The position numbers were made by a program, and so were the translations under genes. From Candidatus Cloacimonadales bacterium (lineage in GTDB: Bacteria > Cloacimonadota > Cloacimonadia > Cloacimonadales > JAFGVF01), in contig OY762964.1 of NCBI GenBank assembly GCA_963667035.1, forward strand, positions 1,504,001 through 1,568,000: a stretch of DNA of 64,000 nucleotides. The letters are read 5' to 3'. The notes below the pieces were generated by a model, which saw only the letters and a program-made list of their open reading frames with translations, ran no database searches and was not told where the DNA came from. This document shows, one piece after another, positions 1 through 64,000 of the stretch (its first letter is position 1; every line of letters starts with the position of its first letter).

Positions 1-583
1 CTGAGTAATAAATCTCTTTTACTTCTTGAATACCCCTCTGATATAAAAGATTAATGAGTTTTCGAGCTATTTTCAAAGATAAACGGTAATCAGTATCCTG
101 TAACATCTTAAGTACTATTTTCCAGTCTTTATGTTCCATTTCGGATCTGGAATCTGATGACTCTAAATTCTTCGTGAACGACCTTACTAATAAGTACGTG
201 GAAAGCATTTCCGCTAAAGTTCCAAGTAATGAAACCTCTTCATCTAGAAATGGACTGGATTCAAAATCATTAGGAACTTGAGAGTAGTATACTTTTATCT
301 CACCAAAGTATTGGTCATTCATACTTAACGCTCTTTGTTGAGAATACTTTGGAATTGCATCTTTTTTCAGAGAGTATATCGTACCCATGTATTCAATTTC
401 TGCGAAACATGATTCAGTAAACTGCCATCCGGCAGGTATAATCTCAAGTATCTTTTCAAAGATAATCACTAAATCTTGAGTATAATCGGAAGTTATCTCA
501 ATCATTTTATGAATACAAGCTAACTCTTTACGTCTCTCAGTAAGTTGTAATTGTAACTGATTATTGTTCCCGCCATAACTCAT
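1..583 (-). CDS. 5' part of a large protein with an N-terminal GAF-like region, probably a second PEP/pyruvate-binding (PPDK_N) family protein; runs off the window
   Basis: Not in the ORF track. Manual translation from ATG at 583 (overlapping the upstream TGA) is open to position 1: MSYGGNNNQLQLQLTERRKELACIHKM...IPAGWQFTESC...PFLDEEVSLL. Family assignment is by motif recall and context. Confidence 0.6.
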   Translation of the reverse strand, partial: MSYGGNNNQLQLQLTERRKELACIHKMIEITSDYTQDLVIIFEKILEIIPAGWQFTESCFAEIEYMGTIYSLKKDAIPKYSQQRALSMNDQYFGEIKVYYSQVPNDFESSPFLDEEVSLLGTLAEMLSTYLLVRSFTKNLESSDSRSEMEHKDWKIVLKMLQDTDYRLSLKIARKLINLLYQRGIQEVKEIYYS

Positions 584-2328
584 TTAAGAATTACTCCTTT
601 ACCACTTCTTCCGTCTGCAAATACTTCAATTGGTTTATCAAGTCTAACATGGAGTAGATGCTCGGTTTCATTTATTACTTCGTGCTTGCGTAACCATTCC
701 CAGTCTATTTTTTTACTCATCTCAATATCTGCTGAAAAATATATCACATTATGAGCTGTCATATTATGGAAGAAGTGAGAACCTTGACTAAAGTCAAATC
801 GCATTTCAGGTAACACTGCTTCAATTATCACTTTTGCTCCCGAAATCTGTGACCATTTAATCGGTATACCCATCCATGGGTCTGATGTACCCCACCTTCC
901 GAATCCCATAAGAGCATAGCATTTCTTATCTTTCAGTAACTCAGCATTTATCTCGGCAATATCCATTGCTACTTCCATAGATGCTTTAGGATTGAAATCC
1001 TCCGGTTTAACAAATACTATATCACAAATATCATCAATATGTGCATTACCCATAACTTGTTCAGACTTGATTAGCACATCATTACTATTCATTAAGTCAT
1101 CGGTTATATCAACAATCTTGTCACTGATACTAATTGGTCTTAACTGTAAGAATCCAAATCTTGGTTTATCTATGTTCTCGGGATCAATAGTCATAGCAAA
1201 TTCAATCTCTACTTTATTACCGGTCTCTTCTTCACATACTTTCATTAGTTCTTTAATCAGAGGATTTAACGGTATGGTATCCAATCTAAGAATTGGTGCA
1301 AAATCCACAATCCTAGAACCGCTATATGATGTTCCGATAGTTATTCTATCATTCAAGCTATCAAAAGTTGAGCATATCTGCTTTAGTGTGCCATGTTCTT
1401 CCGCATCATATATTGATTTATAACATAAATACTCTGTTTCCTGAATTGGATCATAGCAACATACCTGTGCCAGATTAATAGCCCAAAACTCAGTTTGTGT
1501 GTATTTCAGTATATCATGGTTATTGTTAAACGGTGGTGGAGCTGTAGGATGCATTGGAGAGTAACTCCATGATTTTTCTCCTTCTACGACAGCTTTTCCT
1601 AATCCAAGAGCAAGAGTTGCTATACCCTCTTCATGTGTTGCATTGTTTGTAGGATAGAAGTTATAAGATTTCACAACACCAGAGATTGTTGGATAGAATA
1701 AATCTCCATGTTTACTTCCTAGTACTTCTTGAATAATGATTGCCATTCTTTCTTCTCTGATATCTCTATTAAGTGACTTAAAATACTCTTTAGAATTCTC
1801 AAAGAATAATGAAGCATATACAAATTTTATTGCTTCCATGAGAACTCGAAATCTTTGATCCTTATCTATTTGATTATTAGGAATCATCTTGGTTTCATAA
1901 ACTCCGGCAAAAGGATCATCTATTGAGTCCTCAAAAATACTTGAAGATCTAATTGCTAGAGGTTGGTTTATACTCTCGATAATACTCCTTAAGTCTCCGG
2001 AGTATATCGCACCTAAAGATGCTCTCTGGAAAGCTAATGATATATCTACGTCACTGGCATCGGATAACGCAATTTCATAAAGGTCATTAGATTCCATGAA
2101 ATCTTCAAAAACACCACTTAAAAGTACTGTCATACTGGGTATATTTATTTTTATACCCTCATAATCATCATTAGGGAATCTTTTTTTTAGCACATCTTGC
2201 ATAAAGGCTAACCCTGAAGCTTTGCCTCCGGGTTCTCCTCTTCCTATATAATTAAATCTATCTGAAAAGAAACCGCTTATTCTATCAAATCTTTGTCCCG
2301 ATTTCATGTTTTTATTCATTAGATCCAA
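580..2328 (-). CDS. PEP/pyruvate-binding (PPDK_N, ATP-grasp) domain protein
   Basis: GGKASGL, PLAIRSSSIFEDS, FAGVYET, MAIIIQEV, GLGKAVVEG and VEIEFA motifs; no obvious phospho-His swivel domain. Confidence 0.8.
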   Translation of the reverse strand: MDLMNKNMKSGQRFDRISGFFSDRFNYIGRGEPGGKASGLAFMQDVLKKRFPNDDYEGIKINIPSMTVLLSGVFEDFMESNDLYEIALSDASDVDISLAFQRASLGAIYSGDLRSIIESINQPLAIRSSSIFEDSIDDPFAGVYETKMIPNNQIDKDQRFRVLMEAIKFVYASLFFENSKEYFKSLNRDIREERMAIIIQEVLGSKHGDLFYPTISGVVKSYNFYPTNNATHEEGIATLALGLGKAVVEGEKSWSYSPMHPTAPPPFNNNHDILKYTQTEFWAINLAQVCCYDPIQETEYLCYKSIYDAEEHGTLKQICSTFDSLNDRITIGTSYSGSRIVDFAPILRLDTIPLNPLIKELMKVCEEETGNKVEIEFAMTIDPENIDKPRFGFLQLRPISISDKIVDITDDLMNSNDVLIKSEQVMGNAHIDDICDIVFVKPEDFNPKASMEVAMDIAEINAELLKDKKCYALMGFGRWGTSDPWMGIPIKWSQISGAKVIIEAVLPEMRFDFSQGSHFFHNMTAHNVIYFSADIEMSKKIDWEWLRKHEVINETEHLLHVRLDKPIEVFADGRSGKGVILK

Positions 2329-3602
2329 CCCCTTTCTTGCGATGCTCTAACAACTCTGTCTACGGCTATCATATAAGCGGCATCTCTCATATACAAATTC
2401 TTGCGTCTAGCTAATTCGGAAATTCTATGATATGCTCTGGTTAGCTTTATATCAAGTTTACTAATAACTTCATCTTTCGACCAATAATAGTTCATATTTG
2501 ATTGAACTTGTTCAAAGTAACTGCAAGTAACACCTCCGGCATTACAAATCACATCAGGAATAACAAATATATCCTTTTTTCTTAGAATCTCATCAGCTCG
2601 TGGACTAGTCGGACCATTTGCTCCTTCAGCAATTATCTTCACTTTTGGATGTATTAAGTCAACGTTATCTCTAGTTATCTGATGTTCCAACGCTGCCGGA
2701 ACAAGAATATCACACTCCTGTTCAATCCATTTATCTCCATCATTTAACTCATATCCTAATTCTTCAGCTTGTTTTGAATCTATACTTCCGAATCTATCAG
2801 TTATTTTCTGTAATTCGGATAGATTTATGCCATCAGGTCTAGTATAAAGAATTGAACTGTTTGTTTGGGGATTCCACGAAGAGACACCCATTACTGTACC
2901 ACCTAGTTGGTTGTATAAACTGATTGCGTGTTGAGCAACATTTCCAAAACCTTGAAATACAGCAGTTGTTCTATCGGGGCGTAACTTTAACTCTCTCAAA
3001 GCTTCACGGACAGTAAACATTAATCCATATCCGGTAGCTTCAGTTCTACCTAAAGAACCTCCAAGTTCTACCGGCTTACCTGTTATCATTCCCGGCATTC
3101 TGCATCCGTGCATAGTTTCATATTCATCCAAAATCCAAAGCATATGCTGACTATATGTCATAATATCCGGTGCCGGAATATCTCTCAAGGGTCCGATGTT
3201 ATCACCTAACTGTCTTACCCAACCTCTGCATATTAACTCTTGTTCTCGATATGACAATTGGTGAGTATCACAAATAACTCCTCCGTATCCTCCTCCTAAG
3301 GGAAGATCTACAACTGATGTCTTCCAGGTCATCCACATAGCCAATGCTCGAACTAAATCAACTGTCTCTAAGGGATGAAATCTCACTCCACCCTTGGCGG
3401 GACCTAGAGCATCATTATGTTGAATTCGAAAACCTTTAAAAACTTTTGTAGTTCCATCATCCATTTTGACAGGTATTAAGAAATGATACTCCCTGAGCGG
3501 ATTTCTTAAGAAATCTTTAGCTGCTTGATTTAGATCTAGTTTATTTGCTATTAAGTCAAATTGCTTCTGCACCATCTCAAAAGCATTAAATGTTTCGCTC
3601 AT
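2319..3602 (-). CDS. gdhA: Glu/Leu/Phe/Val dehydrogenase family, glutamate dehydrogenase-like; catalytic Lys appears substituted
   Basis: GPAKGGVRFHP, MTWK, PAPD, GRTEATGYG, QGFGNV, EGANGP and NAGGVTCSYFE motifs. Start moved to ATG 3602, which follows a GAGG RBS. Confidence 0.85.
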   Translation of the reverse strand: MSETFNAFEMVQKQFDLIANKLDLNQAAKDFLRNPLREYHFLIPVKMDDGTTKVFKGFRIQHNDALGPAKGGVRFHPLETVDLVRALAMWMTWKTSVVDLPLGGGYGGVICDTHQLSYREQELICRGWVRQLGDNIGPLRDIPAPDIMTYSQHMLWILDEYETMHGCRMPGMITGKPVELGGSLGRTEATGYGLMFTVREALRELKLRPDRTTAVFQGFGNVAQHAISLYNQLGGTVMGVSSWNPQTNSSILYTRPDGINLSELQKITDRFGSIDSKQAEELGYELNDGDKWIEQECDILVPAALEHQITRDNVDLIHPKVKIIAEGANGPTSPRADEILRKKDIFVIPDVICNAGGVTCSYFEQVQSNMNYYWSKDEVISKLDIKLTRAYHRISELARRKNLYMRDAAYMIAVDRVVRASQERGWI

Positions 3603-3888
3603 AGTCACCTCACTGTTATTGTATAGATTTGGTAATCTATATTTTTGCAATTGTTTTTATCCAATGCAAGGAAAATCTCTTAAAAAAGAAATTATAGCAC
3701 TTTTTCTATCTATTAATATCTCTAATAGCTAAACTCAAAACTTGATTATGTACACATTTATTGTCTACCCTTCATTATCTTTTTTTCTATTTTATTCTTT
3801 TTGTGTTTCAGTCTTTTTTCTTTTACAGTAAACATTATTTCTTGACGCTAAGTAATTATCTATAAATAAATACACTAGGAGGATTAAA

Positions 3889-4374
3889 ATGAATAGAGTT
3901 ATTATTTTAATATTGTTAACTTTCTTACTACTTGGCTGTGTTGATTCAACAAGAAATTGGGAACCTAATGGACCTGTATCAAGAGATTTAATTGATTTCG
4001 TTGCGAGAGCAAAAACTGAGATTGAGAGGGATGGGATAAATGCCTTTCATGCTTTTCGCTCAGACAATAAGTGGATTGAAGACGACAAGTACATATTCGT
4101 TTGGAATATGGAAGGTATTCGATTCGTTTACCCTCCTGATCCTGCAGGTGAGGGTAAGTTGATGCTGAATCTAAAGGATAGTGAAGATAAACCTATTGGC
4201 ATGGAATTCATACAGATCGCTCAACAAGGTGGTGGTTGGGTTCATTATAAGTGGCCTAAGTTAGGTGACACAGAGCCTGAATGGAAATCAACCTATATTC
4301 TTCCCGTAACAACACCAAGTGGGTCTAAATTCTTAGTAGGAAGCGGAGTTTACGGACTTAGAGTTGATAAATAG
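3889..4374 (+). CDS. Cache-domain lipoprotein
   Basis: Lipobox LLGC; YIFVW..., GGGWVHYKWPK...EWKSTY and VGSGVY are typical of single Cache 2 domains; AGGAGG RBS. Confidence 0.75.
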   Translation: MNRVIILILLTFLLLGCVDSTRNWEPNGPVSRDLIDFVARAKTEIERDGINAFHAFRSDNKWIEDDKYIFVWNMEGIRFVYPPDPAGEGKLMLNLKDSEDKPIGMEFIQIAQQGGGWVHYKWPKLGDTEPEWKSTYILPVTTPSGSKFLVGSGVYGLRVDK

Positions 4375-4650
4375 TTTTTTATTAGTCCGATACTTACTCT
4401 GTTTTTAACAGTTCTATGTAGTTGTGTTGTTTATTGAACCTTATAAAAGGATTTCTCAAAACCAATAAGAGATTCTTTTTATTTTAGCTTCTGCAATCAC
4501 TTACACTTTTGTAATGCTTCCATAAAATGATTCTATCTTATTCCTGATTCTCTATTATCCGGAAGGTATAATTTAAGCTGTACTATTAAGGCTAATGTAT
4601 GAAAAACTGCATTACACTTGACAAGGTTACTAGATAATTAATCTTGGTAA

Positions 4651-4746
4651 TGCCGAGTCCAGTGCAATTGCATGTCGTGAACCATGTCAGGTCCGGAAGG
4701 AAGCAGCATTAAGCGAATTTTGTGATGTGATACTGTCAACTCGGCA
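4651..4746 (+). ncRNA. ffs: signal recognition particle RNA (small bacterial SRP / 4.5S)
   Basis: Conserved helix-8 motif TCAGGTCCGGAAGGAAGCAGC at 4687-4707; closing stem TGCCGAGT/ACTCGGCA; TTGACA at 4618. Confidence 0.93.
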
Positions 4747-4862
4747 CTTTTAATAGTTTATAGTTATTTGTGTTTTGATTACTACAAAGACAATTGATTA
4801 CAGTTCGTCAAAACTAATGTAGCTTTATTCAATTATTACTGATTCCTTATTAATTTCTCTAT

Positions 4863-4990
4863 GCGGACAAGAATGTCCGCGTTCCAACCGGGACCGCAAG
4901 CATAATATTTGGACCACAGGCTTCCAGCCTGCAAATCCATTCGGACAAGGATGTCCGTGCTCCAACTAGGACCGCAAGTATCCTGCTTGC
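4863..4990. repeat. REP/REPIN-like hairpin cluster downstream of the RAYT gene
   Basis: GCGGACAAGAATGTCCGCGTTCC (4863), GGACCACAGGCTTCCAGCCTGC (4911), CGGACAAGGATGTCCGTGCTCC (4942), GGACCGCAAGTATCCTGCTTGC (4969). Confidence 0.85.
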
Positions 4991-5009
4991 ATTCATTCTC
5001 ATCGACTAC

Positions 5010-5564
5010 CTAATCACTTTCTCCCTTTCCCTCGGTTCTTCCATTATTTCTGATGTATTCAATAGTAGCTTGGAAATGCTTATCATTTCTGATATATCTA
5101 TCGTAGTAATCATTCATCCAAAACTTACCCTTTCTACCTAATATCTTATTTGCTTTATTAGCTGTATAGGATTTCCACGAATGTATTATCTTTGATAAAC
5201 TATGATTTGGGTTTACTTTGATTAAAACATGTACATGATTTGGCATTACAATCCACTCAATTAAATCATATCTTTCCTTATGATGAAACATTAGTGCATC
5301 TTCTACTATCTTCTTAACAGTCTTATTATTAAGAAAGCAACTTCCATGTCCTTTATCTAAATACTTAGCTATTTTTGTGTGAAGTTTTATATATTCATCA
5401 GTATCTTTTTTATTATCATCTGTAATGCCTAACTCATCTTGCCAGTTTATTATTAACTCTTTCGGTACAGAATCATACAAACGGAAAGTAATGAATTGAT
5501 ATACTTCATCACCGTCATAGTGACTTAAATATCCTCGAGAATGCCAACCTTTTAATTCATCCAT
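5010..5564 (-). CDS. REP-associated tyrosine transposase (RAYT; IS200/IS605-like Y1 HUH nuclease)
   Basis: YQFITFRL, HUH motif VMPNHVHVL, SWKSYTA, FWMNDYYDRYIR and catalytic Tyr in IEYIRNN; flanked by REP hairpins. Confidence 0.9.
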   Translation of the reverse strand: MDELKGWHSRGYLSHYDGDEVYQFITFRLYDSVPKELIINWQDELGITDDNKKDTDEYIKLHTKIAKYLDKGHGSCFLNNKTVKKIVEDALMFHHKERYDLIEWIVMPNHVHVLIKVNPNHSLSKIIHSWKSYTANKANKILGRKGKFWMNDYYDRYIRNDKHFQATIEYIRNNGRTEGKGESD

Positions 5565-5584
5565 ATATCATATTCCTTTGCTTT

Positions 5585-5660
5585 GGACCGTACTGGACCG
5601 CAGGCTTCTAGCCTGCAAACCCATGCGGACAAGGATGTCCGCGTTCCAATCTGGACTGCC
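5585..5660. repeat. REP/REPIN-like inverted doublet upstream of the RAYT gene
   Basis: GGACCGCAGGCTTCTAGCCTGC (5595-5616) and GCGGACAAGGATGTCCGCGTTCC (5625-5647), nearly identical to the doublet at 4911-4963. Confidence 0.85.
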
Positions 5661-5927
5661 TGCATCTTAAAACAAAAGCCTACAAACTATCTTTTCCCTT
5701 TTGCACGTTTATGAGTCTTACATAGCATTTGATAATTACTCCTAATAAACTCCAAAGCTGTCAGTACTAACAGCTATTTATAAAATAATTAATCACATAA
5801 ATTTTTACTCTATATTAAAAAAGAATAAACCATGTCTCATATTGTCAAATAATTATTCTAGCACGAAATCCACTCTCCTCTCCCACGCTTCTCACTCGAC
5901 CAACAACCACATCAAACTTACGAGACT

Positions 5928-5978
5928 CTTGCATAATCCTTGCATAAATCTTGCATAACTATGCAAGAATGATGCGAG
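5928..5978. repeat. 11-bp-phased inverted repeat element A
   Basis: CTTGCAT at 5928, 5939, 5950; ATGCAAG at 5961 and ATGCGAG at 5972. Confidence 0.85.
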
Positions 5979-6084
5979 TTTTTTGTGACATGAATGTTTC
6001 GATTTTGTGCTTGTTAATCGGGGGCATAACGGGAGAGAATAACGAGAATGTTTCATGGCAAACTCCATCAAAGCATAATCATCC

Positions 6085-6174
6085 CACTGTTTTTGCACTG
6101 TGCACGCACTATGAACTCAGTGAAACAGTGGGTTGACAGTGCATTCACACTGCCGACACAGTGCAAAAACAGTG
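6085..6174. repeat. 11-bp-phased inverted repeat element B, with perfect 18-bp terminal inverted repeats
   Basis: CACTG/CAGTG-type cores at 6085, 6096, 6107, 6118 and at 6126, 6137, 6148, 6159, 6170; CACTGTTTTTGCACTGTG (6085-6102) is the reverse complement of 6157-6174. Confidence 0.9.
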
Positions 6175-6412
6175 CGTTGGCAAATTGTGATGTGAATGAG
6201 ATTATAAAGGACATAAAATATGCGTAAATAATTGATAAATGCACTGAGTATGATTATTTTACCGTAGGAAATCCGGTTTCAAACAAATAAGGTAATTATC
6301 GCATAGTGTTTCATAATGTTGAGGATAGTGAGAGAAGAGAATTTAAGAGTCAGAGAACCTATTATACTCCTTGCAAGATGTTTGAGACGTTATCCAACAA
6401 TGTAATCATTAT

Positions 6413-6439
6413 AAAAAAGGGTAGCGATTGCTACCCTTT
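6413..6439 (-). terminator. intrinsic terminator after glyA
   Basis: AAAAAAGGGTAGC-GATT-GCTACCCTTT hairpin with T-tract on the minus strand. Confidence 0.8.
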
Positions 6440-6458
6440 ATTAGTCTATAATAATATA

Positions 6459-7772
6459 CTATGCTAGTTCGTTTTCTTTAAGAAGATCGCTATAAAGAGG
6501 GAATTTTGCAGTAAACTGTCTAACTTCCTCTTTGATAGAAGCAAGAACTTCATCGTTATCATAGTTATCAAATACAGCTTTGATGAACTTAGCAATCTGA
6601 ACCATTTCAGCTTCTTTCATTCCACGAGTTGTTACAGCAGGAGTACCGATTCTAACTCCGGAAGCGACAAAAGGTGAACGTGTATCATAAGGAACTGTGT
6701 TCTTATTAGCTGTTATACCGGCTTTATCAAGAGCTCCTTCCATCTTCTTACCTGAGGGACCGCCATCAGCTTCAGGACCTAAGTCAATAAGCATAAGATG
6801 ATTGTCGGTTCCATTTGATACAAGTCTGAATCCTTGCTTTTGAAGTTCTTCTGCAAGAACTTTAGCATTAGCAACAACTTGCTTCTGATAAGCTTTGAAC
6901 TCTTCAGAAAGAGCTTCTTTGAAAGCAACGGCTTTAGCAGCAATAACATGCTCTAACGGACCGCCTTGGAGTCCCGGGAATACATTAGCGTCAACAGCAG
7001 CGGCATGCTCTTCTTTACAAAGGATAAGACCGGCTCTTGGACCACGAAGGGTTTTATGTGTGGTTGTAGTTACGATATCTGCATAAGGGACAGGATTAGC
7101 ATGTTCGCCTGTAGCAACTAAACCGGCTATATGAGCCATATCTACCATGAAATATGCTCCTACTTCATCGGCAATCTCACGGAACTTGGCAAAATCAATA
7201 CTTCTTGGATAAGCACTTGCACCTGTAAGAATAAGTTTAGGTTTGCATTCCAAAGCTTTCTGTCTGATTAATTCATAATCAAACTGCTCAGTATCCTTGT
7301 TAACACCGTAAGGTACTATGTTATAAAGCATACCTGAGAAACTGAGTGGATGTCCGTGAGTCAAATGACCGCCATGAGACAATTCAAGAGCAAGAACAGT
7401 GTCCCCCGGTTTAATAAGTGCAAAATAAGCACCCATATTAGCTTGAGAACCGGAATGAGGTTGAACATTAGCATGGTCAGCACCAAAAAGCTCTTTAGCT
7501 CTTTCGATAGCAAGCTTTTCCACTTCGTCAACATACTCACAACCACCATAGTAACGACCATAGAGGTTATAGTTTCTTTTACCTGTCTTCTTACTTACTC
7601 TGTAAGGATAACCCTCAGCATATTTGTTAGTTAAAACAGAACCTTGAGCCTCAAGTACTGCCTCAGATGTAAAGTTTTCGGAAGCGATAAGCTCTAAGTT
7701 TTCTGTTTGTCTGCGTAACTCTTCACGCATTACGTTGTAAAGTTCCGGATCGAACTGCTTAATGTGACGCAT
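6459..7772 (-). CDS. glyA: serine hydroxymethyltransferase
   Basis: [27 protein letters not shown] and PLP-Lys motif [12 protein letters not shown]; start ATG 7772 after a GGAG RBS. Confidence 0.97.
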
Positions 7773-8208
7773 GATTACTCTCCTCATATTTACTTATTTT
7801 GTTTAGTCTTCTAATATGTCTGTCCCCTTCAAAAGGAGTGGAAAGCCAGGTCTTAATAATATTTTCAGCTTGCTCCTTAGTAAGGAATCTACCTCCTAAG
7901 GCAAGCATATTAGCATTATTATGCTCTCTTGATAATCTGGCATATTCCGGACAGTGACAAAGGGCACATCTAATGCCCTTAACTTTATTTGCAGCGATAC
8001 TGATGCCAATTCCGGTTCCGCAAACAACGATACCAAAATACGCTTCTCCGGAGGCAACAACTTCACCTGCTTTTATTCCGTAATCACTATAATCAACCGA
8101 AACTTCCGAATCGGTTCCAAGGTCAAGAACTTTATGTTCTTTCAGGAGAGTTTTAATGTACTCTTTGAGTTCAAACCCGCCATGGTCTGATGCTAAGGCA
8201 ATCTTCAT
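7759..8208 (-). CDS. rpiB: ribose-5-phosphate isomerase B
   Basis: [34 protein letters not shown] and F.GDRH.RR motifs. Confidence 0.95.
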
Positions 8209-8210
8209 CT

Positions 8211-8441
8211 CTATTCTTCCTTATCTTTTTTATTACTATTGCGTCTGTTTATCTCGACTCTAGGATTAAATAAAGCCATTAACAATCCATATAATAAAGC
8301 TGAAATAACTATCTGTAGGACACTTCTCCATATCTCACCTGTTCTGAAATAAGGGAATATAAGCATTATTAAAGCATAGATAACCGCAAACATGCTACTG
8401 AATCTTACAAATCTTTTCAGGAAAGTGTCTTTCTTAGACAA
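8211..8441 (-). CDS. small membrane protein with two predicted TM helices
   Basis: Two hydrophobic segments; fits exactly between ptb and rpiB; TTG start. Confidence 0.6.
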   Translation of the reverse strand: MSKKDTFLKRFVRFSSMFAVIYALIMLIFPYFRTGEIWRSVLQIVISALLYGLLMALFNPRVEINRRNSNKKDKEE

Positions 8442-9359
8442 TTAATTCTCCTCTGCCATTAAGCATGAAAGAGCTATACAATAGAATTTTGAAGCCGGGC
8501 TCTCACTCCTGGACATAACAACTACCGGTTTGATTGTACCTTGAATCAATCCCGCTAACTCTCCGCCGCCAAAAAGCATTACACCTTTATAGAATATATT
8601 TGAAGCTTCAATTGACGGGAATATCAGTACATCCGCTTCACCATTTACAGGTGTAGGTACACCTTTAATCTTAACACTCTCAGGATCACAAGCTAGAAAC
8701 ATATCAATAGGACCATCAATGGTACAATCAGGCAATTGCCCTCTATTTACCATTTTGCACATAACTGCATAGTCTTGATGGCTTGGGAAATGGGGACTGG
8801 CTTTCTCTGCAGCACTAAGCAATGCTACTTTTGGTTTATCGATACCAAACTTACGTGCCATTGTAACAGAGTATTTAAGCATTGCAATTTTCTGATTCAA
8901 ATCAGGGAATGGAATAACGGCAGTATCAGTAAGGAAGAGAAGTTTATCATACTTAGGGATTTCTACTGCACAAACATAACTCATTACCGCTTTGGGAGGA
9001 AGTAATCCCTCTTTCTTATTCAATACGGCTTTCAGGAATTTATCGGTTCCAATCAAACCTTTCATTAAAACATCAGCTTCACCGTTTCTAACCATTCTTA
9101 CGGCTGTAGACGCACATTCAATCTCATCTTGTATGTCAACAATAGTGAATTGTTTAGAATCTATACCTTCAGCTTCACAAACTGCTTTAATCTTATCAGC
9201 TTTTCCTATCATAACAGCTTCGGCAAAACCTTCTTCTACAGCCTTTGCAATGGCACCTACAGTATTGGGGTCTTCAGCAGATACAACTGCTATACGCTTC
9301 TTTATTCCAAGACTTTTAACGTGTTCAACCATCTCTTGAAGAGTTTTAATTGCTTTCAT
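8442..9359 (-). CDS. ptb: phosphate butyryl/acetyltransferase
   Basis: DVLMKGLI, TDTAV.P.PDL.QK, DGP.D.FLA and VVMSRS motifs. Confidence 0.85.
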   Translation of the reverse strand: MKAIKTLQEMVEHVKSLGIKKRIAVVSAEDPNTVGAIAKAVEEGFAEAVMIGKADKIKAVCEAEGIDSKQFTIVDIQDEIECASTAVRMVRNGEADVLMKGLIGTDKFLKAVLNKKEGLLPPKAVMSYVCAVEIPKYDKLLFLTDTAVIPFPDLNQKIAMLKYSVTMARKFGIDKPKVALLSAAEKASPHFPSHQDYAVMCKMVNRGQLPDCTIDGPIDMFLACDPESVKIKGVPTPVNGEADVLIFPSIEASNIFYKGVMLFGGGELAGLIQGTIKPVVVMSRSESPASKFYCIALSCLMAEEN

Positions 9360-9606
9360 TATCTATCCTTTAAACATTAATTAGTAAACAAATATTGTTC
9401 TTGTATAACTCAATAAACATCTTTTAGTGGTCAAGCAAAATCGTAAACTAATAATCAGAACCGGATGAATTAACATTCTCTGATTCTTATACACAAATAA
9501 AAAGCATCTTATTGATGTAAAACAACGAGTGATTGAATTTATTTGACACATATCCTCTAGCATCATATATGACAAAAACTATTCAAATCATACTAAGGAG
9601 AATCTT

Positions 9607-11040
9607 ATGATTACTGACGTGAGAGTCAGGTTTGCTCCCAGTCCAACAGGATATTTGCATCTTGGTGGATTACGTGTTGCCCTATACAATTATGCTTTTG
9701 CAAAACAAAATAATGGTAAATTTATACTTAGAATAGAAGATACGGATCAAGCTCGATTAGTTGAAGGAGCTGTAGAAAATTTAGTCAGTTCTCTTGAAGT
9801 AATGGGAATTACTTATGATGAAGGTCCTGAAAAGGGTGGAGAGTACGGTCCCTATTTTCAGTCCCAAAGACTTGACATATACAGAAAATATATTGATGAA
9901 CTAATAGAAAAAGGTCATGCATACTATTGTTTCTGCACTAAAGAGACTTTAGACGAGATGAGAGCTGAAGCTCAAAAAGAAAAGAATTTCTTTAAATATG
10001 ACAGACGTTGTCACAGACTAACTAAAGAAGAAATTCAAGCAAAGTTGGATGCAGGTGAACCTTATGTTGTGCGTTTGAAGATGCCTGATGAAAGAATATT
10101 CACTTTCAACGATTTGGTAAGAGGCGAAGTAAGTATAGATGTTAAGCAAGTTGATGATCAGGTCATACTCAAATCTGACGGTTTCCCAACCTATCATCTA
10201 GCTGCTGTAGTTGATGACCATCTTATGAAGATATCGCATGTATTCAGAGGTGAAGAATGGCTATCAAGTACTCCAAAACACATTTTTCTTTATGAATGTT
10301 TCGGTTGGACACCTCCGCAATGGGTTCATTTACCTCTTATACTTAACAAAGATAAAAGCAAGCTGAGTAAAAGAAAAAATGATGTGGCAGTAGAAACATA
10401 TCTTGAAAAAGGTTACAATAAAGAAGCCCTAATTAACTTCATAGCTCTTCTTGGATGGCATCCTGCTGAAGATAGAGAACTCTTTACTATGGATGAGATT
10501 ATTAAAGAATTCAGTATTGAAAGAGTTAATAAAGCAGGTGCAGTGTTTGATTTAACCAAACTTGAATGGATGAGTAGAATGTATTTCAGAAGCTCTAACC
10601 TTCAATCGGTTGCAGATTACGCAAAAACTCAGTTTGAGAAAGCAGGCATTGATATTTCGGATAATGATAAATATCTCAGAGTTATTGATAAAGCTCGTGA
10701 ATATATAACAACTATAGATCAGATAATTGAGCATTCAGAAATGTATTACAGTTTGGGAGAGTTAGAAGAAAAGGATGCAGAGATGCTTGATAACGAAGAA
10801 TCTCAAACAGTCCTAAAGTTTATGGCTAAAGCTTACGATTCAGAGAATGTTCTCTCCCCAGATGAGCTCAATGATATAACAAAAGAGTCTATAAAAGAAG
10901 TTGGCATCAAAGGAAAGAAATTCTATTTTCCTCTGAGACTGGCTTTGATAGGTAAGGGACACGGACCCGATATGCCTGCTATCTATCATATCCTCGGTAA
11001 AGAGGAGTTCATTAACAGAATAAAGAAAGCAATTAAATAG
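9607..11040 (+). CDS. gltX: glutamate--tRNA ligase
   Basis: RFAPSPTGYLHLGG (HIGH), LRIEDTD and KLSKR (KMSKS) motifs; TTGACA at 9543. Confidence 0.97.
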   Translation: MITDVRVRFAPSPTGYLHLGGLRVALYNYAFAKQNNGKFILRIEDTDQARLVEGAVENLVSSLEVMGITYDEGPEKGGEYGPYFQSQRLDIYRKYIDELIEKGHAYYCFCTKETLDEMRAEAQKEKNFFKYDRRCHRLTKEEIQAKLDAGEPYVVRLKMPDERIFTFNDLVRGEVSIDVKQVDDQVILKSDGFPTYHLAAVVDDHLMKISHVFRGEEWLSSTPKHIFLYECFGWTPPQWVHLPLILNKDKSKLSKRKNDVAVETYLEKGYNKEALINFIALLGWHPAEDRELFTMDEIIKEFSIERVNKAGAVFDLTKLEWMSRMYFRSSNLQSVADYAKTQFEKAGIDISDNDKYLRVIDKAREYITTIDQIIEHSEMYYSLGELEEKDAEMLDNEESQTVLKFMAKAYDSENVLSPDELNDITKESIKEVGIKGKKFYFPLRLALIGKGHGPDMPAIYHILGKEEFINRIKKAIK

Positions 11041-11051
11041 AGGAGTTTCGT

Positions 11052-11663
11052 ATGAAATATTACAAGAAGATGATTGGTGAAAAAACCTACCTTGCTCCGA
11101 TGAACATGGAAGATATTGAAAAGTATGTAGGTTGGGTAAATGACCTGCATGTAACCTTATTTACTGATCTTACCGACAGCATTATTGAAGAGGAAAAAGA
11201 GAAGCGACTCCTTGAAAAGATGTCAAATGACGTACATACCAAGATAATGGCGATTATCAGTAAAGAAACTAATACTGCAATTGGTTTTATAGCTTTACAT
11301 AGAGTTAATTACATGAACCGTAACGCTGAACTCGGAATTATGATCGGCGACAAAGGACAATGGAATAAAGGTTTTGGAACAGAAGCTATTCAGTTAATGC
11401 TTGATTTCTCTTTCAATGTTCTTAACTTACATAGTATCTATTTGAGAACTCTGTCTTTCAATCAGAGAGGTATGCGTTGCTTTGAGAAATGTGGATTCCA
11501 ACAAGTTGGTAAATCACGTCATGCAAAATACGTGGCCGGAACATATTATGATATGATTCATTACGATATTCTTGCCGAAGAATTTGATAGTGTATACTTC
11601 AAGGATATGGCAGAACAGAGTATGAAAGAAGATAAATCACTTAACAAAATCTCTATCATCTAA
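11052..11663 (+). CDS. GNAT N-acetyltransferase (RimJ/RimL/SpeG-like)
   Basis: AELGIMIG...WNKGFGTEA and N.RG.RCFEKCGF motifs. Confidence 0.85.
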   Translation: MKYYKKMIGEKTYLAPMNMEDIEKYVGWVNDLHVTLFTDLTDSIIEEEKEKRLLEKMSNDVHTKIMAIISKETNTAIGFIALHRVNYMNRNAELGIMIGDKGQWNKGFGTEAIQLMLDFSFNVLNLHSIYLRTLSFNQRGMRCFEKCGFQQVGKSRHAKYVAGTYYDMIHYDILAEEFDSVYFKDMAEQSMKEDKSLNKISII

Positions 11664-11707
11664 GAGAAATTGTAATATATTGGGGGCTTATGCCCCCGTT
11701 TTTCAAT

Positions 11708-12817
11708 ATGTTCAAAAAAATACACGGTCAAGAAAAAGCAATTGAATTATTAGAAAGAGCAATTACTTCCAATAGAGTTGCTCAGGCTTATCTATTCTCA
11801 GGTCCAAAAGGTGTTGGTAAATTTACAACGGCACTATACTTCGGTATGGCACTAAACTGCTTAAATGAAGTTAAAAGAAGACCTTGCGGAGAGTGTGCTT
11901 CTTGTCATAAGTTCCTACATTTTAATCATCTCGATTTCCTTTACCTCTTCCCTACTCCTAATATGGATTTTAATGAAGATGGGTCTTTTGGAAACAACAA
12001 GTTCATCAAAGAGTATGAAGAGTTTATTGAGAACAAAAAGAATAGTCCTTGGAAGGAATTTTTCTTCTCTGTTAACAGTGAGATAAGAAGAGATGCAATA
12101 AAAGTTGTTCAGTACAAAATGAGTATGGCAAACCACGAAGCAAGATACAGAATTTGCATTATTGAAGATGCCGATATGATGAACAATAACACAGCTAATG
12201 CCTTTCTTAAGACACTGGAAGAACCGCCTGATAATACTGTCATTATACTCACTACCACTCAACCTGAAAGACTATTGCCTACAATCATATCAAGATGCCA
12301 ACAGATTAAATTTAATCCCATTAGAAGAAATGTCATACAGGAGTATCTTCAGAAAGAGTTCGGAGCAACACACAATATAGCATCTTCCGTAGCTAAACTT
12401 GTTAACGGAAATCTGGAACTGGCAATTAATCTACTTGAAAACAGTGATTCCGAGGCTCGTGATTTTGCATGGAAGCTTGTAACATGTTGTGCAACAAAAG
12501 ATGATTTAGCCTTTCTTCATATTGTTAATGAATTCAGAGCAGGTAGAAGTCCAAAATTTATTGTCGAATTTATATCTAATGTTTCGATATTACTTAATGA
12601 CGTAATTATGCTTAGAAATCACCCTACCGAGATAGTAATGCCTGCAAACATTGAGCTATATAAGTTGTATTATAAACAGAACCAATATATTGATGAACCT
12701 CTTATTGATTATATCCCCATTCTTGAGAGCATGAGTATATCTGCAAGAGGTAAAGTTAATCCGCAATTGATAGTCTCAGAGATATACAACAGGATATGCG
12801 GTAAGCTTGAAAAATAA
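11708..12817 (+). CDS. holB: DNA polymerase III subunit delta'
   Basis: AYLFSGPKGVGK, Zn-binding C..C..C, ANAFLKTLEEPP, LLPTIISRC. The ATG at 11690 lies in a GC hairpin, so 11708 is preferred. Confidence 0.9.
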   Translation: MFKKIHGQEKAIELLERAITSNRVAQAYLFSGPKGVGKFTTALYFGMALNCLNEVKRRPCGECASCHKFLHFNHLDFLYLFPTPNMDFNEDGSFGNNKFIKEYEEFIENKKNSPWKEFFFSVNSEIRRDAIKVVQYKMSMANHEARYRICIIEDADMMNNNTANAFLKTLEEPPDNTVIILTTTQPERLLPTIISRCQQIKFNPIRRNVIQEYLQKEFGATHNIASSVAKLVNGNLELAINLLENSDSEARDFAWKLVTCCATKDDLAFLHIVNEFRAGRSPKFIVEFISNVSILLNDVIMLRNHPTEIVMPANIELYKLYYKQNQYIDEPLIDYIPILESMSISARGKVNPQLIVSEIYNRICGKLEK

Positions 12818-13535
12818 CTACAGACTTCCTAAGCATCTTGTCATAGATGAATGGTTACATAAATACAATATTCTTGCTATTTTCGGAGATAATACCATTC
12901 CATATAGAGAGTTTCTACAGAATCCCGGACCTATTAGTTGTGGTGACTACACAATTAATCCTGAGAATCTGGTTAGATGTAAACAAACTCATTCCGATGA
13001 AACATATTTGGTACATAAAAAAGATGCAGGTGCAGGGGTAGTAATCGGTATGCCTGAAATCCCTATCGTCGATGGTTTTATATGTGTAGAAAAAGGTATA
13101 TTCCCATTTGTTGTTTCCGCTGATTGTACACCCATTTTTATAATAGCTCCTGATGTTGAAGTTATTGCTTGTATTCATTCAGGAAGAGTAGGAACAGAAA
13201 GGAACATACTCGGAAAGACGCTTGATGCTATCATTGGCAATTATCACGCTAACCCTGAAAAAATTGAAATTAAAACCGGACCTGCTATTTGTTCTCGTCA
13301 CTACCCGGTTGATAAAAAGACTCATGATACATTTATAAAGAATACGGGTATTAATCAGATGTTTCCTTATCTGGATTTAAGAAGTGTTCAGTTACAAGAA
13401 GCTCTCGAAAAGGGAGTGCTTGAGAAAAAAATCTCTGTGAGCAATATCTGTACTTATGAGGATGAGAAGTATTCATCATACCGTGAAAATGGTACTAGAG
13501 AAAGACAAATCAATTTAATTGGTATATTGGGCTAA
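12807..13535 (+). CDS. pgeF: PgeF/YfiH (laccase-like) family protein
   Basis: QTHS, ADCTPI, HSGR.G, GPAIC...Y.V and CTYE....SSYR motifs. Confidence 0.85.
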   Translation: MKNNYRLPKHLVIDEWLHKYNILAIFGDNTIPYREFLQNPGPISCGDYTINPENLVRCKQTHSDETYLVHKKDAGAGVVIGMPEIPIVDGFICVEKGIFPFVVSADCTPIFIIAPDVEVIACIHSGRVGTERNILGKTLDAIIGNYHANPEKIEIKTGPAICSRHYPVDKKTHDTFIKNTGINQMFPYLDLRSVQLQEALEKGVLEKKISVSNICTYEDEKYSSYRENGTRERQINLIGILG

Positions 13536-14531
13536 ACTGCTCAGTATTTCTTGAGGATTATCAATAGAAATTATATTTGAGTTTTGATACTCAAGTTTTC
13601 CGAATCTGTACTTGGATGGCATAGGAGCTTTATTAATCAATTGATAATTACCTTCCATAAATTCATAAGGTATGTTTAAACCCTTACCATTCCAAACATA
13701 GATCGGTTTATCTAATTCAATGGCATCCCTAACAGTATACAATGTTCCGGAATTTAGGGAAGTCTGAACAACAAACAGAGCATCACTAATAGCACTCTGC
13801 AATCTATCTCTTAGTATTAGCCAAGATCTTTTAACAGGGATTGAAGGAGATAGTTCTGAGAGTAGATATCCCCCACCTTCGAGTATGTCTGAAGCTAATT
13901 GCCTGTTTTCAGCAGGATAGATTTTACTAGTTAAACCGTTCCCAAGAATTGCACCTGTATATGCATTATTGCATAAAGCATTTTTAAAGCAGGAAATACT
14001 ACCATGATGCCCGGCCGAATCACAACCCATTGCTAGTCCGCTATGATTCCATATTGAGTTTTCTGCAAATAGTTGACCCGCTTGAAAAGCAACAGCTCCT
14101 GCATATCTGGCGTCAATCAATCTGCTACCTATTATTGCTACACCTTTGGACATAACAGCTTTGCTAAAGTTACCTTTCCAACTAATAAATAGAGGAGGTA
14201 TGGGAATACTTTGGAAAAAAGCAGGATAATTGATAGACTCATAAGAAGAGTACTCAATTTTATGTTTATCTAATAAACTTAACTCATTATCTGCTATCCT
14301 ATCAAAGTAATTGTCCCTTATGTTAACCATCTCATTGAGTAAAGAGTTTCTTTCTGATTCAGGTATCAAAGATAAACGATCTGAAGAAGTCATATTGAAT
14401 AGATTTATACCAGATTTCACTGATTGCAATATTGTTTGCACATATTCCTTATACTCGTATATAATGTGCATTTTATCACATAACGCTGCAATCAGAGTGA
14501 ACTTCAAATACTCTTTTGGTGTATAAACCAT
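13515..14531 (-). CDS. DprA/Smf (SLOG) family protein, atypical
   Basis: AIIGSR, SGLAMGCD.AGH, IYPAEN..LA..I...GG.LLSE, RDRLQS and SGTL.T motifs. Confidence 0.8.
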   Translation of the reverse strand: MVYTPKEYLKFTLIAALCDKMHIIYEYKEYVQTILQSVKSGINLFNMTSSDRLSLIPESERNSLLNEMVNIRDNYFDRIADNELSLLDKHKIEYSSYESINYPAFFQSIPIPPLFISWKGNFSKAVMSKGVAIIGSRLIDARYAGAVAFQAGQLFAENSIWNHSGLAMGCDSAGHHGSISCFKNALCNNAYTGAILGNGLTSKIYPAENRQLASDILEGGGYLLSELSPSIPVKRSWLILRDRLQSAISDALFVVQTSLNSGTLYTVRDAIELDKPIYVWNGKGLNIPYEFMEGNYQLINKAPMPSKYRFGKLEYQNSNIISIDNPQEILSSLAQYTN

Positions 14532-14599
14532 AACCCTTACATGGCTACTGCCATCTCCTTATACATAATTATCTCCCGAATATGAGTAGATATATCTGT

Positions 14600-15727
14600 T
14601 TAGCTCTCGTTTTTTTCGTACTCCTCAATCAGGATATGGACTGCTTGAGTTGAAGTAATTTTCCCTTCTATCAGTTCTCTTTCTATCGAAGGAAGCATAA
14701 CTTTAGTCTTCGAATTGTTATAAAATGAATTCAACAGATAATCTTCAAGCATGAAGTGCATCCATTCAAGTTGTTGTTTTTGTCTTCTCTTGTTAAAAAC
14801 TCCATTTAAATCAACTGTTTCTTTAAAATCAAGAATACTATTCCAGATTTCATTAACTCCGGTATTCTTGAGAGCCGAGCATGTCCGGGCAGTTGTCTGC
14901 CAACCTTCGGTTGCCGGAGCAATATAATGAAGAACCTGGTTATACTCGGATTTCGCAATTTCTGCTTTATGCTTGTTATCTCCATCAGCCTTGTTAACAA
15001 CAATCATATCTGCTATTTCAATAATACCTTTCTTTATACCTTGCAACTCATCGCCAGCCCCGGCAATTTGAACTACTAAGAAAAAATCAACCATAGATCT
15101 GACTGTTACTTCCGATTGTCCTACGCCGACTGTCTCAATAATAATTACATCAAATCCGGCTGCTTCACATAGCAATATGCTCTCACGAGTCTTTCTGGTA
15201 ACTCCTCCCAAGGCTCCTCCTGAAGGAGAAGGTCTGATAAAGCTATCTTTGGCTCTGGATAATTGTTCCATGCGAGTCTTATCACCTAGTATGCTACCTT
15301 TACTTCTTGTGCTACTTGGATCAATCGCTAATACAGCAACTTTATGCCCCTGTTCGATTAGGTTTAAGCCTAAAGTTTCAATCAGAGTACTTTTACCGGC
15401 TCCGGGAACACCGGTAATTCCTATACGAATTGAGTTTCCGCTTTTTGGTAAGATTCTTTTTACGAGCTCTTGTGCTTGTTTTATATGTTTATCAGAGTTA
15501 CTTTCGATCAGTGTTATCGCCCTGGCAAGTATAATTCTATCTTGATTAACAATACCTTCATAGTATTCTTCTAAAGACAACTGATTTCTTTTAATTGCAT
15601 TCTTAGTCTTTGTCATTGAATGTCTATAAGGAAGCCCTTCGTGATTAGATTTAATTCCGGGCATAACCCTTGTAGTAAATTCTTTTCCTGCTTTATCCGG
15701 TACCCATTCCGGTCTTTTATCTTTCAT
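14600..15727 (-). CDS. meaB: methylmalonyl-CoA mutase-associated GTPase MeaB
   Basis: GITGVPGAGKST, IDPSS...GSILGDKTRM, ETVGVGQSE and NKAD motifs. Confidence 0.95.
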   Translation of the reverse strand: MKDKRPEWVPDKAGKEFTTRVMPGIKSNHEGLPYRHSMTKTKNAIKRNQLSLEEYYEGIVNQDRIILARAITLIESNSDKHIKQAQELVKRILPKSGNSIRIGITGVPGAGKSTLIETLGLNLIEQGHKVAVLAIDPSSTRSKGSILGDKTRMEQLSRAKDSFIRPSPSGGALGGVTRKTRESILLCEAAGFDVIIIETVGVGQSEVTVRSMVDFFLVVQIAGAGDELQGIKKGIIEIADMIVVNKADGDNKHKAEIAKSEYNQVLHYIAPATEGWQTTARTCSALKNTGVNEIWNSILDFKETVDLNGVFNKRRQKQQLEWMHFMLEDYLLNSFYNNSKTKVMLPSIERELIEGKITSTQAVHILIEEYEKNES

Positions 15728-16043
15728 TACAAATCCTTGTTTAATATTAGTTATATAGTTATCAACGACTATCTATTCTGACAAGCAAATTCTTAAAGAT
15801 ATTTATACATGGAAGTTATTTTATAAAGCTATGCTTTATATCTGCCAGTCCTTTCCTCAAGAGTTGAGGACAAATAAAAAATGAATATTGAACCATAGTG
15901 TTTTGAGTTTTCTATATTGCTTTAAAACATCAATATGATAATGTGTTAAATGCCAGTTTAACTATCATTACGTTATGTGGATAAATTGCTTTACAAAAAA
16001 ACAATAAGCAAATTTCTTTCAAAAAAATTAGCGGAAGGTTGAA

Positions 16044-16823
16044 ATGAGAAATATTTTAGTGGCAGGTAATTGGAAAATGAACAAAACTCCACAGGAAGCT
16101 GTAGAGTTTCTAAGTAGTTTAAGTAATTTTTGTAATGAAAACAACCATCCAGAAGTTGATGTAATGATAGCACCAACTTATCTAGCTCTAACCGATTCAA
16201 AGAAAGCGGTTAAAGGTACGAATGTAAACATAAGTGCCCAAGATGTTAGTATGAACATAAATGGAGCCTTTACAGGTGAAGTATCTGCAACTATGCTAAA
16301 GTCCGTATCAATTGATATGTGTATTATCGGTCATTCAGAAAGAAGAATATATCATGGCGAAACCGATGCAAAGATCAATAGGAAATTACATACATTGTTG
16401 ATGAATGGTATAAAACCAATTGTTTGTATCGGAGAAACACTCGAGCAAAGACAAGCTGAAGAGACAATGGAAATTGTTATAGGTCAGCTAGATGAAAGTT
16501 TAAGTGAGTTAGAGCTTTCAACAGGCGAAGAGATTGTGATTGCCTATGAACCCGTGTGGGCCATTGGTACAGGTGTTACTGCTACCCCCGAACAGGCAGA
16601 AGAGGTGCATGCTTTGATTAGAAGAAGACTATCGAAAAGGTTTTCACCGATTATAGCAGAAAAAATCATTATACTTTACGGTGGTAGCATGAAACCTTCT
16701 AATATGCAAGAATTACTAGCTTGCCCTAATATTGACGGTGGTCTAATCGGTGGAGCATCTTTAAACATTGATAGTTTCACTGAAATGATAAGAATTGCTA
16801 TTGATAAAAAAGAGGAGAATTGA
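16044..16823 (+). CDS. tpiA: triosephosphate isomerase
   Basis: GNWKMN, GHSERR, AYEPVWAIGTG, YGGS and GGLIGGASL motifs. Confidence 0.97.
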   Translation: MRNILVAGNWKMNKTPQEAVEFLSSLSNFCNENNHPEVDVMIAPTYLALTDSKKAVKGTNVNISAQDVSMNINGAFTGEVSATMLKSVSIDMCIIGHSERRIYHGETDAKINRKLHTLLMNGIKPIVCIGETLEQRQAEETMEIVIGQLDESLSELELSTGEEIVIAYEPVWAIGTGVTATPEQAEEVHALIRRRLSKRFSPIIAEKIIILYGGSMKPSNMQELLACPNIDGGLIGGASLNIDSFTEMIRIAIDKKEEN

Positions 16824-18067
16824 TGCTTGATATAAGATACATCAGAGACAATACTGAACTTGTTAAACAAGCAGTTATAAATAAAAAAGCAAAAGCCGAT
16901 ATTGATTTGATTATTGAACTTGATGAAAAGAAGCGTAAATTACAATATGATTTTGATCAGAAGAAAGCTCATCAAAACAAAGTTTCTAAAGAAATCGGTA
17001 TGAGAAAAAGAAACAAAGAGAATGCTGATGACCTTTTAAAAGAGATGCAAGAAATTGCCGGAGAAATAAAAGAACTAAGTAGAGAAGTTAGTGAGATTGA
17101 TAATAATCTAACCGAACAACTACTCTGGATTCCCAATACTCCTCATCCCGATGTAAAAATCGGAGGTGAAGAGGATAATGAAGTTTTAAGCTATCATGGG
17201 GATAAACCTGAATTCGATTTTGAACCAAAAGATCATCTAGATATTGCAGAAACCAATAACTTACTTGACCTTGAAAGAGGTGGTAAGATTTCAGGAAGTG
17301 GATTCCCAATTTACACGGGTAAAGGTGCTAGATTGGAAAGAGCTTTAATCAATTTCATGCTTGACTATCAGATAGAGAAAAATGGTTATGAAGAAATTGC
17401 TGTACCATTGTTGGTTAACAGAACAACCATGACAGGAACCGGTCAGCTTCCTAAAATGGAAGATGATATGTATAAAATGACTGACGATGACCTTTTCTTA
17501 ATACCTACAGCAGAAGTACCGGTAACAAACATATATGCTAATGAAATCTTGAAGAATGACAGACTCCCTATCAAACATGTCGCAGCAACTGCATGCTTCA
17601 GAAGAGAAGCCGGATCCTATGGTAAAGACACTCGCGGATTGCAAAGATTACATCAATTCAATAAAGTGGAAATGGTCAGATTTGTTCATCCTGAGGGTTC
17701 TTACGATATTCTGAATGAAATGGTTGAGAATGCTGAGAGCATATTGAAAGCTCTAGGTTTACATTATAGAAAACTTAGATTAGCAACAGGAGATTTAAGC
17801 TTTGCATCAGCAATGACCTATGATATTGAAGTATGGGCTCCAGGAACAGGCAAATATCTCGAAGTATCTTCAATTAGTAACTTTGAAGATTTTCAAGCCA
17901 GGAGAGCTTCAATCAGATTTAGAGATAATGATGGTAAGGTTAAGTTTGTCCATACTTTGAACGGTTCCGGTTTGGCTACCCCAAGACTCTTCATTGCTCT
18001 TTTAGAGACCTATCAGCAAGAAGACGGTTCGTATAAACTTCCTGAGATTCTAAATCAATATTTATAA
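16823..18067 (+). CDS. serS: serine--tRNA ligase
   Basis: MLDIRYIR, LIPTAEVP, CFRREAGSYG.DTRGL.RLHQF.KVE and HTLNGSGLA motifs. Confidence 0.97.
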   Translation: MLDIRYIRDNTELVKQAVINKKAKADIDLIIELDEKKRKLQYDFDQKKAHQNKVSKEIGMRKRNKENADDLLKEMQEIAGEIKELSREVSEIDNNLTEQLLWIPNTPHPDVKIGGEEDNEVLSYHGDKPEFDFEPKDHLDIAETNNLLDLERGGKISGSGFPIYTGKGARLERALINFMLDYQIEKNGYEEIAVPLLVNRTTMTGTGQLPKMEDDMYKMTDDDLFLIPTAEVPVTNIYANEILKNDRLPIKHVAATACFRREAGSYGKDTRGLQRLHQFNKVEMVRFVHPEGSYDILNEMVENAESILKALGLHYRKLRLATGDLSFASAMTYDIEVWAPGTGKYLEVSSISNFEDFQARRASIRFRDNDGKVKFVHTLNGSGLATPRLFIALLETYQQEDGSYKLPEILNQYL

Positions 18068-18086
18068 ATAAATATGTAATATTTAC

Positions 18087-18112
18087 AGGGCACTTTGAAT
18101 GTGCCCTATTTT
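18087..18112 (+). terminator. intrinsic terminator after serS
   Basis: AGGGCAC-N7-GTGCCCT followed by ATTTT. Confidence 0.6.
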
Positions 18113-18278
18113 CATTTCTACTCCAAAAGTAATTAAGCACCTAACAATTCTAAAAGAATTCATGAATTATTACTATTCTCTGTATATACAAAATTTTGTA
18201 TCAAGATAGGTTGAGTTATTAATGTATTGCGTGTAAAAAAAACTTGTCTCATTTTTATGGTTATGAATATATAGAGTA

Positions 18279-19631
18279 ATGGAAAAAACTAAAAGCATGT
18301 ACTGTTGTAAACAATGTGGTTATGAGTCAGCAAATTGGCTTGGAAAGTGTCCCTCATGCGGAGAGTGGAATAGTTTTACAACAGTTGATAGAATAATAGG
18401 TAAAGGCGGTAAGACTAAACCGATCGCACTAAACACACAAAACTCCCCCACTCTTCTAACTAATATTTCAACATCAAAAGGTAAACGGATTCAATCAGGT
18501 AATGATGAATTTGATAGAGTGCTTGGTGGTGGTATTGTACCAGGTATGGTAACCCTCTTAGGTGGAGAACCCGGAGTCGGTAAATCGACATTAATGATAC
18601 AACTTGCAGAATGGATGTCGCAACAGAATCTAAGAACTCTATATATATCGGGAGAAGAAAGTCCTTCTCAAATCAAGGTAAGGACTGAAAGATTGGAGTT
18701 GAACGGAGATTTAGTAACACTCTATTGCACTAACAATACAGATGCTATTATTGAAGAGATTCAGAATAGTAAACCCGACTTGGTTGTTATTGATTCAATC
18801 CAATCTACTTATTCAGATAGAGTAGACAGTTTAGCCGGAAGTGTTACACAGTTAAGAGAGAATGCTGCTAGATTAACGAGAATAGCTAAAGAGTTTGATA
18901 TACCGGTTTTCATTATCGGGCACATCACAAAAGATGGTGCTGTTGCTGGTCCCAAATTAATTGAACACGCTGTTGATACGGTTCTGTATTTTGAGACTGA
19001 TCCAAGGAATTTCTATAAAATCCTTAGAACAACAAAGAATCGTTTCGGCTCAACAAATGAAATTGGAATCTTCAAAATGATTGATAAAGGATTGGAAGCA
19101 GTAGATAATCCGAACTTTGTCTTTCTGAATGAAGATGAAAATTCTGTTGGCACTGCAATAGGTTGTATACTTGAAGGTAGCAGAGTCTTTTTAGCAGAAG
19201 TGCAATCTTTGATTAACTCTTCAAGCTATGGTACTCCGCAAAGGGTCGCCAATGGTTTTGATCATAAGAAATTAGCACTTTATTTAGCAATTATTGAAAG
19301 AAGTCTTGGGATTTCCCTTAGAATGTCAGATGTTTTTATTAACCTGATGGGAGGGATAAAGGTCTCAGAACCCGGGCTTGACCTTGCAGTAATTGCTTCA
19401 ATACTTTCTAGTTTCAAGGATGAGCCAATTCCAGGAAAGACAGTCTTCATTGGTGAAGTAAGTTTAGGGGGATTTGTTCGACCGGTGGGTATGATAGAAA
19501 AGAAGATAACGGAAGCTAGGAAACTAGGCTTCGAAAAGATATTTGTATCAGGACGGTCAAAACTAACAAGAAATATTGACCAAGTAGTTAAAATAGAACA
19601 TATAAACGGAATAATGAGAAACTTATATTAA
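18279..19631 (+). CDS. radA: DNA repair protein RadA/Sms
   Basis: C4 zinc finger, GGEPGVGKSTL, KNRFG motif and Lon-like C-terminus. Confidence 0.96.
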   Translation: MEKTKSMYCCKQCGYESANWLGKCPSCGEWNSFTTVDRIIGKGGKTKPIALNTQNSPTLLTNISTSKGKRIQSGNDEFDRVLGGGIVPGMVTLLGGEPGVGKSTLMIQLAEWMSQQNLRTLYISGEESPSQIKVRTERLELNGDLVTLYCTNNTDAIIEEIQNSKPDLVVIDSIQSTYSDRVDSLAGSVTQLRENAARLTRIAKEFDIPVFIIGHITKDGAVAGPKLIEHAVDTVLYFETDPRNFYKILRTTKNRFGSTNEIGIFKMIDKGLEAVDNPNFVFLNEDENSVGTAIGCILEGSRVFLAEVQSLINSSSYGTPQRVANGFDHKKLALYLAIIERSLGISLRMSDVFINLMGGIKVSEPGLDLAVIASILSSFKDEPIPGKTVFIGEVSLGGFVRPVGMIEKKITEARKLGFEKIFVSGRSKLTRNIDQVVKIEHINGIMRNLY

Positions 19632-20728
19632 TGAGAGAAAAAGATTTAAGTATAACTCTTGCAGAGCTTAATACCAAATTCAAACAGAGAGTTATTGTAG
19701 CAGGATTTGACGGATTTATTGATGAAATCATTCATATTGTTGATAAATACACCGATGTTGGTGTTTATAAACGAATCGAAACCATTGCTGACTTTGCGGA
19801 CAAAGTAAATCAAGCATCTGGCTTAAGTGCAAACTTCGAATACAAAACAATCCAGAAAAAATTAGGTGGAAATGGACCAATAATTGCTAATGCTCTACAA
19901 GCTCAAGGAAATAAAATCCATTATTTTGGAGCTCTAGGCTTAAAAAACATTGACCCGATTTTTCAAGAGTTTGTGGAAAAATGTGAAACAGCCATATCTG
20001 TCGCTGACCCTGGTTATACCGAAGCACTAGAATTTTCAGACGGAAAGTTAATGATGGGAAAAGTCGATTGCCTAAACTTGGTAAACTGGAGCAATATAAT
20101 TGAAAGTTATAGTTTAAACCAGCTATCTGAAACTATTAATAATTCAGATCTTATCTGTTGCACTAATTGGACTAGCCTATACAAAATGAACTCTATCCTT
20201 GAAGGATTAGGTAGCATCGAACTATCAAAGAGAATTCCATTGTTTATTGATTTAGCTGATCCCCGTAAAAGATCTTTAGAAGATATAAAAAGTGTAATTA
20301 GCATTTTACAAACACTACAAAACAATTATAATGTAGTGTTAGGATTAAATGAAAAGGAATCTGTATTGATAGCAGATGTTTTAGATATAAATGTAGATGA
20401 CACTTTAGAAAGAAGTCGGTTGTTGCAAAGAAGCTTAGATATATATTGTGTCGTCATTCACCCTGTAAAATATGCAGTAGCATCTACTGAAATGGAATCA
20501 TTCAGAGTTGAAGGGCCATTCTGTTCAAACCCAAAACTTTCTACAGGAGCCGGAGATAATTTCAATGCTGGTTTTTGTTGTGGTCTGATAAATAATTTAT
20601 GTCTTAAATCATCATTGTACCTAGGTGCTTGCTCTTCAGGATATTATGTAAGAAAGATGCATTCTCCAGAATTATCAGAGTTAAAGCAGTTTATTTCTAG
20701 TTGGATTGATGGCAATATTGAGGATTAG
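19631..20728 (+). CDS. PfkB/ribokinase-family carbohydrate kinase
   Basis: KLGGNG N-terminal motif and STGAGDNFNAGF signature. Confidence 0.8.
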   Translation: MREKDLSITLAELNTKFKQRVIVAGFDGFIDEIIHIVDKYTDVGVYKRIETIADFADKVNQASGLSANFEYKTIQKKLGGNGPIIANALQAQGNKIHYFGALGLKNIDPIFQEFVEKCETAISVADPGYTEALEFSDGKLMMGKVDCLNLVNWSNIIESYSLNQLSETINNSDLICCTNWTSLYKMNSILEGLGSIELSKRIPLFIDLADPRKRSLEDIKSVISILQTLQNNYNVVLGLNEKESVLIADVLDINVDDTLERSRLLQRSLDIYCVVIHPVKYAVASTEMESFRVEGPFCSNPKLSTGAGDNFNAGFCCGLINNLCLKSSLYLGACSSGYYVRKMHSPELSELKQFISSWIDGNIED

Positions 20729-20730
20729 AT

Positions 20731-22632
20731 ATGAATAAAATGCAGAAGCAAAGAATTCTAGATTCTCTTGATTTAGAATTGAAGAACAGGCAGTATGTTA
20801 GAGTCGTTGAATCAGCAAAGGATTACTTGAAGAAAGAGGACGTACAAAATGATTCGTCCATGATTACCAGTCTGTATCGGTTAATAGCAAACAGTTATTT
20901 TTATCTAGCTCAATATGATAATGCTAGAGAAAGTTATTGGCATATTTATAACATTGCTTTGGCAAATAATGACGATACTAAACTGGCATTGGCATATCTT
21001 GGTATAGGAGGTTGCCACTTCCATCAGAACAAGACAAAACAAGCAGAAAAATATTTTCTTAAAGCAAAAGAACAGTATGAGAAAGATTCAGAGAATTCTG
21101 ATTTGAGTAATGTCTATAACTGGCTCGGAATTGTATACAATAAGCAAGAGAAACTGTATTTAGCATTAGAAATGAACCAAAAAGCAATGGAGTTCGCAGA
21201 GAAGAAGCAGAATTATGCTACAATGGAAACTTCATGTATTAGTGTAGCTCTTACATTCTTTTATATAGGTGATTCAGAAAGAGCTTTAGAATACTTCAAG
21301 AAAGCAGAAAGCATTAATAATCATACGAAAAACATTGCTGCTAAAGCCGATATTTATAATAATCTCGGAATGTTCTATAGAAGACAAAAGGACTATTGGG
21401 AAGCTGTTAAATATTATAAGAAAGCCATAGAACTGAGATTACAGTATTTTGATGAAGACTATCTCAGATTAGGATATTCTTATGGAAATTTAGCTGCAGC
21501 TGAAATTGATTTCGGAGATTACAAATCAGCTAAAAAAGATTTAGATAAAGCATTGGAGAGTTATAGTAAACTAGAGTATAATCCTAATCTTGTTCAAACT
21601 ATAATAGCTCAATTAGGTCTTATAGCAGTAAAAGAGAACGATGTCCAAGCAGTTAAAGCTGAGTTGGATAAATATGAAACAATCCAGTCAGAGTATAACA
21701 CTTCTGAAGAAATTGAACTATATTTATATGTTAAGTACATGTATTCTGAACTTATAGGAGATTTTAAAAATGCTCATGAATATCATAAGCAGTTCTCAGA
21801 AATAAGATACAAACAAGCAACTAAGTATCATGAGAAAGTCATAGAAGATATGGAAATGAGACTGAATTATGAGAAGAAAAAAGCAGAAGCAGAGATATAT
21901 CAGTTAAAGAATACTGAATTAGCAGAGGCGATAAAAACTAGAGATAAACTTTTTTCCGCAATTGCACATGATTTACGAGGTCCCATCTCTAGTATTGTTG
22001 AAGTCATGAGCTTAGTCCTACAGGATGACTCTTTTGAGTATAATGATATGGAAAGATTACTTCATGAGTTAAGAGCTAATGCAGTAAGTTCATATAATCT
22101 AGTTCAGAATCTTCTCTCTTGGGCCCGAACACAGATGGCAGTACTAAGTCCGGTAGTTGCAGAAATTGATTTGGATAAGATTACCGAAGACTGTTTATCT
22201 CAATTGGATTATTTATTGCAAAAGAAGGACATAAAGATAGAAAAGAAAGTATTAAAGGAATCAAGTTCTTTTGGAGACAAAGATATGATTTCTTTTATAG
22301 TTAGAAATTTGTTGAATAATGCTATCAAATTCACTGATGTTGGAGGACAGATAATAATAGATATTACATGTACATCTACATTTACTAGTTTTAAAATTAC
22401 TGACAATGGAGTAGGAATGACTGAGGAAAAGCAGAAACGTCTGTTTACATTCTTTACAGATAATTCAACTCCAGGGACAAACAATGAAATGGGAACCGGA
22501 TTAGGTTTAATCTTATGTAAAGATTTCGCTAAACTTCTTGACTCTGACCTCACAGTTGAGAGTGAACTTGGGAAAGGTAGTACATTCAATTTAAAACTTC
22601 CGATACAAAATCTAAACAGGTTGAAAGCATGA
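20731..22632 (+). CDS. TPR-containing sensor histidine kinase
   Basis: TPR repeats, H-box IAHDLRGP, N-box NLLNNAIKFT, G1 DNGVG and G2 GTGLGL. Confidence 0.9.
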   Translation: MNKMQKQRILDSLDLELKNRQYVRVVESAKDYLKKEDVQNDSSMITSLYRLIANSYFYLAQYDNARESYWHIYNIALANNDDTKLALAYLGIGGCHFHQNKTKQAEKYFLKAKEQYEKDSENSDLSNVYNWLGIVYNKQEKLYLALEMNQKAMEFAEKKQNYATMETSCISVALTFFYIGDSERALEYFKKAESINNHTKNIAAKADIYNNLGMFYRRQKDYWEAVKYYKKAIELRLQYFDEDYLRLGYSYGNLAAAEIDFGDYKSAKKDLDKALESYSKLEYNPNLVQTIIAQLGLIAVKENDVQAVKAELDKYETIQSEYNTSEEIELYLYVKYMYSELIGDFKNAHEYHKQFSEIRYKQATKYHEKVIEDMEMRLNYEKKKAEAEIYQLKNTELAEAIKTRDKLFSAIAHDLRGPISSIVEVMSLVLQDDSFEYNDMERLLHELRANAVSSYNLVQNLLSWARTQMAVLSPVVAEIDLDKITEDCLSQLDYLLQKKDIKIEKKVLKESSSFGDKDMISFIVRNLLNNAIKFTDVGGQIIIDITCTSTFTSFKITDNGVGMTEEKQKRLFTFFTDNSTPGTNNEMGTGLGLILCKDFAKLLDSDLTVESELGKGSTFNLKLPIQNLNRLKA

Positions 22633-24512
22633 ATGGAATAAAAGTAAGAGAGTTTGAAGAACAAATCAAAGTTTTAGGTGACCAACACAAGTATGATGAG
22701 ATTATTTCTCTGTGTATAAAGAATTGGAATTCCGAATCTGAAGACATTGTTTTACAAGCTAACATTGCGAGATCAATTGCAATATCTTACTTTTATAAAG
22801 CAGAATATGAGGAGGCTTTACATTGGAATAATCTCTTCTCAAATCTTGTTGCTGATATAGATAACAAACAATTACAAGCTAAAGCTGCTATGGGCAAAGG
22901 AGGTTGTTATTACCATCTTCATCAGCTGGATAAAGCTGAGAAATTCTTAAAGGAAGCTTTAACTATCTATGAAGAATTGGATAATGATTCTGACTTGGCA
23001 TATGCTTACAATTGGATGGGTATCGTATATAATAGCATGAATAATGTATATCTGGCTCTGGATATGAATATTAAAGCCCTTGAGAAAGCAAACAAAATTA
23101 ACCTTGTGAAAATTGTTGAATCAGCTTCTACTAGTATTGCATTATCCTTTATGGATCTTGATGATATAGATAAGGCAAAAGAGTTTTTTGACTCAGCTAT
23201 AAATGCAAATGCTATAACAAAGAATCCTTCAGCCAAGGCCGATATTCTAAACAATGTTGGCATGCTGTTAAGACAGGATAATCATGTTAAAGAATCCATA
23301 CCTAAATTTAAAAATTCAATTGAGATAAGAGAGAAATACTTTCCTAAAGATTATGCTAGAATTGCTCATTCATATTGTAATCTAGGTACATCAGAGTTCT
23401 TAGTGAACGATTTTGTATCGGCAAAAAAGCATTATTACCATGCATTAGATTTATATAAAAAGCTACCGGTCAATAGTGAATTATTGCAGAAGGTCATGTG
23501 CCAACTAGCATTAATATACGTACGAAGTAAGAATTATTCAAAAGCAAAAGAGTTTTTGAACATGTATCTTGTTCTTGAAAGACAATCGAAAAAGAAATAT
23601 TTCATTGATCTTTATTATAGAGTTTCTTACGAATATTATTACAATCTTGAAGACTATAAGAAAGCTATAAAATTCTTAGATTTAAATGCTACTTACAGAG
23701 TTGAAGAGGCAAAAAGATATACAAGAAAAGTTGTTGAAGACATGGAAATGAGGCTTGAATTCGAGAAAAAGAAAGTAGAAGCTGAAATCTATAAGTTAAA
23801 AAATGAGGAATTAGCAAAAGCAATTAATACAAGAGATAAATTATTCTCTGTAATCTCCCATGATTTGAGAGGTCCCGTATCAAATATTATTGAAGTTATC
23901 AAACTTCTTCAAGAAGATAGAAATTCAATTGATCCCAATGAACTTGAAATTGTCTTTAGTGAATTACTCAATAGTGCTACAAATGCATATAATCTCTTAC
24001 AGAATTTACTATCATGGGCTCGGTTACAAATGAAACAGTTTACTCCCAACTTATCGTCTTTATCTATTCCTGAAATTGTTAGTGATTGTATTCAACAGAC
24101 AGAGTATAGAATCAAGAAGAAAAGACTAAAAATTGTCAGACAAATAAAGTGTTCTTCGAAAGCTTACGGTGATAAGAACATGATAGATTTTATCATCCGA
24201 AATGTTGTTACAAATGCAATAAAGTTTTCTAATCCAGGGGGAGTAATAACATTCTCTACATCATGTGATTTAGAAAATGAATATGTAAAAATATCAGATA
24301 ATGGTGTTGGTATCTCAAAATCTAAGTTAAATACATTGTTTTCTTTTAGTAGAGACAAGTCTACCCGAGGAACAGCTAATGAGCAAGGCTCTGGTTTAGG
24401 TCTACTACTTTGCAAAGATTTTATCACTCTCAATCATGGTAAAATTGAAGTGGAAAGTGAGCCTGGAAAAGGAACATCGGTTATAATAACTCTTCCTAAA
24501 GCCACAATCTAA
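22629..24512 (+). CDS. TPR-containing sensor histidine kinase, paralog of the preceding gene
   Basis: TPR repeats, ISHDLRGP, NAIKFS, DNGVG and GSGLGL. Confidence 0.9.
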   Translation: MNGIKVREFEEQIKVLGDQHKYDEIISLCIKNWNSESEDIVLQANIARSIAISYFYKAEYEEALHWNNLFSNLVADIDNKQLQAKAAMGKGGCYYHLHQLDKAEKFLKEALTIYEELDNDSDLAYAYNWMGIVYNSMNNVYLALDMNIKALEKANKINLVKIVESASTSIALSFMDLDDIDKAKEFFDSAINANAITKNPSAKADILNNVGMLLRQDNHVKESIPKFKNSIEIREKYFPKDYARIAHSYCNLGTSEFLVNDFVSAKKHYYHALDLYKKLPVNSELLQKVMCQLALIYVRSKNYSKAKEFLNMYLVLERQSKKKYFIDLYYRVSYEYYYNLEDYKKAIKFLDLNATYRVEEAKRYTRKVVEDMEMRLEFEKKKVEAEIYKLKNEELAKAINTRDKLFSVISHDLRGPVSNIIEVIKLLQEDRNSIDPNELEIVFSELLNSATNAYNLLQNLLSWARLQMKQFTPNLSSLSIPEIVSDCIQQTEYRIKKKRLKIVRQIKCSSKAYGDKNMIDFIIRNVVTNAIKFSNPGGVITFSTSCDLENEYVKISDNGVGISKSKLNTLFSFSRDKSTRGTANEQGSGLGLLLCKDFITLNHGKIEVESEPGKGTSVIITLPKATI

Positions 24513-24606
24513 AGCATAGACATTGAGATAATGTGTTATAAGAGACGATAAAGCTTGCCAATTGCATAATAGTAAGAATTATTGTTAAAAAATTAGGATA
24601 TTGAAA

Positions 24607-25062
24607 ATGGGACTTAGACGATTAGCAAGAGAGTTAGCCTTAAAAGCTCTTTACTCATACGAATTTATGGATGAGCAAGAATCTGCTGATTACTATAAAC
24701 TCTACAATGAGTTGAATAGTCATTTAGTTGATATAGCTCAAACCGAGCATGATTTTGAAAAGAATCCAACCTCTGACAAATCAATAGAATTCGCTTCTCA
24801 AATTTTAAAAGCTCTTATCTTTAATGTAGATAATGTAGATGAAATAATTAATAATCAAAGTGATAACTGGTCTATTGAGAGACTAGCTGTTATTGATAGA
24901 GAAATATTGAGAGTTGCTGTTACTGAGATGAAGTATTTAGATACTCCCCACCCGATTATTATCAATGAAGCTATTGAAATTGCGAAGAAGTATAGTACTG
25001 AAAACTCTGGAAAGTTTGTTAATGGTATACTAGATGCAATAAGTGGAGATCTTAGTAAGTAA
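24607..25062 (+). CDS. nusB: transcription antitermination factor NusB
   Basis: RRLARELALKALY, WSIERL...DR.ILR and INEAIEIAKKYS...SGKFVNGILD motifs. Confidence 0.93.
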   Translation: MGLRRLARELALKALYSYEFMDEQESADYYKLYNELNSHLVDIAQTEHDFEKNPTSDKSIEFASQILKALIFNVDNVDEIINNQSDNWSIERLAVIDREILRVAVTEMKYLDTPHPIIINEAIEIAKKYSTENSGKFVNGILDAISGDLSK

Positions 25063-25955
25063 TGTCAGTTTTAAAGTGTAGCATTGGAGTATTTGCATAT
25101 AATGAGGAAAAGAACATTGGTAAGCTACTTGATGCACTTCTTAATCAAAATCTAAAGAACGTAGAGATACAAGAAATCCTAGTAGTCTCAAGTGCCTGCT
25201 CTGATAATACAGATAATATTGTAAGAAGTTACGCTAATAAATCTCCTTTGATTAGACTCATTTCTGAGAAAAAAAGAAATGGTAAATCCGCCTCTATAAA
25301 TCACTTTATTAGTGATTCTATAACTGATATATTAGTTATTGAAAGTGCTGATACTATTCCTCATCAAGACACAATCGAAAAGCTTGTTTCACCTTTCAGA
25401 GATAATCAAGTAGGAATGACAGGCGGTAGACCTATTCCAGAAAATTCAGATAAGACTTTTATAGGATACGCTGTTAATTTGCTATGGAGACTACATCATA
25501 AAATGGCTCTTATGAGTCCTAAACTTGGAGAAATGGTAGCTTTTAGAAAATTATTCAAAGGAATTCCATCTGAAAGTGCTGTAGATGAAGCCAGTATTGA
25601 AGCTCTAATCAAAGAGAATGGTTTACTAATTAAGTATATTCCGGATGCCACAATTTATAATAAAGGACCTGAGAACATTACTGATTTTATTAAACAGAGA
25701 AGAAGAATTGAAACCGGACATCTGTGGTTAAAGACAAATCAGAATCACAAAGTATCATCTCAATCTGGGATTATCCTAATAAATTTAGCTATCTCCGAGC
25801 TAATTGAGAACCCGGTTAATATGTTTAAACTACTAGGCGTAATACTCTTGGAGATCTGGTGTAGATTATTAGGAAAATACGACTTTTACATTAAAAGAAA
25901 GAATCCTTTCGTTTGGGATATTGCAAAATCAACTAAGGACTTAAAAAAAATCTAA
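25062..25955 (+). CDS. glycosyltransferase family 2
   Basis: AYNEEKNI, GK...IN, ADT and QRRR motifs. Confidence 0.85.
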   Translation: MSVLKCSIGVFAYNEEKNIGKLLDALLNQNLKNVEIQEILVVSSACSDNTDNIVRSYANKSPLIRLISEKKRNGKSASINHFISDSITDILVIESADTIPHQDTIEKLVSPFRDNQVGMTGGRPIPENSDKTFIGYAVNLLWRLHHKMALMSPKLGEMVAFRKLFKGIPSESAVDEASIEALIKENGLLIKYIPDATIYNKGPENITDFIKQRRRIETGHLWLKTNQNHKVSSQSGIILINLAISELIENPVNMFKLLGVILLEIWCRLLGKYDFYIKRKNPFVWDIAKSTKDLKKI

Positions 25956-25956
25956 C

Positions 25957-27039
25957 ATGATAATACTATTTTTTAGAACCCTATTGTATAAATTATTCTA
26001 CAGATTTGGCTTCCCTAAATTGTTACCAATGAATTACACAATCAGTCTCTTATACAATTGTAATTCCAGATGCTCAACTTGTAATATCTGGAAGAAATCG
26101 GCTAACAACATGACTGCTTCAGAATATGAACGTTTCTTCAAATCAGTTGGAAAATCACCTTATTGGATTACATTTAGTGGAGGAGAACCATTTCTTAGAA
26201 GAGACATTGTTAAAGTTGTTACGACTATCTATAACATATCTAAACCTAAAATCATGAATTTTCCTAGCAATGGTATTTTGACAAAGAAGATCGTAAGTGA
26301 TGTTAAGAATATATGTCGGGCATGTCCAAAATCTCAAATAATTGTTAATCTCTCAATAGATGGCATAGAAAAAGAGCATGACAGGATTAGAAATATTGAG
26401 GGTAATTTTAAAAATGTTATTAAGACATATAGCCGTCTTAAAGCTTTAGAGTTTGATAATCTTGAAATTGGTATACATACGGTAATATCAAGATTTAATG
26501 TTCATAACTTTGCTGCTATTGCAAGTTACATGATAGATTTAAACCCTGACTCTTATATTACTGAGATAGCTGAAGAAAGAACTGAACTTGATACTATTGG
26601 TAGTAATATTACTCCTACTCTTCTTCAATACAAATCTGCAATTGATTTTCTTATTCACAGAATAAAGAACAACAAATATAAGGGCGTAAGTAAAATTACT
26701 CAAGCATTTAGAGTTGAATACTATACTCTTGTAAAGGAAGTACTGAGAGATAGAAAACAAGTTATCCCATGCTATTCAGGTATCAGTTCTGTACAAATTT
26801 CACCGGAAGGGGACGTATGGTCTTGTTGTATAAAGGCTAAATCAATGGGTAATCTTAGAGAAAAAAACTATCAATTTAAGGATATATGGTTTAATCGAGA
26901 CTTCCGGAAGGAACGTGAATCTATCAGAAACAAGGAGTGTTGGTGTCCTTTAGCTAATGCTTCTTATACAAATATGTTAATGGATTTTAAAACACTGTTC
27001 CGAGTATTCTATAGAGTATTTATTAAGTGGTATAACTAG
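25957..27039 (+). CDS. radical SAM protein with SPASM/twitch-like C-terminus
   Basis: CNSRCSTC (CX3CX2C), SGGEPFLR and C-terminal PCYSG...GDVWSCC. Confidence 0.9.
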   Translation: MIILFFRTLLYKLFYRFGFPKLLPMNYTISLLYNCNSRCSTCNIWKKSANNMTASEYERFFKSVGKSPYWITFSGGEPFLRRDIVKVVTTIYNISKPKIMNFPSNGILTKKIVSDVKNICRACPKSQIIVNLSIDGIEKEHDRIRNIEGNFKNVIKTYSRLKALEFDNLEIGIHTVISRFNVHNFAAIASYMIDLNPDSYITEIAEERTELDTIGSNITPTLLQYKSAIDFLIHRIKNNKYKGVSKITQAFRVEYYTLVKEVLRDRKQVIPCYSGISSVQISPEGDVWSCCIKAKSMGNLREKNYQFKDIWFNRDFRKERESIRNKECWCPLANASYTNMLMDFKTLFRVFYRVFIKWYN

Positions 27040-27048
27040 GAGGGGAAG

Positions 27049-28470
27049 TTGTTTCATATAGAAATTGCTAAATCTGATTCAGGAAGTAATCTTAGTTTTT
27101 CTGATTACTTTCCGAATTCGCAAAAGAGTTTTTTTCTTCTTACGTATAATTTGAATAATAGCTCTTTTCTGAAGTCAGTTAATGCATTTGTATTGGAAGA
27201 AATACTAAAATTAAAACCAAACAGTATCTCAGAAAACAATATAAAAGATAAACTAGTTGAGTTCTTTAATGATTTACACTGGAAAATTAATGCCATGTTT
27301 AACAAATCAGGAGATAAGCAAAAGGGCATTTCTCTTTTTTTTGCTATCAAAAGGAATGAAAATATATATTTTGTTCAATTCGGAAGACTTGCAATTGGTC
27401 TGATAACAGAAATGAAGTTTAGAGAGATTGGTCTAAGCTGGGATATGTACCCAATAGCCACTGTCGAATCTTTGAATCAGTTAGGCTCTATTCAACAGGA
27501 TATTCCTGTTAATGTTCACTCGATAGTTTTAGGCTCTGATAGTACTTTGTTTGCTTTCCCATCTAAGCAAATTCCAATAATTAAAGAAAGTGTAAAGCAT
27601 GGAGCAAATTCTGTTCTTACAGCTTTACTAGCTCCTGAAGAAGAAGTAAATCACTATATATATATATCAAATCTTCCAGAGAAATTGATGAAGCCGATGA
27701 AGTTCTTCAGGGGTCATTCTTTCAGGGTAAGTGCTATTGTTTTTAGTGTTATTATAATAGTTACAATGCTTTATTACTTCCTTGGTGATAATTATGTAGA
27801 ACAAGTAGGTTATAAAACAGAAGAATCACTCACAAGTCATAATATTCTTTTTGAGCTAAAGAATCTAACAGATTCAATCAATAACCCTGAGTTAGAAAAA
27901 CAATTGGCAAAATATGTTTATTCTCCAGCCAAAGACTTAAGCTTAAAGATTGTCTGGCAAGGTAAGTTTACTCACAATATTACCTATCCCCCACTCTTTG
28001 ACTACAATAATATCTATCTAATAATTGAGAACAACATTGCTGCAGTTTCTAAAAAATCAAAGGAAGTCGTTTGGCAAATTAAGACAGAATCCGTAATACT
28101 AGAAGCTAAAACCGTTGAAAACAATCTTCTTATACATTGTAGTAACAATGAGATTCTTTTGTTGAATGCTAAAGGTGATACTATCTGGAGAACTTCCCAA
28201 AGGAAAGATATCAGGAAACTAGCTCATAAATATCATTCATCTATCATTGTTACCAGAAAAGAGGATAAGCGTTTAAATAGTGGTATTATGATTGACACTC
28301 AAAATAATCAAATTGATATATTCAGTTTAATTACAGGTGAGAATGTTTCTTCTATTACGTTCGATGCTCAGGTCAAATACATTAGTGACTATGATACTAT
28401 AAATAATTGCCTATATGCAATTGTTGGGCAGAACTTAGTAATACTTAAGTTATCGATAAAGGTTTGGTAA
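27049..28470 (+). CDS. hypothetical membrane-anchored protein with a C-terminal beta-propeller-like (PQQ/BamB-like) region
   Basis: One central TM segment; repeated ..VVW/..IW blade-like motifs; GGAGG RBS before a TTG start. Confidence 0.55.
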   Translation: MFHIEIAKSDSGSNLSFSDYFPNSQKSFFLLTYNLNNSSFLKSVNAFVLEEILKLKPNSISENNIKDKLVEFFNDLHWKINAMFNKSGDKQKGISLFFAIKRNENIYFVQFGRLAIGLITEMKFREIGLSWDMYPIATVESLNQLGSIQQDIPVNVHSIVLGSDSTLFAFPSKQIPIIKESVKHGANSVLTALLAPEEEVNHYIYISNLPEKLMKPMKFFRGHSFRVSAIVFSVIIIVTMLYYFLGDNYVEQVGYKTEESLTSHNILFELKNLTDSINNPELEKQLAKYVYSPAKDLSLKIVWQGKFTHNITYPPLFDYNNIYLIIENNIAAVSKKSKEVVWQIKTESVILEAKTVENNLLIHCSNNEILLLNAKGDTIWRTSQRKDIRKLAHKYHSSIIVTRKEDKRLNSGIMIDTQNNQIDIFSLITGENVSSITFDAQVKYISDYDTINNCLYAIVGQNLVILKLSIKVW

Positions 28471-28471
28471 A

Positions 28472-29635
28472 ATGGCTATTTATAAGTTGAGTAACACTAT
28501 TCAAAACTATGATTGGGGTACTACCGATTTTATACCTAAGCTCATCAATATTGATAATAATGATTCAAGACCTTGTGCTGAGTTATGGATGGGAGCTCAT
28601 CCAAAAGCCCCATCAAGATTAATAATAGATAACTCTCCATGTGAATTGGATAAGTTTATCGCAGAATCACCTAATATTGTTTTGGGTAGAGATGCTGCTT
28701 CTATATATAACAATAAACTACCTTTTCTCTTCAAAGTTTTAAGTGCATCTAAAGCATTATCAATTCAAGCACATCCTGATAAGAAACAAGCTAAACAAGG
28801 ATTTGATAAAGAAAACATGCTAGGAATTGATTTAGAGTCACGAGAAAGGAATTATAAAGATGACAATCATAAGCCGGAGTTGATACTTGCACTTTCTCCC
28901 TTTATAGCTATGTGTGGATTTAGATCTTTACCTGAAATTCAACTGTTAATGGAGTTGTTAGAGATTAATGACCTTTTTCCGAGTGTTTATAAGGGATATG
29001 AAGAATTTTTTAAAGATTATATCAATACTGATGACTCAATTATAACTGACTGTCTCATGACTAGAATAAATGAAAAGAGAAATTCAAACATCTCCGTAAA
29101 CAAAATCTTATCATGGTGCCTCCAGTTATACAACCAGTTTGGAAAGCAGATAGGAATCCTTGCACCTCTATTTTTGAACATAGTGAAGCTTAATAAAGGT
29201 GAAGCAATCTATTTAAAAGCAGGTGTTCTCCATGCATATCTGCAGGGTTCTGGTTTGGAGATAATGGCTAATTCCGACAATGTGCTTAGAGCCGGACTGA
29301 CATCAAAACATATTGATAAGATTGAGATTTTAAAGGTACTAAGTTTTGAACATCATCCTGTATCAATTGTCAATACAGTTTTTAAGAATGATAATGAGTT
29401 AGTATACAAGACAGATGCTACTGAGTTTGAGCTATCTTGTATCTTTATTAAGTCCAATCATGAGATTCGATTATCTGTTCACAGTGCAGAGATTATTCTT
29501 TGCACAGAAGGTAATCTCATTGTAAATAATGTTTCTATTAGTAAAGGACAATCACTGTTTGTTTCTGCTGATGAGCAGGAAATATTAATCAATGGTGATG
29601 GTATTTTATATAGAGCTAAAACACCTTGCAGATAA
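28472..29635 (+). CDS. manA: mannose-6-phosphate isomerase, class I
   Basis: QNYDWG, AELWMGAHP, LSIQAHP, YKDDNHKPE, HAYL.G and EIMANSDNVLRAGLT.KH motifs. Confidence 0.95.
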   Translation: MAIYKLSNTIQNYDWGTTDFIPKLINIDNNDSRPCAELWMGAHPKAPSRLIIDNSPCELDKFIAESPNIVLGRDAASIYNNKLPFLFKVLSASKALSIQAHPDKKQAKQGFDKENMLGIDLESRERNYKDDNHKPELILALSPFIAMCGFRSLPEIQLLMELLEINDLFPSVYKGYEEFFKDYINTDDSIITDCLMTRINEKRNSNISVNKILSWCLQLYNQFGKQIGILAPLFLNIVKLNKGEAIYLKAGVLHAYLQGSGLEIMANSDNVLRAGLTSKHIDKIEILKVLSFEHHPVSIVNTVFKNDNELVYKTDATEFELSCIFIKSNHEIRLSVHSAEIILCTEGNLIVNNVSISKGQSLFVSADEQEILINGDGILYRAKTPCR

Positions 29636-30562
29636 CTAGAAGAATTTTCTTTTTATAAATATAAAAACAACTATTAGCGATAACCCAATCGATATAAGAG
29701 TTAGAAATGTAAAGGCATGTGGAGATCCGGCTATTGGAAGTTTTATATTCATTCCATAGAAACTGGCAATGAGTGTAGGCAACATTAGAACAATCGTAAT
29801 TGATGTGAGAAACTTCATAACTATGTTAAGGTTGTTAGATATCATCGAAGAAAAAGCATTCATAGAATTACTCACGATCTTTGCATAAATGCTCGCCATA
29901 GCAATAGCCTGTTTGTTCTCAACAATTACATCGTCTAGCAAATCATCTGCTTCCGGATCTTCTAAAAGCCATCTAGAACGTGAAAACTTCTCATGCATTA
30001 TCTCATTTGAGCGTAATGAAGTGTTAAAGTAAACAAGGCACTTCTCAACAAACATTAACTCAGTTAAATCTTCGTTCTTTAGTGTTTGATGTAGATTTCT
30101 TTCAAGTTCATTCATATTCTTATTTATTTCTTTCAAGTAGTTCAAGTATTTTACAGAATTTCTCAACATGATTTGTAAAACAAATTGCTGTGGAGTAATA
30201 TTGAATGGTCTATGTGTACCTTTAGTAAATCTACTCATTATTGAGGGATCCTCTTTGCAAATTGTTACAACCTGTTCGTCTGTGATAATGATACCCATTG
30301 GCATAGTTTTAAATGGAGTTACTTCATTATTAGTACGCACCGGAACACGCAATATAATTAAGATATTACCATCTTCATATTCAACACGGGAATTTTCATC
30401 AGCATCTAAAGGATCCGTAATAAAATCAATAGGGACTTCTAATTCTTTTTCCATAAATATTATCTCGTAATTAGAAGGATTAGTCACATGAGTCCAAAAA
30501 GCCCCATCTATCTTTTTCTGTTCAACTAAACTGCGATCTTCTATTCCGAAATATCTGACCAT
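29636..30562 (-). CDS. corA: CorA family magnesium transporter
   Basis: Two C-terminal TM helices with the YGMN signature. Confidence 0.92.
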   Translation of the reverse strand: MVRYFGIEDRSLVEQKKIDGAFWTHVTNPSNYEIIFMEKELEVPIDFITDPLDADENSRVEYEDGNILIILRVPVRTNNEVTPFKTMPMGIIITDEQVVTICKEDPSIMSRFTKGTHRPFNITPQQFVLQIMLRNSVKYLNYLKEINKNMNELERNLHQTLKNEDLTELMFVEKCLVYFNTSLRSNEIMHEKFSRSRWLLEDPEADDLLDDVIVENKQAIAMASIYAKIVSNSMNAFSSMISNNLNIVMKFLTSITIVLMLPTLIASFYGMNIKLPIAGSPHAFTFLTLISIGLSLIVVFIFIKRKFF

Positions 30563-30664
30563 ATTAACATCCCTATGTTGTTTTATTCAATTAAATCCTC
30601 GTATAAATCCTAGTCAATTAATAATATTTCCTGACGATAAAATTAATACTAGCTTAAATACTTC

Positions 30665-31260
30665 TCAATAATGATCTGGTTCCAAGTGATCACCTGTACC
30701 TGCAGTAAACCCACCTTCTGCAGATAAACTAAAAGCTGATTTCATAGCAATTGCTGAAGTTGTTTTATTAAAAACTTCATTACCTTTAGCATTATTGATA
30801 GAAACAGTAAAAGCTGTAGTTCCGTTATTTGTTCCTACATTTCTAATCTCAACAGCAGGTTCAATATGAGTATTATAATCTACCCAATAATCATTAGCTG
30901 TATTGATTGTTATAGGATCATATAAAAAAATATCATTCCAACTTTCAGCTTGAAAGTTGGTTACACTCTGAGTGTATATTTCACTGGTCGGAGTTAAAGC
31001 ACTTGTTCCTTGATATACTTTCAAAATAATAGTAAGTATCATTATAGAATTGAATTATTTCAATTGTAGCATCATTGTATTGAGCTAATTCATCAATTGT
31101 ATAACGGGCTCATGCTTTGAATGTTAGTGCACTAATCTGTTCCAATTCCACAGGCATTGTCTCCGTCATAATGCAATACAACTTCTTATCCTGTTAAATC
31201 CGGACTTCCACCGTTAGTTCTTATAGAGCTAAACCGGGGTTGGCAATAATCCCGACTGTT
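30665..31260 (-). pseudogene. decayed fragment of a secreted/surface protein
   Basis: Reading ...DLTG*EVVLHYDGDNACGIG (frameshift) ...TFKA*ARYTIDELAQY..., then continuing after another shift into ORF 30665-31042; in-frame stops at 31186-31188 and 31110-31112. Confidence 0.6.
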
Positions 31261-31323
31261 ACTATTAATTAGAATAACAAACTAAGCGGTTTCCTATTAA
31301 ATTCTCCCTCGCATATATGAGTG

Positions 31324-31638
31324 CTAATATACTTTTTCTATAGGTAAAAGGTATACTTTACCAATATCGTTTCCTTTAAAATCTATTCCTGCATGTTTTA
31401 GCTCTTCTAAAATAAATTCTACTTGCTCCTCATCTGCAATACCCATAATTATTTTACCATAATCTCTTTGCGAACCGTAGCTATCACGGAAACTTGCAAA
31501 GAGAGGTACATCAAAGACAAGCTTATGACCAATAGCTTCACCGCCGAGAACTATAGTATCCTCGACTCCTGCTTCTGTAAGAGCCATTAACACGTCAGAA
31601 AGATATTTCTCTCTGAAAAGATGCATTATCATATACAT
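31324..31638 (-). CDS. P-II/GlnB-like small protein
   Basis: 104 aa; LSDVLMALTEAGV and G.GKVYLLPIE resemble the P-II fold termini. Confidence 0.6.
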   Translation of the reverse strand: MYMIMHLFREKYLSDVLMALTEAGVEDTIVLGGEAIGHKLVFDVPLFASFRDSYGSQRDYGKIIMGIADEEQVEFILEELKHAGIDFKGNDIGKVYLLPIEKVY

Positions 31639-31652
31639 ATCTATTCTCCTGT

Positions 31653-32876
31653 TTACCCATTAACCCGGGTTTCACCGGACTTGACTAATCCATATTTTAC
31701 AAGTACAGGACCAATCATCATTATAATAAAAGTTGTTACAGTCATCACACTGGTTATCTGTACTGACTGTTTTATATATCCTTCTGCTTCAAGATACTGA
31801 GAAGCAGCTAGAGATAAACCAATTGCAACACCTGCTTGCGATAGCAATGTGAATCCAAGATACTTCCTCGTTTTATCAGGTGCTTTTGCAACCGTGCTAC
31901 CTAACCAAGCCCCTGAATACTTACCAATCATGCTTGCTATGATATAGAACAAGACCAGCGGTAAATATGTAATTATTATCTTCGGGGCAAATCTTGATCC
32001 TATAAGCACAAAGAACCAAACATATATAGGTGGTGACCACTCGCTTAACTGCTGGTTCATCTTCTTGAGTACAAGTGGGCTTAAATTCACAAGTACTATT
32101 CCAGAACACATATTTAATAGTATTGGAGATAACTCCAAATATTCAGCTATTGCACAGTTTAATAGTATCATTCCTAATGAAAAATACATTATCATTAATC
32201 TGTCATAAGTTCTTTTACCTATTATGTATAGCACATAACCTATTGCAGAGCCTATGAGTATAGATAGCCCAACTTCCTTGCCAGCATGTAGTAATGAGCC
32301 GGCAATTGTCAGTTCTTTACTTCCAATTACAATTAATGCGACCGGAAGGGTAATTGTAAAGATTAATAATGCAAAAATATCATCTAATCCCAAAACAGCA
32401 TACAGGGTGGTAGTCATATCACCGGATGCTTTATATTGCTTTATCACATCTACTGTCCCAGCAGGAGCTGTAGCACAAGCAAAGGATCCATAGATCATTC
32501 CCATTGCCGCACTAAGATTCCAAGCTTCTCCTGTCATTCTCAAGACTAGTGTTGTTACAACTCCTACAACTATAAAGGCTGTTGTCGCTTCAAAAATGGT
32601 TATCCACACTATCATACTACCGAATTTACGAAGCTTCTTAATCCTTAATTCACCTCCGATACCAAAACCGATAAGAGATAAGGTTACGACATTGATAATA
32701 TCAAAACTCTGAAAGTGTTCTGTTTTAATTAACCCTAGAATTGCAGGTCCTATCAAAGCTCCGGCAATTATGTAGCCCAAAAGAAGAGGTGACTTTAAAA
32801 GTGATACACCTCTAGCAGTCAAGGCTGATAATAGCAGTGTCACAGCCAGAAAAAGAAATACTTCAGGTAACGGCAT
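31653..32876 (-). CDS. cation:proton antiporter (CPA2-like)
   Basis: About 12 hydrophobic segments; ATAPA, LDD and QAGVAIGL motifs. Confidence 0.88.
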   Translation of the reverse strand: MPLPEVFLFLAVTLLLSALTARGVSLLKSPLLLGYIIAGALIGPAILGLIKTEHFQSFDIINVVTLSLIGFGIGGELRIKKLRKFGSMIVWITIFEATTAFIVVGVVTTLVLRMTGEAWNLSAAMGMIYGSFACATAPAGTVDVIKQYKASGDMTTTLYAVLGLDDIFALLIFTITLPVALIVIGSKELTIAGSLLHAGKEVGLSILIGSAIGYVLYIIGKRTYDRLMIMYFSLGMILLNCAIAEYLELSPILLNMCSGIVLVNLSPLVLKKMNQQLSEWSPPIYVWFFVLIGSRFAPKIIITYLPLVLFYIIASMIGKYSGAWLGSTVAKAPDKTRKYLGFTLLSQAGVAIGLSLAASQYLEAEGYIKQSVQITSVMTVTTFIIMMIGPVLVKYGLVKSGETRVNG

Positions 32877-32879
32877 CAG

Positions 32880-33335
32880 CTAGTTTTCACTAATTAGATT
32901 AAATATTTCTTTTGAGTCTTTAGCTTTCATGAGCTTTTTTCTAAGCTTCTGATCTTTTAACCTGAGTACAAGTCTGGATAATAATCTGATGTATTCTTTA
33001 TCTTGTGTATCTGATGCACCAATCATGAAGATTAAATTAACAGGTTTATCATCAATTGATTCATACTCAATTCCGTCTTTTACTCGTCCAAGAGCAATTG
33101 TAAAATCAGTTACGCCTTTCAACTTTGCGTGTGGTACTGCAATACCGTAACCGATACCGGTACTCATTAGCTTCTCACGTTTGTAAATTGCATTTTCAAA
33201 TGCTTTCTTATCAACTATTTTGGAGCTTTTACTGATAAGCTCAAGCATCTCTTTCAATGCTCCCTCTTTATCGGTAGCTTCAAGGTCAGTAATCATTTCC
33301 ACGGACATATAATCTGATATGATTATTCTTTCCAT
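32880..33335 (-). CDS. PTS EIIA (Ntr/Fru-type) domain protein
   Basis: RE..MSTGIG.GIAVPHA with the phosphorylatable His. Confidence 0.9.
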   Translation of the reverse strand: MERIIISDYMSVEMITDLEATDKEGALKEMLELISKSSKIVDKKAFENAIYKREKLMSTGIGYGIAVPHAKLKGVTDFTIALGRVKDGIEYESIDDKPVNLIFMIGASDTQDKEYIRLLSRLVLRLKDQKLRKKLMKAKDSKEIFNLISEN

Positions 33336-33438
33336 AGTACGTCTCCTTAGAGTTTTTTTCTATCTTTATTAACAAGAGATAATGTCAATCTATATTTCCA
33401 ACTCAATGATTAGTCTATGAATCTCCGGTTCTCATTAA

Positions 33439-33520
33439 CTCTTATTTAACTTATGGATCGCCCCCGGATCTCTCTTGCGTTGCAAGGATACCCAAGAGTA
33501 AGCCAAGAAAGACCAAAAGG
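33439..33520. repeat. degenerate 11-bp-phased inverted repeat element E
   Basis: CTCTTAT 33439, CTTATGG 33450, CCCCCGG 33461, CTCTTGC 33472; then GCAAGGA 33482, CCAAGAG 33492, CCAAGAA 33503, CCAAAAG 33513. Confidence 0.55.
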
Positions 33521-33557
33521 AAGATTATTCATTACAATATTAGTGGATAATAGCAAT

Positions 33558-33586
33558 AAAAAAAGGTCATCACAGGTGATGACCTA
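33558..33586 (-). terminator. intrinsic terminator after the tRNA cluster
   Basis: AGGTCATCAC-AG-GTGATGACCT hairpin preceded on the plus strand by an A-run. Confidence 0.8.
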
Positions 33587-33593
33587 AAATTTA

Positions 33594-33669
33594 TGGTGGG
33601 CGCTAAGGGACTTGAACCCCTGACCACCTGCTTGTAAGGCAGGCGCTCTCCCAACTGAGCTAAACGCCC
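33594..33669 (-). tRNA. tRNA-Val (TAC)
   Basis: GGGCGTTTAGCTCAGTTGGGAGAGCGCCTGCCTTACAAGCAGG...TTCAAGTCCC...ACCA; CCA encoded. Confidence 0.97.
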
Positions 33670-33683
33670 GAATTAATAAAAGA

Positions 33684-33759
33684 TGGTGGGCGCTAAGGGA
33701 CTTGAACCCCTGACCACCTGCTTGTAAGGCAGGCGCTCTCCCAACTGAGCTAAACGCCC
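33684..33759 (-). tRNA. tRNA-Val (TAC), identical copy
   Basis: Same 76-nt sequence as 33594-33669. Confidence 0.97.
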
Positions 33760-33783
33760 ATCTTTTATAAATCACTCTATATC

Positions 33784-33862
<79 letters not shown>

Positions 33863-33954
33863 ACGTGATGTTTAGCCAACATCTACATCAGCGTTATGAT
33901 GTCAAGTAGAAATATTAAATTATTTTGCTTTTATTAACACTCTCTTCCCGCTTA

Positions 33955-35670
33955 TCATAATAAATTACGTGTATACAAAGTTTTATAGTATCCATCCATA
34001 TTCAGAAGATCTTCGTGACTTCCTTGTTCAATCAGTTTACCACTTCTCAGAACATATATCCAATCGGCATTTCTCACAGTAGATAATCTATGGGCAATGA
34101 TTATTGTGGTTCTGTTCACCGACAATTCTTCCATTGATTTTTGAATCAAAGACTCTGATTCTGTATCTAATGAAGATGTTGCTTCATCGAATATGAGTAC
34201 CGGAGGATTCTTTAAAAATGCCCTGGCAATAGAAACTCTTTGTTTTTGTCCACCGGACAACTTTACTCCTCTCTCCCCTACAAGTGTATCAAATCCATCC
34301 GGTAATGTCATGATAAAGTCATAGATGTTAGCTTTCTTGGCACAATCAATGAGTTCATCTTCTGAGGCTTCGGGATTACCATATAATATATTCTCTCTGA
34401 TTGTAGTATCGAATAGGAAAACATTTTGTTGAACAATGCCAATACTCTCGCGAAGGGAACGTATCTTGAACTTAGCTATATCTTTATCGTCGAGTCTAAT
34501 TGTTCCCTCATCAACTTCATAGAATCTTGGGATAAGAGATACAAGAGTCGATTTTCCGGCTCCTGATTCACCAACAACAGCAATTGTCTTTCCTGCTGGC
34601 ATAGTCATAGATATGTCATTTATCACAATATCCTTTGTCCCATCATACTTAAAAGTAACATTCTTAAATTCAATCTTGCCAGCTACATTAGTTGCTTTAA
34701 CAGCATTTGCAACATCTTTGATATCCGGTTCTATATCCATTATTTCAGTGAATCTTTCGAAAGCTGTTGTCCCTTGCTGATATTGCTCAACAAAGTTAAT
34801 AAGTCTTTTAATTGGATCAAGAATGAAGTTTATATAAAGAATAAAACTGATGAGGTCTGCCGCATCAAGTTGATTTCTAAGTATAAGATATGTTCCACCG
34901 CCTACAACTGTACCATAATATACATCCGTGAGGAAATTCATTCCGGTAAAGAATGTAGCCATTAATGTATACATTCTCTCTTTAGCTTTTTTAAACAGTC
35001 TGTTAACTTCTCCAAACTTAGCTATTTCAAGATCTTCTTTGGCAAAAGACTTAACCTCTCTTATTCCAACAACCGAATTCTCAACACTACTATTCATGTC
35101 CGCTATCCTAGCTCTAACATCCCTGAAACCGGCTTTCATTCTACGACCAAGTGTAAAGCCCCAAATGAGTAAGAAAGGTAATGGGATAAGAGAAATCCAA
35201 GCTAAACGAGAATTGAAGTAAAACATGAATATGAAAGAGCCTATAATCATGAAAACTGATATTATCAAGTCTTCCGGACCATGATGAGCGACTTCTGCAA
35301 TCATATTCAAATCGTTTGTAATACGAGACATTATATGACCTGTCTTCGTATTATCATAATAAGTAAAAGAGAGTTTTTGAAGATGTTGGAAAATATGCTT
35401 TCGCATATCTGCTTCCATTCTAACTCCAAGAATATGACCCCATTTTACTCGAATGAAATTGAAGATTGCTCTAAACATCCATACTACTCCCATAATTATG
35501 AAAGCAATTGTAATCATTCTTGTATCTTTTTCAGGGATATAGAACTTGAGAAGATTACGAGTTATCATAGGGAAAAAGATTCCCATAATTGAACTTAAAA
35601 TAGCAGCTGTCATATCCAAAACAAATAAATGGATATGGGGCTTGTAATACGAGATAAACCTTTTTAGCAT
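33955..35670 (-). CDS. ABC transporter, fused permease/ATP-binding (type IV exporter)
   Basis: TM domain plus GESGAGKST, LSGGQKQR, DEATS and IAHRLST motifs. Confidence 0.93.
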   Translation of the reverse strand: MLKRFISYYKPHIHLFVLDMTAAILSSIMGIFFPMITRNLLKFYIPEKDTRMITIAFIIMGVVWMFRAIFNFIRVKWGHILGVRMEADMRKHIFQHLQKLSFTYYDNTKTGHIMSRITNDLNMIAEVAHHGPEDLIISVFMIIGSFIFMFYFNSRLAWISLIPLPFLLIWGFTLGRRMKAGFRDVRARIADMNSSVENSVVGIREVKSFAKEDLEIAKFGEVNRLFKKAKERMYTLMATFFTGMNFLTDVYYGTVVGGGTYLILRNQLDAADLISFILYINFILDPIKRLINFVEQYQQGTTAFERFTEIMDIEPDIKDVANAVKATNVAGKIEFKNVTFKYDGTKDIVINDISMTMPAGKTIAVVGESGAGKSTLVSLIPRFYEVDEGTIRLDDKDIAKFKIRSLRESIGIVQQNVFLFDTTIRENILYGNPEASEDELIDCAKKANIYDFIMTLPDGFDTLVGERGVKLSGGQKQRVSIARAFLKNPPVLIFDEATSSLDTESESLIQKSMEELSVNRTTIIIAHRLSTVRNADWIYVLRSGKLIEQGSHEDLLNMDGYYKTLYTRNLL

Positions 35671-36716
35671 AACTTTTCTATTTCCTCTATTATTGAATTA
35701 ATAATTAATTCAGAAAAGGAAATAGGATAAACCGTTACTTCTGCATTTGCCCCTTTAAAAAGGATTAAATTGAGAGAATCTGTAGCTTTTTTATCAGTCA
35801 TAAGTATTTCCCTTCCTAAATCCTTTATTTTTGATATGATGTTAGGGTCAAGAAATACTGTTAAAGGAATTTTATTTAACTTTGTACGGATACTTTTTTC
35901 TATTCTTTCATCAATCAATTCCAGCTTATAGCTGATACTCAGTGCTATCCTCATACCAATTGCCACTGCCACACCATGCGGTATTTGATAATCACTAACA
36001 ACTTCAAGTAAATGTGCAAATGTGTGACCAAGATTAAGCTTTCTTCGATCTCCCCTATCATATAGGTCATTCTCACAAATTGAAAGTTTAAGAGTTACTG
36101 TCTGTTTAATAAGCTCTTTAGAAAATCCGATCATAAACACATTACTATCAATGACAATTCTATCACTGATAAACGACATTTTAAGAATCTCATATAGCCC
36201 GTTCAAACCTTCCGTTAAAGGGAGAGTATCTAGAAAATCATGACAATATACAACCTTTTCGGCAGGATAGAAAGTTCCAATCAGGTTTTTGCTATTTGAA
36301 TGATTAACTGCTGTTTTCCCTCCTATTCCTGCATCTACCATAGCAATTACAGTTGTAGGAACCAACCATAATCTACAGCCTCTCTTAAAAGTTGATGCAC
36401 AATAAGCAACTAAATCAGTTGTTATACCTCCACCTATTGCACAAATAACAGAGTTACGCTTAACATTATTACTATTAAGAAATCTGTAGATTTTTTGAAC
36501 TGTTTCTAAGCTCTTAGAACTCTCTGACGCTTGATACAAGTAAACAGGATTAATTTCCAAATTTTGAAGTAACTTCGAGTTCTTAGTAGCCACATTCTCA
36601 TCAATAACAAAAACAATCTCCTTCTCAGATAGAAGGAGATTGCTTAAATCTATAATCCGAGATTCTACTATCTCAGTTTTGTATTCTTCAGGATGCAATC
36701 TAAATTCTCTATTCAT
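35664..36716 (-). CDS. aroB: 3-dehydroquinate synthase family protein
   Basis: GGGITTD, VPTT..AMVDA.IGGKTAVN, KNLIGTFY, LNLGHTFAH and HG.AVAIG motifs. Confidence 0.8.
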   Translation of the reverse strand: MNREFRLHPEEYKTEIVESRIIDLSNLLLSEKEIVFVIDENVATKNSKLLQNLEINPVYLYQASESSKSLETVQKIYRFLNSNNVKRNSVICAIGGGITTDLVAYCASTFKRGCRLWLVPTTVIAMVDAGIGGKTAVNHSNSKNLIGTFYPAEKVVYCHDFLDTLPLTEGLNGLYEILKMSFISDRIVIDSNVFMIGFSKELIKQTVTLKLSICENDLYDRGDRRKLNLGHTFAHLLEVVSDYQIPHGVAVAIGMRIALSISYKLELIDERIEKSIRTKLNKIPLTVFLDPNIISKIKDLGREILMTDKKATDSLNLILFKGANAEVTVYPISFSELIINSIIEEIEKLC

Positions 36717-39265
36717 TATCTAATCAGAGCTATTTTCCCTTTAGCAACATCTCCACTACCGGTAATTACATAAAAATAGATACCGGAACTACATTTGTTT
36801 CCTGCTTTGTTGGTTCCATCCCAAGTAAATCTCTTCTCAACACTAAGATTAAGAGTTACTACTAGATCACCACCGGTGTCATATATCCTACATTCATCAT
36901 ATGAATCAGGAAAAGTATAAACATTACTGTTAGCTAAGTCTTTATTATCACTGTTTACAATCATTAATGGTGTTGTTGTTTCATCAGGATAGTAGGGATT
37001 AGGATAAGCAATTGTTTGAATAAACTCTTTTTGCTCATTCTGAGTCACACCAATAATAAATGAACTCAATCCGTCAGAACTACCGACAAACAATCTTCCG
37101 GAGACAGGATCATAACCAAAATCCGTTACATCATTAGAAATCATCTTTGTATTAGAAACAGAATAGTTAGTAAATCTCTCAGAATAAGGATCAAAGGAAC
37201 TCATACCATGCCCGTTTGACCCAATCCATAATCTTCCAAAAGGATCGAAGAACAATGAAAGTGTTTCGGCTTCATTGGAACCGAACAATCTCTCTTCATC
37301 TTCATAATAGAGATCACTCTGATTATAATACCAAGAATACCCGTTCCATCTTTCCCTTTTTATGTTTGTTCCCCATTTATACCAACCTTTGTCTGTTCCG
37401 TTACTACTTATGTATGTAAACAATCCTGTATTTGTCGCAAACCAAGTTTGTGATCTACCAAATGAATCTATAAATGTTTCCATTGCATTCATAGTGCAAT
37501 TTCTTAACTCAGGAATCTCAGCTATATTCCAATATTGCAAAGAATCTACTTCAGGAGGATTAGTTCCTTCCCAATAGTAAACCTTACCATTATCTTCCAG
37601 AGTTCTATTCACTGCAAAATAATATCTATCTCTTGATTGGATTGAATATGTTACTTTCTGACCATCATTAACATCGATTCTCACATCTCTAATCTTATTA
37701 ATCTTATAGTCATTTGTGGCATTGGGGCTGTAAACAGAAAGACCTACATCATAACAATTTACAATAATGTTATCGTTGCTATCTTTCATTATATACGGTA
37801 TTGTTGAGCCTCCGCATCCATTATTATTATCCAAGAGTACAAAGTCTTCTTCAATAACGTCATAAATGCTCACATTACCCGGCAAGAGTCGATACCAAAC
37901 ATTATCATCTCCTGAATCATCAAGGATACTAATACCTCCAACCCATCCGTACTCATTGTTACTGGATGCAGACCATGCTCCGAACCACTTTCTGTTTTCT
38001 GAATCAACGGCAATAGTATTAATATTATCACTATTAATTTGAGAGTTCTTTACATTGTAAGTTATCCATTTCTCTCCATCAAATGAGCTTACACCTCTTG
38101 TTCCTTTCTTTGTCTTTGAATCTCCCCATGTACCTGCACAAAACCATAATGTGTTATTATTATCTGTGGAAATACTCTTGATTGAATTAAAGCCTATACA
38201 ATCCTCGGCAAGTTGTTCCCATTTTCCTTCATCAAAGATGAGTAATCCTTCTCCCCAAGTTGCTAAGCATAATTTACCTTCAAACTCTTTAATCCTACGA
38301 ATATCTTTAGTTATTAAACCATTTTCTCCAGTCTTGTATGTAAAAAGCACATTTCCTGTACTATTCAATTTACATAAAGCATAATCGGAACTCTCTTGAT
38401 AACTCATTGTATCTTCGTCCCAAATTCCAAGACTTAACCAAATCTGATTCTCTTCATCAATGTATATAGTTGAGACTGGCGGTTGATTCATTTCTTCGAT
38501 TCTCGTAACAACATTGTAATGTTGCTTTGTGGGGAATCCAGATACAATCATAGCTCCCTTATTAGTTCCTATTGCAATATATCCATTTCTTGATGAAATA
38601 CTTGTAACATCATTTGAAGGAAGCAATGAATTTTCGAAAGTCCAGCTATGCCAAGCAGAAGAGTAATCTAAAGAATCTCGATGAACATAATTAACTCCTG
38701 ATGAAGTCCCTAAGACTAAGTAATTATCATCTGTCATAATCATATCCCTGATATTAGAGCTTATCAATTCTTCATCATAAGAGCTCATTAAGAGTGGAAA
38801 TGATAAACCTTCATAGCTGTTATAAATACACAATCCGGCATTCGTAGCTACATAGAAATAGTCGTCTAAAAGTACACTTGTAACTTTGTTTGATAGAAGT
38901 CCTAACTTATCTTGATCAATTAACGTGACCCTATTTGACTCATCTAAAGTATTTATTCCTTCGTTATATGCACTCATCCACACCGATTTAGAGTTATTAT
39001 CGTATGTAACTGTTCTTAAATCGTTTGTTGACAAACCGTCTATGTTGTTGTAAGTTTTCTGATGTATACAGTTGTCTCTCGTAAAAGCACTTTGAATAGT
39101 GTACTCGACCAACCCACCCCAAGTAGCAATGTATAACTTACTATTTTCAACTGTAAAATCATGAATATGAGTTGTATTAGTATATGATCTCCAACTATTG
39201 TTATCTACAGCATAACAAATTGTAAGTATCACTATTATCAGTATTGTTATTGTAGTCTTTTTCAT
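36716..39265 (-). CDS. PorZ-like two-beta-propeller secreted protein with a C-terminal sorting/FlgD-like domain
   Basis: Signal peptide, repeated ...W.GT..GL blades, C-terminal AYPNPY...WDGTN..G....SGIYFY...GKIALIR. Confidence 0.7.
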   Translation of the reverse strand: MKKTTITILIIVILTICYAVDNNSWRSYTNTTHIHDFTVENSKLYIATWGGLVEYTIQSAFTRDNCIHQKTYNNIDGLSTNDLRTVTYDNNSKSVWMSAYNEGINTLDESNRVTLIDQDKLGLLSNKVTSVLLDDYFYVATNAGLCIYNSYEGLSFPLLMSSYDEELISSNIRDMIMTDDNYLVLGTSSGVNYVHRDSLDYSSAWHSWTFENSLLPSNDVTSISSRNGYIAIGTNKGAMIVSGFPTKQHYNVVTRIEEMNQPPVSTIYIDEENQIWLSLGIWDEDTMSYQESSDYALCKLNSTGNVLFTYKTGENGLITKDIRRIKEFEGKLCLATWGEGLLIFDEGKWEQLAEDCIGFNSIKSISTDNNNTLWFCAGTWGDSKTKKGTRGVSSFDGEKWITYNVKNSQINSDNINTIAVDSENRKWFGAWSASSNNEYGWVGGISILDDSGDDNVWYRLLPGNVSIYDVIEEDFVLLDNNNGCGGSTIPYIMKDSNDNIIVNCYDVGLSVYSPNATNDYKINKIRDVRIDVNDGQKVTYSIQSRDRYYFAVNRTLEDNGKVYYWEGTNPPEVDSLQYWNIAEIPELRNCTMNAMETFIDSFGRSQTWFATNTGLFTYISSNGTDKGWYKWGTNIKRERWNGYSWYYNQSDLYYEDEERLFGSNEAETLSLFFDPFGRLWIGSNGHGMSSFDPYSERFTNYSVSNTKMISNDVTDFGYDPVSGRLFVGSSDGLSSFIIGVTQNEQKEFIQTIAYPNPYYPDETTTPLMIVNSDNKDLANSNVYTFPDSYDECRIYDTGGDLVVTLNLSVEKRFTWDGTNKAGNKCSSGIYFYVITGSGDVAKGKIALIR

Positions 39266-40314
39266 TTTTTAGACTCCCTTTTTAAAGTAGAATATAGTAC
39301 TATCATAATTATTAGCAGTAATAGTACTAGAACCGAGAGCAATATTCTCTTCGATGAGAATGAAAAACCTAGTGCTATTAAACCAAACAAAAGAGTAAAC
39401 AAGTATGAGATATAAGAGATGGCTTTATGAGACAATCCATGATTAAGCAATATATGATGGAAATGCTCTTTATCAGCTGAGAAAATGTGTCTTTTTTCTT
39501 TTATTCTTCTAAATACAGCTAAAAAAGTATCTAATAATGGCACTCCCATTACAGTAATGGGTATTATCAGAGTTATTGCTGTTATACCTTTTAATTGTCC
39601 GGTTCCAATCGTAGCAATAGAGGCTAAATTCATTCCAATGAACATGCTTCCGGTATCACCCATGAATATCTTTGCCGGATAGAAATTGTCTTTTAAGAAT
39701 GCAGTGCATCCGGCGATTAATACCATTGATAAATACATGACATAGATATTGTTATACTTCACTCCTACAAGAAATAATATTGTTGATGCTACACTGCCTA
39801 TCCCCGAAGCTAACCCATCAATCCCATCAATTAGATTAATTGAGTTAATTAGTAATAAATACCAGAATACTGTAACGGGAAACGACAGATATCCTAATTG
39901 AATTTCTGCTCCTAATGGATTGGTTAACTCCATTATTCTAAATCCTGTAAAATATAGAAAAACTGCTAATATAGCTTGATATATAAGTTTTGTATAAGCA
40001 TTCACTTTAAATCTGTCATCAATTATTCCAAGAATCATAACCCATAGACCACTTACAGCTAAGGCTCCCACTTGATTCTTGTATTCAAAATCAGGATAAA
40101 CTAAGTAGAAGATAAATTGAGCTAATATAACTGGAATTCCAAAGGCTAAACCACCTCCGCTTGGTATTGGTATCTTATGAACTTTTCTATGTTCAGGCTT
40201 ATCAACTATACCTATTAGTGTTACAAGCTTTCGTGTTATAGGAAGTAAAACGAGTGTTAAAACGAAAACACCTATAAATATGCTTATAAACTTAACAATC
40301 TCTATATAATTCAA
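39262..40314 (-). CDS. undecaprenyl-phosphate GlcNAc-1-phosphate transferase (WecA/TagO, MraY family)
   Basis: GIIDD, NSINLIDGIDGL, IFMGDTGS and D.EHFHH motifs. Confidence 0.9.
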   Translation of the reverse strand: MNYIEIVKFISIFIGVFVLTLVLLPITRKLVTLIGIVDKPEHRKVHKIPIPSGGGLAFGIPVILAQFIFYLVYPDFEYKNQVGALAVSGLWVMILGIIDDRFKVNAYTKLIYQAILAVFLYFTGFRIMELTNPLGAEIQLGYLSFPVTVFWYLLLINSINLIDGIDGLASGIGSVASTILFLVGVKYNNIYVMYLSMVLIAGCTAFLKDNFYPAKIFMGDTGSMFIGMNLASIATIGTGQLKGITAITLIIPITVMGVPLLDTFLAVFRRIKEKRHIFSADKEHFHHILLNHGLSHKAISYISYLFTLLFGLIALGFSFSSKRILLSVLVLLLLIIMIVLYSTLKRESKK

Positions 40315-41392
40315 GATAACCTTCTACCATTTTTTCTAAAGAGAAATTCTCTGAAACAAAGTTGTGGGCATTCTGACCCATATTTTTGACTAAATCGGGA
40401 TTTTCTATTAATCTAATTAGTAACTCTGATAAACCTATGTAATCCCTTGGTTTGTATAAATATCCCGTCATATCTTTTACCACAACTTCTCTAACTCCAA
40501 TTATATCAGTACCAATAGTCGGTAACCCGGAGTAAGCGGCTTCTAGAAATGAAAGAGGTAATGCTTCATACAGTGAACTGGAGCAGAAAACATTTGAATC
40601 ATCCAGAACTTCAGAAACATCATCTCTCCATCCCAACAGTTCTACATTATCCTGTAAATTCCATTTCTGTATGTATTGATCACACATATCGGTTAACTCG
40701 CCGTCTCCAACAAATTTTGCCTTGATCCTATACCCTCTTTTTACAACTAGATTAATAGCTTTAAGTATTGTAATTGGATCTTTCTGAAAATCTAATCTTC
40801 CTAAGAAAACCAATGAAATCTCTTTATCATAGTTATCTTTTACTCTTAGTTTATTTATATCAATACCATTATATATGGTAACTAACTTCTTCAAAGTAAA
40901 CCAAAAGGTTTTACGATAGCCCCTATTGACCAAAACAAGCTTATCACAATATCTTGATGCATACATTTCGCAAAGATAATAAACTACTTTCTTCCATAAT
41001 TTTTCATAAGGATGAAATGCAATCCCATGCATAGTGTGAATGATACGTTTGACTCCTACTTTTCTAGCTAATATTCTACCGATAATCCCCATTTTGGAAG
41101 TATGGGTATGCACAATATCAAACTCTTCTCTTTTTAATATATCCTTCACCTGCTTAAAAACTGAGATATCTTTGATATTTACTTCTCGTTTCAAACCTTT
41201 AATCAAATGAACAGTTACACCTAGCTCTTGAGACTTACTAATTAGTGATTCCTCTCTTTGATATGGATCGTCTGAGCAAATCAGATGAACATCAAACTTA
41301 TTTTTATCCAGTTCCTTAAAAATATTATATGTTACCCTCTGGACACCGGACATAATAGGAAGCAATTGTATATGTACTATTTTCGTCTTCAT
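40292..41392 (-). CDS. glycosyltransferase family 4
   Basis: DIVHTHTSK, IYNGID, GRLDFQKD and EALP.SFLEA motifs. Confidence 0.9.
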   Translation of the reverse strand: MKTKIVHIQLLPIMSGVQRVTYNIFKELDKNKFDVHLICSDDPYQREESLISKSQELGVTVHLIKGLKREVNIKDISVFKQVKDILKREEFDIVHTHTSKMGIIGRILARKVGVKRIIHTMHGIAFHPYEKLWKKVVYYLCEMYASRYCDKLVLVNRGYRKTFWFTLKKLVTIYNGIDINKLRVKDNYDKEISLVFLGRLDFQKDPITILKAINLVVKRGYRIKAKFVGDGELTDMCDQYIQKWNLQDNVELLGWRDDVSEVLDDSNVFCSSSLYEALPLSFLEAAYSGLPTIGTDIIGVREVVVKDMTGYLYKPRDYIGLSELLIRLIENPDLVKNMGQNAHNFVSENFSLEKMVEGYLELYRDC

Positions 41393-43734
41393 AATGTGTT
41401 TAACCTCTGATTCAGTAACTTTGTTTGTTCTTCCCTACTATACTTACTATCTAACTTAGGTGAAAAAACTTCAGCCTGTATTCGTAAAACTAATTTCTTG
41501 AATAAATTCTTTATTACATCAACATCATCAATCGAGCAGATTAAATTATTTCCTGTACTTCTCAGAATTTGGGCTGCCTCTCCTTCCTGAGGAATCATTG
41601 CTAGAATTGGTATTCCTGATCTCAAATACTCAAAGAGTTTTCCAGTTATTACTCCCTTACCGTTTTCATTTGCAATGAATAATAATAATCCGGAAGTTTC
41701 TTCATACTTCTTAATCACTTCCTCATGAGTAACTTGAGGTACAATTTCTAAGATATCAGCAACCTTACTATCTTCAAGACACTCCCTCGCTTCTCTAAAA
41801 TAATTACCTACAAATCTGAATGAGATGTTTGAGAAATCAAATCCTTCATCCCTTAATTCCTTTATAGCTTCTACAAAAAACTTAGGTGTTCTGTTTCGAT
41901 AGAAATTACCTATATAACTTATTACAATAGGCAATTTAGAAGGAGAACGCTTATAGTCAGTAAAGTCACTTTCATCAAAGCCATTATACAAGACATGTAT
42001 CTTAGAGCTTAAATTGCTACCAAATCTATCGCAAAGTTGCTCTTTCATAACATTACCAATAACTGTCACAAGCTTACTATGATTTAATATCTTCTTTTCC
42101 CAATGAACTGATAAAGGTTTTAATAAGCTAATATTATCATCGTATGGATTTATTGTCCAATGGTCTCTGTAATCAACAATTAAAGGGATGTTGCAACTTT
42201 TTGATATGTAATATCCTATTAATCCGGCTGTATATGGTCCCATAGTTGTGAAAATAAATCTATAATTGTTTCTTTTCGCTTCTCTAATACCTTTGAGTAC
42301 AGCCGGAATTAGCCAACCAATCTTATCATCAATAGGGAATAGTTTCTTTATTGCTACTTTAAATCCCTCCGGTATTCGAAAATAGAAGCTATTGTTATCA
42401 GGATTATCTGCTTTTATGGATTTCGTAACTGCCATAGGATCAAATGAGTTAGCTTTAAACACCTGTCTTTCGCTACATTCATTGAGTAAAGTAAGATCTT
42501 GAGAGTGATAAAAAATGCTTTTAACTGTTAGCACATCACAATCCCACCCTAGCTTTGATAAATATTTGATTGTTTTACATGATCTTTGTACTGCAGGTCC
42601 TCCTAATGGAGGGTAAAAATATGAACAAACTAACATCTCATTGTGTTGTTCCAAACTATCGAACATTTCTAAAAGCTTCTTAGACTGATTATTCCAACAT
42701 GCTTTAGTCCTGATAAACTCAATATTCATGATAGATTGATTCTGAATCTGTTCTCTTGTTATTGACAAGATACTTGCAATAGCCTTTGCCAGTGCTTTTG
42801 AGTTGTAATCTATGTAAGTAACTCCTCCCTTAAGCTCAGAGAGAAAGTTCTTTTGGAAAGTAAAATCATTAGTTATCACGTAAAGTCCGTTAGCAAGGTA
42901 TTCTAAAGTCTTTAAGGGTATTGCTTTTTCAAAACGCTTTATCTTTGGATTTAACACTGAAATTCCAATTTTAGAAGTTGAAATATATCTTTGTGCTTCA
43001 TTTACTGAAACTTCAGGCTTGATTTGAACATTATCTACCAGTTCATGTTCAAGCACAAGTTGCTGAAGTTCAACCAACAAATCATTTTTAACACGTCCAA
43101 GTATCAAGACTCTAATGTTTGGGAAAGCACTCTTTAACATGGAGGTAGCAATGATGAGTTTAGTGACTCCGCGATCTTTAACTATTCCACCGGCATAAAT
43201 TACATCATACTCATATTCGAGAGCACTCATTTTAGATATTACTGTAGGGTAATTTGATACAACTCTAACATTGTTATGCTTTTTGAATCTTTCTTTTAAT
43301 AGAGAATTAACAACTAAAATCCCTGTAGCCCTTTTCACAAGAAAGTCTTCCACTGTCTTGTATGCTTTTTCAGCAATAAGGGAGACAATTCCTTTGTATC
43401 TTTCAGCAAAAGCCTCAGCAAAGAATTCATGACAGTCGTAAAATAATTTCAGCTTAGTCTTTCTTTTCAACAATATCCCGACAATTAATGTTAATGGCTC
43501 AACACAGATCAAGACATCGGGTTTGTAACTATTAGCAAATTTATAAAGCTCAATCAGATTATCCAGAGTATCCAGTTCTTGTCTTCTCACAAAATTAACA
43601 GGGGAATCCTCAACAGCGTTACCTTTGAATCCTATTATTGTTACTTCATTGTGGCTTGCCAGTGTTAGACCTATCTTCCAATAAAGTCTTGTATCATCAA
43701 TTCTATGAGAATTAGTTATAATTGCTATCTTCAT
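41389..43734 (-). CDS. double (fused) GT4-type glycosyltransferase
   Basis: Two GT-B units: YDCHE...PLKTLEYLA.G and YFYPP.GG...DYRD.W...GKLFEYLRSG.P. Confidence 0.8.
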   Translation of the reverse strand: MKIAIITNSHRIDDTRLYWKIGLTLASHNEVTIIGFKGNAVEDSPVNFVRRQELDTLDNLIELYKFANSYKPDVLICVEPLTLIVGILLKRKTKLKLFYDCHEFFAEAFAERYKGIVSLIAEKAYKTVEDFLVKRATGILVVNSLLKERFKKHNNVRVVSNYPTVISKMSALEYEYDVIYAGGIVKDRGVTKLIIATSMLKSAFPNIRVLILGRVKNDLLVELQQLVLEHELVDNVQIKPEVSVNEAQRYISTSKIGISVLNPKIKRFEKAIPLKTLEYLANGLYVITNDFTFQKNFLSELKGGVTYIDYNSKALAKAIASILSITREQIQNQSIMNIEFIRTKACWNNQSKKLLEMFDSLEQHNEMLVCSYFYPPLGGPAVQRSCKTIKYLSKLGWDCDVLTVKSIFYHSQDLTLLNECSERQVFKANSFDPMAVTKSIKADNPDNNSFYFRIPEGFKVAIKKLFPIDDKIGWLIPAVLKGIREAKRNNYRFIFTTMGPYTAGLIGYYISKSCNIPLIVDYRDHWTINPYDDNISLLKPLSVHWEKKILNHSKLVTVIGNVMKEQLCDRFGSNLSSKIHVLYNGFDESDFTDYKRSPSKLPIVISYIGNFYRNRTPKFFVEAIKELRDEGFDFSNISFRFVGNYFREARECLEDSKVADILEIVPQVTHEEVIKKYEETSGLLLFIANENGKGVITGKLFEYLRSGIPILAMIPQEGEAAQILRSTGNNLICSIDDVDVIKNLFKKLVLRIQAEVFSPKLDSKYSREEQTKLLNQRLNTL

Positions 43735-43735
43735 A

Positions 43736-45394
43736 TCACTTCTTTGCAGAGAATTTTACAATCAATTCTGACCCACTAGTAACATTGGTACACTCAATCT
43801 TATTACCATTTATCTTAACTTCGGCTCCCGTAATTTCGGAAATTCTTTTATCGCCTACTATAGAAAATGTTATATTCTTAAAATCCTCCTGGAAGGTAAT
43901 TGACAAATCATATTCTTCTTCAAAAGCTATTACATCAGATCTTGATTTCCACCAGTTATTTATATCATAGAGAGTTCCAATAAAGACATTATCATCTTTA
44001 ATCTTCTCAAAAATATAGCTTGTAAGTTTGCTCTGATAATATGTCTCGAAATAGTTTGATAGCTTTAAATCCAAGCATAATAATCCGTGATATTTTTTAA
44101 CATCGTCCAAGACTTCTTTAAAGGCTACTTTTGCCTGTTTAAACATTATTGCTTTGTATTTTTCAATCCTAAGAGCGCTATCGTTACAATTCACAGGATA
44201 AGTATAGTTCTCTGATCTGAATTTGGAAGTAATAGGCTTGAAGGGATGAACAAACCCATTAAAGAAACCGAATTTTCTTTTGAAGGAATAAGAACTATCA
44301 TAGCTCAGATTTGCTCTTTCGGCTCTTGAAAGTGAAGAAGAATTGCTCATATAATCGTCATTTCTAACTCCTGAGCCCTTTCCTGACGCAATCTTTAACC
44401 TCTTCTCATTCTGAAAGAGTTTCTCAATGGTCTCTTGTTCAGGAAATGAATATAAAGCTATGTCATGTCCGGATTTTGACAATGTAATGATTACATTTTG
44501 AAGATCCTTATCCAGAAAATTATAATCAGTTAAATCACTTTCATTAACTGCAAAGAACCAACTTGACTTTAGAGTATAATCATCTTCCAGTTTGGAATAT
44601 TCAGGAAATGACCAATATTGTTCCACCCCTCTAAACATATAGTTTAACATGCTCCCAAATTGTCTGAGGAAAGCAGGCAATCTTAATGTCACCAATAATA
44701 CGAATATGTCTAAAAGCGAGTGGAATATCTTACCCCAAGTCCACTTATTAAGTTTGTCGACCGTATGAGTAACTGCAAAGGCATAATTCTGGGATTTGGG
44801 CCACATCTCTTTCTTAATCAGATAAAAGCCTTTAGCTTTTAAAATGGATTCCAGAACCCAATCAAAGGCTGTTAAATACTCAGCAACAAAGGCATGGTCA
44901 AAGTCTTTATAAAAAAAGCTTTTATTTTCAGGAAACTTGCCACCCCCATCAGCTCGAATCTCCCCTTCCAAATTGGACAAGAAAAACATGATATTGCCTA
45001 GTAAATCAAAGTTGTATTTAGCTGTTACAATATGTTCATTGCTCATTATTGTCACAGGTTCTTTTATCTTTTTATTATGCAAAACAGGTACTTCCGAACC
45101 AATATTTATGTATTGTTTAAAGCTTTCTATACGACCTTTCTTAATTTTATCAAGATTGTATATTTCTTCGCAGAAAGGCATAAGAATGACAGGATGCTTG
45201 AGAGCAAAGGAAATGAATAATTCATTTGAAGGTGTTTTAGGGGAATAATAAAGCAACGTATCTGTGATAATTAAACTATCAAAATCATAGATAATTCTGA
45301 ATTGATACCCTAAAGTATCAAGTAAAAATTCTATTGCAGCATTAATACTAGTATTATGCTTTGATAGTTCAGGATCGATGTAAATAGCTATCAT
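43736..45394 (-). CDS. polysaccharide deacetylase-like protein
   Basis: FAVTHTVD, SSWFF, YDSS..F....GF..G...PF pattern; located in a glycan operon; motifs degenerate. Confidence 0.55.
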   Translation of the reverse strand: MIAIYIDPELSKHNTSINAAIEFLLDTLGYQFRIIYDFDSLIITDTLLYYSPKTPSNELFISFALKHPVILMPFCEEIYNLDKIKKGRIESFKQYINIGSEVPVLHNKKIKEPVTIMSNEHIVTAKYNFDLLGNIMFFLSNLEGEIRADGGGKFPENKSFFYKDFDHAFVAEYLTAFDWVLESILKAKGFYLIKKEMWPKSQNYAFAVTHTVDKLNKWTWGKIFHSLLDIFVLLVTLRLPAFLRQFGSMLNYMFRGVEQYWSFPEYSKLEDDYTLKSSWFFAVNESDLTDYNFLDKDLQNVIITLSKSGHDIALYSFPEQETIEKLFQNEKRLKIASGKGSGVRNDDYMSNSSSLSRAERANLSYDSSYSFKRKFGFFNGFVHPFKPITSKFRSENYTYPVNCNDSALRIEKYKAIMFKQAKVAFKEVLDDVKKYHGLLCLDLKLSNYFETYYQSKLTSYIFEKIKDDNVFIGTLYDINNWWKSRSDVIAFEEEYDLSITFQEDFKNITFSIVGDKRISEITGAEVKINGNKIECTNVTSGSELIVKFSAKK

Positions 45395-45580
45395 TGCTTT
45401 CCCTTATATAGTTAATCATAAGTGTCATCACTTTTCAGATAACATTTAACAACACCTTGCTAACAGTCAAGATTTTGTTCTTGAATTAGCACTATAAACA
45501 ATCTAGTTTGACTATCGGTCAAACCTGACACGGTAAAATAAAAAACAGTTAACAAAGATTGTCTTTAGAATAACAATAGC

Positions 45581-46870
45581 TTATAGAACATTCCTTTCAA
45601 AGAATTGACCATTACATACTTGCTTAACATCGTCATCATAAGAATGAACTCTCTCTCCTCTTACAAAAGTATGAGCAACACAACAGTTCATCTTATAACC
45701 ATGATAATTTGAGTCCTTATCATCAACAACATAAGAAACATTAGGATCTAAAATGAAGAAATCCGCATCTGCACCTTTTTCTATACTTCCCTTTCTAGGG
45801 AATATATTCAAAGTACGAGCGATATTCTCCGAAGTTAAATTTATAAATTGGCTCATTTGTGCCTTAGGATTTGAAAAGAATTCCGTGTATAGGAATGGGA
45901 TATGATAAGGATAATCCGCAGGATTACTCTCAGGTAAATCAGAATTATATATCATATTCTTATCTTTAAAACCGTAATGAGTCGCTAAAATACTTGCTCG
46001 ACAGAACTTAAACATATCTTTCAAATTGTTTCTTTCTTCATTTCTTTTCTGGTAAGAACGAGCAAATATCGCAGATACCAGTTTATCTTTATGAAGTTTT
46101 ATAAAGTATTCAGGTCTTAAATCAAAGCTGATGTCAAAACGTTTTTGAGCGGAAATTAAATAGTTTATCGCTTTGAATGTGGACATGTTTGTAAAGTGAA
46201 TCGGATTGTCTAAAGATCTTCTGACAATTTTTGTTAAGGCATCAAGCTGATGATTGGATAAAGTTTCCTCATCCAATGTTTCTTCTAACTCAGATATAGT
46301 TTGATAATCTAATGCACTGATAGATACAACCATTTCTTTATCAGGAATATCCGAGAATAAGTCATTTATTTCCTCATAAGTGAAATATTCCAAATCAGTA
46401 TTATCAGTTAATGTGTAAATCTGAAATCCGATAGCACCTTTATCCCAAATCTCTTCCATATCTTCAAAATAGTAGGGAGCTTCAGCAGGGTCAATTTTAG
46501 CCCAAAGTGCTCTATTTATAGGTAATTTCTTGAATTTGTCTCTTGAATCACAATACTGTTCCGAAGTAATGATTGCTTCATCATCACTTACAGGAGAATC
46601 AATCACTGAAGTAAACCCGCCCTTAACGGCTAAAGAGCTCATCTCTTCAACACAATCTTCGTCTCCGTCAACACTTGTAAAATGAACTTGTGCGTCAATT
46701 GCTCCGGGAAGTAGATACATTCCTTCTGCATCGATAATTTCATCGATTTGTTCATCTTCAATTTCTTCATTAGTAATCTTGACAACCTTGTCATCAAAGA
46801 GCACATTACAGGGTTTGAGTTTCTTATTGCTTTTGGGCAAGTAGACATTTCTTATTAGTTTCATTACCAC
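45581..46870 (-). CDS. amidohydrolase/dihydroorotase-like protein with degenerate metal ligands
   Basis: IDAEG..LLPGAID, GGFTSVID.P, KGSIEKGADADF and TFVRGE scaffold motifs. Confidence 0.7.
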   Translation of the reverse strand: MVMKLIRNVYLPKSNKKLKPCNVLFDDKVVKITNEEIEDEQIDEIIDAEGMYLLPGAIDAQVHFTSVDGDEDCVEEMSSLAVKGGFTSVIDSPVSDDEAIITSEQYCDSRDKFKKLPINRALWAKIDPAEAPYYFEDMEEIWDKGAIGFQIYTLTDNTDLEYFTYEEINDLFSDIPDKEMVVSISALDYQTISELEETLDEETLSNHQLDALTKIVRRSLDNPIHFTNMSTFKAINYLISAQKRFDISFDLRPEYFIKLHKDKLVSAIFARSYQKRNEERNNLKDMFKFCRASILATHYGFKDKNMIYNSDLPESNPADYPYHIPFLYTEFFSNPKAQMSQFINLTSENIARTLNIFPRKGSIEKGADADFFILDPNVSYVVDDKDSNYHGYKMNCCVAHTFVRGERVHSYDDDVKQVCNGQFFERNVL

Positions 46871-47005
46871 GGCCTATTTATTATTGGAAGTATGTAATCT
46901 TCGTTAGACAATTATACAAAATCACAAAATCCTGTCAATGGTTAACATGCTAGGTATGGTATTTTTCTCAATTTGTTATGATTTTACTTCGCTTGATTGA
47001 TACGC

Positions 47006-47743
47006 TTATTGCTTGATGTATCTTGCATTAACTTGATTAATGGCTTGAGATACTTCCTCAAAAGTTGGAGAGTCAAGATATAGATAATTGTAGCCAATTC
47101 CAACCTGATTTAGGTAATGTGAGTCGGAATTACGGATAAGTTGATACTCTTTTGTAAATGGATAGCTTTCGAAAAGTCTGTCTGTTTTGCACTTTGCACT
47201 TATTCCTAAAGTACGAAAGTTAAGATTAGGCGGAACAAATCCAAGCTGTCCGAGTAAGGAATATGTTGTTGCATCTACATGAGCCGGGAAACATACTCCT
47301 CCAAAGCTTCTGATATTTTCGACTGCTTCATCAAATGACCACATGGAAGAATTAATCAGAGCTCTATCTTCAATACCGATTATGTTCTCCTCGGAATCAA
47401 TAATCACTTGATCACCAAAGAAATCGGGATTGTTCTCAATTGGAAGAAGCGACTGATAAATCTGTTCATCGAATTGCATTCCAATCTCTAAGCTTGGAAA
47501 CAAGCCAATCAGATGAATTTCTTCTGCTGTTTGAACTTCAACTCCCGCCAGAACTTTAATCCCGGCCTTCTCCCCTACCATAATATAGGCTTCGCAATTC
47601 TTTAATGAATTATGATCTGTTATTGCAATAATCTCCAGTCCTGCCTCAGCAGCCTTTGCAATCAGAGCACCGGGAGCCATCTCCAAATCCCCGCAGGGAG
47701 AAAGGACAGTATGCAGGTGTAAATCTGCCTTGTAGAATCTCAT
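47006..47743 (-). CDS. PHP-domain phosphoesterase
   Basis: DLHLHT.LSPC, AITDHN, PAHVD and NSDSH motifs. Confidence 0.9.
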   Translation of the reverse strand: MRFYKADLHLHTVLSPCGDLEMAPGALIAKAAEAGLEIIAITDHNSLKNCEAYIMVGEKAGIKVLAGVEVQTAEEIHLIGLFPSLEIGMQFDEQIYQSLLPIENNPDFFGDQVIIDSEENIIGIEDRALINSSMWSFDEAVENIRSFGGVCFPAHVDATTYSLLGQLGFVPPNLNFRTLGISAKCKTDRLFESYPFTKEYQLIRNSDSHYLNQVGIGYNYLYLDSPTFEEVSQAINQVNARYIKQ

Positions 47744-48087
47744 TAACTATTCAGAAGAGTATAAATCTGTCCTGATAATTCGAAAACGGTTAATGGGCTT
47801 GTTAAAAGGATAATACCTTCTTCTCTAGCTTTATCAATAACCGACTGCTCTGGAATAATATCCTTAGCAAAAACAATTACAGGTACACCTGTCATAGAAG
47901 CAACTGCAATAGTATTTAGATGTCTCATTATAGTAATCCAGATTTGATTTTCTTTAGCTGAACCCATAACATCGGATAAAAGATCAGACACATAACCACT
48001 TTCGATTTCTACATTTGAGGTATCTAAATCAGGAGTTAAGTTTGTTACTTGTATTTTGTTTATAATATTTTCAACTTTAATAGCCAT
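47743..48087 (-). CDS. DRTGG / HPr-kinase N-terminal-like domain protein
   Basis: GYVSDLLSDVM, IWIT...H.N.IAVA pattern. Confidence 0.75.
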   Translation of the reverse strand: MAIKVENIINKIQVTNLTPDLDTSNVEIESGYVSDLLSDVMGSAKENQIWITIMRHLNTIAVASMTGVPVIVFAKDIIPEQSVIDKAREEGIILLTSPLTVFELSGQIYTLLNS

Positions 48088-49352
48088 TATTCTTCCTTTG
48101 TTTGCTTGTATAATATAATACAGTCATCTACTGTAGCTTTTCCTTGAACAATATCCTCCGCCAGACTCTCACAATTCGGAGATCCGCAAGCAGAACAATT
48201 CAGTCCCGGAAGCTCGGTCAATATCTCATTTATCTTTCTCATTTTTACTAGAGCAGCCTTAATATCATGATCCAGCTTCATCATTGATCTTTGTTTCAAT
48301 GGTTCAACGTCAAACTCACCTTTTTCAAGCAATTCTCTAAATCCTGATTCATCAATAGGATGATGTTCAGCTTCTTTAGAGAGTTTCTTGATTCTGCTCA
48401 TGGCAACAAAAGGATTCTCGACATTTAATGGACCACCAACACAACCGTTTTTGCAATTTCTAACAACAATATAGTCATACTGATCAAGATAGTGATCTTC
48501 TACTTTAGAGAGAACATCCTTCACATTCTCAATACCGTTAACCGAGAGAGTTCTGATATCTTCGCAATCCACCATATCAGCTTCAACACCCGAAAGAGTC
48601 CAGGCAAGTCCGGATTCATATGTTTCGAAATCTATATCAAGTTCAACCCCTGAATTAAGGATTTGTTTAACTTCATTATAGACATCGGTAATTGAAAAGG
48701 CGGCATCGTATAGTTTTTTCCTTGATCCTTCAGGCTGATGAGTTGCTGTTACATCAGCTAGACACGGTACAATATTAAAGATACCAATGGAATCGGGATC
48801 AATATCAAGTTCCTTTATCACCTTTTCTTTGCAATAGTTAGCCAGTATTCCCATTGGTGATTCCAATAACAATAAGTTTGGAAGTAACGAAGGGAATCTC
48901 ACTTGGATCAATCTGACTACAGCCGGGCAATTACTTGAGAGTATAGGTCTTATATGCTTATTCTTTCGTACGTAATCACGAATCAATTTAACCATAAAAT
49001 CCGTAACCATACTCTCTTCAATCACCATATCAAAACCAAGTTTCTTTACTGCCGCCAGAATCTCTTTGTAAGAGATATTAGCTGAAAATTGACCGGCAAA
49101 AGCTGAAGTTACGATTGCTATTCTATATTCAAATTCTTTTAATACTTTCAATTTATCCGGTTTAGGTATTAATGCATGGAATTTGCATGCAGTTATACAA
49201 TCACCGCAATCAATACATCTATTTGCATCGATTACCACTTTCCCATGCCTTACACGCATTGCTTCTGTCGGACAAACGCGCACACATGCCGTACAACCGG
49301 TACATCTTTCTCTTACTACCTCAAAACCGTGATAGTATCTTTTATCTTCCAT
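48087..49352 (-). CDS. [FeFe]-hydrogenase-like Fe-S protein (putative regulatory type)
   Basis: Two N-terminal 4Fe-4S motifs, SSNCPAVV, VPC, C.NGCVGG and C-terminal LPGLNCSACGSPNC..LAEDIV. Confidence 0.82.
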   Translation of the reverse strand: MEDKRYYHGFEVVRERCTGCTACVRVCPTEAMRVRHGKVVIDANRCIDCGDCITACKFHALIPKPDKLKVLKEFEYRIAIVTSAFAGQFSANISYKEILAAVKKLGFDMVIEESMVTDFMVKLIRDYVRKNKHIRPILSSNCPAVVRLIQVRFPSLLPNLLLLESPMGILANYCKEKVIKELDIDPDSIGIFNIVPCLADVTATHQPEGSRKKLYDAAFSITDVYNEVKQILNSGVELDIDFETYESGLAWTLSGVEADMVDCEDIRTLSVNGIENVKDVLSKVEDHYLDQYDYIVVRNCKNGCVGGPLNVENPFVAMSRIKKLSKEAEHHPIDESGFRELLEKGEFDVEPLKQRSMMKLDHDIKAALVKMRKINEILTELPGLNCSACGSPNCESLAEDIVQGKATVDDCIILYKQTKEE

Positions 49353-49360
49353 ATTTACCT

Positions 49361-49855
49361 TCAACTTTGAAAGAATATTATTACATCTAACCTTGTTTGG
49401 GAATCTTTTTCGGAGTTAAGCCTCATTATATCAGAGTTTCTTTCTATATTTGGTAAGCCCAGTCCTGCCCCGAATCCCATTTCTCTAACCAATTCAATAG
49501 CTGTAGAGAACCCAGGAGTCATGGCTTTTGATAGATCTTCTATTCCCGGTCCCCTATCTTCAAATACAATATGAACATAGTCAGGATAGATATTACTTAT
49601 CATTGTTCCGCCATGTGAATGAGCAGCAATATTGATTTCAGCTTCATAAGCCGCTACAGCTACTTTTCTCATAATCGCAGGATCTACACCTAATCTTTTT
49701 ATAGTTAACTTAAGCTCGGCTGAGCCCTTACCCGAGTTAACGAAATCATGCTCAAGAATATCAAACTCAAGGGTTATTTCAGGTGTTTTATCATTTGAGA
49801 AAACTTCATTTTCTCGATTATTATATTCCGGATTTACTTTTAAATATTCTGCCAT
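49361..49855 (-). CDS. anti-sigma-factor-type Ser/Thr kinase (RsbT-like HATPase)
   Basis: YEAEIN...H, D.GPGI.D...AM..GFSTA and GFGAGLGLPN motifs. Confidence 0.85.
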   Translation of the reverse strand: MAEYLKVNPEYNNRENEVFSNDKTPEITLEFDILEHDFVNSGKGSAELKLTIKRLGVDPAIMRKVAVAAYEAEINIAAHSHGGTMISNIYPDYVHIVFEDRGPGIEDLSKAMTPGFSTAIELVREMGFGAGLGLPNIERNSDIMRLNSEKDSQTRLDVIIFFQS

Positions 49856-49859
49856 AATT

Positions 49860-50210
49860 CTACTTTATTTTGCAACTTCTGAGCCCATTATTAAATAGAA
49901 CTCCACTCGCCATAAACATTGTATACTGAGTCGAAATAAGGGGTAATTCCCTTTCATTTGCCATCTCAATAAGTTCGTCAGTAGGACGCTTTCCTCTAAC
50001 AAAAACTATACCGGATAAATCAATCATATCGGATAATCTGATAACCTGTGGATTAGTTAAACCGGTTAATATAAGCGTTGATTCTTGGGTACACATCAGA
50101 ATATCACTAATCAAATCGCAACTAAAAGCACATGGTACTTCAGTATCAAGATTAGCAGATGGAGTCAATACTTCAGCATCAAGTATTGATACGAGTTCTC
50201 TCAGAGTCAT
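49860..50210 (-). CDS. DRTGG-domain protein
   Basis: CDLISDIL, LTGL.NPQVIR and IVFVRGK.P motifs. Confidence 0.8.
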   Translation of the reverse strand: MTLRELVSILDAEVLTPSANLDTEVPCAFSCDLISDILMCTQESTLILTGLTNPQVIRLSDMIDLSGIVFVRGKRPTDELIEMANERELPLISTQYTMFMASGVLFNNGLRSCKIK

Positions 50211-50608
50211 ATTTACCTCTATTTATCTTTTATTTTATAAATACATCTTCTATGAGAAACAAACTATAAACCTCCATTTTCGAGTCAATAAAAAGGTTTT
50301 AGTTTACATCTGTGTGTAGTTTACTCATCTCATTTTTGGATTGAAGACGTTTTTACCAACTCATCTATTTTCATGTCAATAGCAAAATTGTTTTAGATTA
50401 ATTTTCTTCTCATTCGCCATAAATATCTCTCTTTAAGATACTTTAAAGGGTTACTTCCCATGTAGTGCAAGTGTCATCACTTGCACATAGCTCGGAGAGC
50501 TATAATTGTGAATATCTTCAAGTAAGGTTTGACTACCGGATTCCTGTCAGTGTAACTTACTGGCGATGTCAGAGCACATAAGACTAGTACGTTTGGATCA
50601 AGTTGCAG

Positions 50609-52857
50609 TTAATCAAAAGGAATCCCAATCTGTTCACTTACTCCTTTAAAATAATCTATAACTAGCTCATTATGTGTTAGTTTTGCATACTTATATGATT
50701 CAACTATCAATTCTATCGCTTTCTTTTCATCACCAATCTGTGCTTCTGTAAATCCTAATGCTAAAAGTGTAAGAGCTAAACCTTGGGGTTCTTTTTCATT
50801 TTTATAGAGTATTATTGCTTGAGTATATAAATCCCTTGCTTTCTCTGGTTCTCTTAAACGACTTTCCAAATCTCCAAGGGATTTCAGAGCGTTTGCAAGA
50901 CCAAGATTAGACTGTTCTTTTGTATAAAGCTCAATTGATTTATTATAATTATCCCTTGCTTTCTCTGGTTCACCTAAAAGACGTTCCAAATCTCCAAGGG
51001 ATTTCAGAGCGTTTGCAAGACCAAGATTAGACTGTTCTTTTGTATAAAGCTCAATTGATTTATTATAATTATCCCTTGCTTTCTCTGGTTCACCTAAAAG
51101 ACGTTCCAAATCTCCAAGGGATTTCAGAGCGTTTGCTTTACCTTTTATAAAAGAGAAAGCAATGTTTATTAAATCTCTACTTGTTACTGCTCTAAATTGG
51201 TATGCATTAGTTAAACTATACATAAGAATACTAAGAGCGTCAATATCAGGTTTTCCAATTCTACAATCTTGTTTAACAAGCTGAGTCAGTGCTGTAAAAT
51301 GAAAGAGGATTAATTGTCTGGCAGACAAATTCTCTTCAGTTGATTGAATTCTATCAGCTATTTTTGCAATGCGTATGAAATACGAATAGATTACATCTCT
51401 TGCTTCTTTCCAGGAAAACCCGTTCTCCTCATTTATTGCTTCATCCAGAGCATATTGAGCAAGTGGAGGAAGCATAGTATAACCTGATTCATTTTTCACA
51501 AGGATATTGTGTTTACACAAAATGCTTATTGATGAGATTTCATCCTGGAAGAGATTCTTAGCTGTTATTTCAACCATTTTTTCAGCAAAGATAGCTGCAA
51601 TTGTCCATAACTTGAGAGCAATAGGGTTCTTGTTACATATTGCATCACTGGTTAATCTTAGCGATATTTGAAGTGATTCCAATCTTTCACTACTACATTC
51701 TGTGTCTGCAAGTTTAGCACCTTCTTTTTCCCATTGTTCATAAATCGTGTTAAGAGAATAGCTATATCCCAATCTGGCAATTAGTACTATTGTCAGAGCA
51801 TGACACCCAAGTTTTTTCTGTATGAAATCTTGAAGTACTTCATCATCTTTTTTGGGAGTTTGATTACCATTCCAAGCTAAAATAAATAAGGAGATTGCCT
51901 CATCGATTGAAAATGGGCATATTATAATTGGCTCTTCGAAACAAACATCAAGTGGAACTCTTGATGAAAATAGAATTCTAATACTGCTATTTATTTTCAG
52001 TTCTTCAAGTTGCTTTCTTCCGATTGGAGTTGAGACAATGCTTTCAAGATTATCAAGATAATACAATCCCTCATCAAGTAGAGGCAAAAGTTGTATGAGA
52101 TTATCAACATCGTTTTTTCCTAAGGCAGAACCAATATGAGAATATAAACTACCTGGATCAGCATTATCAGGAATATTGATGTAATAAGCATTATCTTGGG
52201 GTTTCAACTTTAACCATTCTTTAAGAGATGCCTTGCAAACCTCTGTTTTACCAATACCAGCCACACCAACTATTTGAATTGGTTTGCCATCACCTAATCT
52301 ACTCACTACTTTCTTTATATCATCATCTCGTCCTATAAGCTTCTTTTCTCTCGGTTCTAAGCGTCCGTCATCAGCTCCTTTTAGCTTTGCAGGTTGTAGA
52401 ATAAGATTTTCATTTTTTAATTCTACATTTGGAGTAATATCAGTTACTTTTTTTGAATATTAGAAATCTCTTTTAGAATATTTAACAACAATGTTATATT
52501 AATACTATTGTCACCACTATTCTTTAATTCATTTTCAAAAGCATTATTTATATCTTCTATCTGACTTTGCTCTATATTGAATCGCTCATATACTTCTAGA
52601 ATTATACTCGATGAGTTATCCTCAATGCTGGAAGGTTCTTCTAAATAGTTATTTGCCATCAAATACGCATCAATCTCACTTCCAATCTTTGAGACATCAA
52701 TACTAGTACCTACAACTGATTTAAATGCTTTTTTATACAACTTAGCAATCGTTCTTGAATGTGAATCCATCGCTGTAAGATAAGGAGCTAGCTTTTTCTT
52801 CACCTTAGTAGCTAACCCAATAATTGCTAGATATTCTCCTGCTCCTTTCGGTAGCAT
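50609..52857 (-). CDS. NLR-like STAND P-loop ATPase with C-terminal TPRs, encoded by two ORFs joined by a -1 shift (about 749 aa if joined)
   Basis: The downstream frame is open from 52459 and contains LIGRDDD before Walker A GVAGIGKT, then YLDNLE, SSR, GCHAL and TPRs. The upstream ORF (52444-52857) has an AGGAGG RBS and ends CAA AAA AAG TAA. Confidence 0.75.
50831..51136 (-). repeat. 120-bp intragenic tandem repeat (40-aa TPR unit, about 2.5 copies)
   Basis: 50881-51000 is identical to 51001-51120; unit ANALKSLGDLERLLGEPEKARDNYNKSIELYTKEQSNLGL. Confidence 0.95.
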
Positions 52858-53079
52858 CTTCCCTCCTAATAGTTGCCTTTACTATATCCGATTTAACGAT
52901 TCTTTCATTTAATTGTCAAGTTGAAGTTTATGATAAATAGATGTTGTTGATGCTTATTAGTAAATATGTAAACTGTCATTGGCTTTGATGGCATGTTATT
53001 AATAAGGTTTTAGATCAAAATCCACCTCAAAAATACTCAGTTTTCTCTTCAAGATAGTTTGGTTGGAATGGGAAAGCCT

Positions 53080-53152
53080 CCCGTGGGCATCCCGTGGGGC
53101 TCGCGTGTCTCTCCCGTGGCTATGCATGCGTGGGGCACGAGATACCCACGGG
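53080..53152. repeat. 11-bp-phased inverted repeat element C
   Basis: CCCGTG at 53080, 53091, 53113 and CGCGTG at 53102; then CATGCG 53125, CACGAG 53136, CACGGG 53147. Confidence 0.85.
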
Positions 53153-53400
53153 AGGGTTAGGTTTAGTTATCATATTTCTTTCAATGTATCTTGCTGACGA
53201 TGTCAGCATGGCGACTCAGGTGAGTTGCAGTACCATTTTTCACTGCCATTGACATCTAATTATAGCTTACAGACTATTAATTATTAATTACCTATAATAG
53301 TTTCTTCACCTTCATAACTAAATTTCTTAACTTCGAAAATCATTGCATTGATTTCCTGCTTTTATCTGACTCATTTTTCTATCTTAACTCGCAAGAGACA

Positions 53401-53473
53401 CTTGTTAGCTCCCCGTTAGATACCCGTTAGATACCCGTTACAGGCAATGGGAAAGAAACGACAGTCTGACGAG
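53401..53473. repeat. 11-bp-phased inverted repeat element D
   Basis: CTTGTTA 53401, CCCGTTA 53412/53423/53434; then CAATGGG 53445, AAACGAC 53456, TGACGAG 53467. Confidence 0.85.
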
Positions 53474-53594
53474 GTACTGATTGAACTTTATTCTCTATTA
53501 TGTTCGAACAATGAAAGTGCGTAGGAATTGCTAATTTATTCCTAAAACAGATAATTTCCAATTCATTTTGAGTTAGTTTAAATCGTAAAAATGC

Positions 53595-53622
53595 AAAAGG
53601 GCTGACATTTGTCAGCCCCTTT
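53595..53622 (-). terminator. intrinsic terminator after the carboxyltransferase operon
   Basis: AAAAGGGCTGAC-ATTT-GTCAGCCCCTTT. Confidence 0.8.
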
Positions 53623-53645
53623 CAATATAGTATATCCAACTAATC

Positions 53646-55631
53646 TTAGTCAGCTTTAATAATCATCAGATTATCACCTTTAGCAACAGAATCACCTGAT
53701 GAGAAAGGAATTTCAACAACTGTTCCACTCACAGGGCTAGGAATATTGTTGTACATCTTCATAGCTTCAAGCACAAGAACTGTCTCTCCTGCTTCAACAT
53801 GGTCACCTACGTTCTTCTCGTAGCTAACAAGCATACCGGGCATTGGAGCTTCAACAGAGTTTCCACCTTCAGTAGCAACAGGTTTAGCCGCAGGCTTAGG
53901 TGCCGGAGCGGCAACAGGTGCAGGTTGTGGCTTTGGTGCAGTAACTTTAGGGGCTACAGGACGAGGAGCACTTGCTACTATAGCAGGCATCTCTTTGTCG
54001 TCTACTTCAACCTTGAAGTAATCACCATCAACATAAACATCAAAAGAACGTACATTCTCTGATTTTTCAGGAACCTCTTTAGTAGGTTTAGCCGTTAACT
54101 CACCGCTAAGAGCTTTCTTAACAAGCTCTTCTTCTTCCTTAACCTGTTCCAATGTTTTTGGTTTCACATCTTCCGGAATATCTTTCTTACCATACTTCCA
54201 TTCCAGGAATCTCTTTCCGGTAATTGGATAAAGAGCAACTATGAGTTCATCATCAAGATCCTTTGCAAGACCTTTAACACTCTCTTGAACCGCTGATAAT
54301 TCCGGTTCAATAATATCGCCGGGGCGACAAGTAATAGGTTCTTCACCACGAGGGTAACCTTTCAGAGCTTTTGCTCTGACTTCCGGATCTATATCAAGAG
54401 TAGTTTTACCATAGAGTCCGAAACAAAGGTCTTTAACCTGCTCGGTAATTGATTTGTACTCTCCCATCTTATCATCAAAGAGCACATTGTTTACTGTTTG
54501 AATACCAACAATCTGACTTGTCGGCGTTACAAGTGGTACCGTACCTAAATCTTTTCTAACTGCAGGAAGTGTCTCGAATACATCATCAAGCTTATCAAGA
54601 GCATCCATTTGACGGAGCTGGTTAACAAGATTAGAGAGCATACCACCCGGAGTCTGATGAATGATAACATTAGTATCAATGATAGAGAACTTAGTATTAT
54701 CGGCAAAATGCTTATACTTAGGAATTACTTTCTCAAGTTCTTTATCAATAGTAGCAAGTGCTTTGATGTCAAAACCTGTGTCCCTAGTTGTTCCCAAAAG
54801 AGATACAACAAGAGGTTCAACTGCGGCATGAGCTGTTCTGTAAGCATAAGGTGCCATACATGTATCGATAATATCAACTCCTGCTTCAATGGCTTTGAAG
54901 AGAGTTAAATCTCCCATACCTGATGTGAAATGAGTATGTAAATGGATTGGTACCGAAACAGCTTCTTTTAAAGCCTTAATCAGATTATATGCATCATAAG
55001 GAGCAACAAGTCCCGCCATATCCTTGATGCAAATAGAATCCGCACCCATAGCTTCTAATTGTTTTGCTTTATCAACATAATAATCGATGTTATACACTTC
55101 ACCGCCCATTCTCATTTCTGTTAGAGAATAGCAGATAGTTCCTTGAAAATGTTTATTATTCTTTTTTATTACTTTTAAGGCTGTCTCGAAATTACGGAAA
55201 TCATTCAAGGCATCAAATACACGGAAAATGTCTATTCCATTATCACAAGCTCTTTGTACAAATGCTTCGACAACATCATCGGCATAGTTCCTGTAGCCCA
55301 CTAAGTTCTGTCCTCTGAGCAACATTGAGAATGGTGTGTTCTTAATATATTTCTTAAGAGTTCTGATTCTCTCCCATGGATCTTCTCCCAGATAGCGATG
55401 CATTGTATCAAAAGTAGCACCACCCCAAACTTCCATAGAATGGAAACCGACTTTATCCATTGCCTCGGCAACAGCAATCATGTCTTCGGTTCTACCTCTG
55501 GTTGCAAAGATGGACTGATGTCCGTCTCTGAAAGTAACGTCTTGAATTTTAATCGGGTTTATAGCTTTAGGACGATTGACGTCATAGTTCATTTCTGCCA
55601 TTTGCAGAACACCATGTTTATCAAAATTCAT
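53646..55631 (-). CDS. pyruvate/oxaloacetate carboxyltransferase (PycB/OadA/transcarboxylase 5S-like) fused to a biotinyl domain
   Basis: RDGHQS, WGGATFD, IKDMAG, HTH, PGGM.SNL, LVTPTSQ and biotin motif EAMKM after a Pro/Ala linker; start 55631 after GGAGG. Confidence 0.9.
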   Translation of the reverse strand: MNFDKHGVLQMAEMNYDVNRPKAINPIKIQDVTFRDGHQSIFATRGRTEDMIAVAEAMDKVGFHSMEVWGGATFDTMHRYLGEDPWERIRTLKKYIKNTPFSMLLRGQNLVGYRNYADDVVEAFVQRACDNGIDIFRVFDALNDFRNFETALKVIKKNNKHFQGTICYSLTEMRMGGEVYNIDYYVDKAKQLEAMGADSICIKDMAGLVAPYDAYNLIKALKEAVSVPIHLHTHFTSGMGDLTLFKAIEAGVDIIDTCMAPYAYRTAHAAVEPLVVSLLGTTRDTGFDIKALATIDKELEKVIPKYKHFADNTKFSIIDTNVIIHQTPGGMLSNLVNQLRQMDALDKLDDVFETLPAVRKDLGTVPLVTPTSQIVGIQTVNNVLFDDKMGEYKSITEQVKDLCFGLYGKTTLDIDPEVRAKALKGYPRGEEPITCRPGDIIEPELSAVQESVKGLAKDLDDELIVALYPITGKRFLEWKYGKKDIPEDVKPKTLEQVKEEEELVKKALSGELTAKPTKEVPEKSENVRSFDVYVDGDYFKVEVDDKEMPAIVASAPRPVAPKVTAPKPQPAPVAAPAPKPAAKPVATEGGNSVEAPMPGMLVSYEKNVGDHVEAGETVLVLEAMKMYNNIPSPVSGTVVEIPFSSGDSVAKGDNLMIIKAD

Positions 55632-55661
55632 TCTTCCTCCGGATATATTCAATTTCTTTAA

Positions 55662-55853
55662 TTAACGTTTTAAAACACGACGTTGCATCATTTGATTATT
55701 AATCATCTGATTCTGACGTCCGTAAAAAGCCCAACTTGTAGGTAAGTTCGGCGGTTTTATTTCAGGAGCAGGCAACTGTGCCCTCTCTGCTTGAATGTAT
55801 TGTAATACTGCAGAAATAGCTGCAATTTGTTTCTTCTTCATATCTTCCATCAT
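55662..55853 (-). CDS. small accessory subunit of acyl-CoA carboxyltransferase (epsilon-like)
   Basis: IAAISAVLQY...SW...GR pattern; lies between the two carboxyltransferase genes; GGAGG RBS. Confidence 0.65.
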   Translation of the reverse strand: MMEDMKKKQIAAISAVLQYIQAERAQLPAPEIKPPNLPTSWAFYGRQNQMINNQMMQRRVLKR

Positions 55854-55862
55854 TCACCCTCC

Positions 55863-57416
55863 TTACACAGGGATGTTTCCATGTTTTTTAGGAGGTAATG
55901 ACTCACTCTTAGTACAAAGAACGTGCATTGCATCAATTAGCCTTGCTCTTGTTTCTGAAGGTCTTATCACGGCTTCAATATAACCTCTTTCGGCAGCTCT
56001 ATACGGATTATTGAAGAGCTCTTCATATTCATGAATCTTTCTTGCTCTTTCTGCTTCAGGATCTTCAGCTTTATTAATCTCGGTTCTATAGATAATATTA
56101 GCTGCACCTTTAGCTCCCATAACGGCAATCTCAGCAGACGGCCATGCAAATATCATATCTGCACCAAGGTGTTTTGAGCTCATGGCAATATATGAACCAC
56201 CGTAGTTCTTACGAGTAACAACTGTCATTTTCGGTACTGTTGCTTCGGAGTAAACCCATAACAGTTTAGCACCGTGACGAATAATGCCACTCCATTCCTG
56301 ATGGCAACCCGGTAAGTAACCGGGAACATCAACAAGTGTAAGTAACGGAATATTAAATGAGTCGCAGAAGCGAATAAAGCGAGAAGCTTTATCACTTGCA
56401 TCAATATCTAAGCATCCGGCTAACACGATGGGTTGATTAGCAATTATACCAACAGTTCTTCCGTCTAATCTGGCAAAAGATATGATTATATTCTGAGCAT
56501 AATACTCATGAGGTTCATACATATAACCGTCATCTACAATGGCTTTGATTACGTCACGCATATCATAACCCATCATAGGACTATCGGGAATTATGCTGTC
56601 AAGCTCGGGAGCGAGTCTATGAGGATCATCTTCCGTTGGAACAATTGGAGGTTCCTCCATATTGTTGCTAGGGAGAAAGCTCAAAAGTTCTCTAATACTT
56701 TCAAGTGCTTCCGCATCACTTTCACAAGCAAAATGAGCATTTCCCGATTTGGTGTTATGTGTCCAGGCACCGCCTAACTCCTCTTGAGTTGTGACTTCAC
56801 CCGTTACGGCTCTGATAACATCTGGACCTGTAATGAACATGAAACTGGAATTCTTCACCATATAGATAAAGTCTGTCATAGCAGGACTATAAACTGCACC
56901 ACCGGCACAAGGTCCCATTATTGCAGATATCTGAGGTATAACACCGGAGAAACGTGAGTTGCGTATAAAGATATCACCATACCCTTTTAATGCGTCAACG
57001 CCTTCCTGGATTCTGGCACCGCCCGAATCGTTAATTCCAACAAGTGGAACACCGGATTTACCGGCTAAATCCATTACTTTACATATTTTAGCTGCATGCA
57101 TTTCACCAAGAGAACCCGCTCTAGCGGTAAAATCCTGTGCAAAAGCACAAACCGGTCTTCCGTTTATTAATCCGTGTCCGGTTACCACACCATCACTAGG
57201 AATATCTTTCGTTTCCATTCCGAAATTTGTGCAACGATGCTTAACAAACTTGTCAATTTCCCTGAATGTTCCCGGATCGAATAAAAGGTTTATTCTTTCT
57301 CGAGCAGTCAGCTTACCCTTATTATGTTGTTTCTCAATTTGGGCTTCACCGCCCATCATCTCAATCTTCTTTTCTTTTTCCAATAAGTTATTGATTTTGT
57401 CTTTTGTAGTTGACAT
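55863..57416 (-). CDS. methylmalonyl-CoA/propionyl-CoA carboxyltransferase subunit (PccB/MmdA/12S family)
   Basis: GKLTARERI, DSGGARIQEG, GPCAGGAVY, DVPGYLPG and KKHGNIP motifs. Confidence 0.93.
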   Translation of the reverse strand: MSTTKDKINNLLEKEKKIEMMGGEAQIEKQHNKGKLTARERINLLFDPGTFREIDKFVKHRCTNFGMETKDIPSDGVVTGHGLINGRPVCAFAQDFTARAGSLGEMHAAKICKVMDLAGKSGVPLVGINDSGGARIQEGVDALKGYGDIFIRNSRFSGVIPQISAIMGPCAGGAVYSPAMTDFIYMVKNSSFMFITGPDVIRAVTGEVTTQEELGGAWTHNTKSGNAHFACESDAEALESIRELLSFLPSNNMEEPPIVPTEDDPHRLAPELDSIIPDSPMMGYDMRDVIKAIVDDGYMYEPHEYYAQNIIISFARLDGRTVGIIANQPIVLAGCLDIDASDKASRFIRFCDSFNIPLLTLVDVPGYLPGCHQEWSGIIRHGAKLLWVYSEATVPKMTVVTRKNYGGSYIAMSSKHLGADMIFAWPSAEIAVMGAKGAANIIYRTEINKAEDPEAERARKIHEYEELFNNPYRAAERGYIEAVIRPSETRARLIDAMHVLCTKSESLPPKKHGNIPV

Positions 57417-57495
57417 TGAAACTCCTTTTGTATAGAGTTAGAATAATCACATACAAATGAGCTTTTCGGATATAAGTCAAGCTAAATTATTATAT

Positions 57496-58464
57496 ATGAA
57501 AGTGAGGACAGCATTAATGACATCAGTAGAAAGTGATAAGAAAAGTGTTGCAGTAGTACTGGGAGGCGGAGCAGCTTTAGGCTTAGCCCATATTGGAGTA
57601 TTGAATGTCATTCAGAAGCATTTTAATATAAAGGGTATTGTTGGCACAAGCATGGGAGCAATAATTGGCGGGATGTATGCATTAGGTAAATCTCCCGAAT
57701 GGATATTGGAATCGTTAAAAGAATACAATTACTTAAAAATATTTAATCCTATGCACTTCGATTTTAGTATGAAAGGGTTTTTTAATGGTAAAGTTCTATT
57801 AGATGAACTAGATAGCTACACCGAAAAAGCAGTTATTGAGAATTGCGAAATTCCTTTTTATGCTGTTGCTTATGATATTCATACCAAAAGATCGGTAATA
57901 ATCCATAAAGGAAGCTTATCAAAAGCAATGCGAGCTTCTTCAAGTGTTCCCTATGTTTTCCGTCCCTTTAAATATGAACAATACTTATTCCTGGATGGAG
58001 GAGTCGAATATCCTGTCCCAGTGAACTTTGCTAAACAGCTTTTTCCTGATACTATGATTATTGCCGTGAATGTTCAAGAGCCATTACCCAGAACTGCCGA
58101 GTTCTTCAAACCTGTTAAGGCAAAGCATAGCAACAAGAAGGAATTAGGTTTCGTGGAAGTATTACTGGAAAGCGTATATGGTAACCAAGCGTATTTAAGT
58201 ATAAATGAAATCATCAATGAAAAGCCTGAGATTGTCATCAATCCTTTCAATCCCGATTATTCGTTCAAAGACTTTCAAAAAGTCAAAGAGTTCTATGAAT
58301 TAGGCAAGAAGACTGCTGAACGAGAGATGAGTAACTACTTACATAAAACTGAGAAAGTAGACCCTCTGGCAATCTACAAAGAAAGAATAGAGCAAATCCG
58401 CAAGAACTTCACAGAGATGATTCCTATCCTTAAGGATTTACCTAATCCTTTTAAAAAGGAATAA
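57496..58464 (+). CDS. patatin-like phospholipase
   Basis: GGGAALGLAHIG, GTSMG (catalytic Ser) and DGG motifs; exact start uncertain (57457, 57496 or 57517). Confidence 0.9.
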   Translation: MKVRTALMTSVESDKKSVAVVLGGGAALGLAHIGVLNVIQKHFNIKGIVGTSMGAIIGGMYALGKSPEWILESLKEYNYLKIFNPMHFDFSMKGFFNGKVLLDELDSYTEKAVIENCEIPFYAVAYDIHTKRSVIIHKGSLSKAMRASSSVPYVFRPFKYEQYLFLDGGVEYPVPVNFAKQLFPDTMIIAVNVQEPLPRTAEFFKPVKAKHSNKKELGFVEVLLESVYGNQAYLSINEIINEKPEIVINPFNPDYSFKDFQKVKEFYELGKKTAEREMSNYLHKTEKVDPLAIYKERIEQIRKNFTEMIPILKDLPNPFKKE

Positions 58465-58478
58465 CTGCTATATATAAG

Positions 58479-58506
58479 AAAGAGCCCCTTTTACGGGGCT
58501 CTTTTT
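58479..58506. terminator. bidirectional intrinsic terminator
   Basis: AAAGAGCCCC-TTTTAC-GGGGCTCTTT between convergent genes. Confidence 0.8.
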
Positions 58507-58519
58507 CAACTAAAAACTA

Positions 58520-59500
58520 TTATTTTACTTTCTCTTTTCCTATACTGATTCCACATTTAGCATTATCAGTAATTTCAGGTAACTTAGAAACAACTTGAGA
58601 ATCACAAATGTTCTTTGAAGTATTTGTAAGAGTTATTTCTTGATTCATTGTCCATGGTAAATTGAACTGTTGACCTTGTCTCCAATAGGAATAAGTGTTT
58701 TCATTTTGCCAGAAAGCCGCTACCACAGTGTTTGAATAAGCACGATAATATCCAATATTATAAAGTGCATCGTCTACAGGAATGACTATTTGGTCCACAG
58801 TCTCATGGGCTAACTCGTAATTTACATACAATGGAGAAAGATTATGTGAACCATTATTTCTCATTTTAAGATAGAAATAATCTTCGCTAACCACCAAGTT
58901 CCAAGTGTATTCCGAACCGGAAATTGTTTCGGTTGAAGACCATTCAAGCTTCAAGCCGACTTGTGAGCCTTGGGTTGTTTGTCCCGAAGTACTTGCATAA
59001 TATGAATAAGAATTATCTGTTTTAAGAACCCTAAAGGTCACTGTTTCATCCGGATTGATTATTTTTGTGCCATATCTGTTAACAGAGATATCGATATCGG
59101 TAAAGGTTGTATTATAGAAACTTAAATCAAAATATCCAGAGTCTAAAGTCATTACAGATATAACATCCGAATAAGAACTGTTTCCATCACCATTATGAGC
59201 TCTTACTCTATAGTAGTAATGAGTGTCATCTGATAATCCGTTCACGTTGCAATAAGTATCCTCAACGACTCTACTACGATAGTCCGGTAAATAGTTATTA
59301 AAATTAACGTCAGTCGCTACATCAAGACGATAACTATCTGCATCATCAACAGGTTCCCAGTTTGCAACAAAACTATTTTCGGTAACATAGCTTGCATCTA
59401 GAGCATAAGGAGCATCGGGATAGTTAGCAGAAGTAGGATCTTCACAAGATATTAGCACAAAACTAACAATAAATAGCAACAGTAACTTAGTAATTTTCAT
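58520..59500 (-). CDS. fibronectin type III domain lipoprotein
   Basis: Lipobox LISC; SFVANW..V..A.SYRLDV...GL...THYYYRVRAHN..G.S.YS. Confidence 0.8.
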   Translation of the reverse strand: MKITKLLLLFIVSFVLISCEDPTSANYPDAPYALDASYVTENSFVANWEPVDDADSYRLDVATDVNFNNYLPDYRSRVVEDTYCNVNGLSDDTHYYYRVRAHNGDGNSSYSDVISVMTLDSGYFDLSFYNTTFTDIDISVNRYGTKIINPDETVTFRVLKTDNSYSYYASTSGQTTQGSQVGLKLEWSSTETISGSEYTWNLVVSEDYFYLKMRNNGSHNLSPLYVNYELAHETVDQIVIPVDDALYNIGYYRAYSNTVVAAFWQNENTYSYWRQGQQFNLPWTMNQEITLTNTSKNICDSQVVSKLPEITDNAKCGISIGKEKVK

Positions 59501-59590
59501 AAATTCCCCTTTCAATTTGTTTACAACTCTTTCTCAAGTGTTATTATCAATGAAAGGCATCTTTCGTTGCATGTCAAGCGTTAAAAGAAG

Positions 59591-60827
59591 CTGGCATCCC
59601 CCCGTTTTTTATCATAAGCATGTCATCTGCTCCCATTCTGCATGACAACCTTGATACTTTGGAACAAAGTAATGCTTCCAATCTCTGAATAGATTTTTAA
59701 CAACAACCGATAGTCTGTAGTAGATAAACTTACATAATTCCTTTAGATTACTCTTTTTACTAAGCATAATGTGTTGATACATTTCCGCAAAGTCGTATCG
59801 ATACTTATCCAAAGAATAAAGATAACTGACTGCCAATAATAACATGCAGTTCAGATTTCTTAACCTGTCCAATGTCATAACCTGCATATCTTCCCACGAA
59901 TACTCCTGCTTCACATGACGGTGTACTTCTTCTACTTTCCAGCGGAGACGATACCCTCTTATTGCAGTTGTTATCAACTCCAAATCACTAAGGTCTCGAT
60001 TGGGGAAATCACAGTTCAAATAGAAAAAACCTTTGACGCGAATGATATATGAAGCCTCATTCTCTGTTAAATAGTTGATTACTACCTTATCATCATAACC
60101 TCTATCCATTACATATATCCCTTTATTTCCTGAATACACCTGAATATCATTGATCCGATCAAACACAGACTGTTTCAGTATGCCCGGATCTTCGTCGTTA
60201 GTATGCAATTCAGACACAAGAGGACGTATCTCAAGCGAATGACCTTCTTTTGATACTCTGATTATATCTAATACTTCATAACCGTTACACCACTCGCCTG
60301 TACTGCCGTCTCTAACTCTGGTTAATCCTTCCATCTTCTTTGAATGGCTTTTCATTATGTCGCTGGGATCAATGACTATCAGGTCATAAGATGCTATCTT
60401 CTTGCTTTCACAAATCAGATGAATATTTGATAGATTTTTGTACAACTCAGGTTTTGATAAATGACGACGATATCGTTCGCAGAGCTTTTCTAATGAGATA
60501 TTCACTTCATGGCTCATTGCAATCCTTCTGATTATACAACTACCGGATTTCAAAATGCCACTGACAAGCTCTTTTACAAATTTCTTCTCTTTGATAGTAC
60601 AGCTATGTGTGACTTTGTTGATGAATTTTGAAAATTTAGCTTGCAGATTATGCTTTTTTATTATTGATAGTTCCATATAGTGAGTTCCTTTTGTTTTATT
60701 TTAAGCGTAACAACAATAAATAGGGACTCACTCTTTTCAAGCTTTTTCTTGACTATTTTTATACTTAAATTACCACTTTTTCAGTCACTTATTATGACCA
60801 TTATTCTAAATTTCGGGGGGATGCTTG
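59591..60827 (-). mobile_element. IS4-family-like insertion sequence, 1237 bp
   Basis: Terminal inverted repeats CTGGCATCCCCCCG / CGGGGGGATGCTTG; 10-bp direct repeat TTAAAAGAAG at 59581-59590 and 60828-60837. Confidence 0.9.
59612..60676 (-). CDS. DDE transposase (IS4-like)
   Basis: IVIDPSD, VMDRGYD and YREK-like motif Y.LRWKVEEVHRHVKQ. Confidence 0.88.
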   Translation of the reverse strand: MELSIIKKHNLQAKFSKFINKVTHSCTIKEKKFVKELVSGILKSGSCIIRRIAMSHEVNISLEKLCERYRRHLSKPELYKNLSNIHLICESKKIASYDLIVIDPSDIMKSHSKKMEGLTRVRDGSTGEWCNGYEVLDIIRVSKEGHSLEIRPLVSELHTNDEDPGILKQSVFDRINDIQVYSGNKGIYVMDRGYDDKVVINYLTENEASYIIRVKGFFYLNCDFPNRDLSDLELITTAIRGYRLRWKVEEVHRHVKQEYSWEDMQVMTLDRLRNLNCMLLLAVSYLYSLDKYRYDFAEMYQHIMLSKKSNLKELCKFIYYRLSVVVKNLFRDWKHYFVPKYQGCHAEWEQMTCL

Positions 60828-60898
60828 TTAAAAGAAGCTCTTTATGTTGCACCTACATGCTATTTCGCTTTAGCATACCATTGTGATTTATGATCAAG

Positions 60899-60924
60899 AA
60901 AAGCCCGGACTGCTCCGGGCTTTT
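60899..60924 (-). terminator. intrinsic terminator
   Basis: AAAAGCCCGGA-CTGC-TCCGGGCTTTT. Confidence 0.8.
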
Positions 60925-60940
60925 AAATATATGTTTTAGG

Positions 60941-63900
60941 CTATTTGAGTAACAACATTTTCTTAGTAATTGATTTCTTAGAAGTCTCTAATCTATAGAA
61001 GTAAACTCCTGATCCTGTTTCTTTACCTAAACTATTTTTCCCATCCCACACTATTTCATGCCTTCCAACGGACATCTCCTGATTAACCAATGTAGCGACT
61101 TTCTGTCCCTTAATATTATAGACAGAAAGTTTTACCATAGTCTCTTTTGGAATTGAGAATGAGATTGTGGTTATTGGATTGAATGGGTTGGGATAGTTGT
61201 TACTTAGCTCAACCCACTTTGGAATAGCAAAACCATCATTAAAATCCTTATCAAAACTGACTAAATGGTAGTCAGTAGTGAATGGTTGTATTGGCTCATC
61301 TACAAACCATTCTGTATCTTCATTGTAAACGAAATAGTTATTCATGCTTTTACGATCTTTCTGTTGAGTGATCAATTCAAAATGGATTTGAGAGTTTGAT
61401 TTTGCAGATACAATATCTGTATATGCTAGTATTTGGGTTTTCCCTTCATCAACAAAAGATGACCCAACGCATGTATCACCAATATATGCACCGATCTCTA
61501 CTATATCGTCATCAATATCAATAATGTCAATCGCTTCATAATCATCTGTCTTTTTATATACAAATGTATCAGATTCTTTTACAATCACAGGACTTTTTGT
61601 TGGTACTTGAGTTCCTAAATTCCATCTAAAATCCTCAATTCGCTCTTTTACTCTCACTATATAACCTCTACCGAAATTTAGCGGTCTTATATTATGGCTT
61701 AATGGTATCGTTAGGTCATCTTTTTTTAGCGAGTTTTGGGGAGTATCCTTTTTATAATACCAAAGTTCTGATTTTATAGATGCTACTTTACTAAAATCAT
61801 TTCCAAAGGCTGCATCCATATCCTGACTATTTCTCCAATAACCAACCCAATTATCAACTCCTGGTTCTAAAGTGACGTCATGATGTTGAATTTCATAACC
61901 ATCGCTAAATTGAATACAGTATTGGTTATCATTTCTATTCATCTCCAATTTGTAGGATGATAATGGAGAGAAGGAAAAGCTCGGATTATCTAAAATCCAT
62001 TGATTGTTAATATAATTCAATCCTCCATCATCACTTTTGATAGACAGCCCGAAGGGATTAAGCAATTGGAAAATATACTCATTATCAGCTCCAACAAATA
62101 AGTATGGGAATGAAATCCAGTTCCAACCATTATGTAGTGCGGTAAAAGCTGAAATAGGAATCACTATTTCAGGATTATATATATCATTTGTATTTATAGT
62201 CAGTTCTCCAAAGTAATCTTTATACATTTTGTGGGGAGTGATCTTTACTTTGAAACAAAGACTATCACTTGGAGGAATAACACTTGGAAGTGAAATAATC
62301 TCTAAAACATTACTTAATTGAGCACTTACTGTATGTGAAGTAATCTGAAGATTATTTTGATCTGAATTATTCCGAATCCAGATTTTTCTAACATATCCTC
62401 CATCAGGTATGATGTTCCCAAAGCAGATTTCTGCATTTGAAGTTGATACTGCAGCTCCATCTTGAAAATACTCAACTGCTCCAACATCAATATTCCCGCC
62501 AAGAACTCGAAGGTTATTCAAGACATCTGTATAGGGGAAGGTTACCCCCATTTCATATGATGACTCAATATCTTCTACCGATGAGCCTGAGTTATAACAT
62601 GATGAATTAGTTGAAATTTGAAAACCATCAATTATATTAATTCCTCCTACAATAGAAGATATGGGGTTATAATCTACATTATTCCAGTTATGCCATACAC
62701 CTAAAGGATATTCATAACCCGTTACAATTCCGCCATTATTCCCGGTATCAAAAGCATTATGATTGAAAAATAATGCTGGAGTTATAGTGCAAGCTGTCTT
62801 AATAAGAAAATCTGTTGATCCACTAGTAATATTCGCAGTATTGTTACTAAAGATGTTATTTACAAAGTTGTAAGTTGAAGAAGGTAAATCCTGATAAAAA
62901 CACCCTCCCCAGTTAATTGAATTATTTTGGGTAAAAGTATTATTAACAAACAATATAGGCCCTCTGTTGTCTATATTTAATTCCCCATTTCTTCCATTAA
63001 TATAGAAAGCTCCACCGTTATACGAAAAATTATCAACAAACACATTTGATACAAACTCTTTTCGGAAAGTTAAATCACTTTCATAAAGATATACGGCACC
63101 TCCCGCACAGTTTGAATTTATCGCAGGGGATGTACTTTCGAATCCTGTCACCTTCCCATTCCCTTCAAAATAACAATTTACAACACTTAAATCAGCATGT
63201 TGGCACCATATAGCACCTCCCTCGACTGCATCATTATTAATAAACTCACAGTTGGCAAAATTTACTTGTACCCTTGCTTGATTAAGTTCATTATGGGAAT
63301 ATTCATGGCTATCAATATATACAGCTCCTCCTGAATAAGCAGTGTTATTTTCGAATCTGCACCTATTAAAATCAACATTTATCTCTGTTTCTGATGCAGC
63401 GTTTACAATTATTGCTCCCCCAGTATGAGATTCAGGTTCATCTTGTGTGTTTCCTTGAGTTTCGCAGGATAAAAAGTTACAATTATCAAATAAAACATTC
63501 TTCCCTGATTCATCAAAGCCCCAAATAGAGCCAATATAAACTGCAGTTTTCGCATCCGTAAAATTAACATTTCTGAATTCAGAGTCAGCTGAACTTTCGG
63601 ATTGAAGGAAGTTAATACCTTTCCAGCTATTACCATCAATCCCTGTAAAAGATACAGGATTATTTTCAGTACCAATAACTTTGATACGACCGAGCACAGC
63701 AATAGCACAAAACTGCTCAATAGATATATTTAAATCTTCATTTGGATTTAGAGATTGAATAATAAGCTGAGTATTCTCTGGTATGCTAATCTTCGAATGT
63801 GGCCTTCCATAAATATCTACACCTAAAAGTACATATAGATTTCCTAATGTTTCATGCCCAATAATATCGTCGGGGAAAGTCATATCTTGGGTGATATAGA

Positions 63901-64000
63901 AAGTTTGGTCGAATGAATTATCATCATATCGTGAAACAGTTTTCTTTAAGTAATTGTGGTATCTTTGCTTTGCTGCATTTTTATCATGTTCCGGATTATA
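60941..64000 (-). CDS. large secreted protein with beta-helix (GGAI/FxxN) repeats, an Ig-like domain and a C-terminal T9SS-like/FlgD sorting tail; 5' end lies outside the window
   Basis: The frame stays open upstream of 63883 to the window edge; F.NN.A..GGA repeats, IDVGAVEY and NYPNPFNP...WDGKN...SGVYFYRL...KKMLLLK. Confidence 0.8.
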   Translation of the reverse strand, partial: YNPEHDKNAAKQRYHNYLKKTVSRYDDNSFDQTFYITQDMTFPDDIIGHETLGNLYVLLGVDIYGRPHSKISIPENTQLIIQSLNPNEDLNISIEQFCAIAVLGRIKVIGTENNPVSFTGIDGNSWKGINFLQSESSADSEFRNVNFTDAKTAVYIGSIWGFDESGKNVLFDNCNFLSCETQGNTQDEPESHTGGAIIVNAASETEINVDFNRCRFENNTAYSGGAVYIDSHEYSHNELNQARVQVNFANCEFINNDAVEGGAIWCQHADLSVVNCYFEGNGKVTGFESTSPAINSNCAGGAVYLYESDLTFRKEFVSNVFVDNFSYNGGAFYINGRNGELNIDNRGPILFVNNTFTQNNSINWGGCFYQDLPSSTYNFVNNIFSNNTANITSGSTDFLIKTACTITPALFFNHNAFDTGNNGGIVTGYEYPLGVWHNWNNVDYNPISSIVGGINIIDGFQISTNSSCYNSGSSVEDIESSYEMGVTFPYTDVLNNLRVLGGNIDVGAVEYFQDGAAVSTSNAEICFGNIIPDGGYVRKIWIRNNSDQNNLQITSHTVSAQLSNVLEIISLPSVIPPSDSLCFKVKITPHKMYKDYFGELTINTNDIYNPEIVIPISAFTALHNGWNWISFPYLFVGADNEYIFQLLNPFGLSIKSDDGGLNYINNQWILDNPSFSFSPLSSYKLEMNRNDNQYCIQFSDGYEIQHHDVTLEPGVDNWVGYWRNSQDMDAAFGNDFSKVASIKSELWYYKKDTPQNSLKKDDLTIPLSHNIRPLNFGRGYIVRVKERIEDFRWNLGTQVPTKSPVIVKESDTFVYKKTDDYEAIDIIDIDDDIVEIGAYIGDTCVGSSFVDEGKTQILAYTDIVSAKSNSQIHFELITQQKDRKSMNNYFVYNEDTEWFVDEPIQPFTTDYHLVSFDKDFNDGFAIPKWVELSNNYPNPFNPITTISFSIPKETMVKLSVYNIKGQKVATLVNQEMSVGRHEIVWDGKNSLGKETGSGVYFYRLETSKKSITKKMLLLK

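Follow-up and report, generated by a model that had tools for sequence, protein, structure and literature searches.

Bacterial NLR-like proteins have been described as a tripartite design in which N-terminal effectors (TIR/SEFIR or alpha/beta-hydrolase) are exchangeable and, in STAND-TPR members, a P-loop STAND module is combined with a TPR sensor (bioRxiv 10.1101/2022.07.19.500537). Another described arrangement is the Bell/BASS amyloid-NLR pair, in which a short helical ORF (120-140 aa) overlaps an NLR gene (bioRxiv 10.1101/2020.01.06.895854). For the -1 frameshift heptamer A_AAA_AAG, used by dnaX and IS3 elements, shiftiness in Escherichia coli has been tied to the sole lysine tRNA of that host, and Thermus, with two lysine tRNAs, expresses dnaX by polymerase slippage (PMC5009743). 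Heptamers without stimulators shift in E. coli at 2-10 times a background of 0.055% (PMC4066793), and slippage of E. coli RNA polymerase is undetectable on runs of fewer than 8 A (PMC6260861). Unclustered (singleton) frameshifts in GeneTack were mostly recent indels or errors (PMC3711429). No description of recoding or switching at an NLR linker was found among the titles and abstract openings covered, which lay mostly outside subscription journals, and the accessible text of the Bell/amyloid and bacterial NLR preprints mentions no linker split (the word 'frameshift' occurs 0 times and once, respectively, the latter for phage mutants).

We analysed an NLR-like gene within a 64,000-nt stretch of DNA (hereafter the window) from a genome assembled as one contig (3.1 Mb, 98% complete). 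The split of this gene is real: a 137-aa ORF closes on a stop codon at a run of seven A, and a STAND-TPR part follows in the -1 frame (Table 1). The layout given in the earlier note was reproduced, namely the coordinates and phase of the upstream ORF, the -1 frame open to 50609 with no ATG, GTG or TTG before 52306, the position and spacing of a badly placed downstream stem and, by arithmetic, a fused product of 749 aa (137 + 612). On the plus strand the break-point run reads T7 (52448-52454); it is the longest A/T run in the split gene, the six other runs listed being A6. The first start codon of the -1 frame lies past the LIGRDDD motif. The TPR array has a period of 120 and an identical run of 153 nt, and scores 79 bits with TPR_12 against a cut-off of 30.1.

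Table 1. Features of the split NLR-like gene, in window coordinates.
Feature	Position	Strand	Remark
Shine-Dalgarno (SD) site AGGAGG ahead of upstream ATG	52862..52867	-	pairing with the 16S 3' end of this genome, -11.3 kcal/mol
137-aa ORF, all-helical N-terminal domain	52444..52857	-	ends CAA AAA AAG TAA
A7 run + G, break point	52447..52454	-	heptamer A_AAA_AAG at 52453-52447
TAA stop, upstream frame	52444..52446	-	abuts heptamer
8-bp stem, 17-nt loop	52395..52427 (arms 52427-52420/52402-52395)	-	begins 19 nt 3' of heptamer, -6.2 kcal/mol; probably incidental
-1 frame, 616 codons: linker, STAND NTPase module, TPR repeats	50609..52459	-	no second lesion
Family-conserved pre-P-loop motif, residues 22-44 of -1 frame	52328..52396	-	5' of first start codon
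First in-frame GTG, without usable SD	52304..52306	-	anti-SD pairing -2.3 kcal/mol
Walker A GVAGIGKT	52244..52267	-	conserved with 23 homologues
Walker B region YYLDNLE	52043..52063	-	invariant in 24 aligned sequences
TPR array, three 120-nt units, units 1 and 2 identical	50660..51136	-	Pfam TPR_12 E 3e-22

Compared with the described systems, the window gene resembles the NLR-like STAND-TPR proteins (bioRxiv 10.1101/2022.07.19.500537) in its P-loop STAND module and TPR sensor, and once fused would have an N-terminal domain of ~135 aa with Walker A near residue 197 (~210-216 in TIR members). Unlike the all-in-one proteins, however, its N-terminal domain is an unnamed helical one rather than a TIR or hydrolase domain and lies out of frame, and its NTPase, to which no subfamily is assigned, matches NB-ARC, nSTAND1, nSTAND6 and AAA_22 only below the Pfam cut-offs. 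The in-phase A_AAA_AAG and the -1 frame relation are as in E. coli dnaX and IS3 (PMC5009743, PMC4066793), but the host carries a second tRNA-Lys (CUU), there is no strong SD-like stimulator upstream, the stem is weak and distant, and the site is not conserved. The gene shares with GeneTack singletons (PMC3711429) an unclustered frameshift, a 7-nt poly-A run and homology on both sides, although here contigs of three sequencing runs argue against an error at A7. A short helical ORF overlapping an NLR gene also recalls the Bell/BASS pairs (bioRxiv 10.1101/2020.01.06.895854), although the downstream frame here has no usable start and no common amyloid-like motif is visible. The window gene behaves as a broken NLR-like gene would, and in stimulator strength and conservation it does not pass as a dnaX/IS3-type site.

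Both halves are one gene, because a conserved STAND motif precedes the first start codon of the -1 frame and the N-terminal domain is fused to its body in 6/6 other members of its family; the earlier note had likewise proposed a single NLR-like STAND-TPR gene split at the A-run. A homologue search for the STAND part, confined to proteins of 338-1078 aa (8000 candidates), returned 54 non-self homologues (best 44% identity), among which 52 had an N-terminal region in frame, for the most part of the TIR/SEFIR or alpha/beta-hydrolase type. The proteins P0040 and P0048, both on 2-kb contigs, start at or inside the STAND module. The -1 frame keeps 85 of 94 family-conserved positions (23 homologues range from 0.84 to 1.0). 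The conserved motif begins at its residue 22-26, ~25 codons ahead of the GTG, and the family-conserved L26, D31, R33, L34, P36, G43 and R44 all lie 5' of that codon; as a break in a gene, the split thus goes beyond chance. Two ATT codons further upstream have no SD (-2.1 and -0.8 kcal/mol). Independent initiation at 52306, which the earlier note had doubted, is indeed unlikely, given the difference in anti-SD pairing between the GTG and the upstream ATG (Table 1) and the loss of the conserved motif.

The 137-aa ORF had no Pfam match above the cut-off and, searched alone, no relative in longer proteins, metagenome contigs or the Atlas. It first matched the N-terminus of a 1099-aa ORF, that of L104 (E 6.8e-5 for a single genome among the 232 searched; E 3e-11 by pairwise BLASTP). 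A close relative of the 1099-aa-ORF sequence was recovered in an independent search at the N-terminus of a STAND-TPR gene, in frame with the rest, and a profile search added three members from the phylum and one further protein. A profile of six non-self members had the 137-aa ORF as its sole match among 8776 frames of the genome (22.5 bits, versus a best of 10.2 in 500 shuffles). The ORF is a remote member of a family of helical domains that has no name, measures ~140 aa and is seen in seven proteins (window 52444-52857, L104/L106, L108, L120/L125, L121/L126, L122/L127 and P0062). The domain continues in frame in all six other members, into an NB-ARC-like module, two NACHT-like bodies, a TPR/PIN protein and two long bodies without a Pfam match. 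The predicted structure of the ORF is helical (pLDDT 64); Foldseek with the single-sequence model returned no match at E 0.001, and a fold search with a six-sequence model returned nothing usable (best Z 6.3, rmsd 5.5 over 108 residues). Two repeat-protein matches (SEA, RPA_C) among 1.8 billion representatives were discarded as summed-repeat artefacts. A weak match, L105, at a contig start just ahead of two ORFs that we take to be GrpE-like and DnaK-like, was also discarded. In L108 (G138:C243, 127-2448, minus strand), where the domain is fused to an NB-ARC-like/TPR body, one in-frame TAA lies 47 codons past Walker A. The family, with its varied STAND, NACHT and TPR bodies, is worth keeping.

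Of the 232 genomes of the phylum, the search found the STAND part only in that of the window, with no orthologue in the 231 others. A DNA search of 41 related genomes found only the gene's own locus beyond four matches of 31-47 nt, which were discarded as chance. A scan of genome contigs gave four TPR-only matches, two scans of viral sequences gave two P-loop fragments and nothing, respectively, and plasmid searches matched 1 and 2 records. The matches from PADLOC were all weak and generic. Synteny revealed no empty site: in G001, a genome of the same genus, 22 kb separate the two flanking genes, which are oppositely oriented. The split gene is a lineage-restricted accessory gene, and its architecture suggests that it is probably of the defence type.

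We assessed whether relatives share the break among the best 25 of 79 metagenome matches (Walker A was found in 78), a set that partly overlaps the protein matches. The frame was open for at least 200 codons upstream of Walker A in 23 of these 25 loci; one of the remaining two had its own start and the other ran off the contig end. The split and heptamer, which the earlier note had envisaged as possibly kept among homologues, were not seen in the relatives available: a -1 split occurs in 0 of the best 25 loci and 0/6 other domain members, all at most 44% identical and not true orthologues. An A8 allele was never seen in the collections searched, where the best relative has 44% identity. Broken NLR-like genes are nevertheless common among relatives, with in-frame stops in L108, L067 and L086 and frameshifts in L078 and L093. 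Among 53 NACHT/NB-ARC loci examined in the phylum, seven had fewer than 120 open codons upstream, four of them with their own start. A NACHT gene, L157 (G151:C161; 788-1387, 1348 onward), is split -1 where its linker contains an A9 run; it was discarded as a second programmed case, since an in-frame TAA within its N-terminal domain indicates decay. Other apparent frameshifts occur in L165 and L191, and short downstream frames near contig ends in L031, L034, L040 and L075. The frameshift in L191 (G010:C170, near 2640) appears to fall at a C-run right before Walker A of an ORF that is presumably a Cdc6/Orc1-like ATPase.

The split probably reflects a recent loss of one base, leaving a null or faintly leaky, revertible allele. 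This recent inactivating deletion, which the earlier note had listed as an alternative, fits best with the lack of a split in close relatives, the host tRNAs and stimulators of median strength. The ancestor would have been a single NLR-like gene of 749 codons (helical N-terminal domain, linker, STAND NTPase, TPR sensor), from which replication slippage probably removed one A in the longest A-run in the lysine-rich linker (A8 to A7). The loss would have moved the STAND-TPR part to the -1 frame, the phase of the run giving A_AAA_AAG and then TAA. Translation from the strong SD would now yield mainly the 137-aa N-terminal piece, with full-length receptor arising presumably in traces by low, unprogrammed slippage or in revertants only. 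The rest of the gene is undecayed, which suggests that the event was recent. Three observations speak against a plain mutation: the genome's only homopolymer-linked split falls exactly on a domain boundary, an undecayed downstream frame also fits maintained expression, and in a STAND-TPR family unrelated to this one, 3/3 diverged copies keep a -1 split of the same kind. Read as a freshly broken accessory gene, which we regard as the best reading, the locus carries little wider weight.

Selected phase variation, with A7/A8 acting as a reversible ON/OFF switch of a costly defence gene that was assembled in its OFF state, strikes us as rather unlikely. The run is the longest in the gene, sits at the domain boundary and leaves the remainder intact, and in AT-rich relatives A-runs of at least 7 are denser in linkers (8 in 4500 nt, three of the eight belonging to one family) than in STAND bodies (11 in 23782 nt). 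However, lysine-rich linkers alone could explain this density, and short runs are common and stable in the genome, whose intact frames contain 175 A7 and 37 A8 runs. Moreover, the contigs listed for the three runs, all from a single sample, include no A8 version, although rare variants are lost from contigs, and no orthologue shows the run conserved.

Programmed -1 ribosomal frameshifting at A_AAA_AAG, yielding free N-terminal domain and 749-aa receptor in a set ratio, seems more doubtful still. Such a design would account for the in-phase heptamer, the immediate stop, the release of a complete domain, the strong upstream SD and the undecayed downstream frame, and three copies of another family (L045, L057 and L070, below) suggest that it may exist in NLR-like genes. 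A stop codon right after the heptamer could favour shifting. However, the heptamer and stem are not beyond chance expectation. The host encodes tRNA-Lys(CTT) at C1:384419 in addition to tRNA-Lys(TTT) (ARAGORN), and 210 in-frame A_AAA_AAG occur incidentally in 1762 intact ORFs of the genome; relative to AAG_AAA, a preceding A brings no greater depletion (210/565) than a preceding C (86/247). The stimulator context is median among the 210 incidental sites, with upstream anti-SD pairing at least as strong in 54% of them and a downstream fold at least as stable in 55%, while the z-score of the stem varies with the segment folded (70 nt, -1.3; 100 nt, -1.4; 57 nt, -2.8; stem only, -5.1). The site called correctly phased in the earlier note is in phase, but its phase is no sign of programming, being automatic on loss of one A: the intact distant relatives L050, L056 and L076 have in-frame linker runs xAA AAA AAA G, which minus one A give an in-phase A_AAA_AAG by construction. 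Among the 75 coding A8 runs, 11 would yield A_AAA_AAG on losing one A, and the same phasing is found in 93 of the 426 coding A-runs with at least 7 A. Host dnaX has no in-frame A_AAA_AAG, and the IS3-type elements of the host use A9G in 2 of 4 copies inspected (the region is absent from the other two, L131 and L132); in L134 and L133 (G000:C1, ~835600 and ~2228500), the in-frame A9G lies in orfA and orfB follows in the -1 frame. With the second lysine tRNA, the median stimulators and a split absent from close relatives, the earlier proposal of a programmed shift giving two products finds little support. By the E. coli threshold, A7 is also too short for RNA polymerase slippage, although thresholds from E. 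coli may not apply to the host phylum.

A sequencing or consensus error, with a true run of A8 and a continuous gene, is very improbable, and assembly error an unlikely cause of the split. A7 is matched gap-free by contigs of three sequencing runs (all from one sample and one study, platform and library unrecorded), each run having a single 8514-nt contig that agrees with 51107-59620 at every letter and needs no gap; a fourth run, X4, contributed no contig, and no RNA run was listed among those containing the stretch. These runs share sample and study and are probably the assembly's own source, which leaves some room for a common error, and the comparison is at the level of contigs, which hide rare variants. 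Even so, contigs unbroken at a word depth of 3-6 would imply accurate reads. Intact frames of the genome contain 61 A/T runs of at least 8, and no other homopolymer-linked split was found in it: a strict scan gave five overlapping frame pairs without a nearby start, with a homopolymer only at the A7 split, and among 46 frame pairs from a run-centred scan, only the A7 split lacked both a start further upstream in the new frame and one within 13 codons.

That the halves are two separate genes, adaptor and self-starting receptor as in Bell/amyloid-NLR pairs, is barely credible: L033, of the same STAND family, appears to be such a pair with a common short motif, but here neither the GTG nor the two ATT codons have an SD, a GTG start loses the pre-P-loop motif, no short motif is common to both halves (by eye) and the domain family is always fused. 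Furthermore, HetE-N (PF20701), which we take to be Bell, matched neither the 137-aa ORF nor anything in the genome. In L033 (1573-2097 and 2866-4818), a short helical ORF and an NLR N-terminus share the common amyloid-like motif (by eye) and are separated by an intervening ATPase-like ORF.

A stronger case than the window gene for recoding or switching at NLR linkers comes from L045 (2594-2965 and 2950-5322), L057 (446-817 and 802-3174) and L070 (2645-3016 onward), three ~95% identical copies from a single metagenome, each with a neighbourhood of its own. Each has a 123-aa HetE-N ORF (56.5 bits) with an Asn/Gln/Ile-rich tail that ends over an A10 run, followed by a STAND-TPR part in the -1 frame with no start until the pre-P-loop motif. 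The split is kept in 3/3 diverged copies, and pN/pS amounts to 0.22-0.26 over the first 270 codons of the STAND frame and to 0.24-0.53 in the part upstream. We regard these paralogues as strong candidates for an NLR-like gene with programmed slippage, although all three could instead have the same assembly error at an A11 run. This separate family, with its -1 split under purifying selection, is also worth keeping. By extension, the linker A-run might in some bacterial NLR-like genes be a built-in switch that makes the free effector or adaptor domain abundant and the full-length receptor scarce, with the window gene and its new helical domain family as one instance, a generalisation that we consider improbable but under which the two-component NLR design would exist in a recoded version. 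Were such recoding or switching real, bacteria could adjust the proportion of free effector and receptor through one gene, and gene calling would be systematically breaking such receptors in two.

Around the split gene, a strong intrinsic-terminator-like hairpin follows the upstream carboxylase-like gene (window 53595-53622, minus strand), which suggests that the NLR-like gene is transcribed on its own; promoter-like matches were at shuffle expectation (14 versus 14.2). The AT-rich intergenic region 5' of the gene includes a GC-rich segment with repeated CCCACG/CGTGGG words (53060-53160). Just 3' of the gene, positions 50461-50560 hold a short dispersed repeat that BLASTN matches at 21 other places in the genome, over 40-100 nt, and that has high depth in the run contigs. 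A DDE_Tnp_1 transposase ORF at 59612-60676 (minus strand) is multi-copy by contig depth. Elsewhere, ARAGORN predicted a tRNA-Sec (G000:C1 1779700-1779794) and a tRNA-Leu with an AAG anticodon (1794010-1794098), which is unusual in bacteria.
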